DNA of 32,000 nucleotides. Source: Promethearchaeum syntrophicum. Its GTDB lineage: Archaea; Asgardarchaeota; Lokiarchaeia; Sigyniarchaeales; Promethearchaeaceae. The stretch covers positions 1,020,001 through 1,052,000 of the forward strand of contig NZ_CP042905.2 in NCBI RefSeq assembly GCF_008000775.2. Reading direction: 5' to 3'. Numbering within the stretch: the first letter of the stretch is position 1; every line of letters begins with the position of its first letter. The translations under genes were made by a program, and so were the position numbers. Under the pieces are notes generated by a model that saw only the letters and a program-made list of their open reading frames with translations, had not been told where the DNA came from and did not search any database. Of this stretch, positions 1 through 32,000 are shown one piece after another.

Positions 1-467
1 TCTATTAAAGAATTCACAACGTGTTTTGCTTCTTCTATATTTGTAATTTCTATGCAAACTAATTCTCCGTGACTTCCCTTAAGGGCAATAGCTTTTCCAG
101 CGGTGAAAATTCGAGCCCCTATTTCTTTTCCTGAATTAATTTTATCCCGGAGTTCAAAAATTCTTAAATCAGCTTCTCCCAAAGACCGGACTGTTGTAGT
201 TCCGCTTAACAAGGCAGTCATAGCACTCTTTTTCATCGTATCATACATAATTTTTTTGAAAAATCTACGTTTTTGGATAAATTTCACTAATGTTTCATAT
301 TTTGCGATTTTTGGTAATGGATTTCCACTCCCGCTCAAATGGCAGTGATTATTGATTAATCCAGGCAAAATCCATTGATTTTTAAAATCAATTTCAATAG
401 AATTTATCGGGTTTTGGATATCTGTTCCAATTTTTTGAATTTTTTTGTCTGAAACAATCATTTTCAT
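1..467 (-). CDS. Metal-dependent amidohydrolase superfamily protein, N-terminal part (C-terminus lies beyond the window edge)
   Basis: Absent from the ORF track because it runs off the edge. Reverse-strand translation from the ATG (complement of 465-467) reads MKMIVSDKKIQKIGTDIQNPINSIEIDFKNQWILPGLINNHCHLSGSGNPLP...LLSGTTTVRSLGE...GARIFTAGKAIALKGSHGE. PGLINxHxH is the classic amidohydrolase HxH metal-binding motif. The + strand ORF 103-348 is its antisense shadow. Confidence 0.7.
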   Translation of the reverse strand, partial: MKMIVSDKKIQKIGTDIQNPINSIEIDFKNQWILPGLINNHCHLSGSGNPLPKIAKYETLVKFIQKRRFFKKIMYDTMKKSAMTALLSGTTTVRSLGEADLRIFELRDKINSGKEIGARIFTAGKAIALKGSHGELVCIEITNIEEAKHVVNSLI

Positions 468-637
468 ATTCAAAAGTGTTGTTTCTGAAACAGGATCGAT
501 ATAGTTAAAGTTATGAAAGAAACTAATTTTAACGGGTTGGTTTGACACAAATATTCTTTATTTTATAAAACTAAATAATTTTTTAATTCATCTTTTGCTT
601 TCAAATCGTGGTTTCATTATTAATAGGTGAAATTTAG

Positions 638-1972
638 ATGGCAGGTAAATCTTCAATTAGTAAAAGAATTGCTATTTTAGGTCTTTCTAATATATTATGG
701 GGTCTCATCCCTTGGCCTGCTTCAAATTTATTTAAGGATTACTCGTCTTTGCTTATTATTTTTACAAGATTCATGTTTATGAGTTTTTTTCTTCTCCTAA
801 TTGTAGGTATATTACTAATAATTGATCGAATAAAAGTGAAAGATAAAAATAAGAGTATAAATCTGAGAAAACTCATCCAATACTTAAAATCAAGAAATTA
901 CGAGTTTTTTAAATTTCCACAATGGGCTTATTTATTAATAGTTGGTATTTTTGGTTTAAATTCAATGACTATTCTATTTTTCCTGGCATTAAAAACAATA
1001 GGGGTTATTACCACTTCTATTGGTGTTCTTACATCTTTAGTGATTGTTACTGCCATTAATTGGGGTCGTGGAAAGGAAGAAATGACAAAATTCAAAGTGC
1101 TCTACCTAACCACTCTTATTGGGGCTACTTTCATTCTTGGTTATATAAGTCAAGTATATTCCATAAGTGAATCTTCTGTATCCTTTGGATCCATCGTTTT
1201 AGTACTAATTTATGGAATTGCTCTTTCCTTTTTTGTTATTACTGGTTCAACTGATAAAATGAGTTTAAATGAATTCAAAATAGTCAAAGAAAACCCACGA
1301 TATCAACTTATAAGGACATTTTTTAAATTGGGTATGTTAGGTTTCTTTTCTGCATTAGTATATATTCCATCTCTTTTTCTTATGAGTAAATTTCATTTCA
1401 ATGAACAGATTGATTCTGAGATTACCCTTTTCTTTACTCATTTAAGCGATTGGTGGAAAATAGCTTTAAATTTTGATGGTATTATATTGATTATTGTTTG
1501 CACACTTATTCCATACGTGATCTACTATATAATGGCTGCTAATTGGCCAAAACACACTTCTTTTAATTTATGGGTAGGAGTAATGCAACTTATTGAACCT
1601 TTAATTAACATAATTATTGGAATTACTCTTCTAAATGAAGTATTCCCACTTTCTTGGTTACTAATAATTATATTTCTTTTTGGAATTGCAATTTTCACCC
1701 GTTATTTAAGTGAAACTGAAACCCAGATATTTGCAATATTTTTACTTAAAATTAAACCTCAATTCCAGCTAGCGGCAATGCAAAAAGCTTTTACTATTAA
1801 ACCTGTGAAAGAAGTATCTCACATGATTGGAGATTATGATATTTTTTTGGATACCCAGCTACATTCTTCCCAAGCATTGAATAAGTTCATTCAGCAAGAT
1901 ATTTTAACACTCCCCGGGTTAATTCGGTATGATTTTTTAATTATTACAAATAATATTCTTGAAAAAGATTAA
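638..1972 (+). CDS. EamA/DMT-type multi-pass transporter fused to a C-terminal Lrp/AsnC-type RAM (small-molecule binding) domain
   Basis: The first ~355 aa consist of about 10 hydrophobic helices in two halves, typical of DMT/EamA. The last ~82 aa (nt 1724-1969) read QIFAIFLLKIKPQ...VKEVSHMIGDYDIFLDTQLHSSQALNKFIQQDILTLPGLIRYDFLII. This matches the AsnC_trans_reg pattern (V..v....G.yD......l..f....l..lpG....) and the two downstream RAM proteins. Confidence 0.6.
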   Translation: MAGKSSISKRIAILGLSNILWGLIPWPASNLFKDYSSLLIIFTRFMFMSFFLLLIVGILLIIDRIKVKDKNKSINLRKLIQYLKSRNYEFFKFPQWAYLLIVGIFGLNSMTILFFLALKTIGVITTSIGVLTSLVIVTAINWGRGKEEMTKFKVLYLTTLIGATFILGYISQVYSISESSVSFGSIVLVLIYGIALSFFVITGSTDKMSLNEFKIVKENPRYQLIRTFFKLGMLGFFSALVYIPSLFLMSKFHFNEQIDSEITLFFTHLSDWWKIALNFDGIILIIVCTLIPYVIYYIMAANWPKHTSFNLWVGVMQLIEPLINIIIGITLLNEVFPLSWLLIIIFLFGIAIFTRYLSETETQIFAIFLLKIKPQFQLAAMQKAFTIKPVKEVSHMIGDYDIFLDTQLHSSQALNKFIQQDILTLPGLIRYDFLIITNNILEKD

Positions 1973-2005
1973 AGAAAATTAGAAAAAAAATTGGCGAACA
2001 CGAAA

Positions 2006-2254
2006 ATGACAGTAAAAATTGCAAGTTTTATTAAAACTGAATTTGGAAAATCAGAGTTTTTTGGAGAAGAGCTCCAAAAAATTCCAGATATAACAAAAAT
2101 TCTTTCGATATCGGGAGAATATGAATTTCTAATTGAAATTAGAGTAGAAAAATCTGAGGAGTTAATAGATATCATTGAATATATTGAAAAAATTCCCGGT
2201 ATTAAGGAAGTTCATTCCCATTACGTTTTATCAGAATGGGAAAAGAAATTTTAA
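2006..2254 (+). CDS. Stand-alone RAM-domain protein (Lrp/AsnC ligand-binding domain only, no HTH)
   Basis: MTVKIASFIKTEFGKSEFFGEELQKIPDITKILSISGEYEFLIEIRVEKSEELIDIIEYIEKIPGIKEVHSHYVL follows the beta-alpha-beta-beta-alpha-beta RAM pattern, including the G-E/D-Y-D/E core. The track start is TTG 1991; ATG 2006 is more plausible. Confidence 0.7.
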   Translation: MTVKIASFIKTEFGKSEFFGEELQKIPDITKILSISGEYEFLIEIRVEKSEELIDIIEYIEKIPGIKEVHSHYVLSEWEKKF

Positions 2255-2280
2255 TAGGATTTTAAGAGTTGTTAATTACA

Positions 2281-2526
2281 ATGGTTCAAATAATGTCTTT
2301 TATGAAGGTAGAATTAGGAAAAGCTTTACAAGTTGTTGAAGAATTGAAAAAAATTCCACAAGTTAAAGAAATGTCATATATAACTGGTGAATATGATTTA
2401 GCTATGCGAATTCAAGGAGAATCAAGTGAAGAGCTTCATCAGCTATTTATTAAACAAATTGATAAAATTGAAGCAGTTCTTGAGATAAATAGCCATTTAT
2501 TAGTAAAACACTGGACATCTAAATAA
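2281..2526 (+). CDS. Stand-alone RAM-domain protein (second paralog)
   Basis: MVQIMSFMKVELGKALQVVEELKKIPQVKEMSYITGEYDLAMRIQGESSEELHQLFIKQIDKIEAVLEINSHLLV has the same pattern as the upstream gene (ITGEYDL core). The track start is TTG 2269; ATG 2281 is more plausible. Confidence 0.7.
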   Translation: MVQIMSFMKVELGKALQVVEELKKIPQVKEMSYITGEYDLAMRIQGESSEELHQLFIKQIDKIEAVLEINSHLLVKHWTSK

Positions 2527-2788
2527 TTGTATATTTACTTTGTTTATCAATTACTTTAATTCTATAAAGAAATTAAGCTAAAGTCTCTGCGAAATGGAAA
2601 TTTTTTTTTTTCATAAACTGCCACCATGAAATTTTTATTATGGTATTTTTTTTACAAAGCTTTATATTAAAGAAAAATAAAATACCACATCACTAGTGTC
2701 TTTAATAAAAAAATCAATTTTTATTGATGCAATAGTATAAAAAAAAAGTGATTTTAGGATCATTTCTTATAGGTTTACAGTGAAAATT

Positions 2789-4453
2789 ATGAAGAAAAAA
2801 GCGATACCCATTATATTTGTTGTAATAGGGGGTTTATTTGCTGTTTCGTTTACAACAACAGCTATTTCTGTTGGAGAAGATAATTCTACATCTCCACAAG
2901 CATTTAGTCTTGCTGCTCAAACCACAGATATTCTAACCGGATCGGTAGCCCGACGCGAAGTTGATTATTTCTTAATTGAAAATGTTGAACCAGGTTTAAT
3001 GTCTTTGTCAGTAACATGGGGAAACAGCTATGATATTGATTGCTATATATGTACTACTGCATCATATTATGACTATCTAGCGAGGGGATATACGACTAAT
3101 AATCCCGAAACGTGTTCTTATACAATTACAACCCCCGGATCATATTACATTGCAATTCACATGTATAGTTTTTGGGCTTCAAGTACTGCTTATACTGCGA
3201 CTGTTACATATTATACTGGCAGTGTTCCAGAAGAAGATACGACACCTCCAACTGTCTCTATAACAAATCCTACAAGTGGGGAAACAGTTCAGAATTCTAT
3301 TAGTATTTCAGCTTCCGCTTCTGATACAGAATCGGGTATTGATTATTTAGAATGTGAAATTGCTGGAAATAATTTACCTATTGATTCTTCCAGCCCTTAT
3401 TCTTGGACCTTTGATACAACTACCCTGGCTGATGGTGCTTACACGATTAATGTAAAAGCACATGACGTTGCAGGTAATTTTGCTACAGATTCTGTCACAG
3501 TTAATGTACTTAATACTCAAACTTCAAATGAAATTTTTAGTGGGATACCCGTATCTGGCAATTTAGGTGCACAATATGACACTTTTATGTATTATATTAA
3601 TGTAGGTGATGGCGCGACTTCAATGGAAACAATATTAACTTGCGGATCTGCTGATTTCGATGTATATGGTAGATTAGGTGCAGAACCGACCACATCTACC
3701 TATGATTGGCGTGGATATACTTATGGAGGTGAGGAAGTTACTTTTGCAAATCCGGGAGTAGGAACATGGTATATTATGGTTAGATCATATTCTGGAACCG
3801 GTGATTATCAATTAACAGTGACTATTGAGGAACCTGAACCAAATAACCCTGCAGCTGAAAATATTGCAGTGTTCTTCTGGGCTAGTGATGCTGGAGCTCA
3901 ATGGGTAATTGATGAATATTGGGGAATTCTCCAAGGTGAAGGATATTCAAAAATCTATAATTTCAGAGATACTTCTAACTTTGCCAGTGATTTTGCTTTA
4001 GTGGATACGTATGTCGGACCTGAAGATACCGTTTTCTTCTATCTATTTGGCCATGGAAATAATAACGGAGTAGATTCCTACACTGCTTTTGCCCCTAGTA
4101 GTAGTATAGTTTATTCTAGTGCTTTTCGTAATATGATGGATGGATTGGATACTACAAGGAAAGCGTTTTTAATTGAGTCTTGTCACTCGGGAGGATTTCC
4201 TGAAGATTTTGAAGCTTCTCCTTATCTTGCAATGTCAACCTCAGATCAAGATCATAACTCTTATGCCGTTGGGGCTCTTCCAAATGAAGGAGTTTTCTCC
4301 GATGCATTCTTTGATCATGTAGATGCAGGATATAATGCAGTAGAATCATTTTATTACGCTCGTCAAGTTGTATTTGATGGAGCTGGAGGTGTAGATACCT
4401 ATATGCAATATCCCTTGATTTCCGATTATTCCGATTATATATGGTTTGATTAA
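2789..4453 (+). CDS. Secreted or membrane-anchored multidomain protein: signal anchor, PPC-like domain, Ig-like domain, second PPC-like domain, C-terminal clan CD (legumain/gingipain/caspase-like) cysteine peptidase domain
   Basis: The N-terminus MKKKAIPIIFVVIGGLFAVSFTTTAI is a signal/anchor. Two pre-peptidase-C-terminal-like segments are present (DYFLIENVEPGLMSLSVTWGNSYDIDCYI...GSYYIAIHMYS and MYYINVGDGATSMETILTCGSADFDVYG...GTWYIMVRSYSGTGDYQLTV). An Ig-like segment reads TPPTVSITNPTSGETV...YTINVKAHDVAGNFATDSVTVNV. The C-terminal ~200 aa carry a His-Gly...Cys dyad pattern (FYLFGHGNNNG ... AFLIESCHSGGF). GTG 2780 is an alternative start. Confidence 0.6.
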   Translation: MKKKAIPIIFVVIGGLFAVSFTTTAISVGEDNSTSPQAFSLAAQTTDILTGSVARREVDYFLIENVEPGLMSLSVTWGNSYDIDCYICTTASYYDYLARGYTTNNPETCSYTITTPGSYYIAIHMYSFWASSTAYTATVTYYTGSVPEEDTTPPTVSITNPTSGETVQNSISISASASDTESGIDYLECEIAGNNLPIDSSSPYSWTFDTTTLADGAYTINVKAHDVAGNFATDSVTVNVLNTQTSNEIFSGIPVSGNLGAQYDTFMYYINVGDGATSMETILTCGSADFDVYGRLGAEPTTSTYDWRGYTYGGEEVTFANPGVGTWYIMVRSYSGTGDYQLTVTIEEPEPNNPAAENIAVFFWASDAGAQWVIDEYWGILQGEGYSKIYNFRDTSNFASDFALVDTYVGPEDTVFFYLFGHGNNNGVDSYTAFAPSSSIVYSSAFRNMMDGLDTTRKAFLIESCHSGGFPEDFEASPYLAMSTSDQDHNSYAVGALPNEGVFSDAFFDHVDAGYNAVESFYYARQVVFDGAGGVDTYMQYPLISDYSDYIWFD

Positions 4454-4478
4454 GCTGGTTTAATTAGAAATTTCGAAA

Positions 4479-4489
4479 TTTTTTTTTTT
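4479..4489 (+). terminator. Oligo-T tract (T11) downstream of the peptidase gene, possible archaeal terminator
   Basis: A run of 11 T lies 26 nt after the stop at 4453. Archaeal termination commonly uses oligo-T signals. T-runs are abundant in this AT-rich DNA, so specificity is low. Confidence 0.3.
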
Positions 4490-4877
4490 CTCCAAAAATG
4501 TGTGAACATTTATAGAATAATCAAAGAAAAATAAAATATGGAGAAGAAAATTGAGTCGGTTGAAAAAAAGGAATTTTTTTAAAACTTTTTACGAAGCAAG
4601 CAAAAGTTAGTTTAGGAACTATATTTGAAAAATTCAGCAAGAAGAATTCATCAAAGGGAATAGTATTAAATGTGAATTCTGTGATAAAGTGATACCTTCT
4701 AACTAATTCCTTTTTTTTCTACTTTTCTTAGTTTTTGCTTTAAGTCTCTTTAGGTTTTCCCAATACAGTATTATAGGCAGATATACATTAAATGATTATT
4801 TTTGAACCAATTATTATTTCGGATAAATCAAGAAATTTCGGAATAAGTATAAATATTCGGATTTCCTTAGTTTCACT

Positions 4878-5138
4878 ATGCTTAACATGGATGAAGCAAT
4901 TGTTGGTAAGAAGGGAGAAATTATTCCAAAAAAAAAAATTCGAAATATTGTGGGAATTTCTCCTGGTGATCGGGTGTTAGTGTGCGCGAGTTCTAATCAA
5001 CTTATCATTAAAAAAATACTTTCTATAGATGAAATTTTTGAACTACCAATTATATCAGCAGGAACACCTTCAGAAATAGAATCTGAATTGGAAGAAGAAG
5101 GAAACATTCAAAAAGAGAGATCAACAAATGACCAATAG
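4878..5138 (+). CDS. vapB: AbrB/SpoVT-fold antitoxin (VapB-like)
   Basis: IVGKKGEIIPKKKIRNIVGISPGDRVLVCASSNQLIIKK has the swapped-hairpin AbrB/MazE-type pattern. The gene overlaps the downstream PIN gene by 11 nt. Confidence 0.6.
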   Translation: MLNMDEAIVGKKGEIIPKKKIRNIVGISPGDRVLVCASSNQLIIKKILSIDEIFELPIISAGTPSEIESELEEEGNIQKERSTNDQ

Positions 5139-5610
5139 TTTACTTCTTGATACTACATATGTACTACCGTTATTTGGAATTGAAATAAATATGGATAATT
5201 CCTTCAGAGAAGAGATTAAGCAGTTATGGAAAATTGGTGTTAAAAATTATAAAATCTATCTATCTTCGGCCTCTATTATTGAATCTGTTTATAAATTAAA
5301 TCGTGAATATCGAAATTCAAAGAATCCTGAAATTTTGGATCGATATCATACAGTTCTTCCAACAATTATTAGATCAAAAATTGTAAAAATTATTGATCCG
5401 TTTTTAAATCCAGTTATTGCAGAATCTAGTATGAAAATTCGGAATTATGGACATAAAGATTTAATGGATTGCTGGATTGCAGCTAGTGCAATTAGCATAA
5501 ATGCATTACTCCTTACTGAAGATAAGGAATTGAAGAACTTATTAAGAAAATTTTCGGAATTTAAATTCAAAAAAATATTAGATTGGAAAATGCTTCGTCG
5601 AGAATTTTAG
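5128..5610 (+). CDS. vapC: PIN-domain ribonuclease toxin (VapC-like)
   Basis: An N-terminal acidic motif (LLLDTTYVLP) and a C-terminal DCWIAASAISINALLLTEDKEL (D..iaA.A......llT.D) are present. The gene is paired with, and overlaps, the AbrB-like gene. Confidence 0.75.
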   Translation: MTNSLLLDTTYVLPLFGIEINMDNSFREEIKQLWKIGVKNYKIYLSSASIIESVYKLNREYRNSKNPEILDRYHTVLPTIIRSKIVKIIDPFLNPVIAESSMKIRNYGHKDLMDCWIAASAISINALLLTEDKELKNLLRKFSEFKFKKILDWKMLRREF

Positions 5611-5634
5611 ATTTAAAAAAGAAAATTGAAACGA

Positions 5635-7419
5635 TTATTCCTTCCAATCATCTGTAACCCAAGCGGTTATATCAATTTCTTCAAAGAGTGAATCATTTCC
5701 TTCTAGTAGCCCTAAAAATTCCCACTCCTTCTCATCGATCTCAGGTTTTTCACCCGTTGCATATCGTTCAATCATGTTCTCTAATCGTTTGCAATGAGTG
5801 TAATGGGCATCTAATCGCTGTTCTGCATAATCCCGAGCACTCCATGTGGAAATCAGAAATTGCCAATCACTAGCTTGTAATAACAAATTTTCACGACATA
5901 ATTGCTTTAGCATTCGCTGTAAACCAGGATCTTCTTTTTGATGATATTTCGTCACTAATTCTTCAACAAAATCTTCAACTTCGTAAATTTTCTCCCAAGA
6001 CCATGTATTTTCTTTATTTAGCCAAATATAATGGCTCGATCCTTCACCCCAGCTACCCTCCGTTATGGAAACTTGTTTATCTGGCATGCCATTTTTATCG
6101 AGATAGTCATGACAGTGAGTCATTTCTACTTCAGAGTCTGTAGCGAAAAATCTAATAAGTCGATTTATAAACCAAACACCTTCAAACCACCAGTGTCCAA
6201 ATAATTCTGCATCATATGGGGCTATTAGAAAGCCAGGTTTTCCCGATTTATCCTTATATTCTTTTAACACACCCTTAACCGCTTCTTTAAAATGGCCCGC
6301 ATTTTGATCGAGAAGATCATTGATGTCGGGCATGTAATATTGCATTTTAGCGCCCATATCAGCTTTCGGGGAAGTAATTTTCCAATATCGTAATCCACTT
6401 CCACCACCCATAGAATCCTTATAATGTTTTTTATGAAAATCTAAATAAGCTCCACCAGTTGCAGGATAACCATGTTCTCCGCTCCAAACTAAAAGACCCG
6501 TATTCTCATCACGGGTAAAAATCGAAACTGGGTTTTTGGCATCATGATTGGGTAATAAATATGATTCTAATGGTGATCGGGGGAAATCACTATCGACATG
6601 TTTGTATTCTTTCACCATTTGTTCGTGTAATGATTGAAGTAGTGGAAATCGTGCTGCATATACTCCTTGACTTGTTCCCCCCATTAAAAGGGCTGTATCA
6701 ATGAAGAAATATTTCAAATTATTTTTTGATAAAAATTTTTCAACACCAGGCCTATAATGTGGCTTATCTTCACCAATTGGTTTTTTCCAGTTATATCCGG
6801 GGCGGTAAGCGCATTCAGCAAGCCAAGTTCCATGTGGTGCTTGTTGAAAATGCTTTTTGTAATTGTTCACTGCTGTTTTAAACTGTCCATTGATTGAAGA
6901 TTCCCGAGAGAGAAGAGGGGCATATCCATGAGTAGCGGCACACGTTGTAATATCTAAATATCCGCCTTTAAGCAATTTACGAAATTCTCCCATAATATCT
7001 TGATTAATTTCTTCAAAATATTCAACCGTTCGAGAGTAAAATTCATCCCAGAATTTTGCCATTCTGATGTAATTAGCTCGTTCAGTATCTCCCAAGTCTT
7101 TACGATTTTCAAATTCTTCTAAATCTGATAACGCACCTGCAGCTTTTGCTTTACAATAACCAATAAAACCGGATTTGAATACATCAGCGGCAAGCATTTC
7201 GCAAAGAACAGGTGTGATATCAATTGTAATTTTTGGAGTGAATCCTTCATCAATGAGTTTGTTTAACTCCATAAGTAATGGAATATACGTTTCAGCAGCA
7301 GCTTCATGAACCCAATTTGTACCGTGAGGCCAAACACCATAATTTAACACCCAAGGGAGATGAGCATGGAGAACTAAGCTGAAAGAACCCACGAAATTTT
7401 TATTTTCCATAGTTTTCAT
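5635..7419 (-). CDS. GH57-family 1,4-alpha-glucan branching enzyme
   Basis: The N-terminus FSLVLHAHLPWVLNYGVWPHGTNWVHEAAAETYIPLL matches the GH57 branching-enzyme signature known from Thermococcus and Thermus enzymes. Length is ~590 aa with a helical C-terminal domain. Confidence 0.85.
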   Translation of the reverse strand: MKTMENKNFVGSFSLVLHAHLPWVLNYGVWPHGTNWVHEAAAETYIPLLMELNKLIDEGFTPKITIDITPVLCEMLAADVFKSGFIGYCKAKAAGALSDLEEFENRKDLGDTERANYIRMAKFWDEFYSRTVEYFEEINQDIMGEFRKLLKGGYLDITTCAATHGYAPLLSRESSINGQFKTAVNNYKKHFQQAPHGTWLAECAYRPGYNWKKPIGEDKPHYRPGVEKFLSKNNLKYFFIDTALLMGGTSQGVYAARFPLLQSLHEQMVKEYKHVDSDFPRSPLESYLLPNHDAKNPVSIFTRDENTGLLVWSGEHGYPATGGAYLDFHKKHYKDSMGGGSGLRYWKITSPKADMGAKMQYYMPDINDLLDQNAGHFKEAVKGVLKEYKDKSGKPGFLIAPYDAELFGHWWFEGVWFINRLIRFFATDSEVEMTHCHDYLDKNGMPDKQVSITEGSWGEGSSHYIWLNKENTWSWEKIYEVEDFVEELVTKYHQKEDPGLQRMLKQLCRENLLLQASDWQFLISTWSARDYAEQRLDAHYTHCKRLENMIERYATGEKPEIDEKEWEFLGLLEGNDSLFEEIDITAWVTDDWKE

Positions 7420-7543
7420 ATAAGTTTTGTTCTGTTAAAAATTTTCGAAAGTGGAATCTTATTACCAAAAGCATTTAACCATTGCCTAACCAAATAATAC
7501 ATACAGTTTTCAAGTAAAAAGGTTTAATTAATTTTGGATTAAG

Positions 7544-8965
7544 GTGTTTGATATGGATATAATAACCGATTTATCAACAATCATAAAACGAGGAAGAATC
7601 CAAGGGATTGGAAATAAAGAAATAACTCCCGAAATAGTATCTAAGATCGGGGGATCAGTTGGTTCATTTTTAGGTGCAAAAGGAATTATGGTTGTTGCAA
7701 GAGAATTCAATAATAATAATAGAATGTTAAAGAGAGGATTTATTTCAGGATTAATGAGTACGGGTGTGAATATTCTAAATTTGCATTCTGCTCCTGTGCC
7801 TGTTTTACAATTTTGCATTCGTAGGTTTGGTGCAGAATCGGGGGTTTATTTTGGAAATGGATCTGCATCAGATGGAATTGTTCAAATAAGATTTTTTGAT
7901 TCCAGTGGGATTGAATATGATAAAAGTAATCTAGAGTCTGTAAACGAATATTTTAAGAATAATAAAATAGAAAGAGCAAATCCTTGGAATGTTGGAGCAA
8001 TTTCTGATATCCCCCATACTCAAGATATTTATAAAAAAGCTATCCCCCAATTCATAAATCGAAAATTATTAAATTCAAAGAATTTAGTCGTTGTAGTGGA
8101 TTGCTCCTATGGGCCTTCAAGTATTGTAGTTCCATCCATTCTTACCGAATTAAAAAACGATTGTATCGCTATAAATGCTTACGAAAATGATCAAAAAGCG
8201 AATGAAATGTATCCAAATCTTCGTTCAATAAAGGACGTTGTAAATATTGTGAAAGCTTCTCATGCACATTTGGGCATCGTTCTGGATTCCGACGGTTCAC
8301 GTGCATTATATATAGATGAAACTGGATATATCTTGACTTATGAAGAACTAATGATGTTATTTTTAAAATATGATAAAGAATTATCCACAGCAGCAAATGG
8401 ATCATCAATAATTATTTCCAAATCTTCATCAAAAGTGTTAGAACAATTTGCAATTGATTTAAACGATCTAAAAATCCTAAAATCAAAGAATTTTCCTGGA
8501 GAAATTTCTAGGAGTCTTCGTGAAGAACGCGCAATTTTGGGTGGTTCTGACACCTACAAATTCTATTTTCCAAAGTATGGGCCATTCTCTGATGCTACAT
8601 TCACTACTTTAAAAATATTGGAAATTTTAGCTTCTCAGGATTTGCCTTTATCCGTCTTAATTCGTTCTTTTCCTAGGTCCGTCCATTCATATAAAACAAT
8701 TCCAATATCTAAAGAGAATATACTACATTTCGTCTCAAAATTAAAAGATTATATTGGAAAGAAGGATATTGGATTGGAAAAAAATATTGATTTTCAAGAT
8801 CTTCTTATTGGAATTAAAATAATTGTGAAAGATCTTGGTTGGGTGGTAATTTCACCATCAGTTCACGTGAATAATATAGAACTTACTGCAGAAGGTCTTG
8901 ACCCTCATAAATCTGAAGAATTGATCTCTCTTGCTACAGAGTGTGTTGAAAAATGTCAAAAATAG
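7544..8965 (+). CDS. Alpha-D-phosphohexomutase (PGM/PMM/GlmM) family protein with degenerate catalytic motifs
   Basis: The four-domain layout is recognisable: IQGIGNKEITPEIVSKIGGSVGSFL...VVAREFNNNNRMLKRGFISGLMSTGVNILNL, a metal loop LGIVLDSDGSR, and a C-terminal domain. The phosphoserine loop reads GSASDGI instead of T/SASHNP. The metal loop reads DSDGSR instead of DGDGDR. The C-terminal RxSGTEP loop is not evident. GTG start at 7544; ATG at 7553. Confidence 0.6.
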   Translation: MFDMDIITDLSTIIKRGRIQGIGNKEITPEIVSKIGGSVGSFLGAKGIMVVAREFNNNNRMLKRGFISGLMSTGVNILNLHSAPVPVLQFCIRRFGAESGVYFGNGSASDGIVQIRFFDSSGIEYDKSNLESVNEYFKNNKIERANPWNVGAISDIPHTQDIYKKAIPQFINRKLLNSKNLVVVVDCSYGPSSIVVPSILTELKNDCIAINAYENDQKANEMYPNLRSIKDVVNIVKASHAHLGIVLDSDGSRALYIDETGYILTYEELMMLFLKYDKELSTAANGSSIIISKSSSKVLEQFAIDLNDLKILKSKNFPGEISRSLREERAILGGSDTYKFYFPKYGPFSDATFTTLKILEILASQDLPLSVLIRSFPRSVHSYKTIPISKENILHFVSKLKDYIGKKDIGLEKNIDFQDLLIGIKIIVKDLGWVVISPSVHVNNIELTAEGLDPHKSEELISLATECVEKCQK

Positions 8966-8966
8966 G

Positions 8967-8976
8967 TTTTTTTTTT
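8967..8976 (+). terminator. Oligo-T tract (T10) immediately after the PGM-like stop codon
   Basis: T10 starts 2 nt after the stop. It could terminate transcription or simply be spacer between co-transcribed genes, since the next start is at 9009. Confidence 0.25.
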
Positions 8977-9008
8977 GGAATATCAAAATAGAGATGGAGA
9001 AATAAGAA

Positions 9009-10160
9009 ATGGTTGAAAAATGGTCTGCAGTAATACTCGCTGGTGGATTAGGTTCCCGATTAAACCCCCTAACTGCAAAAATTTGTAAACCAATGGTTCC
9101 AGTATGCAATAGACCAATGGTTGATTATGCAATTGACCATTTAAGATATGCTGGAATAAAAAAAATTATTATTGTAGTAAAGCATCTCGGAAATGAACTT
9201 CGTGACCTAATTAATTCAACTTGGACTAAAGAAATCTGTGAAAATTTGGGAATAGAAATATTAATTCCGAAGGTGAACTCAATGGGAACTGCAGATGCTG
9301 TTCGAAAAGTAGCAGATGAAATTACTTCAGAAAATTTCGTTGTATCTATGGCTGACATTGTTACAAATCTACCTATGACAAATTTTATGACCTATCATCT
9401 AAAAAAAAAAGCCCAAGCTACCGTTAGTATGAAAAGAATTGAAGAAATGGCTACAAAATACGGCAATACTCTCCTTGATAATGATGGAAAAATTATCCGA
9501 TTTTTAGAAAAACCTTCAAGTCAAGAAATTTATTTATCGGCATTAACAAGAAGAAATGCTCAAACTCTCCCTATAATTAACACCGGAATTTATTGTTTTA
9601 ATCGTGAAATATTAGATCTGATTAAAGAAACAACTTTCATGGATTTTGGAAAGGAAATATTCCCGTATCTACTCGAACATCAATATCGACTTTATGGCTT
9701 TGTTGATGATTATTATTGGTTAGATGTAGGTAATCCAACTACCTACTTATGGAGTAATTGGGATATTCTCAGACTATACGGATGGCCAATTACTCCGCCA
9801 GGCAGTCAAGAGGAGAAATTTAAATGGTTTCTGGAAAAACCGCCATCTCATCTAAAATATAATGAGAACATTTGCATTGGAAAGAATTGCACTTTTGGTC
9901 AAAATAATTATATCAGCAGTTTATCATCAATTGGTTCAAATTGTACTTTCGGTGTTAATGTGAAAGTAGACAAAAGCGTGATTTGGGATAATGTTAAGAT
10001 TGGAAATAATGTAATAATTGAACAAAGCGTTGTTGCAAATGGTTCTGTCATTGGAGATGATTGTGTTATCAAGAGCAACACTATTATTGGCCCTCACTCT
10101 AAAATTCGATCAAAAAGTGAATTAAACGCTAAAACACTTCAAGCTGACTCAAACATCTAG
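9009..10160 (+). CDS. Sugar-1-phosphate nucleotidylyltransferase (NDP-sugar pyrophosphorylase) with C-terminal left-handed beta-helix
   Basis: AVILAGGLGSRLNPLTAKICKPMVPVCNRPMVDYAIDHL matches the GGxGxRLxPLTxxxxKPxxP signature. The C-terminus has hexapeptide-like repeats (NCTFGQNNYISS..GSNCTFGVNVKVDKSVIWDNVKIGNNVIIEQSVVANGSVIGDDCVI). Confidence 0.8.
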   Translation: MVEKWSAVILAGGLGSRLNPLTAKICKPMVPVCNRPMVDYAIDHLRYAGIKKIIIVVKHLGNELRDLINSTWTKEICENLGIEILIPKVNSMGTADAVRKVADEITSENFVVSMADIVTNLPMTNFMTYHLKKKAQATVSMKRIEEMATKYGNTLLDNDGKIIRFLEKPSSQEIYLSALTRRNAQTLPIINTGIYCFNREILDLIKETTFMDFGKEIFPYLLEHQYRLYGFVDDYYWLDVGNPTTYLWSNWDILRLYGWPITPPGSQEEKFKWFLEKPPSHLKYNENICIGKNCTFGQNNYISSLSSIGSNCTFGVNVKVDKSVIWDNVKIGNNVIIEQSVVANGSVIGDDCVIKSNTIIGPHSKIRSKSELNAKTLQADSNI

Positions 10161-10331
10161 CTCGTTATTGTTTTTTTAATTACATTTTTACAATTATTTT
10201 TCGACATTTAATCTTAAAAATTCATCAATACAAATTTAAGCATTTAAAACCTAGTTAAACCATAAATACATTGTAAAAATAATTCAGCCAATTAAAACAC
10301 TATAAAAACGAAATAATTGTTGAGTATCCTT

Positions 10332-10880
10332 ATGTCTGGTCTTCGTGAATATATCTTCAAAATTGTAATTTTAGGTGATGGAAAAGTAGGTAAAACTTCC
10401 CTAGTATTACAATACACCGAGCATAAGTTCAACGAAAATTATATAATGTCTATTGGTGCAAATTTTGCAATAAAGATGGTCCATGTTAAAGATAATACTA
10501 TCATTCGACTTCAACTTTGGGATCTTGCTGGTCAACAACATTTTCAATTTGTGAGACCGAGTTTCTATCGTGGAGCTTTTGCTTCAATATTCGTTTTTGA
10601 TCTTACTCGAAGAGATTCTTTTAACAGTATTCGTAAATGGAAGGAAGAGTGTGATCAATATGTACCTGGAATTCCTCTTGTTCTAGTAGGGAATAAATCT
10701 GATTTAAATGATGAACGCGTTGTATCTCGAAGAGAAGGACAGGCACTTTCTTTGGAAATTGGCTCAGATTATTATTATGAAACTAGTGCTAAAACTGCGG
10801 ATAACATCGAAAAACTATTTTTAGATATCACTGATACTCTTATTGAAAAACATATAACGAATAGAAATTCAAAATCATGA
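10332..10880 (+). CDS. Eukaryote-like Rab/Ras-family small GTPase
   Basis: G1 is GDGKVGKTS, switch II/G3 is WDLAGQQHF, G4 is GNKSDL and G5 is ETSAK, in Rab-like spacing. There is no C-terminal Cys prenylation motif (the protein ends NRNSKS). The track start is TTG 10317; ATG 10332 gives MSGLREYIFKIVILGDG. Confidence 0.85.
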   Translation: MSGLREYIFKIVILGDGKVGKTSLVLQYTEHKFNENYIMSIGANFAIKMVHVKDNTIIRLQLWDLAGQQHFQFVRPSFYRGAFASIFVFDLTRRDSFNSIRKWKEECDQYVPGIPLVLVGNKSDLNDERVVSRREGQALSLEIGSDYYYETSAKTADNIEKLFLDITDTLIEKHITNRNSKS

Positions 10881-10918
10881 ATTTTGGTTATATGAATTTT
10901 AATTTTTATTCAGGAACC

Positions 10919-11572
10919 TTATTTTAAAATCGATAACCCGTTTGATATTTCAATTTTCAATTTCTCATGAATTTTTAAAAGGATCGGGTGGTCGGGGGGT
11001 AAATTTGCTTCAAGTAATTCCCTTTCTTTATAATTTCCTTCAGAATACAATCTTTCTAATTCCTCTTCAGTTAAAGCTTTCTCATTTTGAATAAGTTGTT
11101 GTGCAAGATCCAGAGTTGTTTTATTTATATGCAAAGGATCTACATCCTCTTCTGAAATTATATCCCAAGTTTCTATTGTTTTTTTTTTCTTTTTGAACTG
11201 TAATGAATCAATAGGCATGGGAATATCAAGAAATACTTTGTTACTGTCATTATGTGGTAAAAATTTTCTAAAAAATATGTTTCCATTCAATTTTTTATTC
11301 TTAATTATCCATTTAATTAATGCGGTATCAATAATATCTAGTTTAATAGAAACCCATTTATTTATGGTAGAATTTATTTTAAAAGCACCGTAAGCGTAAA
11401 ATGGGCAAAAAATTATAACCATATAAGCGAAAATATTAAGTCCTCTAGCAAAGAAAAAAGCTGAGAGTATAATTAAATTTAAAATTACATCAATGTGTAA
11501 CGCAACCCTTAATTGTGCTCTTCTCTGTGGTAACACTTTTTTCACTTTCTCCAACTTATACCATTTACTCAA
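10919..11572 (-). CDS. Membrane protein (2 TM hairpin) with a cytoplasmic region ending in a 67-aa module shared with the LRR protein
   Basis: Two hydrophobic helices are present (LIILSAFFFARGLNIFAYMVIIFCPFYAYGAF). The C-terminus KTTLDLAQQLIQNEKALTEEELERLYSEGNYKERELLEANLPPDHPILLKIHEKLKIEISNGLSILK aligns without gaps to the C-terminus of the 20424-21815 product. Function unknown. Confidence 0.6.
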   Translation of the reverse strand: MSKWYKLEKVKKVLPQRRAQLRVALHIDVILNLIILSAFFFARGLNIFAYMVIIFCPFYAYGAFKINSTINKWVSIKLDIIDTALIKWIIKNKKLNGNIFFRKFLPHNDSNKVFLDIPMPIDSLQFKKKKKTIETWDIISEEDVDPLHINKTTLDLAQQLIQNEKALTEEELERLYSEGNYKERELLEANLPPDHPILLKIHEKLKIEISNGLSILK

Positions 11573-11698
11573 TGAATTTAATACAAACCAAATTAAAAAA
11601 GTATATTACAAAAAATTGGACCCCTAAAATTATTTAATTTAAAATATCTTCTATTTTTTTGTAGGAAATTAATTATATAAAAAATCGGAGTTTAATGA

Positions 11699-12619
11699 AT
11701 GTCTCAAAAAACATCTAAATTTTGCTGGGGTTGTGGAAATCAGTTAAAACCTGGACAAAAATTTTGCACTCGGTGTGGAAAGGTGGTAACTTCTCAAATC
11801 AAAGCATCTCAACCCATTGTTGAACGTAAACAAGAAACTAAATCAAATTATGGTAAATTAGCACCTGTTCAACAAACTAAAGAGAATTATCAAGAAAGAA
11901 ATATCCCTAAAGTAAATTCTGTTGATTTAAGTGAAATTGAAAAGAAAATCGATGATCTTCGCTCAAGTCTCGGTGGCCAATTTGAGAAACTTGAATATAA
12001 AGTAAACGGATTCAATGTTGAAAATAAAATTATAGATTTAAAATCCAAATTTGATAAATTATTACCTGAAATATCCAATATGAAAGAATTTAAAAAACTC
12101 GAGAAATTGGACCGACTTGATAGATTGGAGAAATTGGATAGACTGGAGAAGTTGGATAATTTAGAAAAACTCGCCACCGCTGAGGATTTAAGAAATCTTG
12201 ACGAAAAAATCAATAATCTGAACACACGAGATTTAGAATCAAAAATTACTTCTCTTGAAGAAAAAATGAATTCAAAGTTGAGTTCTATTGAAGAAGGAAT
12301 CGATAGTTTCCAATCAGATTCAAAAATTGTCAACCTCGCTTCTAATACTGTCGAAAGATTAAACACTATGGATAGAAATATTGAAAATTTTAACCTTGAA
12401 ACTCGAACCCGGTTATCGAAAATGGATGACAAGATTGAAGAATTAAACTCATCGTTATCTGCATTAGTTCCAACCCTTTTGAAATTAAATGAAAAAGTGA
12501 GTAAATTGTTAGTTAAGTCAACAACTAAACCAACTGACATTCAAAAAGGGGCGAAAAAACCAGAAGAGGCCAGTAAACCACCTAAATCTAAATTAGATCT
12601 TCCACCATTTCCCGCTTAA
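11699..12619 (+). CDS. Zinc-ribbon plus long coiled-coil protein with a Pro/Lys-rich tail
   Basis: The N-terminus carries CWGCGNQLKPGQKFCTRCG (CxxC...CxxC). The central ~200 aa are heptad-like and E/K/L/N/D-rich, including the LEKLDRLDRLEKLDRLEKLDNLEKL repeats. The tail reads KKPEEASKPPKSKLDLPPFPA. Confidence 0.7.
   Translation: MSQKTSKFCWGCGNQLKPGQKFCTRCGKVVTSQIKASQPIVERKQETKSNYGKLAPVQQTKENYQERNIPKVNSVDLSEIEKKIDDLRSSLGGQFEKLEYKVNGFNVENKIIDLKSKFDKLLPEISNMKEFKKLEKLDRLDRLEKLDRLEKLDNLEKLATAEDLRNLDEKINNLNTRDLESKITSLEEKMNSKLSSIEEGIDSFQSDSKIVNLASNTVERLNTMDRNIENFNLETRTRLSKMDDKIEELNSSLSALVPTLLKLNEKVSKLLVKSTTKPTDIQKGAKKPEEASKPPKSKLDLPPFPA
12095..12172 (+). repeat. Tandem 9/18-bp coding repeat encoding (LEK/LDR)n
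   Basis: The DNA reads aaactcgagaaattggaccgacttgatagattggagaaattggatagactggagaagttggataatttagaaaaactc and encodes KLEKLDRLDRLEKLDRLEKLDNLEKL. Codon usage differs among units. Confidence 0.8.
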
Positions 12620-12762
12620 CATTTTTTCTTTATCTTTTATTTTGGTTTTCAAAAAAATTTTATTCAATGATAATTTTACTAATTCAGATAATTCTCGAAT
12701 ATTATCAAGAACAGAGTAAAAAAATACGTCTTTGTCAATTCGAGAAAAAAAATGTGATTAAA

Positions 12763-12921
12763 ATGCCAGTAACGGACCCATATCTAAGACGCGTAGCTGA
12801 CCACTATCATCTATATGTTTACATTTGCAGGAAATGTGGTGCTCGAAATCCCTTTAGGGCGAAGAAATGCCGAAGATGTCGGAGTAAGGACTTAAGACCT
12901 AAGCGACGCGAGAGAAAGTGA
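12763..12921 (+). CDS. rpl40e: 50S ribosomal protein L40e
   Basis: MPVTDPYLRRVADHYHLYVYICRKCGARNPFRAKKCRRCRSKDLRPKRRERK is about 52 aa with the CRKCG...CRRC zinc-ribbon typical of L40e. The track ORF start at 12667 adds an implausible 32-aa hydrophobic extension. Confidence 0.9.
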   Translation: MPVTDPYLRRVADHYHLYVYICRKCGARNPFRAKKCRRCRSKDLRPKRRERK

Positions 12922-12947
12922 CATAAAAATTAAAAGAGAAGATTATC

Positions 12948-13145
12948 ATGCCCAAAGAAATATTTAATGAAGAAGAATTTCTTAACATTGCCAAAAGTTT
13001 GGCTGTTGAGTGCCGTATTAAGAAATCTGGTGATACTGTTAAACTAAAATTACGCACACCGAAACACCTTTATACATACAAAACTGAAACAGGAAAAGCA
13101 GAATCTCTATTAAGTCAGATCGAAATTGAAAAGATCGAATTATAA
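12948..13145 (+). CDS. rpl38e: 50S ribosomal protein L38e
   Basis: MPKEIFNEEEFLNIAKSLAVECRIKKSGDTVKLKLRTPKHLYTYKTETGKAESLLSQI aligns by eye with eukaryotic RPL38 ([60 protein letters not shown]). Confidence 0.8.
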   Translation: MPKEIFNEEEFLNIAKSLAVECRIKKSGDTVKLKLRTPKHLYTYKTETGKAESLLSQIEIEKIEL

Positions 13146-13201
13146 GCGCCTTTCATTTTATTCATATTTTTTTCTAATTGTTATTAATAATGGTGAATAC
13201 G

Positions 13202-13567
13202 ATGAGCCTTAAAATCAAATATAAGCAAGTAATTGTTTTACGAACAGACATTAAAATGTCAGTAGGAAAAAAAGTTGCTCAAGGGTGCCACGCTTCAGTA
13301 ATTGCAGTCGAAAACGCCCGAAAAATGACACCCTCAATATTAGGGAGTTGGGGAAATGAGGGGCAACGAAAAATAGCTTTAAAGGTTCAAACTGAAGAGG
13401 ATTTAATTGATGTTTACCAATTAGCAAAATCCTTGCATTTACCATGTTCTATTATTCAAGATGCAGGACTTACTCAGCTTGCACCGGGAACCAAGACTGC
13501 AGTTGGGATTGGACCTGCGTTATCTAGTGATATTGATAAAATAACAAAAACACTAAAATTGCTTTAA
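13202..13567 (+). CDS. pth2: Peptidyl-tRNA hydrolase, archaeal/eukaryotic Pth2 type
   Basis: KQVIVLRTDIKMSVGKKVAQGCHAS...GQRKIALKV..EEDL...A....LP...IQDAG.TQLAPGTKTAVGIGP is the Pth2 signature. Alternative starts are TTG 13178 and ATG 13190. Confidence 0.85.
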   Translation: MSLKIKYKQVIVLRTDIKMSVGKKVAQGCHASVIAVENARKMTPSILGSWGNEGQRKIALKVQTEEDLIDVYQLAKSLHLPCSIIQDAGLTQLAPGTKTAVGIGPALSSDIDKITKTLKLL

Positions 13568-13637
13568 TTTTCATGTTTTACTTAAATCGGAACAATCCTT
13601 AAATAGGAGAAACTACAAAAATCAATAGGTAACAAAA

Positions 13638-14027
13638 ATGCCAATGATATCTCTTCAAATCAGTCAAGATTTAATAAAAAAACTTGATGAAATTCAAGAA
13701 AAACTTGAATATTCTTCTCGTAGCGAGACTTTAAGGGAAAGCGTTTTATTCTTTATTCAAGAACACCAAGATTCACTTCCGATAATCGGTCATAAGATTG
13801 CAGTAATAGTTGTTGTGCACGAAGCGCGTGAAGATATTCTCGATAAATTCTCTTTACAAGTAGAGAAATATGAGAATATTGTAAAATCAGTCACCCAATA
13901 TAATCTGAAGAATAAAATAATGAAAAATTTAATTGTGGCTGGATCTGGCGAAGAAATTGGAGATTTGTTTCATGAATTAAATAGCGAGCGACTTTTCCAA
14001 AGTTCTATTACCTATGTTATTGTATAA
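13638..14027 (+). CDS. Ribbon-helix-helix (CopG/NikR-like) transcriptional regulator with a C-terminal ACT-like domain
   Basis: The N-terminus ISLQISQDLIKKLDEIQEKLEYSSRSETLRESVLFFI is an RHH with the SRSE motif. The C-terminal ~80 aa resemble the NikR metal-binding domain in length, but the canonical His/Cys nickel ligands are not evident. Confidence 0.55.
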   Translation: MPMISLQISQDLIKKLDEIQEKLEYSSRSETLRESVLFFIQEHQDSLPIIGHKIAVIVVVHEAREDILDKFSLQVEKYENIVKSVTQYNLKNKIMKNLIVAGSGEEIGDLFHELNSERLFQSSITYVIV

Positions 14028-14034
14028 TTTTTTT

Positions 14035-14883
14035 TCAAAGCAATTTTAGCGAATAATCCATCTTTATATGTGGATTTAAAATAGTTTGCGATGTACTAAT
14101 AATATCTACTCCTGTTTTTGCATATGCAAGTAGATTTTCTTTATCGATATTTCCTGAAGCTTCAAAGAGAATATGAGATCGATCTTTTATTAACGTTAAC
14201 GCATCAGTAATTTGTTCTGGGGTCATATTATCTAACATAATAATATCTGCTCCGTTCTCTGCTGCTTTTACTATGTCTTCTGTTTTTTCTATTTCAATTT
14301 CAATTTTTTTTGAGAAGCTTAATCGATTTTTGACAGTTTGGAGCAATTTTTCGATATCTCCATTATAGAATTTCAAATGAGTATCCTTGAACATTACCAT
14401 ATCGGAAAGATTCCACCGGTGTGTGTCTCCATCCCCATAAAAAACGGCTTTCTTTTCAAACCAACCAAAACCGGGTGTAATTTTTCTTGTGGCTGCAATC
14501 TTGGTTGACAAATTATTATTACGAATTAATTGTACTAAATCTTTTGTGCTGGTGGCTATTGAAGATAATTTCATTAAAAAATTCAATGCGGTCCTTTCAA
14601 TAGTTAGTATATTTTGCAGATTTCCATTTAATTCCATCAAAATGTCTCCTTGTTCTATTTTATCACCATCATCGAAATTTTGTTTGACTTTAATTCCCCC
14701 ATCTTCAAATAGAAGGGTTGCTTCTTCTGCACCCGCAATTATTCCAGAGGATTTTGCAATTATTTTTGCAGCACCTATTTCTCTTTCAGGAATAAAACTG
14801 CTTGAGAGATCCCCATATCCGATATCTAAATTAAGATACTTTCTTAATCGTGCCAATAATACTGGTTTTGGAATAGTAAACAT
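14035..14883 (-). CDS. nadC: Nicotinate-nucleotide pyrophosphorylase (quinolinate phosphoribosyltransferase)
   Basis: LNLDIGYGDLSS, ERTALNFLMKLSSIAT, ATRKITPGFG, KKAVFYGDGDTHRWNLSDMVMFKDTH and the MLDNM..EQI motifs are typical of NadC. Length is 282 aa. Confidence 0.85.
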   Translation of the reverse strand: MFTIPKPVLLARLRKYLNLDIGYGDLSSSFIPEREIGAAKIIAKSSGIIAGAEEATLLFEDGGIKVKQNFDDGDKIEQGDILMELNGNLQNILTIERTALNFLMKLSSIATSTKDLVQLIRNNNLSTKIAATRKITPGFGWFEKKAVFYGDGDTHRWNLSDMVMFKDTHLKFYNGDIEKLLQTVKNRLSFSKKIEIEIEKTEDIVKAAENGADIIMLDNMTPEQITDALTLIKDRSHILFEASGNIDKENLLAYAKTGVDIISTSQTILNPHIKMDYSLKLL

Positions 14884-14907
14884 ACGTTTTTTCTCCTTAC
14901 ATAAATA

Positions 14908-16587
14908 TTATTTTTCATCCTTTTTTTCCTTTTTATTCTCACTTTTTTTCCGAATCTGATACTGATTCGATGGATAAAGGAGATTTTTTTGTTTTTTTTT
15001 CTCGTTATAAGTATATGGGATATACACTGGTTCTAGGGTAGATGGGTTCAATCCTGTGTAATACATACAGGTAGATATTGACATTGGAGTTGGAGTAAAT
15101 ATTTGAATGCTCTCTGTATTTTGAAAACCTAATTCTTCCAGTTTTTTTCTTAAATCATAAACATCTTCCATTGTACTGCCAGGATGCGCAGTAATAAAAT
15201 AGTATTTTAGATGTTGTTTAAGAGGTTTATTGATTTTATCAAATTTTTCTTTAAATTCATCAAATCTGTCATTAGGTTTATTCATTAAAGTTGACACTTT
15301 TGGAGAAAAATGTTCAGGAGCTATTTTTAAATTACCGGAAATATGGTGTTCAGATAATTCTTTAAGGTATTCATAATAATCAATTGCCAAATCATACCTT
15401 ATTCCGCTCCTAACAAAAGTTTTCTTAATACCCTCAATTTTTCTGCTTTCTTGCAAGAGTTCTAATGCGTTTTCATGTGATTTATTTAAGATTGAACATT
15501 CAATGCAATTATTTTCACATGTATAAGCATTTAGACAATCCATCCCGTACATATTGGCAGATGGTCCTCCGATATCTGATATATACCCTTTAAAATCGGA
15601 AAATTCAGTCATTCGTTTAATTTCAGAGGTAATATTTTCTATACTTCGGGAAATAATTTTAGTTCCTTGATGAAGTGCAATACTACAAAAACTACAATTT
15701 CCAAAACAACCGCGATGAGTTATTATCGAAAACTTGGTCATTTGGAATTCCTTAAATTTCTCAGGAATTTTATATGAAAAAGGGAGTTCATAGAGAGCAT
15801 CCAATTCTTTAGAAGTATAGTTATGCATTTTATATTGAACTATAGCTCGATTATCAACTTGTTGCACTAAATTTTTTTGATTTGAAAATTGTATCTGCAT
15901 TTTACAGAACAACTTATTATCGTGAGTAACTTCCTTATAGGAAGGTAAGATTTCAAAGAGTTTTTTGGAAAATTCAACTTTTCCAAAGGATTCAGCACTT
16001 TTCTTTGAAATTAGGCATGTTCCCGCAATATTTTCTAATCCTTGTTTATTTTTTAATCGTGAAGCAATTTGCTTTATTTGATTTTCTCCAGGCCCATATA
16101 CTAACAAATCTGCTTTAGCATCAAATAAAATTGGTCGCCTTACTTTATTATCCCAATAATCATAATGGGTAAATCTACGGAGAGATGCTTCAACTCCTCC
16201 AATAATTATTGGAATAAAACTTCCTTGAGAGAATTCCTTTTGAGCGCGTCTGATTAATTGAGAATATACAATGATTGCGCGATCTGGAATTTCTGATGAG
16301 AATGGTTTATATGGATCTTCAGACCTGAGTTTCTTTAGAGGAGTATAATTTTGCAGCATGCTATCGATAGCTCCAGAAGTTACCCCATAAAATAAGTTTG
16401 GAAGCCCGAATTTTTTAATGTCCTTTGTAGAACGCCAATCTGGTTTTTCAAGAATTCCAATACTAAATCCCTCTGCTTCTAAAATTCGCGCAATCACTCC
16501 TATTCCTGAGTGCGGATGATCTGCCCAATAGTCGCCACTTACTAGAATTACATCAAAAGGTTTTTTATTTGGATCGGTTGAAATCAA
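14908..16587 (-). CDS. YgiQ-family (UPF0313) radical SAM protein
   Basis: DVILVSGDYWADHPHSGIGVIARILEAEGFSIGILEKPDW...PNLFYGVTSGAIDSML...IIGGVEASLRRFTHYDYWDNKVRRPILFDAKADLLVYG closely parallels E. coli YgiQ. The radical SAM cluster motif is HRGCFGNCSFCSI. The C-terminal tail is Lys-rich. Confidence 0.85.
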   Translation of the reverse strand: MISTDPNKKPFDVILVSGDYWADHPHSGIGVIARILEAEGFSIGILEKPDWRSTKDIKKFGLPNLFYGVTSGAIDSMLQNYTPLKKLRSEDPYKPFSSEIPDRAIIVYSQLIRRAQKEFSQGSFIPIIIGGVEASLRRFTHYDYWDNKVRRPILFDAKADLLVYGPGENQIKQIASRLKNKQGLENIAGTCLISKKSAESFGKVEFSKKLFEILPSYKEVTHDNKLFCKMQIQFSNQKNLVQQVDNRAIVQYKMHNYTSKELDALYELPFSYKIPEKFKEFQMTKFSIITHRGCFGNCSFCSIALHQGTKIISRSIENITSEIKRMTEFSDFKGYISDIGGPSANMYGMDCLNAYTCENNCIECSILNKSHENALELLQESRKIEGIKKTFVRSGIRYDLAIDYYEYLKELSEHHISGNLKIAPEHFSPKVSTLMNKPNDRFDEFKEKFDKINKPLKQHLKYYFITAHPGSTMEDVYDLRKKLEELGFQNTESIQIFTPTPMSISTCMYYTGLNPSTLEPVYIPYTYNEKKKQKNLLYPSNQYQIRKKSENKKEKKDEK

Positions 16588-16589
16588 GA

Positions 16590-17219
16590 TTATTCGCCAA
16601 TTGCTTTTTCTCGAACGGGTCCACGAGGACTGGTTTCTTCAAATATTGTAGCAGTAAAGCTTTCTACAGTGGTTTCTTCTAAATCTTTCCAAGCGTCCGC
16701 TCCCAACCATGCTTTTTGGCAGGTTTGCTGAAGAAAAGTTAAAACATCCCAATTTCGATTGTGTTCAACAGGTACTTGTGGAAGAAGAAGTCCTCGATGA
16801 GCTCCTCGTGATATAATTAATCCATCCTGCCCGATAACTATTTTTTTTAGATATTCTTGGGGATCAGATACGATAATTTTTTCCGGAACAGATAAAATCG
16901 AAATTTCGATCGTAGTATCATCCATTTCATCCAACGTTAAACTGGGAAACCTGGGATCGTCAACAGCTGAAGAAATAGAGACTTTATGTATTGTTTCCCA
17001 TAAGGGAAACCGGGGGAGTATATATCCTATACACCCACGTAATGGATTTCCATTCTTAATTGAATGTGTATTAAGAGTTACGAAAGCTCCGCCTTTATTG
17101 GAAAAATGATCCTTTATTTCTTTTGGGACATCAAATTTCTTTCGTTTAGTTAGAAAATGTTCGATATTATCTCGTGCAAAATGAATTAATTTTTCTCCAT
17201 CTTCTAAATTTAATTTCAT
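16590..17219 (-). CDS. AMMECR1-domain protein
   Basis: GAFVTLNTH......LRGCIGYILP ... DPRFPSL ... ISILS ... GLIISRGAHRGLLLPQV is the AMMECR1 signature. Its stop codon lies 2 nt from the YgiQ start. Confidence 0.85.
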   Translation of the reverse strand: MKLNLEDGEKLIHFARDNIEHFLTKRKKFDVPKEIKDHFSNKGGAFVTLNTHSIKNGNPLRGCIGYILPRFPLWETIHKVSISSAVDDPRFPSLTLDEMDDTTIEISILSVPEKIIVSDPQEYLKKIVIGQDGLIISRGAHRGLLLPQVPVEHNRNWDVLTFLQQTCQKAWLGADAWKDLEETTVESFTATIFEETSPRGPVREKAIGE

Positions 17220-17264
17220 ATGTCTATAGAAGTAAAAGAATGTAAAAATATTCTCTAAATTAAA

Positions 17265-18767
17265 TTATAATCCAATTGATCTTTTCAAAAATTTTCCTTT
17301 TGCTTCATGAAATCCTAATTTTGAATCATAAACTTCTATTCCCGAAAGAAAAACTTTTATAATTTTCGATTTTAGTTCAAAATTTTCCCATGGAGTCCAT
17401 TTTTGCATGCCTTGGGCATTTTCCCCTTTAATTAAATAAGGTTTCACTTTATTGATCACAACTAAATCGGCATCAAAACCTTCCTTTATCCGACCTTTAT
17501 TCGAGATATTGAAAATTTTTGCTGGTTGAGTTGATAAATAAGAAATTACTTGTTCTAATTTCAATTTATTATTAAAAAATTGAGTAAGAATAATCTGAGC
17601 TGCAAAATCAAGGTTCGGAAAACCTGATGGTGCTTCTCCAAATTTGCCACTTTTTTCTTCTAAAGAATGCGGGGCATGATCGCTACCTATAGTATCTATC
17701 AAATTTTTTTGGACATCTTTAAATAATTTTTGTTGATTTTTTTGATCTCTCAAAGGAACTAATACTTTAGCAAATGTTTCTGAAGGAAATTTCATATCAT
17801 AATTAAGTAACATATGATGAGGAGAGATTTCAATAGAACATGAATATCCTTCCTGTCTTAAAGCAGTATTAATTATCGTTATCGCATCTGAATTTGAAAC
17901 ATGCACAAAATGAACATGGGGGGCGTTTTTTGGATTAGGATAAAATTTTCTCAGAAAAATTGTAATCATTTCAATATTCGCAATTTCATTTTGATAAATA
18001 GGGTGAGATACGTGATGAGCATACAAATATGGATTTAATTTTCCTTCTAACGAGGCTATTTTTTTACCTTGTTCATAAAAGAATTCTAAGACTTGAGGTG
18101 CTCTTGGAAATTCCGGATGAAATAAGATTGGTAATTTTAATTTTACTGCAAATTCAAATAATTTTTCCCAATGTGTGTATTCATTTTGAAAATTATTAAG
18201 GACTTTTTCTATAAACCCGAAAAATTCTTCAGGTTCTAAATCATTTTTCCACCCATCAATCCATTTCAAAGGTAGTTCTTGAGATTTATCGCCAGGGTAT
18301 ATTTTAATGCCAAAGACTCCTTCTTTAGAGATTTTTTCTAAATGATCAATATTAAATCCCTCTTTAACACCTGTAAAAACTCCAACATTACAATATAAAC
18401 TTCTTTTCTGATCAAAATATTTTTTGATATTTTCTACAGTTGATAATGGAGGAATTGTATTGGGCATGGTTAGAACAGTTGTAAATCCTCCTGAAATTGC
18501 AGCTTTTGATCCTGTTTCAAGAGTTTCTTTATAAGATTGCTTCAAATCTCGCAAATGAACATGAGTGTCAATAAAACCTGGAAGTACATATGCTTCATTA
18601 CAATCAAAATGATCTTTAATCTCATTAAAAAGTGCTTTTGGTGGAGATCCTTCCCCAATTTTCGAAATTATACCCTTTTTTATTAAAATATATCCAAATT
18701 GAACATGTCCATTTGTAAAAATATTTGCATTAAAAATTAATCTGGAATCGATATATGTTTCACTCAT
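17265..18767 (-). CDS. Cyclic amidohydrolase, dihydroorotase-like
   Basis: LPGFIDTHVHLRD (HxH), FGIKIYPG (candidate carboxylated Lys), HFVHVS and GSDHAPH motifs follow the order seen in dihydroorotase/allantoinase-type enzymes. At 500 aa it is longer than typical PyrC, so the specific substrate is uncertain. Confidence 0.6.
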   Translation of the reverse strand: MSETYIDSRLIFNANIFTNGHVQFGYILIKKGIISKIGEGSPPKALFNEIKDHFDCNEAYVLPGFIDTHVHLRDLKQSYKETLETGSKAAISGGFTTVLTMPNTIPPLSTVENIKKYFDQKRSLYCNVGVFTGVKEGFNIDHLEKISKEGVFGIKIYPGDKSQELPLKWIDGWKNDLEPEEFFGFIEKVLNNFQNEYTHWEKLFEFAVKLKLPILFHPEFPRAPQVLEFFYEQGKKIASLEGKLNPYLYAHHVSHPIYQNEIANIEMITIFLRKFYPNPKNAPHVHFVHVSNSDAITIINTALRQEGYSCSIEISPHHMLLNYDMKFPSETFAKVLVPLRDQKNQQKLFKDVQKNLIDTIGSDHAPHSLEEKSGKFGEAPSGFPNLDFAAQIILTQFFNNKLKLEQVISYLSTQPAKIFNISNKGRIKEGFDADLVVINKVKPYLIKGENAQGMQKWTPWENFELKSKIIKVFLSGIEVYDSKLGFHEAKGKFLKRSIGL

Positions 18768-18801
18768 TTTCTTTCTGTCTTATTTCTTAAGTTTCCAAGT
18801 T

Positions 18802-20241
18802 CTACCAAGGATGTTTTTTCCGCTTCTTCTTTCCTTGCATCATCTTTTGCTGCATTTCTGCCATTTCTTGCATATCAGGCATTTGGCCACCGTCTAATCC
18901 TGGAATACCACCCGCACCTGGTTGTCCTTTTTTACCACGGCGTTTCTTCCCTAAAATTCCCTTCATAAATACTTTCATTTGAGAATATTGTTTTAACATC
19001 TGTTTTATTTCCGTGTATGTTGTGCCGCTTCCCCTTGCAATTCTTGTAATTCGAGTTTTTCTTATAACATCTGGATTATCTTTCTCGAATTTAGTCATCG
19101 ATCCCAATACATAATCCCATTTATCTAAGTTAGCTTCGGCTAATACCTTAGCTTGTTCAGGGATATTCTGCCCTCCCATCATAGCTAATATTTTTGAAAA
19201 TCCGCCCATTTTATCAAGCGATTTAAGCTGAAGATGCATATCATCAAGCGTAAATTTACCTTTCATCATTCTCTTCATTTGGTCTTCGTCGGGTTCAAGT
19301 TCAAGCTCTTTTACTTTCTCGATTAATCCTTCGATATCAGGGATCCCCAACAATGTTCCGATAAATTTTGAAGCATGAAACTCTTCCAAATCATCAACTT
19401 TTTCTCCAACACCAATAAATTTGATAGGTGCTCCTGATGCGGCTGCTGCTGAAAGTGCTCCTCCCCCTTTTGCTGACCCATCCAATTTGGTTATAATAAT
19501 TGAACCAACATGTGTAGTCTGTGCAAAAGCAAGAGCTTGAGCATAAGCTTGTTGACCTAGTGTTCCATCAATTACCAAAATAGTCTCATTTGGTTTGATT
19601 ATATTTTCCAGTTTCTGCATCTCTTGCATTAATGCAGTTTCTTGCTTATGTCGACCTGCAGTATCCACAATGATAAGATCTTTTTGGTCTTTACCAGTTT
19701 TTATAAAATGTCTTAATCCTTTTTTAGCGATTTTTATGGCATTTTTCTCTTCAGGCATTCCAAAATGGCTCACTTTGATTGAATCACAGGTCTGGGCCAG
19801 CTGGTCGTATGCACCGGGTCGCCACGTGTCCGTACAGATAACTCCTATCTTGAAACCTTTTTTCTTATAAAAATTTGCGAGTTTTCCTATACTAGTTGTT
19901 TTTCCTGAACCTTGGATTCCAACTAAAAGAATTATTGATTGTTTGCCGGTTTTTATCCGTTTAGGAGCGTTATCTCCCCCAAGAATGTTTATTAACTCAT
20001 CATGCACAATTTTAATTATAAATTCTTTTCGTTCGATTTTTTTATTTATCTTTTGATCCATAGATCTCTTCTTTATATTTTCAGTCAATTGTAGACATAG
20101 CTCAACGTTCACATCGGCCATCAACAATGCCCTTTGTAACTCTAGTAGGATTCCGTTAATAGCATCTTTATCAATTTCGGGTAAGCGGCGTATTTTACGA
20201 ATGAGTGAATCAAGAGATTTTCCAAGATCGTTTAAAACCAT
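18802..20241 (-). CDS. srp54: Signal recognition particle protein SRP54
   Basis: It has an N domain, a G domain with [15 protein letters not shown] and TKLDG motifs, and a Met-rich M domain ([20 protein letters not shown]). Confidence 0.95.
20122..20241 (-). repeat. Resident copy (srp54 codons 1-40) of a diverged 120-nt direct repeat; partner at 22045-22164
   Basis: By-eye alignment gives 41 nt identical (20201-20241 vs 22124-22164) and about 20 mismatches over the full 120 nt. Homology starts exactly at the start codon and ends after codon 40. Confidence 0.85.
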
Positions 20242-20423
20242 TTTTACATGTGCTCTTCCTATTTTTTATTTAAATATTTCATTATTTTATTTTTTATATA
20301 TATATAGAAATGGATGAGATTTGAAGTTTTAGAGGATTTGCCATGATATAAGGCAAGAAATTTTTCAATTTAAAATTTTTTTTACCATTAGAACTAAAAC
20401 ACATTTTTTACAACTCTCTACAA

Positions 20424-21815
20424 CTATTTAAAAATTGATTCTCCCGAAAGCAGATTGAATTTAAGTCGTTGGTTGATTTTTTGAATAACAACATTTTCAC
20501 TTGGAAAATTCGATTCGAGCGCATTTCGATCTTCGATATTTGCCTCCCAAATTATTCGCTCGAGTTCATCATCGCTGATTGAATTGGGATCTGAAATGTA
20601 TTGTTGAATAAGTTCAGTAGTTGTTTTTTTGTAATAATTCATTATTTGGTCAATAATCTCCATATTATAGAATTGTCCAGTTTCCATTTCCCCAGTGTCT
20701 TCATCGATCCTTTCATAGGGTGTTAGGAATCTATTTATGAATTCATCAAATCGGGGTCCTAAGTCGAATCCTTTGTATTTTTTATATTGAAACATTAAGC
20801 AGAAGGTAAAATCATGGTTTAAATAGCATAAAGAACGAAGTGGGTTATTTTGGATCTCAATTCTGGTATTAATTTTAAGTTTTGAGGGAAAATACTTTAA
20901 GGATGTTAGATTGTTACCCATCAGATTTAATTTTTTAAGGTTTGGCAGTTCACGGGGTAAACCTTCTAAAGAAACCAATAAGTTTACTCCAAGAGCCATA
21001 TCTTCAAGAAGAGGAAGATATTTGGGAAAACCTCGTAGATTGCGAAGAGGGCAGCCTGTTACAGCGAATTTTTTTAATTTCGGCAATGATGAAGGAATTA
21101 ACTCTAAAGTCTGAATGAGGCAATTATGAATACCGAATCTTTCTAAAGAAGGTAATTTATTTGGAATCCCTCTTAGGGAATTAAGAGAACCTTTAAAAGA
21201 TGGAGGATATGAAGCGTTAATAATAAAAGTTTTTAACGAGGGGAGTTTCGCTGGTAGATCACTGATATCTGCTATTTGAGAATTACTAATGAATAAATTC
21301 TCAAGGTTTGGCAATAATTTCGGTAATCCTTTTAAATTTGATAGCGGAGCTCCTTTTTTAGTCGCTTTTTCATATTCTAGAGAGTCTTTTATGTAGTATA
21401 AATATGAAAATCCGTTAATAGATAGTTTCTTCAGATTTGGCAATTCTTTAGGTAATCCTTCTAATGATTTGATTTCATGGGAAATTATGCCCAAAATGGA
21501 AAGATTTGGTAAGTCTTGTGGTATTCCCTTAAGTGAATCAACAGAATAAGGGGGAAAATCAAACAAATTAATAATAACGAAATTAGGAAATTTTTCCTTA
21601 AATTCCTCTTTAGAAGTAAGACCTTTTCCAAACCTATATGGTTCGGGCTGAGAAAAAAGTTTATAAATTGCATCTTTTTTTTTTTTCATACAATAATGGA
21701 GAAAGATACCTGTTGTTGATTCATTAATTTCATCCCAAATATGGTTTAAATCTTTCTTTCGATAAACATTATTAATTTTATCCTTCTTGGATTCGATTGT
21801 CTTCAATTTAATCAT
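20424..21815 (-). CDS. Leucine-rich repeat protein with a unique N-terminal region and a shared 67-aa C-terminal module
   Basis: About 10 tandem LRR units of ~22-24 aa have the signature L.G(L/I)P..LPNL(K/E).L.I (e.g. SLEGLPKELPNLKKLSI, NLKGLPKLLPNLENLFI, SLEGLPRELPNLKKLNL). The C-terminus aligns to that of the 10919-11572 product. Confidence 0.8.
   Translation of the reverse strand: MIKLKTIESKKDKINNVYRKKDLNHIWDEINESTTGIFLHYCMKKKKDAIYKLFSQPEPYRFGKGLTSKEEFKEKFPNFVIINLFDFPPYSVDSLKGIPQDLPNLSILGIISHEIKSLEGLPKELPNLKKLSINGFSYLYYIKDSLEYEKATKKGAPLSNLKGLPKLLPNLENLFISNSQIADISDLPAKLPSLKTFIINASYPPSFKGSLNSLRGIPNKLPSLERFGIHNCLIQTLELIPSSLPKLKKFAVTGCPLRNLRGFPKYLPLLEDMALGVNLLVSLEGLPRELPNLKKLNLMGNNLTSLKYFPSKLKINTRIEIQNNPLRSLCYLNHDFTFCLMFQYKKYKGFDLGPRFDEFINRFLTPYERIDEDTGEMETGQFYNMEIIDQIMNYYKKTTTELIQQYISDPNSISDDELERIIWEANIEDRNALESNFPSENVVIQKINQRLKFNLLSGESIFK
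20811..21533 (-). repeat. Internal LRR-encoding tandem repeats
   Basis: Recurrent DNA units appear on the + strand, such as aggtttggcaataatttcggtaatcc, agatttggcaattctttaggtaatcc and aaggtttggcagttcacggggtaaacc. Coordinates are approximate, derived from aa ~95-335. Confidence 0.6.
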
Positions 21816-22044
21816 CGATTTTTCCTTTCTATTATAATTTTCGGGTTATTATTTTTAAATATTGACAGAGGTACTTTTTATTGATTAATACGATGGAATT
21901 CATAAAAAAAAGGGAAAAAATATTACCATGCGCATTAATAATTGGGAAACTCGTTCAAATATTCCTCGATATGGGTTTCTAAATCGAATCCAGCTGGAAG
22001 TCCCAACTGAGCATATATTGATACGGATTGCATGGAGGGAGGAT

Positions 22045-22164
22045 CAAAAGCGCTCTTTGTAATTCTTGTAAAACCGCGCTAATAGAATCTTTATCAATTT
22101 CGGGCAATCTTCGTATTTTACGGATGAGTGAATCAAGAGATTTTCCAAGATCGTTTAAAACCAT
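22045..22164 (-). pseudogene. Orphan 5' fragment of an srp54 allele (codons 1-40 only)
   Basis: The track ORF 21979-22164 begins [40 protein letters not shown]. Real SRP54 begins [40 protein letters not shown]. After codon 40 it reads unrelated sequence and stops at codon 61. Confidence 0.85.
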
Positions 22165-22213
22165 ATTCTCAATAATTCCAATTCAACGACATTCAAAAAT
22201 TTTATTTAAAATC

Positions 22214-22987
22214 TTATTCTTCCAAATTATCTGTTCTTGATGAATAAAATCCCAGAAAGAAAAAACTGATAACTAAGGTAAATAAAATCCATGAAATCAG
22301 ATTGTAGACTGTCCTCCCTTCTACTGTTTGGAGATCTATCACCATAAATATTAACATTATCAACATAAAAACACAACCTAAAGCTAAAGCATAGGCTCTC
22401 CGAACAAAATTGATTATTTTTGTATCCGAATATTCAATTGAACCTATTTTTTTTAATTTTTTTGCTGTTAAAATCATGTTGAAAAATAAATATATGTAAG
22501 ATACAAAATGCAAAATATATAAAATGAAAACTCCAATATAGCCAAAATATTTTGATTCTACTTCTACTATTTCTTCATTTACTGCAAAAATTATATATGA
22601 TAAAATAAGGGACCCAATGAAGCCAAGAAATACATAGATTGCAACAAATGTTTTGAATCTCTTTGACTTTACATAATCTTCAGAGGAAAAAAGTTCTAAA
22701 CTAAAATAAAATAATGCAATATTCCCTAAAATAGAAAAAAATAACTCTGCTCCAACGAAAACATTATTTGCTTGAGGAAACACTTGATTCAAAATTGCTA
22801 ATCCTGGAAAGAAAAAATAACACAAGAAATAATATGAGATATATTTTGAAGATAATTTCTTCTCTTTTTGGTAATAAATATAAGCAATAACAACATAAAT
22901 TATTGAGAGAGCTGCTCCTAAAATTTTTAGAATATATCTTGAAATCTCAAAAATTTCTGGACTTAATTGCATTTCCATGAATTTCAC
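22214..22987 (-). CDS. Seven-TM integral membrane protein, function unknown
   Basis: About seven hydrophobic segments of 20-27 aa, rich in aromatic residues, are separated by short loops. No soluble domain is recognisable. Confidence 0.6.
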   Translation of the reverse strand: MKFMEMQLSPEIFEISRYILKILGAALSIIYVVIAYIYYQKEKKLSSKYISYYFLCYFFFPGLAILNQVFPQANNVFVGAELFFSILGNIALFYFSLELFSSEDYVKSKRFKTFVAIYVFLGFIGSLILSYIIFAVNEEIVEVESKYFGYIGVFILYILHFVSYIYLFFNMILTAKKLKKIGSIEYSDTKIINFVRRAYALALGCVFMLIMLIFMVIDLQTVEGRTVYNLISWILFTLVISFFFLGFYSSRTDNLEE

Positions 22988-23058
22988 TTTTCATTTTTTT
23001 ATATGATTATTACTCATTTTTTATTTGGTGCTACTCATTATTAAGTACTTAATCTTAT

Positions 23059-23502
23059 TTATAATATCGATTTATATTCTTGGGCTTGGAGAAATGATTT
23101 GATTTTTTGTTCTAATTGATGCTCCTGAGTTGCTAGTAGATAATTTTTAGTCCAAATTCCCGAAGTACCACTTTTAATGGGGGATAAATGTTGTAAAAAT
23201 CTTCTTGAACTAACCGATTTTAGATTACTGATAAATTTCGTTAATTTCATCAAATCCTTTTTAGTTTTTTTTTCCCCATAAACTGATAAATCTGTTTGCG
23301 ATTTCGCTTCAAATATAATTTCAATGTGTTTTTTTTCTAAATAAACGGAGATCAATTTAACATCATCATCATTCTTCTCAAGATTAAAATAATTTGTAAT
23401 AATATCTTCCATTTTATCTTTTAATTCTTTAGTTGTAAATAAGGATTTATCTCCTTTTGTGCAAAATATACATTCATACCTAAGAAACTCAATTAATTTC
23501 AT
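23059..23502 (-). CDS. Divergent IS200/IS605 TnpA-like (Y1/HUH-fold) protein, paralog 2; HUH replaced by H-I-E
   Basis: It is a paralog of the upstream gene (shared VKLISVY...H.EI.F.A block). LRYECIFCTKGDKSLF parallels YHIVWCPKYRRKVL. KKHIEIIF sits at the DHIHIL position. LKSVSSRRFLQHL parallels KGRSSRILRQEF. IWTKNYLLAT parallels LWTNSCFIST. KSFLQAQ parallels QYIENQ, with Phe at the catalytic Tyr position. Comparison was made by eye against remembered IS608 TnpA. Confidence 0.45.
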   Translation of the reverse strand: MKLIEFLRYECIFCTKGDKSLFTTKELKDKMEDIITNYFNLEKNDDDVKLISVYLEKKHIEIIFEAKSQTDLSVYGEKKTKKDLMKLTKFISNLKSVSSRRFLQHLSPIKSGTSGIWTKNYLLATQEHQLEQKIKSFLQAQEYKSIL

Positions 23503-23525
23503 AATTTAAATTCCTACTTGTCTAT

Positions 23526-24017
23526 TTAAAATTTCTCAATCGTGCTGATTGTTTTTTGAAGATTTAGATACGCTTCTAACTGTTGTTTTACTATTTGTCT
23601 TCGAGAACTTAAGAATATATTCTCATTCCAAAGACTATCCCCCAAAAGAAGAAGAATTTCCTTCAGCTTTGGAACATCTTTTTTTGCTTCCTCTAAAATA
23701 TACTCTGCTGAATGATTATACAAATCTTTTATAAATTGTTTTAAGTTGAAGACTGGTAGAGCTTGAAAATTGATTTCTACATGATCATTGTGTACATATA
23801 CTGAAATTAACTTTACATTCTTCTTTTTTTCATTTTTTTCATAAAAAAAATCATAGATCCCTGCCTGAATAATCTCTTTCATTTGTTCATTAATTAAAAT
23901 TTCCTTAAATTTACGAATAGTGAAAACAAGGATATACCTTAACAACGTAATGGATCTATTATTTCTATCCATTATTTCTATTTTCAAATAATTTTTCAAT
24001 TCAGATCTATAGTACAT
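23526..24017 (-). CDS. Divergent IS200/IS605 TnpA-like (Y1/HUH-fold) protein, paralog 1; HUH replaced by H-V-E
   Basis: It is collinear and nearly ungapped against IS608 TnpA. RYILVFTIRKFKEIL parallels YHIVWCPKYRRKVL. VKLISVYVHNDHVEINFQALPVFNLKQFIKDLYNHSAEYIL parallels VEIIEMQTDKDHIHILADIDPSFGVMKFIKTAKGRSSRIL. LWNENIFLSS parallels LWTNSCFIST. EAYLNLQ parallels KQYIENQ, with Tyr retained. An internal ATG at codon 16 is an alternative start. Confidence 0.55.
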   Translation of the reverse strand: MYYRSELKNYLKIEIMDRNNRSITLLRYILVFTIRKFKEILINEQMKEIIQAGIYDFFYEKNEKKKNVKLISVYVHNDHVEINFQALPVFNLKQFIKDLYNHSAEYILEEAKKDVPKLKEILLLLGDSLWNENIFLSSRRQIVKQQLEAYLNLQKTISTIEKF

Positions 24018-24309
24018 TTCGCAATTCTGCTATAAAAAAATTACCAAAATAAATTGCATTACTGCAGCGAAAAATACGGAGGTCATTTTAAATTTTTTTA
24101 AATGTAGTGTATAATATTAATTAAAAACGCTATAAAATAAAGATGGAGAAAATGAGGGACTAAAAAAATGGAGCTTTCACCATAGCTTTAAATATTTTAT
24201 ACACGAAGAAAATATTAAGAGAGGAAAAAAAAAGACAATTTTATTTTTTCTCAAGAAAATCCCAAAAGGCAAAATTTTATCCCCTACATCCAAAAAGACA
24301 AAATAATTC

Positions 24310-25014
24310 CTATAAAACCTTTTTATCTATCAAGTTCGGAAATTTTAGAGGGATTTCCGAAATATCATTAATAATGTAATCCGCTTTTACTTTTTGAAAG
24401 AGTTCAAAGGTTCCCGCTCCACTTAGAACTCCAACCGTAATAATCCCCGCTTTTTTTCCTGCTAAAATATCTTTGGGAGAATCTCCAAAAATCATAATAT
24501 TTTGTGGTGAAAAACCCCATTTGTGTAATAATTTCATTACTCCTTCTGGATGGGGTTTCTTATGTTTTACATCATCTTTTGAAATTATATTCCCTTCAAA
24601 ATAATTCAAGATGTCTTCCCTGCCATCAAAAATTGATTTTATCTCATTGCGACTTGCATTCGTAAACATACCGATTTTAACATTATTTATCTTTAAAAAT
24701 TCTAAAGTCTCTTGAGTTCCATCTATTAATGGACATTTCTGAACAAATTCATATAGCACATTTCTCGCTTGGAACATCATTTTTATCCGTCTAAAAAAAT
24801 TAAGGTTCATTTTTTTTCCTAGAAACATCATAACTTCATACCTTTCGATAGCTGAGCCAGTTATAGAGAGAGGGATGCCAACCTTTTCTCGAAAAAGAGC
24901 ATCTAATTCATCAGTTAAAGGAAAATTATAATCCTCTGCTATTTTTCTATGAATATTTATAATGAATGGAACATCGTCTATAATCGTTCCGTCTAAATCG
25001 AATATAACGCCCAT
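24310..25014 (-). CDS. HAD-superfamily phosphatase (phosphoglycolate phosphatase/PGMB-like subfamily)
   Basis: Motif I follows directly after the ATG at 25012-25014 (MGVIFDLDGTIIDD). The remaining HAD motifs (TNAS; K..KP.PEG; GDSPKDILAGKKAG) follow in order. The track uses TTG 25053, adding 13 aa; the ATG start places DxDGT at the usual N-terminal position. Confidence 0.8.
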   Translation of the reverse strand: MGVIFDLDGTIIDDVPFIINIHRKIAEDYNFPLTDELDALFREKVGIPLSITGSAIERYEVMMFLGKKMNLNFFRRIKMMFQARNVLYEFVQKCPLIDGTQETLEFLKINNVKIGMFTNASRNEIKSIFDGREDILNYFEGNIISKDDVKHKKPHPEGVMKLLHKWGFSPQNIMIFGDSPKDILAGKKAGIITVGVLSGAGTFELFQKVKADYIINDISEIPLKFPNLIDKKVL

Positions 25015-25138
25015 TTCTTTTTTTATGTTACCCACTATACATTTAAATGACAAAATAGTATTAAAATGAATTGGTAGAGATATAGTGCTGACATGCTAAA
25101 TACCGAATTGGGCGTATGAAACTTAAGATTTGAATTTT
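24921..25138. repeat. Copy A of a ~220-bp diverged direct repeat (HAD codons 1-~32 plus ~124 nt upstream)
   Basis: It aligns by eye with 26861-27081. The distal 71 nt (25068-25138 vs 27011-27081) have 7 mismatches. The coding part is about three-quarters identical, with one in-frame 3-nt indel. Confidence 0.85.
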
Positions 25139-25504
25139 GATTTATTTAAAAAATAAAAAGAAAAAGAAATGATGATAAAGAATGATACAAAAATAATAAA
25201 AGAATTTCAAGATGATTTGGTCTTTTATAGATTTGGTTTATTTAATTTTATTAATTCGTATTCTGGGTTGTTTAATTTATATTTGAATCTCCAATTGATA
25301 AAGGAATGGAAATTTGAGTAATTATTGAATAAAATATGCAAGTTCTATTTCAAACAATATATATATAATCAATTTATAATTTTTAGGGAACATAATTAAA
25401 TATTTTAAGTGAATCAATTAATATTGTGGAGGAAATGAATAATTAGAGTAAAAATTGTTAAAATCCATAGAGTTTTATCATGGTTCTTAGTTCTTTTTTC
25501 AATT

Positions 25505-26827
25505 TTGACAATTTTTACTGGATATATAATAGCAAGAAAATGGTTTCTTATTGAGAATATCTATATTTTATCCACCCTACATAAAATTTTCGAGTGGTTT
25601 TTCTTAATCCTTCTGATTTTCCATCTGATTTTAACTTCAAAGTATTTTTCCATCAATTGGGCAAAAGAGATTCATGGTATGAGAAATTCAAGGAATCGAA
25701 AAATTCACCAATTGAGGATTCTACAGAGAATCACTAGTTGGTTGATTCTGATTAGTGTATCGCTTGTTGTATTGACTGGATTGCACAACTATCAATGGTT
25801 TTCGTTAACTCTCGGACAATTTTTTCTGTTTAAATATCATTCAGTAGTAGATGGATTTCTAACAATTTTTATACTCATTCACTCGGGATTGGGAGCAATT
25901 AAAGCAATAGAACGTAAGAAAGAGAAATTCGATAGAAATAATATTTATGTATATATGATAATGTTCTTATTGATTGGAGGGACCGTCTATTTGGAAGTTT
26001 TTCCTTATATCCTAGGAAACGATTCTATTTCCCAAAATCCTTCGAATATTTTAGAAAGTGAATCCATTGTAATAGGAGATCAAGTTTTTAATTTCAATCC
26101 TCTTGAAATACAAACGATCCGGGAAGATCTGTTTAAAAATGGTTCGTTTTCTGTATTTGATATATTGGTCTATCTTGACAATTTAGGTCAACTCGATTTG
26201 GATTACCATTTCAATGGAACGTTGAACACTTATGTTATTGACAATTTGGAACAACAAAATTTATGGTGGTATAAAATAAAATATTCAGGAGGTTGGGATG
26301 AGAAAAATGTTTTTCGAATGGATCATTATCCATGGAAGGTAGGATCATCTGTGACCCTTCAACCCGCTTCTAAATCTACACTAGATCAAATTTATGCTAC
26401 GTACCTTGAAGAAAATGAACGTTTGGTTTCAAACAATGGAACAGTCATCATTCCCAAAGTTGAAATTAATGGAAGAACAATAAACTATAATTTCTATAAC
26501 GTCACAATAAATCCACACAATTTACGTAATGATACATTCCAAGAGGGGGTAATAACTGCTATTGATATCATTATGAGTTTGGTTGATCAGGGATTAATAA
26601 GCTCTTATAATCTACAATGGTATGATGAAATAGGTACTGCTGAATTTGTTAGGAGTTATTGGGTTGAAGGGATAGAAAACGATAATGCTTACGGAACTTG
26701 TGGTTTTGTTTATGAATCGGGAGATACTGATTTTCCATTCTTTGATGGAAATCATATTCATCTTCCTTCGGATACTCGTATCTTGAATAATCCGGAATAC
26801 TCCAGATGGTTCTGGATATGTCTTTAG
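25505..26827 (+). CDS. Membrane protein: N-terminal 4-5 TM His-containing bundle (cytochrome-b/DUF4405-like, tentative) plus a ~270-aa extracytoplasmic domain of unknown function
   Basis: The TM helices carry conserved-looking His residues (LILLIFHLILT, VVLTGLHNYQ, KYHSVVDGFLTIFILIHSGLG). The C-terminal domain is rich in N/Y/W (NLWWYKIKYSGGWDEKNVFRMDHYPWKVG). The start is TTG, and the reading frame stays open 66 nt further upstream (from 25439) without an ATG/GTG/TTG. Confidence 0.6.
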   Translation: MTIFTGYIIARKWFLIENIYILSTLHKIFEWFFLILLIFHLILTSKYFSINWAKEIHGMRNSRNRKIHQLRILQRITSWLILISVSLVVLTGLHNYQWFSLTLGQFFLFKYHSVVDGFLTIFILIHSGLGAIKAIERKKEKFDRNNIYVYMIMFLLIGGTVYLEVFPYILGNDSISQNPSNILESESIVIGDQVFNFNPLEIQTIREDLFKNGSFSVFDILVYLDNLGQLDLDYHFNGTLNTYVIDNLEQQNLWWYKIKYSGGWDEKNVFRMDHYPWKVGSSVTLQPASKSTLDQIYATYLEENERLVSNNGTVIIPKVEINGRTINYNFYNVTINPHNLRNDTFQEGVITAIDIIMSLVDQGLISSYNLQWYDEIGTAEFVRSYWVEGIENDNAYGTCGFVYESGDTDFPFFDGNHIHLPSDTRILNNPEYSRWFWICL

Positions 26828-26858
26828 GCAATAAATAAATTGAAAAATTTAACTAGTA

Positions 26859-26956
26859 AGGGGAAATATAATCTTCTGCAATTTTTTTATATAGATATTG
26901 AGAATGAACGGGAGGTTTTCTAAAATTGTTCCATTTAAATCGAGAATTACCCCAAT
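26859..26956 (-). pseudogene. Orphan 5' fragment of a HAD phosphatase allele (about 33 codons, start codon ATG to ATT, DLDGT to DLNGT)
   Basis: The reverse strand reads (att)GVILDLNGTILENLPFILNIYIKKIAEDYISPY-stop. The resident gene reads MGVIFDLDGTIIDDVPFIINIHRKIAEDYNFPL. Many codon differences are synonymous (ggc/ggg, gtt/gta, ata/att, acg/aca, cca/ccg, att/atc, gag/gaa). Confidence 0.8.
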
Positions 26957-27081
26957 TTTTTTTTTTTTATTTCACCCATTAAACACTTAGATGACAAAAT
27001 TAATTTAAATAAATTGGTAGAGATATAATGCTGACATGCAAAATACCGATTTGAGTGTATCAAACTTAAGATTTGAATTTT
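26861..27081. repeat. Copy B of the ~220-bp diverged direct repeat (partner 24921-25138)
   Basis: See copy A. The T-run is expanded to T13 (26956-26968) relative to copy A. Confidence 0.85.
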
Positions 27082-27246
27082 AAATTCTGTTTTGATACAT
27101 TGAAATCAAATTATGGATAAGATATTCTTTTTTATTTTATTCATTTAAAATTCGACGACTAAACATCATTAAAATTCAAAAAATTCATAATATCTAATAA
27201 CATATATTTATAGTAAAAACATTTTAACAAAGAATAAGTGATAATT

Positions 27247-27684
27247 ATGGCAAGAAAAACAGCGAATAACTTAAAAAAGGGCAATTATTTTATTTTCGAA
27301 GGAGAACCCTATTTAGTTTCAACCAACGACCATAGTAAGTCGGGGAAACACGGACATGCCAAGAGTCGAATAGGCTGTCAGGGTTTATTTACAAAAAAGA
27401 AGAAATCTATGACATTTACTGCAGATACAAGTCTAGACGTTCCTGAAATTGAAAAAAAATCTGGGCAACTCGTAGACATTGATGATCAAGGGCAAATTGT
27501 ACATGTAATGGATCTGGAAACTTATGAAACCATGGAATTAATGTACCCTTTTGAGGAAGATGAATTAAATTTAAAAAAATTAGAGGAATTAATGCACGAT
27601 CATGATTTACAAGGTGAAACCACAATTGAATTTTGGACAGTTATGGGGAAATCGTTCGTAACGAGAGTAAACCTACCTAAATAG
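27247..27684 (+). CDS. eif5a: Translation initiation factor 5A (aIF5A)
   Basis: MARKTANNLKKGNYFIFEGEPYLVSTNDHSKSGKHGHAKSRI carries the hypusine-site motif S-K-S/T-G-K-H-G-H-A-K. A C-terminal OB-fold-sized domain follows. The track start GTG 27238 is less likely than ATG 27247. Confidence 0.9.
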   Translation: MARKTANNLKKGNYFIFEGEPYLVSTNDHSKSGKHGHAKSRIGCQGLFTKKKKSMTFTADTSLDVPEIEKKSGQLVDIDDQGQIVHVMDLETYETMELMYPFEEDELNLKKLEELMHDHDLQGETTIEFWTVMGKSFVTRVNLPK

Positions 27685-27743
27685 GGATATCAAATTTATT
27701 TTTTTTAGTTTTATCAATAAAGGGAATTTAAGGGGAATTTCAT

Positions 27744-28679
27744 ATGGATGAAAATCTTTTAAAGATCAAGCCGAAAAGCGAGGGTGATAATCGAGCTGTA
27801 GCGATAGCCTGTCGTTTAGATAGCCCAAAAGCTTTAAAGGTAGTTCAATTCATTACAGATTATTTATTGGCAAGGAAAGAAAAAATCTCATATGAAACGC
27901 GTATCTCATCAAAGTTCATTCGTCATTTTGCAAAAAACCTAGAAGATATGACTATTCATAATACTAAGTTCTTAATCTCTGTAGGAGGAGATGGGACGGT
28001 TTTAAGAATAGCTCATAATTTACCTAAAGTGGATCCTCCGTTAATTTTGGGTGTAAATTTGGGAAGTGTGGGATTTTTAGATGAATCAGATGCGGACCCT
28101 AAAATCTTAAAGAAAGATTTGGATAAAGTACTCAAAGGGGAATTTTTCATTGAAACAGCTTCAAGATTATCAACTTTTATCGGAAAACATAAACTTCCTT
28201 TAGCATTAAATGAAGTGCTCATAATTTCTTCCAAACCTTCAAAAGTGTTATATACAAGCATCGAAATTGACCAAAGTTATTTTACTTCCAGTTATTTAGA
28301 TGGTTTAATAGTCTCAACTCATACAGGGTCATCAGCTTATGCATTATCTGCTGGAGGGTGTTTAATGGATCCGAGGTTGAATGGATTTGAAATCGTTCCA
28401 CTCAACCCGTCTGCAAGTACTGGAGTGTTTCGTCCTTTGATTGTTCCAGATTTCGCAGAAGTAACCATTAAACTTGAGAGAGCGAGATTAAATGGTCTGG
28501 TTATCATAGATGGACAGGCAGAGTATAAGGTTAGTCCTCAAGTGTCTATTAAGATCTCACGCTCTGACAGTGAAATTCGATTCATTCGTTTTAAAGAGAA
28601 TGTATTAGGGTATTTCAAAAGAGTTCGGGAGAAAATCCTATTTTCGAGAAATATTATTGAAAATAGTATCGATAATTAA
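27744..28679 (+). CDS. nadK: NAD kinase
   Basis: GGDGTVLR and NLGSVGFL motifs are present, together with the C-terminal TGSSAYALSAGG motif typical of NAD kinases. Confidence 0.85.
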   Translation: MDENLLKIKPKSEGDNRAVAIACRLDSPKALKVVQFITDYLLARKEKISYETRISSKFIRHFAKNLEDMTIHNTKFLISVGGDGTVLRIAHNLPKVDPPLILGVNLGSVGFLDESDADPKILKKDLDKVLKGEFFIETASRLSTFIGKHKLPLALNEVLIISSKPSKVLYTSIEIDQSYFTSSYLDGLIVSTHTGSSAYALSAGGCLMDPRLNGFEIVPLNPSASTGVFRPLIVPDFAEVTIKLERARLNGLVIIDGQAEYKVSPQVSIKISRSDSEIRFIRFKENVLGYFKRVREKILFSRNIIENSIDN

Positions 28680-29257
28680 TGGAAAACAAAGATATGAAGC
28701 CAAATTTTAATATACTTAATTTTGTGATTTTAGATAATACAGCCTTCGTATCAAATTTGGATCCTAATCAATTATTTCATCAAAATCCTGAAATATGTTT
28801 TTATATTACATCAAGTGTATACGATGAAGCTTTAGCCAATCCTAGATCTTCACAGAGAATAGAAATAGCGGAAGTCCAACAAGTATTAAAAGTTAGAGAT
28901 CCAATGCCGGAGTCTTTGAAAATTGTTAGCGATATCGCAGAAGAAACGGGGGATATTGCTGCATTATCTAAGACAGATCAGGAGATTATGGCATTATATC
29001 TTGATTTAATAAATGATTTTCCAGAACAAAAAGGATTACTTATTTCTGATGATTATTCCGTTCAAAATACCTGCGTTCAGTTAAAAATCCCCTATTATTC
29101 ATTTCAGAAACAGGGGATTAAAAAAAGTATTAAATGGGAGATTTACTGCCCTAATTGTTTTGAAATATTTTCCCCTAGATTATTAGGAAAAGAATGTGAT
29201 CATTGTGGAGCTACTCTCAAACGGAGAGCATTTAGGGGAAAAAGAAGGAAACTTTGA
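28679..29257 (+). CDS. nob1: PIN-domain plus zinc-ribbon protein, Nob1-like pre-rRNA endonuclease
   Basis: An N-terminal PIN-like segment (FVILDNTAFVS ... LISDDYSVQNTCVQLKIPY) is followed by a C-terminal CPNC...CDHCG zinc ribbon, as in archaeal Nob1. The start overlaps the nadK stop by 1 nt (TAATG). Confidence 0.55.
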   Translation: MENKDMKPNFNILNFVILDNTAFVSNLDPNQLFHQNPEICFYITSSVYDEALANPRSSQRIEIAEVQQVLKVRDPMPESLKIVSDIAEETGDIAALSKTDQEIMALYLDLINDFPEQKGLLISDDYSVQNTCVQLKIPYYSFQKQGIKKSIKWEIYCPNCFEIFSPRLLGKECDHCGATLKRRAFRGKRRKL

Positions 29258-29338
29258 CCTTTAAATATGCCTTAGCTAAATTAAATATATTAAAGTAAAT
29301 ATATTTTGTATATTGGTAAAAGATAAAAAAGTGATATT

Positions 29339-30388
29339 ATGGGAGTTAAACTGCTAGAATTAATCAAAGATGTAAAAAAGATAATAACGTTTGAGAATTT
29401 ACTTAGTAAGACAATTGCTATTGATGCTTTTAATACCCTTTATCAATTTTTGGCAATAATTCGCGGTGTTGATGGCACACCACTAAAAGATTATAAAGGG
29501 AATGTAACTTCGCATTTATCTGGTATTTTTTATCGAACACTTAGAATAATTGAAAAAGATATCAAACCCATATACGTTTTTGACGGTCCTCCCAATCCAA
29601 TGAAAATGGCTGAAATTCAACGTAGAAGAATTATTAGACAGGATGCGGGAAAAAAAGCAAAAGAAGCTCAAGATTTAGGTAGAATCGAAGAAGCTGCCAA
29701 ATTCGCGCAAGGATCGAGCAAATTAAATTCATCGATGATTGAGGAAAGTAAAGAACTTATTGCAGCAATGGGAATACCTGTAATTCAAGCAGCTCAAGAT
29801 GGAGAGGCACAAGCAGCATTTTTAGTTCAAAATGGGGATGCTTGGGCTGTAGCTTCCCAAGATTATGATTCATTCCTCTTCGGGGCTGATCGAATTGTGC
29901 GTAATCTATCTCAAAACAGACAACGAAAAGTCAAATCAACCACTATCACTATAGACTTGGAATGGTTTAATCTCAATCAGATTTTAGACCATAACCATAT
30001 TACAAGGGAGCAATTAATCGACATTGGAATATTGAGTGGTGTTGATTTTTTTCCAGGAATCAGTGGAGTGGGAACCAAAACCGCGTTCGATCTTATCAAG
30101 AAATATGATAATCTGGATATAATGTTAGAAAAAAATATTGTAGTTCGCAAGAAACCTATCAGTGAAAGCATAAGTTTAGATACAATAAAGCAAGTTAGGG
30201 ATATTTTTCTTAATCCAGCGATTAATAAGGATTATCAAAAACCAAAATGGAAACATCCAGATAGTGATAAAATAAAGGAAATTCTTTGTAAAAGACATAA
30301 TTTTTCCCTAGAAAGAATAGATAATGCTTTAATTAGGTTAAAAAAAAAAGCGGGAACAACTCAGAAACGTATTGATAGTTTTTTTTAA
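29339..30388 (+). CDS. fen1: Flap endonuclease 1
   Basis: MGVKLLELI...IAIDAFNTLYQFL...DGTPLKD.KGNVTSHLSGIFYRT...KPIYVFDGPPNPMK and the QDYDSFLFGA and GVGTKTA motifs are present. The C-terminal QKRIDSFF is a canonical PCNA-interacting PIP box. Confidence 0.95.
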   Translation: MGVKLLELIKDVKKIITFENLLSKTIAIDAFNTLYQFLAIIRGVDGTPLKDYKGNVTSHLSGIFYRTLRIIEKDIKPIYVFDGPPNPMKMAEIQRRRIIRQDAGKKAKEAQDLGRIEEAAKFAQGSSKLNSSMIEESKELIAAMGIPVIQAAQDGEAQAAFLVQNGDAWAVASQDYDSFLFGADRIVRNLSQNRQRKVKSTTITIDLEWFNLNQILDHNHITREQLIDIGILSGVDFFPGISGVGTKTAFDLIKKYDNLDIMLEKNIVVRKKPISESISLDTIKQVRDIFLNPAINKDYQKPKWKHPDSDKIKEILCKRHNFSLERIDNALIRLKKKAGTTQKRIDSFF

Positions 30389-30454
30389 TTGATTATATTC
30401 TAGTATCAATAAATATTTACGAAAGTTTAGACTAATTAAATGTGAAAATAAAAG

Positions 30455-32000
30455 ATGAGCACACAAGGAACTCCTAAGAAGAAATCATCCAAATCGAAAA
30501 ATACTCAACTAAAATTGAAAGTTCAGGAAGCCCGCAAAAGAGACGTAGGACGTAGCATCATTCGATTAGACTCCGATTCGATGAAGCAATTATCTGTTAA
30601 TACGGGAGAAATTATTGAAATAAAAGGAAAGGAACGGACTACTGCTGCAATAGCATGGCCTTCCTACCCTCAAGACCAAGGATTGGGCATCATTCGTATT
30701 GATAGTCGCGTACGGAGAAATGCTAATGTAAAAATCGATGATTTCGTCAATGTAACAAAAGTAAAAGAAGTTACCTCAAAATCAGTTATTCTTGCCCCTA
30801 TTTCATTAAAAATAACTCCAAATGTTCGATTCGAGAGTTTTGTTAAAAGAAAATTACTTAATTTTCCAATTTCTAAAGGTGATTTAATTTATATTAACAT
30901 TGGCATGACCAAGGAAATCGTATTTCGAGCAATTTCAATTAAACCTGCCGGGATCTCTATTATTAAACAAACAACCCAACTGTCAATCAACGAATCTACT
31001 TCAGAAGAAATCCCAACGGGAATTGCTTATATCACTTATGAGGATATCGGTGGGTTAGATAATGAGATTCAGCAAGTGAGAGAAATGGTCGAACTTCCAT
31101 TAAAACACCCTGAGCTTTTCATACGCTTAGGAATTGATCCTCCTAAAGGTGTTCTATTACGTGGACCTCCTGGATGTGGCAAAACTCTTCTAGCAAAAGC
31201 AGTCGCTAATGAAAGTCGTGCTCATTTTATTTCTATTAATGGTCCTGAAATTATGAGCAAATTTTATGGTGAATCTGAGAAGAAATTAAGAAGTTTGTTT
31301 AAGGAAGCGGAAGAAAAGGGACCTAGTATTATTTTTATCGATGAAATTGATGCGATCGCTCCTAAACGCGAAAATGTTACTGGTGAAGTTGAACGTAGAG
31401 TAGTGGCACAACTGCTTGCTTTGATGGATGGCTTAGAAACTCGAGGCAGGGTTGTTATAATTGGTGCCACGAATCGACCTAATGCTGTGGACCCCGCATT
31501 GAGAAGACCCGGACGTTTCGATAGAGAATTAGAAATAAAAGTCCCTGGGGAAAAAGGAAGATTAGATATCATCCATATTCATACCCGTAAAATGCCTTTA
31601 GATAAAGATGTTGCCCTACGCGAAGTTGCCCGAATAACCCATGGATTTGTAGGTGCAGATATTGCAAGTTTAGTTCGCGAAACTGGAATGTATGCCTTAC
31701 GTAGGTACCTTCCAAACATCAATTTAGAGGAGGATGATGTTGATCCTAAAATCCTTGAAAATATGTTTGTTGAAAAGAAAGATTTTGATAACGCCTTTAA
31801 GGAAATTATCCCATCAGGAATTCGTGAGGTCTTTGTTGAGATCCCAAGTGTTCATTGGAATGATGTTGGAGGATTAGATTATACAAAACAACAATTAATC
31901 GAATCAGTAGAATGGCCCATTAAAAACCCTGCTGCTTATATGAGAATGGGTGTGTCTCCTCCAACAGGTGTTTTATTGTATGGTCCACCTGGTTGTGGAA
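30455..32000 (+). CDS. cdc48: CDC48/VCP-like AAA+ ATPase (N-terminal ~515 aa; continues beyond the window)
   Basis: Absent from the ORF track because it runs off the edge. There is an N-domain ([22 protein letters not shown]...[17 protein letters not shown]). D1 has Walker [16 protein letters not shown] and Walker [10 protein letters not shown]. The second Walker A, GPPGCG, begins at the window end. Confidence 0.95.

Follow-up and report, generated by a model that had tools for sequence, protein, structure and literature searches.

A probable insertion scar of about 1.8 kb at the 5' end of srp54 in the Asgard archaeon Promethearchaeum syntrophicum

We propose that the arrangement around srp54 in Promethearchaeum syntrophicum MK-D1, as seen in a window of 32,000 nt (the whole stretch of DNA that was analysed), is a scar left when ~1.8 kb of DNA were inserted into this gene at its 5' end. 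The pathway that we regard, with some reserve, as the probable one is that DNA from a diverged relative was taken in by one homologous and one illegitimate join, and that nt 1–41 of srp54 were converted afterwards. If the proposal is right, a ~20% diverged relative has contributed DNA to the genome of a cultured Asgard archaeon by homologous and illegitimate joining combined, the event having fallen inside an essential gene and swapped its promoter, and the scar gives base-pair-level evidence on gene gain in the archaeal group closest to eukaryotes. It is noted that the mechanism class is well documented in bacteria, and the finding extends its range and is no new process.

The full-length srp54 (18802–20241, minus strand; 479 aa; Pfam SRP54_N, SRP54 and SRP_SPB), annotated as DSAG12_01516 in Supplementary Table 3 of Imachi 2020, encodes a protein with 85–91% amino acid identity to those of Promethearchaeum relatives, partial matches among them. 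Its nt 1–123 (20119–20241) are repeated at 22042–22164 on the minus strand, with the direct repeat 20120–20244/22043–22167 extending over 125 nt at 85% identity (E = 7e-34 in self-BLAST), which bears out the statement of the first-pass annotation that codons 1–40 occur twice. When numbering begins at the two ATGs (at 20241 and 22164, both minus), the start-proximal 41 nt are identical as had been stated (41/41; 20201–20241 against 22124–22164), so that a perfect 41-nt direct repeat is present at both ends of the insert, and the identity is not confined to this core, the next 79 nt matching at 61 positions. The total is 102/120; the mismatches reported before are thus real, with their number being 18 rather than about 20. 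Past nt 122 the identity between the two copies becomes near-random. Fourteen codons differ, nine of them synonymously and five by replacement (A27S, N29S, G30A, I31V and L33Q), in agreement with the earlier tally, except that the Arg codons CGC and AGA, described there as a three-nucleotide swap, differ at two positions.

Comparison with relatives gives the polarity of the event. The 7-TM gene, a spacer of ~50 nt and an intact srp54, with no LRR gene between them, are found in five loci (L001, L002, L006, L076 and L089) that represent at least three lineages, so the arrangement in the window is not one that all relatives share. In the window, the 7-TM membrane protein gene (22214–22987, minus), the ancestral upstream neighbour of srp54 by synteny in the five relatives, is followed by an intergenic region (22165–22213, minus; promoter motif at 22200–22218) that is nearly identical in L089 and homologous in L001, L002 and L006. 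Since the relatives have the 7-TM gene directly before an intact srp54, the displaced copy, which we call the stub, occupies the ancestral srp54 site behind the ancestral promoter. Its ATG is located 49 nt after the 7-TM stop, as against the 50 nt given before, and the ancestral adjacency that had been suspected from that distance agrees both with the gene order of the five relatives and with the homology of the stub's upstream region to their spacer. Relative to the ancestral order, the LRR gene thus clearly appears as an insertion, with the polarity established by these comparisons.

The insert itself is made up of the LRR gene and a gene fragment. The LRR gene (20424–21815, minus; 463 aa; DSAG12_01517; Pfam LRR_4 and LRR_8) encodes a protein 100% identical to a P. 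syntrophicum entry in nr, and its homologs, with 50–70% identity, sit in other contexts in L072–75 and L156–158. From 22033 to 20419 the window aligns contiguously, at 74% identity, with nt 226–1847 of the LRR locus in L075. The LRR gene's own upstream or promoter region (21816–21934, minus), recognised by its homology to L075 and containing a promoter block of ~55 nt conserved in L072, L075, L157 and L158, has moved along with the gene. It is preceded by the 3'-terminal 36 codons and stop of the gene that natively precedes LRR (21935–22045, minus; a 91-aa ORF in L075), the translation of which, DPPSMQSVSIYAQLGLPAGFDLETHIEEYLNEFPNY followed by the stop, matches the C-terminus of the L075 ORF at 24 of 36 residues. 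The ~1.8 kb between the copies had been said to hold only the LRR gene, its flanks and the srp54 upstream region; these are indeed there, and the 111-nt fragment of a third gene has to be added. By all these alignments the insert is evidently a piece of an LRR locus that is located elsewhere in relatives, and because it carries the last 36 codons of the upstream gene of that locus, the break at its left end lies within a gene. A word-based protein search for a copy of the 91-aa gene in MK-D1 returned only the query. In L157, which belongs to another lineage, an LRR-family gene occupies another intergenic junction in this neighbourhood. A viral or mobile origin of the cargo was considered and rejected, with no relatives of the LRR protein found in viral contigs and PHROGs giving only weak hits, to families of unknown function.

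The left end of the insert can be placed to the nucleotide when the stub, the full copy, L089 and L075 are compared directly. The trinucleotide GAT (22043–22045, minus) is common to srp54 (TTGATGGC) and the LRR-locus gene (GAAGATGCT); the srp54 homology ends at nt 122, and the foreign gene fragment begins at the same GAT. The comparison thus points clearly to a non-homologous join at a microhomology of a few nucleotides. Of the two mechanisms put forward in the first-pass annotation, the pairing of one homologous with one illegitimate join is upheld by this GAT break in the gene fragment, while the Campbell-type crossover, under which the foreign piece should be the stub, agrees less well.

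Which of the two copies is native was assessed from site patterns counted region by region over four sequences (the stub, the full copy, L089 and an outgroup). Over nt 42–123, a signal of only 79–82 nt with a handful of informative sites, the stub groups with L089 at 3–6 sites, depending on the outgroup, and with the full copy at 0, so that the two copies are mutual closest relatives over nt 1–41 only. The patterns for the full copy with L089 are 7:0:0 over nt 1–41, 2:2:3 over nt 42–123, 7:0:2 over nt 124–190 and 11:1:5 over nt 191–486. Correspondingly, over nt 42–120 the identity is 69/79 between stub and L089, 63/79 between full copy and L089 and 61/79 between stub and full copy, and over nt 1–41 both copies match L089 at 40/41, with 9–15 differences between the full copy and the other relatives. 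The stub therefore appears, on these counts, to be the native allele, grouping with the closest relative L089, and the full copy appears discordant with L089 over nt 42–123. Sites at which the full copy agrees with L076 and differs from L089 cluster at nt 60–142; there are 8 of them over nt 42–123, as against 5 sites of the opposite kind, with 15 and 69 elsewhere (Fisher p = 0.002). The last L076-type site is at nt 142 and the first L089-type site at nt 147, and the discordant tract, putatively donor-derived, would thus extend from nt 42 to ~145 (20097–20200, minus; the right limit is approximate), ending ~20 nt beyond the position of the left junction. The few sites available give moderate support to a homologous exchange inside srp54 that left a donor/recipient mosaic.

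The substitutions between the copies are consistent with this history. Between the stub and L089, 10 codons differ synonymously and 1 by replacement; between the stub and the full copy, the differences fall at 13 synonymous and 5 replacement nucleotide positions, where random mutation would be expected to give 23–31% synonymous changes; this excess of synonymy has P = 8e-5 if both copies are neutral and P = 0.01 if the stub alone is. Together with the grouping of the stub with L089, it accords with the earlier opinion that the copies are two diverged functional alleles and not a decaying duplicate. A longer donor tract, read from the higher divergence between full copy and L089 in nt 43–190, was rejected: L089 against L001 shows the same 2-fold ratio, so the rise can be ascribed to weaker constraint on the N domain, and the best segment of the scan has p = 3e-4, uncorrected for the many segments scanned.

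The new upstream region of srp54 (20242–20423, minus; 182 nt), in which the (TA)6 tract noted before is present at 20295–20306, has no homolog in the 7-TM/srp54 spacer of the relatives or in other LRR loci. For 177 nt of it no homolog was found across 160 loci, and the part recognised is a 20-nt motif, AATGAAATATTTAAATAAAA (20264–20283, minus), 22 nt before the ATG. The sequences upstream of the two ATGs are hence mostly unrelated, as had been stated, apart from this promoter-like motif that is common to both. It matches the ancestral motif of L089 and L002 (AATGAGAT-TTTAAATAAAA) and is the sole match to the ancestral srp54 promoter motif in the window (chance expectation 0.00), and the 11-mer TTTAAATAAAA has 2 occurrences in the 32 kb, both upstream of srp54 starts. 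The spacing from motif to ATG differs from the ancestral one. The srp54-type motif is thus located between the cargo and the srp54 anchor and, if the probable pathway holds as a whole, the essential srp54 would now be driven from an imported promoter.

Based on these comparisons, the pathway that we favour would run as follows. The resident order would have been the 7-TM gene, the promoter and srp54, and the template for recombination or repair would have been DNA from a diverged relative with the order 3' end of a small gene, LRR gene, and the donor lineage's own srp54 promoter and 5' end. We thus infer a donor with the LRR gene directly upstream of srp54, an order present in no genome or contig among the relatives retrieved. 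On the srp54 side, homologous exchange would have occurred with a crossover at ~nt 143–146, and on the other side an illegitimate join, made at a microhomology of 3–4 nt (GAT[G]), would have linked the incoming end to the resident gene past nt 122, with ~20 nt of resident sequence being exchanged for ~1.9 kb from the donor. As an srp54 start came in with the donor piece, the first 40 resident codons and their promoter would have been stranded upstream as a 61-codon stub. A later short gene conversion from the stub to the full copy, ending at the ATG, where homology starts, would have made nt 1–41 identical; this is an extra step that seems to be needed for the 41/41 identity. The ordering of the other steps within a single event is likewise our reconstruction, and so is the entry of the DNA into the Asgard cell, P. 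syntrophicum not being known to have a DNA-uptake route.

By contrast, the 41/41 identity would need no separate conversion if a template switch or repair synthesis had occurred in place in the MK-D1 lineage, copying an LRR segment into srp54 and, on coming back behind the point that it had left, duplicating nt 1–123; a short allelic patch, unrelated to this event and obtained from a relative, would later have replaced nt 42–145 of the full copy. A template switch would also suit the microhomology junction and the broken neighbour gene, and it does without the donor that was not met among the relatives. However, the foreign patch would then have had to coincide, accidentally and nearly to the nucleotide, with what is left of the repeat, the srp54-type promoter motif in the new upstream region would be left unexplained, and no second MK-D1 copy of the LRR gene is present among the LRR homologs retrieved. 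We therefore consider such an in-place event improbable, while taking it seriously.

Integrative elements can duplicate part of their target gene, their att sites lying in tRNA or protein genes. The insert resembles them in that a direct repeat with an identical core brackets it and that the target is kept intact by the supplied copy of its end, and a 1.9-kb circle could be supposed to have integrated, in a Campbell-type or site-specific way, via the 41-nt core as attachment site, with nt 42–123 of the stub borne by the element. The perfect repeat at both ends, the topology of a k = 31 assembly graph, which fits a circle plus an intact chromosome, and the different site of the LRR-family gene in L157 are in line with this. 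If it were so, however, nt 42–123 would be expected to be foreign in the stub and native in the full copy, and the site patterns are the opposite. The displaced copy is the native one, the end of the supposed element is a random break within a gene, and an element that targets the 5' end should have its identical core at the opposite end of the repeat. Moreover, no integrase or other recombinase gene lies in or beside the insert, which holds the LRR gene and the gene fragment only; it has no transposase and no real terminal inverted repeats at its ends, the Y1 transposase-like genes nearby (Y1_Tnp) are syntenic in relatives that have no insertion, and, as described above, viral contigs yielded no relatives of the LRR protein and PHROGs only weak hits. 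Such an integration is thus quite unlikely. The sole flanking inverted repeat pairs the LRR stop region with the gene's own TATA box, is not conserved in other LRR loci and was discarded. Also rejected were a transposon or IS, the duplication being 123 nt long and diverged and not a short target-site duplication, and a tRNA attachment site or RNA gene, since the whole window contains neither a tRNA nor a member of any Rfam family.

The stub ORF (21979–22164, minus) has 61 codons, namely srp54 codons 1–40 and 21 out-of-frame codons, the 36-codon fragment and the stub being in different frames, and its residues 6–40 match Pfam SRP54_N (E = 4e-4). The ORF is intact with its promoter retained, and it is probably DSAG12_01518, an assignment made by gene order only. 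In RNA-seq DSAG12_01518 has an RPKM of 254, similar to its neighbours, with the values lying in a narrow range among the table rows listed and the first 41 nt of the stub not being uniquely mappable. This stranded and apparently still-transcribed stub, with 40 residues of the SRP54 N domain, might conceivably be functional in its own right. It could then be argued that the insertion is ancient and was lost in relatives by deletion between the repeats, the stub being kept as a small protein or leader, to which the intact ORF with a promoter, the apparent annotation and expression, and the mostly synonymous changes would conform. But the five relatives without a stub, from at least three lineages, would require repeated precise losses, the discordance lies in the full copy and not in the stub, and the last 21 stub codons come from reading a fragment of another gene out of frame, while the narrow RPKM range and the mapping limit weaken the expression argument; we therefore hold an ancient insertion to be very unlikely. 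In the favoured pathway, the stub would be a datable relic, usable to seek the donor lineage and to measure the frequency of such events genome-wide.

Note also that de Bruijn graphs of short k branch at an exact 41-nt repeat, where an assembler could have joined two strain haplotypes, as the first-pass annotation had cautioned. Such a chimera would, however, switch haplotype and not duplicate sequence, and the published genome is closed, comes from a culture that holds one Asgard strain only, and was built from 2x300-nt mate pairs with 3-kb inserts at k values up to 99. Moreover, an independent Logan assembly of run DRR199588 contains a 1,942-nt contig identical to 20212–22153 of the window, which spans stub nt 12–123, the junction, the LRR gene, the new upstream region and srp54 nt 1–30, and another Logan contig of this run ends at 22135, which is where contigs built with k = 31 should break when an exact repeat is 41 nt long. 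Among the exact look-ups, those for SRP54, for the stub and for the 460-aa LRR entry returned nothing and the 463-aa LRR ORF was matched; the first two were empty because the Logan contigs break inside the repeat, cutting both genes. An artefact of assembly is thus extremely improbable.

The closest parallel in outline is homology-facilitated illegitimate recombination (HFIR), described for naturally transformable Acinetobacter, Streptococcus pneumoniae and Pseudomonas stutzeri and for E. coli conjugation (PMC3240628; primary references in PMC5361080). As there, a short recipient stretch is swapped for a longer foreign piece. The microhomologies in HFIR are of 3–8 nt, and the GAT at the srp54 junction fits. 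Different from HFIR, the srp54 case is read from a natural footprint and not from an experiment, its host is an Asgard archaeon, its homologous anchor is ~20% diverged, its donor piece holds the target's own 5' end, giving rise to a duplication, and an extra short conversion tract is needed. In the Rhs, CdiA and T6SS effector–immunity loci, displaced gene ends leave 'orphan' remnants (PMC5361080 and the literature cited there), for which PMC5361080 proposes an HFIR-like mechanism. There too, incoming DNA shares a conserved gene part and replaces the resident end, with the old end left as a remnant; those loci, however, are under diversifying selection and lose, often repeatedly, immunity genes and the variable toxin tips at the 3' end, whereas here an essential housekeeping gene has had its conserved 5' end and its promoter displaced, a single time, with an unrelated LRR gene as cargo.

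Finally, the same signature had been reported at the HAD gene, and the repeat is confirmed there: 24918–25138 and 26858–27081 share 79% identity (self-BLAST E = 2e-47). The first of these (minus) covers the upstream region and first ~45 codons of the full-length HAD gene (24310–25053; Pfam HAD_2), and the second (minus) is a decayed 5' stub with frameshifts and a change of DLDGT to DLNGT, adjoining aIF5A in the ancestral position; since nt 1–186 of L002 match 27344–27172 of the window, it is this stub copy that lies at the ancestral site. Between the two lies an inserted gene for a 440-aa membrane protein (25505–26827, plus; DUF4405/cytochrome-b-like; DSAG12_01523), which is missing between HAD and aIF5A in L002. 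This second case, bracketing the HAD gene, is older than the srp54 case, and its location 5 kb away suggests that the process is not rare in the genome. It is conceivable, but we think it quite unlikely, that displacement of 5' ends is a recurrent route of gene gain in Promethearchaeum, possibly by a dedicated mechanism, rather than two accidents; it could then be a recombinase-free 'homing' cassette spreading with the promoter and start of the target gene, or alternatively a site that is prone to breakage and keeps a constant distance to promoters. Such a reading is allowed by the different location of the LRR gene family in L157 and by what the two events have in common. When each ORF of the window was used to look for further stubs, only the srp54 and HAD cases emerged. 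The two events are near-equal in size (1,923 and ~1,940 nt) and 5 kb apart, and each breaks the resident gene 120–140 nt past the start codon.

The 5' end of srp54 is present twice in the window: once in the full-length gene (18802..20241, minus strand; nucleotide numbers below count from its ATG) and once in a stub on the same strand, an intact ORF of 61 codons (21979..22164) that comprises srp54 codons 1-40 and 21 out-of-frame codons and is still scored as SRP54_N. A repeat search of the window gives a direct repeat of 125 nt, 20120-20244 and 22043-22167, with 85% identity, and the self-BLAST that the first-pass annotation had suggested as a check recovers it with E = 7e-34. Aligned from both ATGs, the two copies are identical at all of nt 1-41, and beyond nt 122 the similarity collapses; of 14 differing codons, 9 are synonymous. 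The repeat is thus as it had been described from inspection, with an identical 41-nt start, an abrupt end and mostly synonymous differences, except for small miscounts, such as the mismatches over the first 120 nt, which were put at about 20 and are 18 by count (102/120 identical).

By scanning genomes and metagenomes with SRP54, five Promethearchaeum relatives were retrieved, and in all of them srp54 directly follows the gene of the 7-TM membrane protein (22214..22987, minus strand, in the window), the adjacency that had been proposed as ancestral. L002 and L006 have the genes in the order HAD, Y1-like, Y1-like, 7-TM and srp54, with no LRR gene and with a 7-TM-srp54 spacer of 54 nt, and the same junction is seen in L001, L076 and L089. 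The alignment with the closest relative, L089 (84-86% nucleotide identity), extends without a break over the Y1-like gene, the 7-TM gene and the spacer and on into srp54, and it matches the stub side of the window, the spacer 5' of the stub being almost identical to that of L089. From this synteny and the L089-like spacer it follows that the stub lies at the ancestral srp54 position, behind the ancestral promoter. The inserted DNA comprises all of the sequence from 22042 down to 20242.

That the assembler joined two strain haplotypes, an explanation that the first-pass annotation wished to see excluded, is contradicted by independent evidence. The window belongs to strain MK-D1, as shown by the nr entry that its LRR protein equals, by its 440-aa ORF, which is DSAG12_01523 of this organism, and by exact matches to contigs assembled independently from run DRR199588. 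The MK-D1 genome was closed from a culture, by assembling 2x300-nt mate pairs (3-kb inserts) in SPAdes at k values up to 99 (PMC7015854). In an independent assembly of DRR199588, the arrangement is reproduced in one contig of 1,942 nt that equals window 20212-22153, and the neighbouring contig ends at 22135; both break points fall inside the 41-nt repeat, where a k = 31 graph must branch.

Which of the two copies is native can be read from the informative sites. Over nt 42-120 the stub agrees with L089 at 69/79 positions, the full copy with L089 at 63/79 and the stub with the full copy at 61/79. Counts of parsimony-informative sites over four sequences at a time (the stub, the full copy, L089 and one outgroup) give 3-6 sites that unite the stub with L089 and none that unites it with the full copy. 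The full copy groups with L089 at nt 1-41 (site counts 7:0:0), nt 124-190 (7:0:2) and nt 191-486 (11:1:5), whereas at nt 42-123 it does not (2:2:3). In the latter region, set a priori, the full copy agrees with L076 against L089 at 8 sites and with L089 against L076 at 5, as compared with 15 and 69 sites outside it (Fisher p = 0.002); the last sites where it follows L076 and not L089 are nt 138 and 142, and L089-type sites return from nt 147. Thus, the full copy is discordant over a tract between nt 42 and about nt 145, and the native allele is that of the stub. This is the opposite of what is expected if a circle had integrated through the 41-nt core, the Campbell-type alternative of the first-pass annotation, which requires a foreign stub; moreover, the insert has no recombinase and no terminal inverted repeats. 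Of the codons at which the stub differs from L089, 10 are synonymous and just one is a replacement (N29S); random mutation of this sequence would give only 23-31% synonymous changes. The stub therefore evolved within a functioning gene during most of the period after the L089 split, and so the insertion event is comparatively recent. At nt 1-41 both copies are identical to L089 at 40/41 positions and differ from the other relatives at 9-15.

The insert carries a gene for a leucine-rich-repeat (LRR) protein of 463 aa (20424..21815, minus strand), 100% identical to the 'Candidatus Prometheoarchaeum syntrophicum' entry in nr. Window 22033->20419 matches the LRR locus of metagenome contig L075 with 74% identity, and the LRR gene with about 55 nt of its promoter also matches L072-74 and L157; in none of these loci (L072-75, L157) does the LRR gene adjoin srp54. 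The sequence that directly follows the stub translates, in another frame, to DPPSMQSVSIYAQLGLPAGFDLETHIEEYLNEFPNY and a stop; it matches at 24/36 residues the C-terminus of the 91-aa ORF that precedes the LRR gene in L075. The insert therefore starts on its left with a gene broken internally, and the break falls on a GAT common to srp54 (TTGATGGC) and the L075-type 91-aa gene (GAAGATGCT). At the other end, the 177 nt just before the ATG of the full copy have no homolog among the retrieved loci. This new upstream stretch contains AATGAAATATTTAAATAAAA (20264-20283), which differs by one change and one extra base from the ancestral promoter motif that srp54 has in L089 and L002, and which is placed 22 nt from the ATG as against 35 nt ancestrally. 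The promoter pattern has one match in the window, with 0.00 expected by chance, and the core 11-mer of the motif has only two occurrences in the 32 kb, each of them upstream of a start of srp54. A duplication in place within srp54 would account for the identical 41-nt core, but the remainder of the repeat would have to have been hit exactly by a foreign patch, and this promoter motif would have no explanation.

The simplest history accounts for these facts by one event. In this event, DNA from a diverged relative would have supplied, in order, the end of the small gene, the LRR gene, and the srp54 promoter and 5' end of its own lineage. A homologous exchange with the resident srp54 would have taken place around nt 143-146, and the far end of the incoming DNA would have been joined illegitimately at the GAT to resident nt 122. 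The two joins are separated by only about 20 nt in recipient coordinates, which fits the repair of a break there, with the diverged DNA as the template for copying and the second end captured by microhomology. That nt 1-41 are identical would then require a short conversion tract bounded by the homology edge, a step that we infer. As no relative with the LRR gene adjacent to srp54 is present among those retrieved, the donor arrangement remains hypothetical. Of the two forms of recombination proposed at first, it is the one with one homologous and one illegitimate join that the discordant tract and the GAT junction at the broken gene fragment support. In its pattern the scar matches what is known in bacteria as homology-facilitated illegitimate recombination (PMC3240628), and it also resembles gene-end displacement at toxin loci (PMC5361080). 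The recombination is of a known kind, and the scar is a natural, well-resolved example of it. We know of no earlier description of such recombination in this organism.

As a consequence, srp54 would now depend on the imported promoter, while the ancestral promoter (22200-22218) faces the stub ORF and, further on, the LRR gene in the same orientation. The MK-D1 annotation places a hypothetical gene, DSAG12_01518, between the LRR gene (DSAG12_01517) and the 7-TM gene (DSAG12_01519); by gene order only, it is presumably the stub. The published MK-D1 RNA-seq table gives similar RPKM values of 254 for DSAG12_01518, 229 for LRR and 304 for SRP54, which is weak evidence for transcription of the former because the values in it span a narrow range and nt 1-41 are not uniquely mappable.

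The recurrence of the signature at the nearby HAD gene (24310..25053, minus strand), also pointed out at first, is confirmed as a second scar with the stub again at the ancestral site. Here 24918-25138, the HAD upstream region and about 45 codons, is repeated at 26858-27081 (79% identical, E = 2e-47 in self-BLAST). In L002, aIF5A and HAD are direct divergent neighbours, and its nt 1-186 match window 27344-27172; therefore the stub beside aIF5A is at the ancestral site, and the insert (25139-26857) contains the gene of a 440-aa DUF4405/cytochrome-b-like membrane protein (25505..26827, DSAG12_01523). Decay is visible in the HAD stub, which contains frameshifts and has DLNGT in place of DLDGT. 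Over the coding part, the copies share 73% identity with each other, as against 81% and 78% with L006, and being closer to L006 than to each other they argue against a simple duplication in place. The repeat period is about 1,940 nt, versus 1,923 nt at srp54, and in both events the resident gene is broken 120-140 nt after its start. In L157 (MAG GCA_054386115.1, from another Promethearchaeota lineage), HAD and aIF5A are separated by an insertion of two genes (225-2805), one encoding 235 aa and the other of the LRR family, the latter with 71% nucleotide identity to the window LRR gene over 922 nt. Therefore the same LRR gene family has landed at a different junction of the same neighbourhood, which gains genes repeatedly.

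Several minor observations are added. A conserved element upstream of HAD (25060-25143 and 27003-27086) is 86-88% identical between the two window copies, versus 73% in the adjacent coding part; in L157 it is tandemly duplicated (83-151, 156-224) and contains the palindrome CCGAATCGG. The element may have a regulatory role in the divergent promoter region of HAD and aIF5A. The tandem pair of Y1_Tnp (IS200-like) ORFs at 23059-23502 and 23526-24017 (minus strand) has a mutual identity of only 25-27%, and at least one member is retained at the same HAD/7-TM position in L002, L006 and L089; the pair appears to be fixed, and possibly domesticated, rather than an active insertion sequence. The three MAG contigs L072, L073 and L074 each start 41-125 nt upstream of their LRR gene, which may point to a repeat or to strain variation at which assemblies break. 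The C-terminal ~87 residues of the LRR protein (20427-20687) are 34% identical (E = 1e-10) to 10922-11176 (minus strand), the C-terminus of an otherwise unrelated 217-aa ORF (10919..11572), and the two have a C-terminal module in common. Finally, two neighbouring small ORFs, 1991-2254 (87 aa) and 2269-2526 (85 aa), are 41% identical tandem paralogs.

Follow-up and report, generated by a model that had tools for sequence, protein, structure and literature searches.

The C-terminal tail of an LRR protein of Promethearchaeum syntrophicum MK-D1 is a genuine autonomous domain, some 80-87 residues long and more strongly constrained than other parts of its carriers. The domain is new as a family; as a kind, the portable C-terminal interaction domain, it is familiar. 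By analogy with known modules it may serve docking or assembly (probability roughly 0.45), in which case it would link LRR scaffolds either to carriers anchored in the membrane or to a common partner. The window, which is the whole 32,000-nucleotide stretch of DNA that was analysed, holds two copies of the domain only, as judged by tblastn and an HMM scan. The features concerned are:

20424..21815, minus strand: LRR protein gene, an ORF of 463 aa, identical to QEE15690.1 / DSAG12_01517 of P. syntrophicum MK-D1
20427..20687, minus strand: domain copy 1, residues 377-463 of the LRR protein (bounds from tblastn and BLASTP)
10919..11536, minus strand: 2-TM protein gene, likely start GTG 11536, 205 aa (the longest ORF starts from TTG 11572)
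10922..11176, minus strand: domain copy 2, residues 133-217 of the 2-TM protein in 217-aa numbering (BLASTP and tblastn)
10317..10880, plus strand: Ras/Rab-like small GTPase gene, 187 aa (Pfam Ras E=7.6e-50, Roc E=1.2e-30)

The sequence-only reading had described a gapless, co-terminal match of 67 residues between two otherwise unrelated proteins, and both parts of this description stand. Minus-strand translation of 20427-20627 (the 67-aa core of copy 1) and of 10922-11122 gives exactly the two 67-aa peptides quoted earlier, each of which is the C-terminal 67 residues of its own ORF; the plus strand of both segments is riddled with stops. The tails share 26/67 identities without gaps and have a common final residue. 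BLASTP with compositional matrix adjustment scores them at 54.7 bits (E=3e-13), and upstream extension brings the alignment to 87 columns, in which a single 2-aa gap occurs (LRR protein 377-463 versus 2-TM protein 133-217). Outside the domain BLASTP finds no similarity between the two proteins.

Residues E, K and L are abundant in both tails, as would be expected if the similarity were due to chance or to a low-complexity artefact. However, significance is retained after compositional correction, as the adjusted BLASTP value shows, and the Smith-Waterman score of the tails is 140 versus 24.9 +/- 4.8 (maximum 51) in 5000 shuffles (z=24). Copy 1 matches the HMM over profile positions 7-91 with 105 bits, and the HMMER bias accounts for only about 2 of these; copy 2 matches positions 6-91 with 89.6 bits. 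Position-specific conservation is common to hundreds of homologues, and the AlphaFold2 model of the domain is confident. The BLASTP E-value, the shuffles and the HMMER bias thus rule out chance or low complexity as the source of the similarity; the probability of such an artefact is negligible.

The domain family is large. When a five-sequence profile was run exhaustively with HMMER against 1.84 billion cluster representatives, 224 clusters (50% identity) passed E<=1e-3 and 86 of them passed E<=1e-10; there are thus many carriers beyond the pair in the window. Word-indexed homologue searches gave 3 and 5 matches only. A degenerate DNA pattern hit 9 loci in metagenome contigs, 7 of which are real carriers, and no carriers were found in viral contigs. 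Counts of position and architecture refer to the best 150 of the 224 matches. These 150 include two repeat-driven false positives of the HMMER list (P0101 and P0108); the Ig/PKD matches derive from P0101 and were rejected as carrier domains. Partial N-terminal domain copies in LRR proteins were insignificant (i-E >3) and were also rejected.

The idea of a portable C-terminal module, raised from the sequence alone, is borne out by this set: the distance from the end of the domain to the C-terminus is at most 3 residues in 121/150 carriers and at most 15 in 143/150. Derived from 110 complete terminal copies, the consensus is eL.eYY.KsP.eLAqQYi.dPkSLt.dE.ERLihEag..ERkiLEnnLPpdDPIL.kIn.RLsi.L.nGlkIl[K/L]-COOH, in which the strongly conserved core and tail read YY.K.P.eLAqQY...SL..dE.ERL..E....ER..LE..LP..dPIL..I..RL...L.nG..I.K. 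One Arg (107/110 copies) and one Glu (109/110) are near-invariant. The final seven positions are conserved and form the terminal motif nG-[LFY]-x-[IL]-[LFM]-[KL]-COOH. There are 0.28 Cys residues per domain on average, none of them conserved. Nine proteins carry two copies, in the order LRR-domain-LRR-domain. Most internal copies reach no further than about profile position 77 and degenerate after helix 3-4; they retain helices 1-3, and the last helix and the hairpin are gone. This suggests that an intact domain needs a free C-terminus.

The isolated domain was modelled with AlphaFold2 on a 46-sequence alignment (pLDDT 94.6, pTM 0.79). In the model, five helices of 8-10 residues each lead into a two-stranded hairpin with which the chain ends; a strand probably precedes the helices. 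The module had been expected to be helical, which is correct for the five short helices; it is not purely so, given the C-terminal beta-hairpin and the probable preceding strand.

No established domain was found behind the tail. The tails of the window carriers have no match in Pfam-A 2025, NCBIfam 20.0 or PADLOC 2.0. When 46 isolated domains were compared with the same three libraries at E<=1, no family appeared in more than two members and none reached its cut-off; the spacer together with the domain also gave nothing against curated families. Searching PDB sequences with the domain profile gave nothing convincing, the best match being a designed protein (E=0.006). Foldseek of the domain found no match in BFVD and none in the PDB (best E=3.8, TM <=0.37). 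The MIT domain, found at the N-terminus of Vps4/CdvC and consisting of three long antiparallel helices (~75 aa), was considered and rejected: it reaches only E=0.2-0.6 in the PDB sequence search, it is absent among the Foldseek matches, and the model has five 8-10-residue helices and a hairpin instead. RsmF_methylt_CI matches occur in 5 carriers; these lie in the N-terminal LRR part, not in the domain. No description of the domain or of its locus tags was found in curated libraries or the searchable literature.

Most carriers are cytoplasmic LRR proteins. Among 149 carriers, Pfam finds LRR_4 in 75 and LRR_8 in 70. Ten carriers with at least 100 residues upstream of the domain and no obvious LRR motif were sampled; six still match LRR families, and the four without a Pfam match have visibly divergent LRRs. 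Most carriers lacking LRR_4 are divergent LRR proteins or fragments. A conserved last repeat, 'NPLRSL.GIP', precedes the domain in many carriers. The non-LRR exceptions identified are all membrane proteins, and they are rare (a handful of clusters among the 150). They are the 2-TM family and the following three, all without LRR:

P0112: multi-TM membrane carrier
P0137: N-terminal anchor, then RKYSKRKRWKK
P0119: signal/TM, LVIVD beta-propeller, TM helix and YRTRDLRYK, a tail of ~100 aa, then the domain

P0119 reads as a type-I protein with a predicted extracellular beta-propeller. In the membrane carriers the domain is predicted to be cytoplasmic from positive-inside topology. The LRR protein and the 2-TM protein, which the sequence-only reading had set side by side, are both real carriers, and the pairing is not an arbitrary one; LRR is the standard architecture and membrane anchors are a minority.

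Named carriers all belong to Promethearchaeum syntrophicum, Promethearchaeum sp., 'Promethearchaeota archaeon' or Ca. Lokiarchaeota / Harpocratesius repetitus. Judged from the minority of matches that bear names, the domain is so far specific to Lokiarchaeia. MK-D1 has at least five carriers (the window pair, QEE16349.1, XDF89332.1 and QEE14972.1), and combines one membrane carrier with at least four LRR carriers.

The LRR protein of the window is a member of the LRR superfamily by a tandem-repeat solenoid test (Pfam, AlphaFold2, Foldseek). Pfam LRR_4 matches it with E=3.3e-14, and the AlphaFold2 model has regular short strands every 22-24 residues from ~196 to 320. Foldseek places the LRR part closest to the LRRs of SspH1/IpaH, SHOC2 and Rsu1 (probability 1.0 for SspH1/IpaH/SHOC2). 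An NCBIfam SspH2 match covers the LRR part only and is far under the cut-off (E=1.4e-5). The protein has no hydrophobic segment or signal peptide; the maximum 19-residue Kyte-Doolittle mean is 1.13. Its gene lies between srp54 and a remnant of the srp54 5' end, 9.5 kb from the GTPase gene, and the 1.9-kb segment that holds it looks inserted.

In the full-length AlphaFold2 model of this protein (pLDDT 82.5, pTM 0.79) the solenoid is followed by two helices and a beta-hairpin (334-383) and then by the domain. Similarity to the 2-TM protein sets in at the second strand (377-383) of that hairpin. Copy 1 comprises this strand, five helices within 385-451 and the terminal hairpin (452-462). With pLDDT at least 77 across 321-460, the model leaves no disordered linker. 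This ordered connection from the last repeat to the domain suggests that in LRR carriers the domain may be packed rigidly on the end of the solenoid rather than being a free adaptor.

The main rival to docking follows from this geometry. The domain could cap or stabilise the C-terminal end of the LRR solenoid in a purely structural way, and perhaps also regulate the solenoid's concave face from within the molecule; it would not act in trans, and membrane proteins would have gained it secondarily. The continuous model is in keeping with this, as are the overwhelming majority of LRR proteins among the carriers and the conserved last repeat before the domain in many of them. However, at least four unrelated membrane architectures bear the domain without LRR, and it is the most conserved part of the 2-TM family. 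The isolated domain also has a confident fold. Neither the conserved extreme C-terminal residues nor the decay of internal copies is required of a mere cap, and a capping or regulatory role is on balance unlikely. Known LRR caps (LRRCT, the U2A'-type LRRcap and the internalin inter-repeat domain) resemble the domain in following an LRR solenoid, with an ordered connection in the model. They differ in that the Lokiarchaeal domain is set apart from the last repeat by ~60 structured residues, has no Cys pattern and no match to a Pfam cap family, and also occurs on non-LRR proteins: the 2-TM family, P0112, P0137 and P0119 do not have it directly after a solenoid, as a strict LRR cap would be.

IpaH/SspH effectors have the closest LRR structure and also have a mostly helical C-terminal domain after the LRR. 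Their NEL domain is ~300 aa with a catalytic Cys, whereas the Lokiarchaeal domain is ~80 aa with no conserved Cys; size and lack of a conserved Cys rule out an identity as NEL E3 ligase effector.

The longest ORF of the 2-TM gene, 10919..11572 on the minus strand, encodes 217 aa. The product is more likely to be 205 aa, starting at GTG 11536, since a 205-aa product is on record and a 217-aa one is not, and orthologues are 205-212 aa long. Hydropathy identifies hydrophobic stretches at ~21-42 and 44-66 with K/R-rich sequence on both sides. From these properties the protein is predicted to be a membrane hairpin with both termini cytoplasmic. Between MK-D1 and three orthologues the domain is the best conserved region (74-77% identity), followed by the TM hairpin (64-68%), the linker (47-61%) and the N-terminus (18-32%).

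The 2-TM gene lies beside the small GTPase gene. The two genes are convergent, as had been noted earlier, and the distance between them is 38 nt and not 39 nt. The GTPase is a stand-alone G domain in which Pfam finds no COR domain; it also lacks a C-terminal Cys for lipidation. The pairing is syntenic in three Promethearchaeum sp. MAGs, where the synteny also takes in flanking sugar-nucleotide genes and a zinc-ribbon coiled-coil gene. The GTPase is 88-93% identical among these congeneric genomes.

Carrier contexts beyond the 2-TM/GTPase pair were compared in nine cases, including the LRR gene of the window. A Roadblock/LC7 gene converges on that of the MK-D1 carrier P0011/QEE16349. Giant ORFs lie upstream of two carriers, and actin lies two genes downstream of one. 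A PARG-like gene is directly downstream of one carrier and a Macro gene directly downstream of another; housekeeping genes and unknown genes adjoin further carriers. No recurrent neighbour or operon partner was found in the contexts examined, and no secretion or protease genes recur there. None of the nine (0/9), which include the membrane carrier P0112, has a small GTPase beside the carrier.

These contexts bear on a further proposal, in which the domain serves eukaryote-like small GTPases as an effector or anchor module. The Rab-like GTPase would have its membrane receptor in the 2-TM protein, and LRR carriers would be a split-ROCO-like partner. The convergent neighbours in MK-D1 and in the three MAGs are consistent with it, and so are the Roadblock/LC7 gene next to P0011/QEE16349 and the GTPase's missing lipidation site. 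However, the syntenic genomes are congeneric and the adjacency may be inherited gene order, while co-transcription is excluded for convergent genes. Lokiarchaeia are very rich in small GTPase and Roadblock genes, so that an isolated adjacency is to be expected by chance. The other nine contexts are devoid of an adjoining small GTPase, and Roc and COR are absent among the 25 most frequent of the 58 Pfam families in 149 carriers. The conserved 2-TM/GTPase adjacency keeps a role with GTPases alive at low probability, and such a role is improbable. The GTPase is context only for the 2-TM gene, and a functional link to the domain is not supported.

A ROCO-like logic split across genes, which the sequence-only reading had put forward as a speculative LRR-plus-GTPase link, did not hold up. 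Like ROCO proteins (LRR-Roc-COR), the 32-kb window encodes an LRR protein and a Ras/Roc-like GTPase. Unlike them, there is no COR and no fusion, 9.5 kb separates the genes, and carriers have no recurrent GTPase neighbour. The LRR protein has LRR families only in Pfam and no Roc-COR polypeptide is present; it is thus not a ROCO protein. Nor is there recurrent linkage of LRR carriers to GTPases, as a split system would have: only the 2-TM gene adjoins a GTPase, within congeneric synteny.

Docking or assembly is favoured by the occurrence of the domain on both soluble paralogues and membrane tails, by the dispersal of the genes and by the dependence of the intact form on a free C-terminus. This is the pattern of homotypic adaptors and of co-terminal docking modules. 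The presence of both kinds of carrier in MK-D1 is in line with docking; the rarity of membrane carriers and the ordered connection to the solenoid weigh against it. The absence of a conserved operon partner also fits a domain that acts in trans within a dispersed network. In such a network the domain would bring paralogous cytoplasmic LRR scaffolds to a common site, which would most simply be the cytoplasmic face of the membrane, while the concave LRR faces would bind variable clients. Docking could occur in two ways. The domain may associate homotypically with the same domain on membrane carriers, as death-fold, TIR and SAM domains do, or one shared partner may recognise the domain and its free C-terminal hairpin. 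The 2-TM protein of the window would be a membrane anchor of the network, and the LRR protein would be one soluble client among the four or more of MK-D1.

A C-terminal position can also mark a targeting signal. The domain might be recognised by sorting, export, vesicle-loading or proteolytic machinery, as are T9SS C-terminal domains or C-degrons. The co-terminal position in 121/150 carriers, the conserved terminal motif, the restriction of intact copies to true C-termini and the absence of N-terminal signal peptides from LRR carriers could all be read in this way. However, the domain is a well-folded unit of 80 aa, and its conserved core lies far from the terminus. Membrane carriers are predicted to keep it cytoplasmic and TM-tethered, which is awkward for an export signal, and secretion or protease genes do not recur nearby. 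A targeting function is quite unlikely.

Docking can be compared with two groups of known modules. The death-fold (DD/CARD/PYD), TIR and SAM domains are also small autonomous modules (70-150 aa), borne by membrane receptors on their cytoplasmic tails and by soluble proteins, which often have LRRs, in trans networks without operon linkage. The Lokiarchaeal domain has no sequence or fold similarity to them, as judged by the PDB profile search and by Foldseek (best PDB E 3.8). It also differs in being almost strictly C-terminal, in its conserved terminal beta-hairpin and in its restriction to Lokiarchaeia. Homotypic binding is a trait of these domains; for the Lokiarchaeal domain it is putative. 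The SOCS box, villin headpiece and dockerin are likewise compact modules at the extreme C-terminus of varied proteins. They recruit their carriers to one common partner, a property that is putative for the Lokiarchaeal domain, which has no Pfam match and a narrow N-terminal repertoire (LRR or membrane anchors).

A bolder version of the homotypic option can be drawn from the first group. The domain would be an adaptor invented by Lokiarchaeia, analogous to death-fold, TIR and SAM domains, that wires membrane sensors or anchors to LRR scaffolds. A sensor might be the type-I beta-propeller protein, for example, and an anchor the 2-TM protein beside the non-lipidated Rab-like GTPase. This version is doubtful. 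If true, it would mean that an independent pre-eukaryotic receptor-adaptor network exists in the closest cultured relatives of eukaryotes, and possibly also that the missing membrane tether of Asgard small GTPases has been found.

Among cultured organisms, Lokiarchaeia such as MK-D1 serve as the model of the archaeal ancestor of eukaryotes. They have expanded, largely uncharacterised repertoires of LRR proteins, small GTPases and membrane-remodelling proteins. If the domain were a mere LRR cap, it would be an ordinary new DUF. If it docks homotypically or onto a common partner, it would exemplify a eukaryote-like modular adaptor logic that arose in archaea, built on scattered genes and on domains acting in trans. 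Small and readily folded, the domain can serve as a handle for pull-downs, for localisation and for structural studies in an organism that can be cultivated. It also provides the first organising principle for Lokiarchaeial LRR proteins: a lineage-specific mark on cytoplasmic scaffolds and membrane tails.

The gene for the window LRR protein (QEE15690.1), which carries the first copy of the C-terminal domain, lies between two copies of the 5' end of srp54. The features of this region of the window are:

18802..20241, minus strand: srp54
20120-20244 and 22043-22167: the two copies of the srp54 5'-end repeat
21979..22164, minus strand: remnant ORF of 61 aa, headed by the upstream srp54-like copy

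The first 115-120 nt of srp54 are 85% identical to the second copy, 1.92 kb upstream. The likeness begins exactly at the ATG, and the promoter-side sequences of the two copies are unlike each other. The LRR-gene segment looks like a 1.9-kb insertion at about codon 40 of srp54 which brought its own replacement 5' end. There is no integrase within this putative insertion. The Logan contig bearing the LRR gene is 1942 bp long; assembly therefore breaks at the srp54 repeat.

The window LRR protein has a JGI orthologue (L004 508-1137) that is broken across three reading frames, one for a fragment of the LRR part, one for a spacer and one for the domain. Its final 12 residues diverge. Its surroundings differ from those of the window gene, and srp54 is absent there. 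Either this orthologue is a pseudogene or the assembly is wrong here.

Four carriers (P0006, P0012, P0015 and P0023) are double-LRR proteins with an internal domain copy around residues 258-385. These internal copies retain the motif YY.K.P..LA.Q...SL..E..RL..E; the ER..LE..LP..DPIL..I..RL segment and the hairpin are missing. The pattern fits a fusion of two carrier genes in which the domain copy that was no longer terminal then decayed.

In the 2-TM gene, which encodes the membrane carrier of the second domain copy, the longest ORF opens at TTG 11572 and gives 217 aa; the product on record is the 205-aa form beginning at GTG 11536, and the orthologues begin likewise. Divergent from this gene in the window is:

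11699-12619, plus strand: zinc-ribbon protein with a long coiled-coil

The coiled-coil includes heptad/hexad repeats of KLEKLDRLDRLEKLDRLEKLDNLEKL type, and the gene is kept in the same synteny in the three Promethearchaeum sp. MAG loci (L001-L003).

Two unrelated carriers have an ADP-ribose-related gene directly downstream on the same strand (L007 1888-3000; L022 5609-6187). In the first case an LRR carrier precedes a PARG-like macro-fold gene (E=1.3e-11); in the second, the membrane carrier P0112 has a Macro domain gene just 3 nt behind it. Such neighbours in 2 of about 11 contexts seem to exceed expectation for genes this rare. Two further carriers (L016, L020) have a giant ORF immediately upstream, with products of 3983 and 7619 aa; L020 holds a pair of adjacent carriers, with an actin gene two genes downstream. 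Other features beside carriers are:

L016 1-5799; L020 1-1861, 2104-3639 and 9857-10993: giant ORFs, with the carrier pair and the actin gene of L020
L006 11166-11618: Roadblock/LC7 (MglB-like) gene, convergent with the MK-D1 carrier P0011/QEE16349.1

The Roadblock/LC7 gene is the sole hint outside the window of an association with GTPase regulators.

Follow-up and report, generated by a model that had tools for sequence, protein, structure and literature searches.

A 32-kb stretch of DNA from Promethearchaeum syntrophicum, hereafter the window, carries on its minus strand a locus descended from an IS200/IS605-type Y1 transposase that has been domesticated and has lost its mobility. The locus consists of two Y1 genes, Y1a and Y1b, followed by a gene for a seven-helix membrane protein (7TM). 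The best overall explanation of the evidence is that the two Y1 proteins work as a heterodimer in a module together with the 7TM protein and an upstream 16-nt DNA element (DR1), and we regard this as somewhat more likely than not. No description of the Y1a/Y1b pair or of a Y1-7TM module was found in the literature searched, nor any mention of the DSAG12 locus tags, and the module is apparently undescribed.

Gene arrangement and fold of the Y1 pair

The maximal open reading frame of Y1a covers positions 23526-24017 of the minus strand and encodes 163 aa; residue numbers given here follow this frame. Translation probably starts at M16, as in the NCBI annotation, since the extension upstream of M16 is out of frame in orthologs, and the probable gene is thus 23526..23972, with its ATG at 23972 and a product of 148 aa. 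Y1b (23059..23502, minus strand, 147 aa) lies 23 nt further on, and a gap of 71 nt separates it from the maximal frame of the 7TM gene (22214-22987, minus strand, 257 aa), whose start is probably at 22978, giving a gene at 22214..22978 and a protein of 254 aa. The coordinates and gaps in the initial annotation were accurate. Two recombination-stub junctions had also been reported near the locus, and both duplicated junctions were found. The direct repeats of the window border neighbouring insertions rather than the trio itself. As first noted, a TnpB or IscB gene is absent from the entire 32-kb window and IS-type ends are absent from the flanks: we found neither subterminal hairpins or palindromes flanking the Y1 genes nor terminal hairpins or repeats around the whole trio. 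Y1a is 100% identical to a P. syntrophicum protein named “transposase”, and NCBI gives this name to both Y1a and Y1b. In PADLOC neither the three proteins of the trio nor the two inserted genes matched an anti-phage defence model, and a reading of the locus as a defence system was dropped.

Both Y1a and Y1b have the IS200/IS605 TnpA fold. That they are paralogs, as proposed from a shared block of residues, is supported by BLASTP (28% identity, E 1e-11) and by profile-profile comparison (E 3.7e-17, probability 98.9%). Both score above the cutoff of 23 bits for Pfam family PF01797 (Y1_Tnp), with 33.6 bits (E 4.8e-8) for Y1a and 47.2 bits (E 2.9e-12) for Y1b, and the family profiles match the TnpA structures of ISDra2 and IS608 with E-values of 7e-5 and 1e-6. 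An AF2 model of Y1a (mean pLDDT 74.5) was compared with the PDB using Foldseek; all of the 29 best matches were IS200/IS605 TnpA, the top one being 2xm3 (E 8.5e-9). Profile and structure searches thus clearly recover the Y1/HUH fold suspected at the outset. The scores against the NCBIfam equivalog for IS200 (NF033573) are 42.5 and 36.9 bits, below its cutoff of 55. Family alignments of the two paralogs contain 34 and 31 invariant columns.

The two proteins resemble TnpA of IS608 and ISDra2 (subclass 1.1, PMC6006769) in fold, length and core-only architecture, in the beta1 motif, the W motif and the Y-x-x-x-Q helix, and in being matched best by these structures in the PDB. They differ in that their clade has H-x-E or Y-x-E in place of HUH, that one paralog has Phe in place of the catalytic Tyr, and that the genes are single-copy and syntenic, lack hairpins and TnpB, and fall below the equivalog cutoff. 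Subclass 1.1 is the only Y1 subclass seen in Archaea (Quentin et al. 2018, PMC6006769). The same survey reported archaea with ordinary IS200 copies only, and discarded proteins lacking HUH or Tyr as non-functional (PMC6006769).

Conservation of the trio and its linkage to the 7TM gene

Homologs of the two paralogs form 16 and 23 clusters, all from Promethearchaeota or metagenomes and each present on one to a few contigs. The gene order aIF5A, HAD, Y1a, Y1b, 7TM, SRP54 recurs in all of the longer contigs, with L001 lacking a called SRP54, and the trio is single-copy at the same position in every related contig examined. A scan of GTDB genomes added two loci, both from Promethearchaeum sp., and a metagenome scan recovered one. 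Orthologs at 50–72% identity are all intact and unchanged in position in every contig, and synonymous divergence (dS) is saturated between Promethearchaeum-type genomes that share this position. Where dS is unsaturated, dN/dS is 0.14 for Y1a, 0.17–0.19 for Y1b and about 0.2 for the 7TM gene, compared with 0.23–0.27 for the neighbouring HAD gene. In these contigs the trio thus occurs once, keeps its synteny and evolves under purifying selection. Relative to its flanks, the Y1 pair of L013 has apparently been swapped as a cassette. An ordinary multi-copy insertion sequence had been named as the outcome to check for; homologs were never found in one, being either single-copy at the same position or adjoining a 7TM homolog.

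More distant relatives, with Y1 proteins about 30% identical and other neighbours, carry one or two Y1-like genes together with a 7TM homolog, which may come before or after them. The 7TM homolog adjoins Y1-like genes in L015 (hhalign probability 94%), L016/L017 (E 7e-20), L021 (E 2e-22) and L023 (E 1.5e-48), and lies upstream of them in L022 (E 5e-11) and L024 (E 3.5e-7). These loci have a GC content of 32–45% and unrelated flanking genes. Linkage of Y1 and 7TM genes is therefore maintained in distant lineages, whichever gene comes first. The adjacency to a 7-TM gene, earlier described as an odd partnership for a transposase, proves to be better conserved than anything else in the system. The module is made up of one or two HUH-degenerate proteins of the TnpA fold and a 7-TM protein of about 250 aa, to which two or more distant lineages add an upstream 16-nt motif.

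The 7TM protein family has no sequence match in Pfam, NCBIfam or the PDB, and none of its 25 homologs has a Pfam domain. The family was found only where Y1-like genes occur. Its AF2 model (mean pLDDT 83.7) consists of seven long helices, predicted from loop charges and the positive-inside rule to be oriented N-out and C-in, and the cytoplasmic loops are conserved. The predicted topology and the long helices are shared with GPCRs and microbial rhodopsins, which also give the best Foldseek matches, but these matches are only to generic GPCR/rhodopsin-like bundles (TM-score 0.5–0.6, rmsd about 6 Å), a generic similarity of bundle topology. Unlike those proteins, the 7TM protein belongs to no recognised family and lacks the retinal Lys in TM7.

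Upstream of Y1a lies the near-invariant 16-nt element DR1, ATTTTGTCTTTTTGGA (24289..24304, minus strand). All positions (16/16) agree between the window, seven loci of Promethearchaeum type and the distant L016/L017, this last being the one distant lineage in which it could be checked because the remaining distant contigs are too short; L001/L002 have one mismatch. No further zero-mismatch copy of DR1 occurs in the window or the 24 loci (157 kb of sequence). A second direct copy, DR2 (ATTTTGCCTTTTGGGA; 24260..24275, minus strand), is located 29 nt downstream of DR1. L016 likewise has a second copy, 32 nt from the first, and L014 lacks DR2. The repeated 16-mer is direct and non-palindromic, and within the 32-kb window it is confined to this locus.

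A conserved TATA-like element, TATTTAAAGCT (24184..24194, minus strand; reverse complement AGCTTTAAATA, so that either orientation can be read), is identical in L016, L023 and the Promethearchaeum loci, apart from a single mismatch in L013. Its spacing from DR1 is 110 nt both in the window and in L016. Closer to the genes, some 58 nt ahead of the ATG of M16, we read from the sequence a proximal TATA-like box, TTTTTTTATAG (24030..24040, minus strand), which is conserved in the alignment and probably serves as promoter for Y1a, Y1b and the 7TM gene as one unit. A structured RNA in the conserved upstream block was considered and dropped: there was no Rfam match and no consensus fold on either strand, and single-sequence folding gave z-scores of 0.44 and 0.16. 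Nor did this block contain a conserved small ORF.

Active-site residues and complementary loss

Alignment to IS608 and ISDra2 places the HUH position at H79-V-E81 in Y1a and H59-I-E61 in Y1b, and the catalytic Tyr and Gln at Y150/Q154 in Y1a and F137/Q141 in Y1b. This confirms the initial assignment, namely Glu for the second His in both proteins and Tyr in Y1a where Y1b has Phe. The H-x-E motif ascribed to both holds for the proteins of the window, but does not extend to Y1a elsewhere, as its orthologs mostly have Y-V-E or H-V-K. Over 20 Y1a orthologs the first HUH position is Y in 13 and H in 7, and the second E in 14 and K in 6; Y150 and Q154 are conserved in 20/20. In the 22 Y1b clusters, H59 and F137 are each found in 21, E61 in 19 and Q141 in 17. 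The exceptions at E61 are K (2/22) and G (1/22), the G lineage being L001/L002, which is still under purifying selection. Residues K95, S96, V97, S99 and R100 of Y1b are invariant and belong to a canonical K-S-V-S-S-R helix.

No member of the clade has the second His of HUH, and most single-gene forms have Tyr in place of the first; their usual motif is Y-V-E, otherwise Y-I-E or H-I-E. The canonical HUH motif had been lost in the clade before duplication. In a neighbour-joining tree of 134 columns the Y1 pair of L023 is nested with the single-gene form of L016 (bootstrap 100) and hence represents an independent duplication, so that the Y1 gene has been tandem-duplicated independently at least two times. 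One copy of the L023 pair has Y-V-E and lacks helix alphaD, whereas the other has S-V-A and keeps Y..Q. Judged by these residues, the two independent duplications show the same complementary loss, one copy keeping the strand motif and losing the Tyr helix, the other keeping Tyr and Gln. Related variants are the L019-type Y1b orthologs, in which alphaD is wholly absent, and the fused two-domain relatives P0080 and P0083. The L022 pair has lost the His/Glu pattern from both copies (H-I-R and N-V-G), the single-gene form of L021 has Phe at the Tyr position, and in the L003 contig, where the 7TM frame is split, both subunits lack Glu. In most Y1a orthologs the ancestral Y-V-E persists alongside Y..Q, and a site in cis, or one in a Y1a homodimer, is consequently possible.

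Proposed working, alternatives and known relatives

The dimer of IS200/IS605 TnpA, with its trans-assembled active sites, is the template for our model. We consider it slightly better than an even bet that Y1a pairs with Y1b in an obligate, asymmetric heterodimer resembling IS608 TnpA, with a single pocket assembled in trans. Y1b would contribute the strand motif H59-x-E61 and the K-S-V-S-S-R helix, and Y1a Tyr150 and Gln154 on helix alphaD, while the reciprocal pocket would be dead. IS200/IS605 TnpA is a homodimer, whereas here two different subunits, linked to a 7TM gene, are proposed. Transposition needs two sites and should therefore be beyond such a heterodimer, which could at most bind a single nucleic-acid site or else cleave it and religate it. 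The complementary conservation of residues, together with the same loss after an independent second duplication, lends indirect support to a single composite site. More tentatively, and with the balance somewhat against it, the heterodimer may be the cytoplasmic partner of the 7TM protein. It would dock on the conserved cytoplasmic loops, such as D-Y-x-K-S after TM3 and I-E-Y-S-D between TM5 and TM6, its nucleic-acid target would be ATTTTGTCTTTTTGGA upstream of its own operon, and the module would couple a membrane event to binding or nicking of DNA at that element. DR1 could also be bound by an unrelated regulator. An extended form of this proposal, an archaeal and probably Asgard-centred membrane-to-DNA module in which a one-pocket HUH-fold dimer is the cytoplasmic effector of a GPCR-like 7-TM protein and either binds the 16-nt element sequence-specifically or nicks it reversibly, is speculative and rather unlikely to be right in full.

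An alternative that we rate unlikely, but a little less so than that extended proposal, is a single-site ssDNA nickase or relaxase-like enzyme. Its activity would be localised or gated by the 7TM protein, perhaps so that DNA is transferred or processed at the membrane. Tyr150 of Y1a would attack a specific ssDNA site with a metal held by His59 and Glu61 of Y1b and Gln154 of Y1a, giving a reversible 5'-phosphotyrosine link without strand transfer. The near-complete conservation of these four residues and the complementary loss in two independent duplications fit this chemistry. Some HUH enzymes, such as AAV Rep, use Glu as a metal ligand. In addition, an engineered two-gene operon producing a heterodimer of IS608 TnpA H64A and Y127F, with one trans-active site, cleaves robustly without strand transfer (He et al. 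2013, PMC3597680). Against a nickase, the second His is gone throughout the clade and most single-gene forms have Tyr for the first, Glu61 is replaced by K or G in lineages under purifying selection, the single-gene module of L021 has Phe for Tyr, and no hairpin substrate was seen near the genes. As the two-His metal site is lost clade-wide and some lineages can dispense with the Glu that is left, we lean towards binding over canonical metal-dependent cleavage, and on these residue patterns a non-catalytic binding role is at least as likely as a nickase.

It is improbable that the linkage is adjacency without shared function, with the 7TM gene merely co-transcribed and Y1a/Y1b binding nucleic acid elsewhere, for instance regulating genuine IS200/IS605 copies or binding hairpins at replication forks. 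The gene downstream in L019 is not a 7TM homolog and P0080 has no 7TM neighbour, but elsewhere the linkage survives inversion of gene order (L022, L024) and full turnover of neighbours in at least six lineages, and the 7TM family is confined to the company of Y1-like genes. An active, unusual mobile element with a heterodimeric transposase and 7TM cargo would explain the varied genomic contexts, in which L016, L024 and the Promethearchaeum loci have neighbours unrelated to one another. The contig of the fused P0080, which also carries ParA, ParB and Rep_O-like genes, and the apparent cassette-like exchange in L013 speak for it as well. It is nevertheless very improbable: the trio is single-copy and fixed in position across Promethearchaeum-type genomes with saturated dS, terminal hairpins or repeats are absent, the direct repeats of the window flank neighbouring insertions instead, and a one-site dimer is incapable of strand transfer (PMC3597680). 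The degenerate HUH motif and the loss of one catalytic Tyr, the sub-threshold NCBIfam scores and the “transposase” labels could point to a decayed IS200/IS605 remnant, with two dying tnpA copies lying by chance beside a membrane-protein gene. This has almost no probability left, being in effect refuted by synteny and by dN/dS values equal to or below that of the HAD gene; the intact orthologs, the invariant columns and the 7TM linkage kept in distant lineages also speak against it.

The engineered TnpA(H64A)-TnpA(Y127F) heterodimer resembles Y1a/Y1b in being encoded by a two-gene operon with one strand-defective subunit and one Tyr-to-Phe subunit. It differs in being artificial, otherwise wild-type and supplied with natural hairpin substrates, whereas even the better-preserved strand motif of the natural pair is H-x-E and not H-x-H. 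Complementary decay after two duplications amounts to a natural experiment on the trans active site of TnpA, previously probed by engineered mutants only.

Domestication of IS200-type Y1 proteins has so far been described for the bacterial RAYTs. These act as monomers with a site in cis. Like Y1a/Y1b, RAYTs (TnpA_REP; PMC5581495, PMC8266576) are single-copy, vertically inherited, housekeeping-like relatives of Y1 transposases with a short DNA repeat near the gene. They are bacterial, keep HUH and Tyr, and are flanked by many-copy palindromic REP hairpins, whereas the motifs of Y1a/Y1b are degenerate and accompanied by a direct, non-palindromic 16-mer and a 7TM partner. Foldseek matched the RAYT structure 4er8 with an E-value of 5e-3, compared with 1e-8 for IS200-type TnpA. 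Membership of the RAYTs was rejected on the absence of REPs, the weak structural match and the degenerate motifs.

The present locus shows that in Archaea, too, degenerate Y1 proteins can be host genes that selection conserves alongside a constant partner, and its occurrence in a cultured Asgard archaeon makes it open to experiment. A small 7-TM protein with conserved cytoplasmic loops is of interest for how the prokaryotes most closely related to eukaryotes signal at their membranes and, if the membrane-to-DNA reading is true, a domesticated IS200/IS605 transposase would have given rise to a new kind of signalling or DNA-processing system. Many of the best 150 profile matches have non-HUH triplets, an indication that repurposed Y1-fold proteins are numerous and largely unexplored.

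Domestication of the Y1 pair

The three genes are all encoded on the minus strand: Y1a at 23526-24017 (maximal ORF, 163 aa), Y1b at 23059-23502 (147 aa) and the gene for the seven-helix membrane protein, 7TM, at 22214-22987 (257 aa at most). The intergenic gaps are 23 nt between Y1a and Y1b and 71 nt between Y1b and 7TM, and positions and spacing are those of the initial annotation. NCBI annotates M16 as the start of Y1a. Alignment of the upstream regions agrees with this, since the frame of the N-terminal extension before M16 is not preserved in orthologs. Both Y1 proteins match annotated "transposase" proteins of Promethearchaeum syntrophicum at 100%, which identifies the window as DNA of this organism. 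A gene for a small Ras/Roc-family GTPase, typical of Asgard genomes, is located at 10317-10880 (Pfam Ras, E 7.6e-50).

The proposed paralogy of Y1a and Y1b was upheld by BLASTP (28% identity, E 1e-11) and by comparison of their family profiles (E 3.7e-17). Both proteins score above the gathering threshold of Pfam PF01797 Y1_Tnp (Y1a E 4.8e-8, Y1b E 2.9e-12), and with 42.5 and 36.9 bits the two stay below the 55-bit cutoff of the NCBIfam IS200 equivalog. Their family profiles match the solved TnpA structures of ISDra2 and IS608. Furthermore, the 29 best PDB matches of the Y1a AF2 model (mean pLDDT 74.5) were IS200/IS605 TnpA chains only (E 8.5e-9 to 3e-6), the RAYT structure 4er8 reaching merely E 5e-3. 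The TnpA-like fold suggested from the sequence was thus recovered by Pfam, profile and structure searches alike. Y1a and Y1b are descendants of IS200/IS605 TnpA, with a predicted TnpA-like way of working.

An insertion sequence, or the decaying remnant of one, was ruled out by the fixed gene order, the low dN/dS and the small number of homolog clusters. Among 5.8 billion proteins Y1a has only 16 such clusters and Y1b 23; their members come without exception from Promethearchaeota or metagenomes, and a given cluster is represented on one to a few contigs. The order aIF5A (divergent), HAD hydrolase, Y1a, Y1b, membrane protein of ~250 aa, SRP54 is identical on every contig of sufficient length, except that SRP54 was not called in L001, and it is the same in two Promethearchaeum species genomes from GTDB. 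CDC48, FEN1, NAD kinase and further housekeeping genes surround the block. Between orthologs with unsaturated dS (0.5-0.8), dN/dS was 0.14 for Y1a, 0.17-0.19 for Y1b and about 0.2 for 7TM, with 0.23-0.27 for the adjoining HAD gene, which marks Y1a, Y1b and 7TM as selected host genes. As initially noted, TnpB and IscB genes are absent from the 32-kb window and IS ends are lacking, the flanks of the Y1 genes holding no hairpins above AT-rich noise. Very probably the pair is a domesticated one that no longer moves, is under selection and has a stable link to the 7TM gene.

Phylogenetic discordance was seen inside one Promethearchaeum sp. MAG contig (L013, 1041-3802). Its Y1a and Y1b share most with their L001-type counterparts (aa identities 76% and 68%), and the flanking HAD and 7TM are nearest L008 (80% and 83%). 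Either the Y1 pair was swapped as a cassette of co-adapted genes, or different strains were joined in a chimeric contig.

Active-site residues and repeated duplication

In the ISDra2 and IS608 alignments the HUH (His-hydrophobic-His) column holds H79-V-E81 in Y1a and H59-I-E61 in Y1b, and the catalytic Tyr and Gln columns hold Y150/Q154 and F137/Q141, the same H-x-E and Tyr versus Phe assignment as was first read from the sequence. Among 20 Y1a proteins position 1 of the triplet is Y in 13 and H in 7, and position 3 is E in 14 and K in 6; Y150 and Q154 are invariant. Among 22 Y1b proteins H59 is kept in 21 and E61 in 19 (K in two, G in one), with Phe in 21/22 and Gln in 17/22. The canonical K-S-V-S-S-R helix is invariant in Y1b and diverged in Y1a. 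Distant loci with a single Y1-like gene carry Y-I-E (L015), Y-V-E (L016, L018) or Y-L-R (L024), each with Y..Q, or H-I-E with F..Q (L021). The motif states of all these forms indicate that the canonical two-His site was gone before duplication.

In a neighbour-joining tree (100 bootstraps) the two genes of locus L019 come out as orthologs of Y1a and Y1b (bootstrap 100 and 93), and the Y1b-type proteins of this locus (108-120 aa) lack the whole of alphaD, the C-terminal helix with the catalytic Tyr and Gln. The L023 pair is nested with the single-gene L016 form (bootstrap 100), so that its duplication was independent of that of Y1a/Y1b. One L023 copy has Y-V-E without alphaD, the other S-V-A with Y..Q. 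Two independent duplications therefore show the same split, the strand motif being kept in one copy and the Tyr helix in the other. This is expected if the two cooperate across a subunit interface, the pattern of trans-assembled sites known from IS608 TnpA, and if a dimer needs no more than one pocket of this kind. An asymmetric Y1a/Y1b heterodimer with a single composite trans pocket is a reading we lean towards, by a small measure. Its design would be mirrored in an engineered IS608 TnpA heterodimer (H64A + Y127F), expressed from an artificial two-gene operon, in which one trans site gives robust cleavage and strand transfer is impossible (PMC3597680).

Fused proteins with two degenerate Y1-like domains per polypeptide also occur (P0080, 364 aa; P0083, 344 aa), as does P0075 (248 aa) with the same two-domain content. 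The 47.7-kb contig of P0080 carries ParA, ParB, Peptidase_S24 and Phage_rep_O-like genes and is therefore probably a plasmid or virus; a 7TM neighbour is absent there. Among the best 150 matches of a joint Y1a/Y1b profile (P0065-P0213), many are short metagenomic Y1_Tnp-like proteins that are non-HUH (Y-V-H, Y-V-Y, H-V-E, H-V-Q, N-V-x) and/or have Tyr replaced by Phe. This suggests that Y1-fold proteins which have been repurposed or act as heterodimers form a large and still unexplored pool.

Membrane partner and upstream DNA element

The 254-aa 7TM protein has no sequence match in Pfam, NCBIfam, PADLOC or PDB. Its AF2 model has seven long helices (mean pLDDT 83.7), predicted from loop charges to be N-out, C-in. 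Foldseek returned only generic GPCR/rhodopsin-like bundles (TM-score 0.5-0.6, rmsd about 6 A), a resemblance that is not taken as homology.

The joint profile, run against 1.84 billion representative proteins, gave only 345 matches at E <= 1e-3, of which 26 reached E <= 1e-10. All ORFs around the closest matches, and at one locus from a metagenome scan, were scored with HMMs. A 7TM homolog lies downstream of a single Y1-like gene in L015 (hhalign 94%), L016/L017 (E 7e-20) and L021 (E 2e-22) and downstream of two in L023 (E 1.5e-48); it lies upstream of two in L022 (E 5e-11) and of one in L024 (E 3.5e-7). In L019 the gene that follows the pair had no 7TM homology detectable by HMM scoring. GC content is 32-45% in the distant loci with the linkage (L015-L017, L021-L024), whose flanking genes are unrelated, among them HEAT-repeat, acyl-CoA dehydrogenase, pyruvate:ferredoxin oxidoreductase and THUMP genes. 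That the linkage outlasts turnover of all other neighbours and inversion of the order is strong evidence that Y1-like and 7TM genes form a functional module. The partnership with the membrane protein is the conserved core of the system, and the pair and its membrane-protein neighbour, whose conservation the initial annotation had proposed to survey, keep one order in all judgeable contigs of the Y1a and Y1b clusters. Distant 7TM proteins share D-Y-x-[KR] after TM3, an Asp ending TM6 and R-T...[GS]-W in TM7.

A block located between Y1a and the stop codon of HAD (about 24130-24310, minus strand) is near-invariant in orthologous loci despite saturated synonymous sites. It contains DR1, ATTTTGTCTTTTTGGA (24289-24304), a second copy of it, DR2 (24260-24275), 29 nt downstream, a TATA-like box TATTTAAAGCT (24184-24194) and TCCCTCATTTT (24149-24159). 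In L016/L017, where Y1 protein identity is down to about 30% and another gene, divergently oriented, lies upstream, the DR1 16-mer is identical (16/16), another copy follows 32 nt downstream, and the TATTTAAAGCT box and the 110-nt DR1-to-TATA spacing are shared with the window (L016, 5687-5807). Elsewhere in the window and 24 loci (157 kb in total) DR1 was not found at zero mismatches. Among the distant contigs, those of L016/L017 were long enough to be checked for the motif, and that of L023 begins at the TATA-like box. No Rfam match, conserved small ORF or, on either strand, consensus or significant fold was found in the block. The orientation of TATTTAAAGCT is ambiguous, its reverse complement AGCTTTAAATA being a textbook archaeal TATA box pointing away from Y1a. 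We read the block as a cis-acting DNA site, an operator or target, with the Y1 proteins as its putative binders; the conserved element belongs to the Y1-7TM module.

Three observations speak against retained chemistry: the change of Glu to K or G in lineages where purifying selection persists, the Phe at the Tyr position of the single-gene L021 module and the H-I-R and N-V-G triplets of the L022 pair. Canonical metal-dependent nicking by itself appears unlikely. Binding to the upstream element, coupled to 7TM, or at most reversible nicking there, is a possibility that we put forward tentatively. As an outside possibility, the locus could be a membrane-to-DNA module of a new kind.

Known systems and neighbouring insertions

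Y1a and Y1b lack HUH, IS ends and mobility, the defining properties of IS200/IS605 TnpA. Their lifestyle resembles that of RAYTs, but they have an archaeal, IS200-type core, a different motif state and no REP palindromes and, unlike RAYTs, are a predicted heterodimeric pair with a membrane partner. In a 2018 census of TnpA-Y1 proteins the archaeal representatives were all ordinary IS200-type copies, and sequences in which HUH or Tyr was missing were set aside because they were probably non-functional (PMC6006769). Our literature search returned no paper describing the Y1a/Y1b pair or the Y1-7TM module. We regard the locus as a variant form of domesticated Y1 transposase.

Two insertions with one gene apiece, each about 1.9 kb long, are bounded by direct repeats in which the 5' end of a host gene is duplicated; the repeats are imperfect (79-88% identical) and about 125-130 nt in length. 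On the SRP54 side (20120-20244 and 22043-22167) an LRR protein gene (20424-21815) lies between SRP54 and a stub that repeats the first 26 SRP54 codons. On the HAD side (25014-25143 and 26958-27086) a gene for 440 aa (25505-26827), the N-terminus of which is weakly cytochrome b561-like, lies between HAD and a stub of the HAD 5' region. No integrase lies between the repeats, and both insertions are missing from orthologous loci. The region next to SRP54 varies in other genomes as well: a 458-aa gene without Pfam match follows SRP54 immediately in L014 (10429-11805), and in L001 the expected place of SRP54 is taken by 1.5 kb in which no gene was called (9273-10790). This region may be an insertion hotspot.

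Follow-up and report, generated by a model that had tools for sequence, protein, structure and literature searches.

The locus lies in a window of 32,000 nucleotides, the whole stretch of DNA that was analysed, from Promethearchaeum syntrophicum MK-D1. On the minus strand, a HAD-family hydrolase gene (24310..25014; 234 aa from the ATG at 25014; Pfam HAD_2, E=2e-30) has orthologues 61-70% identical in L002, L006 and L077-L080, and its 5' end and upstream region were found by self-BLAST of the window to form one copy of a direct repeat, 24918-25138 versus 26858-27081, with 79.1% identity over 225 aligned positions (E=1.8e-47). A preliminary description had placed these repeats at 24921-25138 and 26861-27081. 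The pair flanks one gene, for a DUF4405/cytochrome-b-like membrane protein, and its boundaries are sharp, with no homology past them on either side. This pair and a second one at srp54 were the only strong dispersed repeats detected by self-BLAST in the window, and 49 kb of MK-D1 sequence (the window plus 17 kb of flanks) held no strong dispersed repeat beyond the two.

The coding part of the first copy (copy A) comprises the first 32 HAD codons (24918-25014) and carries the true HAD start, ATG at 25014-25012. Upstream of it on the minus strand lies the promoter-proximal region P_A (25015..25083), which is homologous to the HAD upstream regions of L080, L077 and L078, differs from that of L080 at 7/61 positions and has a TATA-like box, read by eye, ~25 nt upstream of the ATG. 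The coding part of the second copy (copy B) is a HAD 5' stub on the minus strand (26852..26956, with nucleotide homology from 26858; tblastn 51% over 35 aa), which reads from 26956 to 26852 as IGVILDLNGTILENLPFILNIYIKKIAEDYISPY-stop, the stop following codon 34. Relative to copy A its coding part has 13 synonymous and 12 non-synonymous changes, and it has an ATT for the ATG, DLNGT for DLDGT (the second catalytic Asp changed to Asn) and one extra codon. The true start in copy A and these lesions in copy B had all been noted in the preliminary description. P_B (26957..27026, minus strand) is the copy of the promoter-proximal region and matches L080 exactly over 22 nt around the TATA-like box; should it still function, it would drive transcription antisense to the membrane-protein gene.

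Conservation within the repeat is highest in its non-coding part, with 88% identity over an 84-nt stretch. Its outermost 55 nt, termed Uy_A (25084..25138) and Uy_B (27027..27081), are ~90% identical to each other, are absent from all relatives and end, at the repeat boundary, in 20 exactly matching nucleotides (25119-25138 = 27062-27081), the longest exact run common to the two copies; Uy_A is the youngest part of the repeat. The conserved non-coding part was considered as an RNA gene or tRNA-fragment target and rejected, as it contains no tRNA and gave fold z-scores of +1.4 to -1.8; a search of it against Rfam gave nothing at gathering score and only chance-level matches at E<=1. Beyond copy B lie 89 nt specific to MK-D1 (E89, 27082..27170; absent from L080, L077, L078 and L002), and the repeat boundary itself is straddled by an inverted repeat of 10-11 nt (27056-27065 / 27089-27099). 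The native flank follows on the plus strand: the promoter region of aIF5A (27171..27246), which L080 matches at 90% identity, and then the gene itself (27247..27684).

Between the copies, an AT-rich leader of 300 nt (25139..25438, plus strand) holds a 50-codon ORF (25169-25321), both of which had been noticed previously. The ORF had no family match, and neither the sequence after copy B nor any relative locus compared was significantly similar to the leader. The cargo gene itself encodes a DUF4405/cytochrome-b561-like membrane protein on the plus strand (25439..26827) with a conserved C-terminal domain of ~290 aa and a weak Pfam Ni_hydr_CYTB match. It is the single plus-strand gene between the copies, as had been described, but its coding homology begins at 25439 and not at the TTG at 25505 from which a gene of 25505-26827 had been drawn; there is a frame problem near the start, with an in-frame TGA at 25436 and an out-of-frame ATG at 25435. 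Its homologues (n=598) are mostly from Asgard archaea and the closest non-self one, in L072, is 54% identical and sits among unrelated genes, so that no source context for the membrane gene was recovered from it. The presumed illegitimate junction lies within the 30 nt between the cargo stop and the stub homology (26828..26857); this joint is not placeable to the nucleotide, the cargo's source context having no close homologue.

The arrangement had been flagged for an assembly check, and a Logan assembly of run DRR199588 gave the same structure, with one contig spanning mem257, HAD, cargo, stub, aIF5A and beyond at 100% identity over 9,866 nt. The longest exact run between the HAD copies, 20 nt, is taken to be shorter than the assembler k-mer, so a false join is not expected, and the Logan contig breaks off within 41 exactly matching nucleotides of the srp54 stub, which is what a true repeat would produce. 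The chance that assembly created the HAD arrangement, as a chimera or by collapsing two strains, is therefore negligible.

The preliminary description had proposed an ancestral layout in which HAD and aIF5A diverge from one intergenic region, and had called for comparison with relatives lacking the membrane gene. Just such a layout was seen in four genomes or metagenome contigs (L002, L077, L078 and L080), where aIF5A and HAD diverge across ~150-185 nt and the cargo is absent. L080 is the closest relative at aIF5A (nucleotide distance 0.09), and the HAD-locus relatives do not form one tight clade at that gene. The L080 HAD coding region looks L077-like and may be recombinant, which weakens L080 as a reference. 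L080 was accordingly rejected as arbiter of which HAD copy is native, each copy having 7/~60 promoter differences from it. The whole HAD gene of MK-D1 is 1.2-1.8x more distant from the relatives than these are from one another, and no internal recombination breakpoint was detected in it.

A second case of the same architecture, also noted before, lies ~5 kb from the HAD locus. Here the repeats (20120-20244 versus 22043-22167) are 84.8% identical over 125 nt (self-BLAST, E=6.6e-34) and share a 41-nt exact block (20201-20241 = 22124-22164). Full-length srp54 (18802..20244, minus strand) carries one repeat copy as its codons 1-41 (20120-20244) and has a recombination breakpoint near codon 207 (max-chi-square, permutation p=0.001). 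The 5' stub and the ancestral upstream region (22043..22213, minus strand; codons 1-41 at 22043-22164) lie on the far side; this upstream region aligns with that of srp54 in three related MAGs, and the stub retains the ancestral srp54 promoter. Between them, the insert (20245..22042, minus strand) comprises a new srp54 upstream region without homologue (20245-20423), an LRR gene with LRR Pfam matches (20424-21815), the upstream region of that gene and a fragment, ~105 nt long (~21930-22033), that represents the 3' end of a foreign neighbouring gene, gene X. The mem257-srp54 site lacks the LRR gene in L001, L002 and L006. The insert is 74% identical at the nucleotide level to metagenome contig L076 from 22033 to 20419, a span that starts inside gene X and runs 5 nt beyond the LRR stop codon, and the joint between codon 41 and the gene X fragment shows an apparent GATG-like microhomology of 3-4 nt, read by eye (the stub now has GATC). 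The LRR orthologues, at 68-70%, adjoin gene X and a LOR-family gene in L076 and TPP-enzyme genes in L073-L075, and srp54 in none of them, so that the donor order LRR-srp54 was not found. The sole MK-D1 match to the LRR gene was the query itself; the search for MK-D1 copies of gene X returned just the query's own contig, and no homologues of gene X were found elsewhere.

When all ORFs within and near the two inserts were scanned against Pfam, neither insert proved to hold an integrase or transposase, as had been stated. Two IS200-like Y1 (Y1_Tnp-like) genes lie outside the inserts, between the HAD and srp54 loci, and are syntenic in relatives. Neither insert has terminal inverted repeats or inverted repeats pairing its ends, and neither has a compositional foreign signature, the GC of both matching their neighbours. 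Searches for other copies of Uy, E89, the leader and the new srp54 upstream region gave just chance AT-rich matches. A transposon or IS was therefore rejected as the source, there being no transposase or end-pairing inverted repeats and the duplications being diverged and 125 and 221 nt long.

A third case was observed in a related MAG, L004, at the 3' end of a gene, where the working-gene copy carries 8 unique changes and the stub, which lies in the ancestral flank, 2. This brings the footprint to three cases in the genus, with the 5' end plus promoter displaced in two of the three. The earlier proposal of a recurrent gene-gain mechanism gains by the L004 case, but the 17 kb of extra MK-D1 flank yielded no further ones.

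We consider it probable that these structures arose when DNA of a related lineage was integrated through a homologous anchor and without an integrase, either by homology-facilitated illegitimate recombination (HFIR) or by single-crossover insertion-duplication. The donor would be a related Promethearchaeum lineage in which the membrane-protein gene is adjacent to HAD, and the fragment would be integrated by the host's own recombination machinery with the HAD 5' end and upstream region as anchor, no dedicated recombinase being needed. By HFIR, one end would recombine homologously and the other be joined illegitimately inside the resident HAD 5' region; by the Campbell-type route, a circularised fragment of ~1.9 kb would enter by a single crossover. 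Either route would leave two diverged HAD start/promoter alleles flanking the cargo, of which one would remain fused to the working HAD gene and the other become a dead stub, its promoter kept but its start codon and a catalytic Asp lost. No donor genome was found in which HAD and the membrane gene, or srp54 and the LRR gene, are neighbours; that one allele is foreign, by which route it recombined and which copy is native are what we infer.

The chief question is whether the two copies are alleles of different lineages or the products of a local event, in which a break in the HAD 5' region would have taken up a fragment, through end joining across long staggered ends or through replication template switching, and 221 nt of resident sequence would thereby have been duplicated, with neutral decay of the stub and later conversion of the outer 55-75 nt. 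At third positions the two HAD alleles differ at 15/32 sites (0.47), twice the 33/143 (0.23) between MK-D1 and L080 aIF5A (Fisher p=0.009), which suggests that the HAD alleles split before MK-D1 and this empty-site relative did. Divergence is also mosaic in both repeats, at ~7-10% at one end and 27-29% at the other (Uy ~9.5%, P 18% and coding 27% for HAD; codons 1-25 5/75 and codons 26-41 14/48 for srp54), and a local duplication of a single age was rejected (p ~0.01 for HAD and ~0.002 for srp54; Fisher tests by hand). The older repeat parts differ between copies by as much as between species, which together with the mosaic argues against simple local duplication, and a local event would demand the extra conversion step in both cases. 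The non-synonymous changes in srp54 split 3:3 between functional copy and stub, against ~1:10 predicted for a decaying local duplicate, and in L004 it is the working copy that is the more derived.

Other observations suit a local event. The HAD stub has 10 non-synonymous changes to 4 in the working copy, as well as the start-codon and catalytic-residue losses, which is compatible with simple stub decay; the promoter part of both copies groups with L080, with 7/60 differences each versus 13-17/60 for the other relatives; and the apparent microhomology at the srp54 joint is also consistent with end joining. Stub divergence had been described as dominated by synonymous changes, which was not upheld, as these make up about half of the HAD changes. 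A test of synonymous versus non-synonymous changes against local duplication with a neutral stub gave p=0.003 at equal rates and an estimated ~0.1 with a transition bias taken from the non-coding part (10 ts : 7 tv, own count), so that the synonymous excess is indecisive. These counts were not accepted as proof of a foreign allele, since neutrality of both copies is rejected but local duplication with one neutral copy is not robustly so. For Uy to be present in both copies and in no relative, either the donor would have to be closer than L080 is or gene conversion would have to follow integration, and the closer donor conflicts with the coding divergence. All counts behind these allele-origin tests are small. 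Taken together, the third-position divergence, the mosaic, the srp54 split and the L004 case favour alleles of different lineages, and we regard the local event as unlikely, if worth keeping in view. The earlier suggestion that the membrane gene arrived with an arm from a diverged allele is thus favoured by several tests, but it is left undecided by the synonymous/non-synonymous test and lacks a donor.

Integration of related-lineage DNA was also weighed against two histories that we judge improbable. In one, the inserts are eroded integrase-driven elements that targeted gene ends and supplied replacements for them, in the manner of e14/phage 21 at icd or of archaeal elements that target tRNA genes, their integrase and most of the element having later been deleted. 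An exact block at one boundary of each repeat (the 20-nt and 41-nt runs) and the reconstitution of a working gene by a diverged end, as in icd, would fit such elements. The two blocks have no common motif, however, neither insert holds any recombinase or has inverted termini, the srp54 insert ends inside chromosomal gene X at an apparent microhomology like the end of a random fragment, and two independent erosions to a single ~1.8 kb gene would be required. The other history, which we hold to be at least as doubtful, reverses the polarity: an old insertion-duplication would have lost its cargo in the relatives by precise pop-out between the repeats. Direct repeats do permit precise excision, and the species-level divergence of their old parts agrees with great age, but at least 4 relatives at the HAD locus, which aIF5A does not place in one tight clade, and three at the srp54 locus would all have had to lose the cargo. 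Excision between the repeats would also leave Uy and E89 behind, yet all relatives are without these 144 nt, and the single L080 copy is no left/right chimera of copies A and B, its common sites being interspersed.

Events of this kind are already known in bacteria, and the mechanism is not new in kind; the preliminary description had recognised no described element type, whereas the structures match HFIR or Campbell-type insertion-duplication. HFIR has reportedly been described in naturally transformable bacteria. The present cases resemble it in having no recombinase gene or element ends and arbitrary chromosomal cargo, and would resemble it also in one homologous anchor and in a few nucleotides of microhomology at the other end, apparent at the srp54 joint; they differ in that HFIR was demonstrated by experiment in bacteria while the Asgard case is read from footprints. 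The usual reported outcome of HFIR is insertion plus deletion of recipient DNA, whereas here the joint is placed past the point where homology stops, so that a resident gene-end stub was kept. Campbell-type single-crossover insertion-duplication is the basis of insertion-duplication mutagenesis and of archaeal pop-in constructs. As in that process, the insert lies between direct repeats of the homologous segment, it is able to pop out again, and a near-identical block at one repeat end would mark the crossover or a heteroduplex tract; it would differ in needing a natural ~1.9 kb circle from a relative's chromosome, and none was observed.

The elements e14 and phage 21 integrate into E. coli icd and supply a diverged duplicate gene end. 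There, as would be the case here, an incoming end that has diverged mostly at synonymous sites keeps the target whole, and the resident end is left as a stub; the exact block at one edge of each repeat would correspond to their core. They differ in having an integrase and defined att sites, whereas the present inserts have no integrase and single-gene cargo, and one of them ends within a foreign chromosomal gene. Displaced 'orphan' gene ends are known from bacterial Rhs, CDI and T6SS effector-immunity arrays, for which an HFIR-like route was proposed (PMC5361080). In these arrays too, an incoming module with a conserved anchor displaces a gene end whose remnant stays beside the module, and the process recurs at the same loci (PMC5361080); the anchors here differ in being ordinary housekeeping genes, a HAD hydrolase and srp54. 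Aloposons, which integrate at tRNA genes and carry giant genes, were ruled out as a parallel by both properties (Wu et al. 2022, PMC8813620).

The ways in which Asgard archaea, the nearest relatives of eukaryotes known, acquire genes are under active debate. In the first Asgard archaeon brought into culture, the junctions provide dated footprints, at nucleotide resolution, of single genes gained without an integrase and probably out of related lineages. They also show that an essential gene such as srp54 can exchange its promoter during such gain. The footprint is easily scanned for, as the end of a gene that recurs as a stub a few kb or less from the intact copy, and a scan across Asgard genomes could count events and find donors.

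It is a speculative and rather improbable extension that Promethearchaeum has a dedicated route of recurrent single-gene gain, in which fragments of ~1-2 kb from the chromosome of a relative, possibly circular, would enter beside conserved genes by short-homology recombination. If so, the promoter-bearing stubs would transcribe into, or antisense to, the new gene, and the near-equal spacings and the conserved, apparently inactivated Y1 HUH-like gene pair would reflect mechanism and not coincidence. The spacings of the two repeat pairs are 1923 and ~1943 nt.

Self-BLAST of the window revealed two pairs of direct repeats, one at the HAD/aIF5A locus (24918-25138 and 26858-27081; 79.1% identity over 225 aligned positions, E=1.8e-47) and one at srp54 (20120-20244 and 22043-22167; 84.8% over 125 nt, E=6.6e-34), and no notable dispersed direct repeats beyond these. 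The start-to-start spacing of the two pairs is nearly equal, at ~1943 nt (24918-27081) and 1923 nt (20120-22167) respectively, which may be coincidence. At the HAD locus, copy A comprises the working start of the HAD hydrolase gene (24310-25014, minus strand), its promoter-proximal upstream region (P_A, 25015-25083) and a 55-nt segment (Uy_A, 25084-25138). A 300-nt AT-rich leader (25139-25438), the cargo membrane-protein gene (25439-26827, plus strand) and a 30-nt junction stretch (26828-26857) separate it from copy B, with its HAD stub (26852-26956, minus strand), P_B (26957-27026) and Uy_B (27027-27081), and these are followed by 89 nt unique to MK-D1 (E89, 27082-27170), the aIF5A promoter region (27171-27246) and aIF5A itself (27247-27684, plus strand). 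As the preliminary description reported, the real HAD start lies in copy A, and copy B encodes IGVILDLNGTILENLPFILNIYIKKIAEDYISPY-stop; in it ATG has become ATT, DLDGT has become DLNGT, and there is one additional codon. The repeat has sharply defined boundaries, with local alignment scores past either end no higher than those of shuffled sequence. A 10-11-nt inverted repeat (TGTATCAAAC ... GTTTTGATACA, 23-nt loop; 27056-27099) spans the right boundary of copy B, and its right arm is missing from copy A.

Contigs of relatives were obtained by scanning a genome collection with SRP54 (Promethearchaeum MAG contigs L001, L002, L004 and L006) and metagenomes with HAD (contigs L077-L080). In L002, L077, L078 and L080, a single intergenic region of ~150-185 nt separates the divergent aIF5A and HAD genes and contains no membrane gene, which is the ancestral layout that had been proposed from the MK-D1 sequence. 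At aIF5A the closest relative is L080, at a nucleotide distance of 0.09 in the first 192 nt and with 93% amino-acid identity across the whole protein (98% in its first 64 residues). Relative to L080, MK-D1 has two additions: the cargo plus duplicated segment, and 144 nt (Uy_B + E89) between P_B and the aIF5A promoter. As L006 (MAG CSMAG_2442) has a different 202-aa membrane ORF (228-836) upstream of HAD on the same strand, where other relatives have aIF5A, the HAD upstream intergenic region varies within the genus. L080 is closer to MK-D1 than to L077 at aIF5A (0.09 against 0.18) and closer to L077 than to MK-D1 at HAD (0.10 against 0.25), suggesting that inter-lineage recombination near the HAD start happened among relatives too.

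The companion case, in which an LRR gene is inserted at srp54, is clearer. The 257-aa membrane gene mem257 is directly followed by srp54 in L001, L002 and L006, with no LRR gene between them. Because the sequence upstream of the MK-D1 srp54 stub (22165-22260) can be aligned with that preceding srp54 in these three contigs, and the sequence upstream of full-length MK-D1 srp54 (20245-20423) has no homologue, the stub has kept the ancestral promoter and the essential srp54 is now driven by an imported one. From 22033 to 20419 the insert shares 74% identity with metagenome contig L076; this similarity begins within the last ~105 nt of gene X, which lies upstream of LRR in L076, and ends 5 nt past the LRR stop. 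Read by eye, the joint of srp54 codon 41 and the X fragment has an apparent 3-4-nt, GATG-like microhomology, where the stub now has GATC. Since the search for X gave no homologue in other genomes, and the sole MK-D1 protein among the LRR matches was the query itself, the insert resembles an arbitrary stretch of the X-LRR locus of another genome and not a defined mobile element.

Several minor features of this region were observed. The srp54 start is TTG in the three related MAGs (L001 135, L002 3074, L006 3857) and ATG in both MK-D1 copies (20241 and 22164), and the stub is ~5 nt shorter than relatives just upstream of it. One and the same LRR orthologue occurs in three MAG assemblies (L073, L074, L075), and each contig ends 40-125 nt upstream of it, pointing to a repeat or to strain variation there. 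The downstream neighbour of LRR differs in each of MK-D1, L073 and L076, homology stopping within a few nt of the stop codon. The C-terminal ~87 aa of the LRR protein (20424-21815) share 34% identity with the C-terminal end of an unrelated membrane protein of 217 aa encoded 9 kb away (10919-11572), so that both have a common domain, of unknown function. The interval between the insertion loci holds a tandem pair of IS200-like Y1_Tnp genes (23059-23502 and 23526-24017, minus strand). L002 and L006 have the pair in synteny, with identities of only 52-59%. Read by eye, the position expected for the HUH motif has H-I-E / H-V-E, which suggests that the pair is domesticated and possibly inactive.

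A third case was found in L004 (MAG CSMAG_2442; junction region 6884-8075), where the 3' end of a 290-aa zinc-ribbon/coiled-coil gene (the last 46 codons and ~50 nt downstream) is duplicated around a ~750-nt insert (6884-7082 and 7832-8025; 81.6% over 206 nt). MK-D1 (12473-12671) and L001 have one copy at this site, without interruption. The L004 stub lies in the ancestral downstream context and carries 2 unique changes, against 8 in the working-gene copy. The insert also carries a further 64-nt fragment of the 290-aa gene (7542-7605), as well as a piece similar to the C-terminal domain that the LRR protein shares with ORF 10919-11572.

The MK-D1 arrangement is not an assembly artefact, as it was reproduced by independently assembled Logan contigs from run DRR199588, presumed to be the MK-D1 culture; these match the window at 100% across 11,972 and 9,866 nt. 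One contig spans mem257, HAD, cargo, stub, aIF5A and beyond, and ends at 22135, inside the 41 nt that the srp54 stub shares exactly with the full-length copy; a k-mer assembly is expected to stop there if the repeat is genuine. Over 49 kb of MK-D1, comprising the window and 17 kb of flanks, only the HAD and srp54 cases were present, and roughly a dozen of the loci in ~1.05 Mb of unrelated by-catch had dispersed direct repeats of comparable size and identity. Three cases in about 100 kb of sequence from Promethearchaeum and relatives make the recurrent, lineage-wide mechanism that had been suggested plausible but do not establish it.

The two copies of each repeat could stem from a local duplication or be alleles from different lineages. 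Raw pN/pS between copies (srp54 0.21, HAD 0.24) rejects neutral evolution of both. Local duplication with only the stub neutral was rejected by an S/N test with equal substitution rates (p=0.003), but p rose to ~0.1 with a transition bias of 10:7 (counted by hand in the non-coding part), so the predominance of synonymous changes, to which the preliminary description had appealed, is not decisive alone. Speaking against a foreign origin are the non-synonymous changes of HAD taken alone (4 in the working copy, 10 in the stub), the donor gene order not having been found, and the presence of Uy in both copies and in no relative, which demands a conversion or heteroduplex-repair step under any model. 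Stronger points than the synonymous counts argue for two alleles. Both repeats are mosaic: Uy differs by ~9.5%, P by 18% and the coding part by 27% at HAD, and srp54 differs at 5/75 positions in codons 1-25 and 14/48 in codons 26-41, which rejects a single-age duplication (Fisher tests by hand, p ~0.01 for HAD and 0.002 for srp54). Third-position divergence is 0.47 between the HAD alleles against 0.23 between MK-D1 and empty-site L080 in aIF5A (p=0.009). Non-synonymous changes in srp54 divide 3:3 between stub and full copy, and in L004 the working copy is more derived than the stub. Over srp54 codons 26-41 the stub, the full copy and the MAG clade lie at similar distances from one another (10-15 differences in 48 nt).

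For the acquisition of a second allele, two routes would both yield the structure seen, each with some support. Homology-facilitated illegitimate recombination (HFIR) predicts import of the working gene's end up to a crossover, and a breakpoint was indeed detected in srp54 near codon 207 (permutation p=0.001): its 5' 200 codons group apart from the MAG clade (29 vs 5 vs 12 quartet sites), unlike its 3' part (21/27/18). Taken as a whole, MK-D1 HAD stands out from its relatives, whereas aIF5A nests with L080. Single-crossover integration of a circularised fragment would explain why each repeat has a near-identical block at one edge (exact over 20 nt and 41 nt), the block being the crossover tract. 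Either HAD copy may be the native one, and either route may have operated. The footprints at HAD and srp54 match HFIR as defined in transformable bacteria, and the displaced gene-end stubs resemble Rhs/CDI orphan 3' regions and T6SS effector-immunity arrays, for which an HFIR-like route was proposed (PMC5361080). As with e14/phage 21 at icd, a gene is rebuilt by a diverged imported end, but unlike there, the MK-D1 inserts hold no integrase. Among the matches listed for HFIR and archaea, no title or abstract described such footprints in archaeal genomes. The mechanism is thus of a known kind, and the loci give a clean example, supported by comparative genomics, of integrase-free single-gene gain in an Asgard archaeon.

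The cargo translation (25439-26824, 462 aa) matched P. syntrophicum protein DSAG12_01523 at 100%, in keeping with the window's origin from strain MK-D1, the Asgard archaeon that was brought into culture first. It belongs to a family of ~450-aa proteins found widely in Thor-, Heimdall-, Loki- and Hermodarchaeota, which combine a DUF4405/cytochrome-b561-like membrane domain with a conserved C-terminal one; the nearest member other than the cargo itself is only 54% identical. Alignment with homologues begins at 25439, before the first start listed (TTG at 25505); an in-frame TGA (25436) directly precedes this homology, and an ATG at 25435 with a Shine-Dalgarno-like GGAGG is in another frame (ATG AAT AAT T|AGA GTA). 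Together these indicate either a 5' frameshift or an unusual start and, if a frameshift, the cargo is possibly a pseudogene. The NCBI annotation starts at an internal ATG and gives 382 aa only. The independent Logan assembly shows this frame problem at 25435 too.
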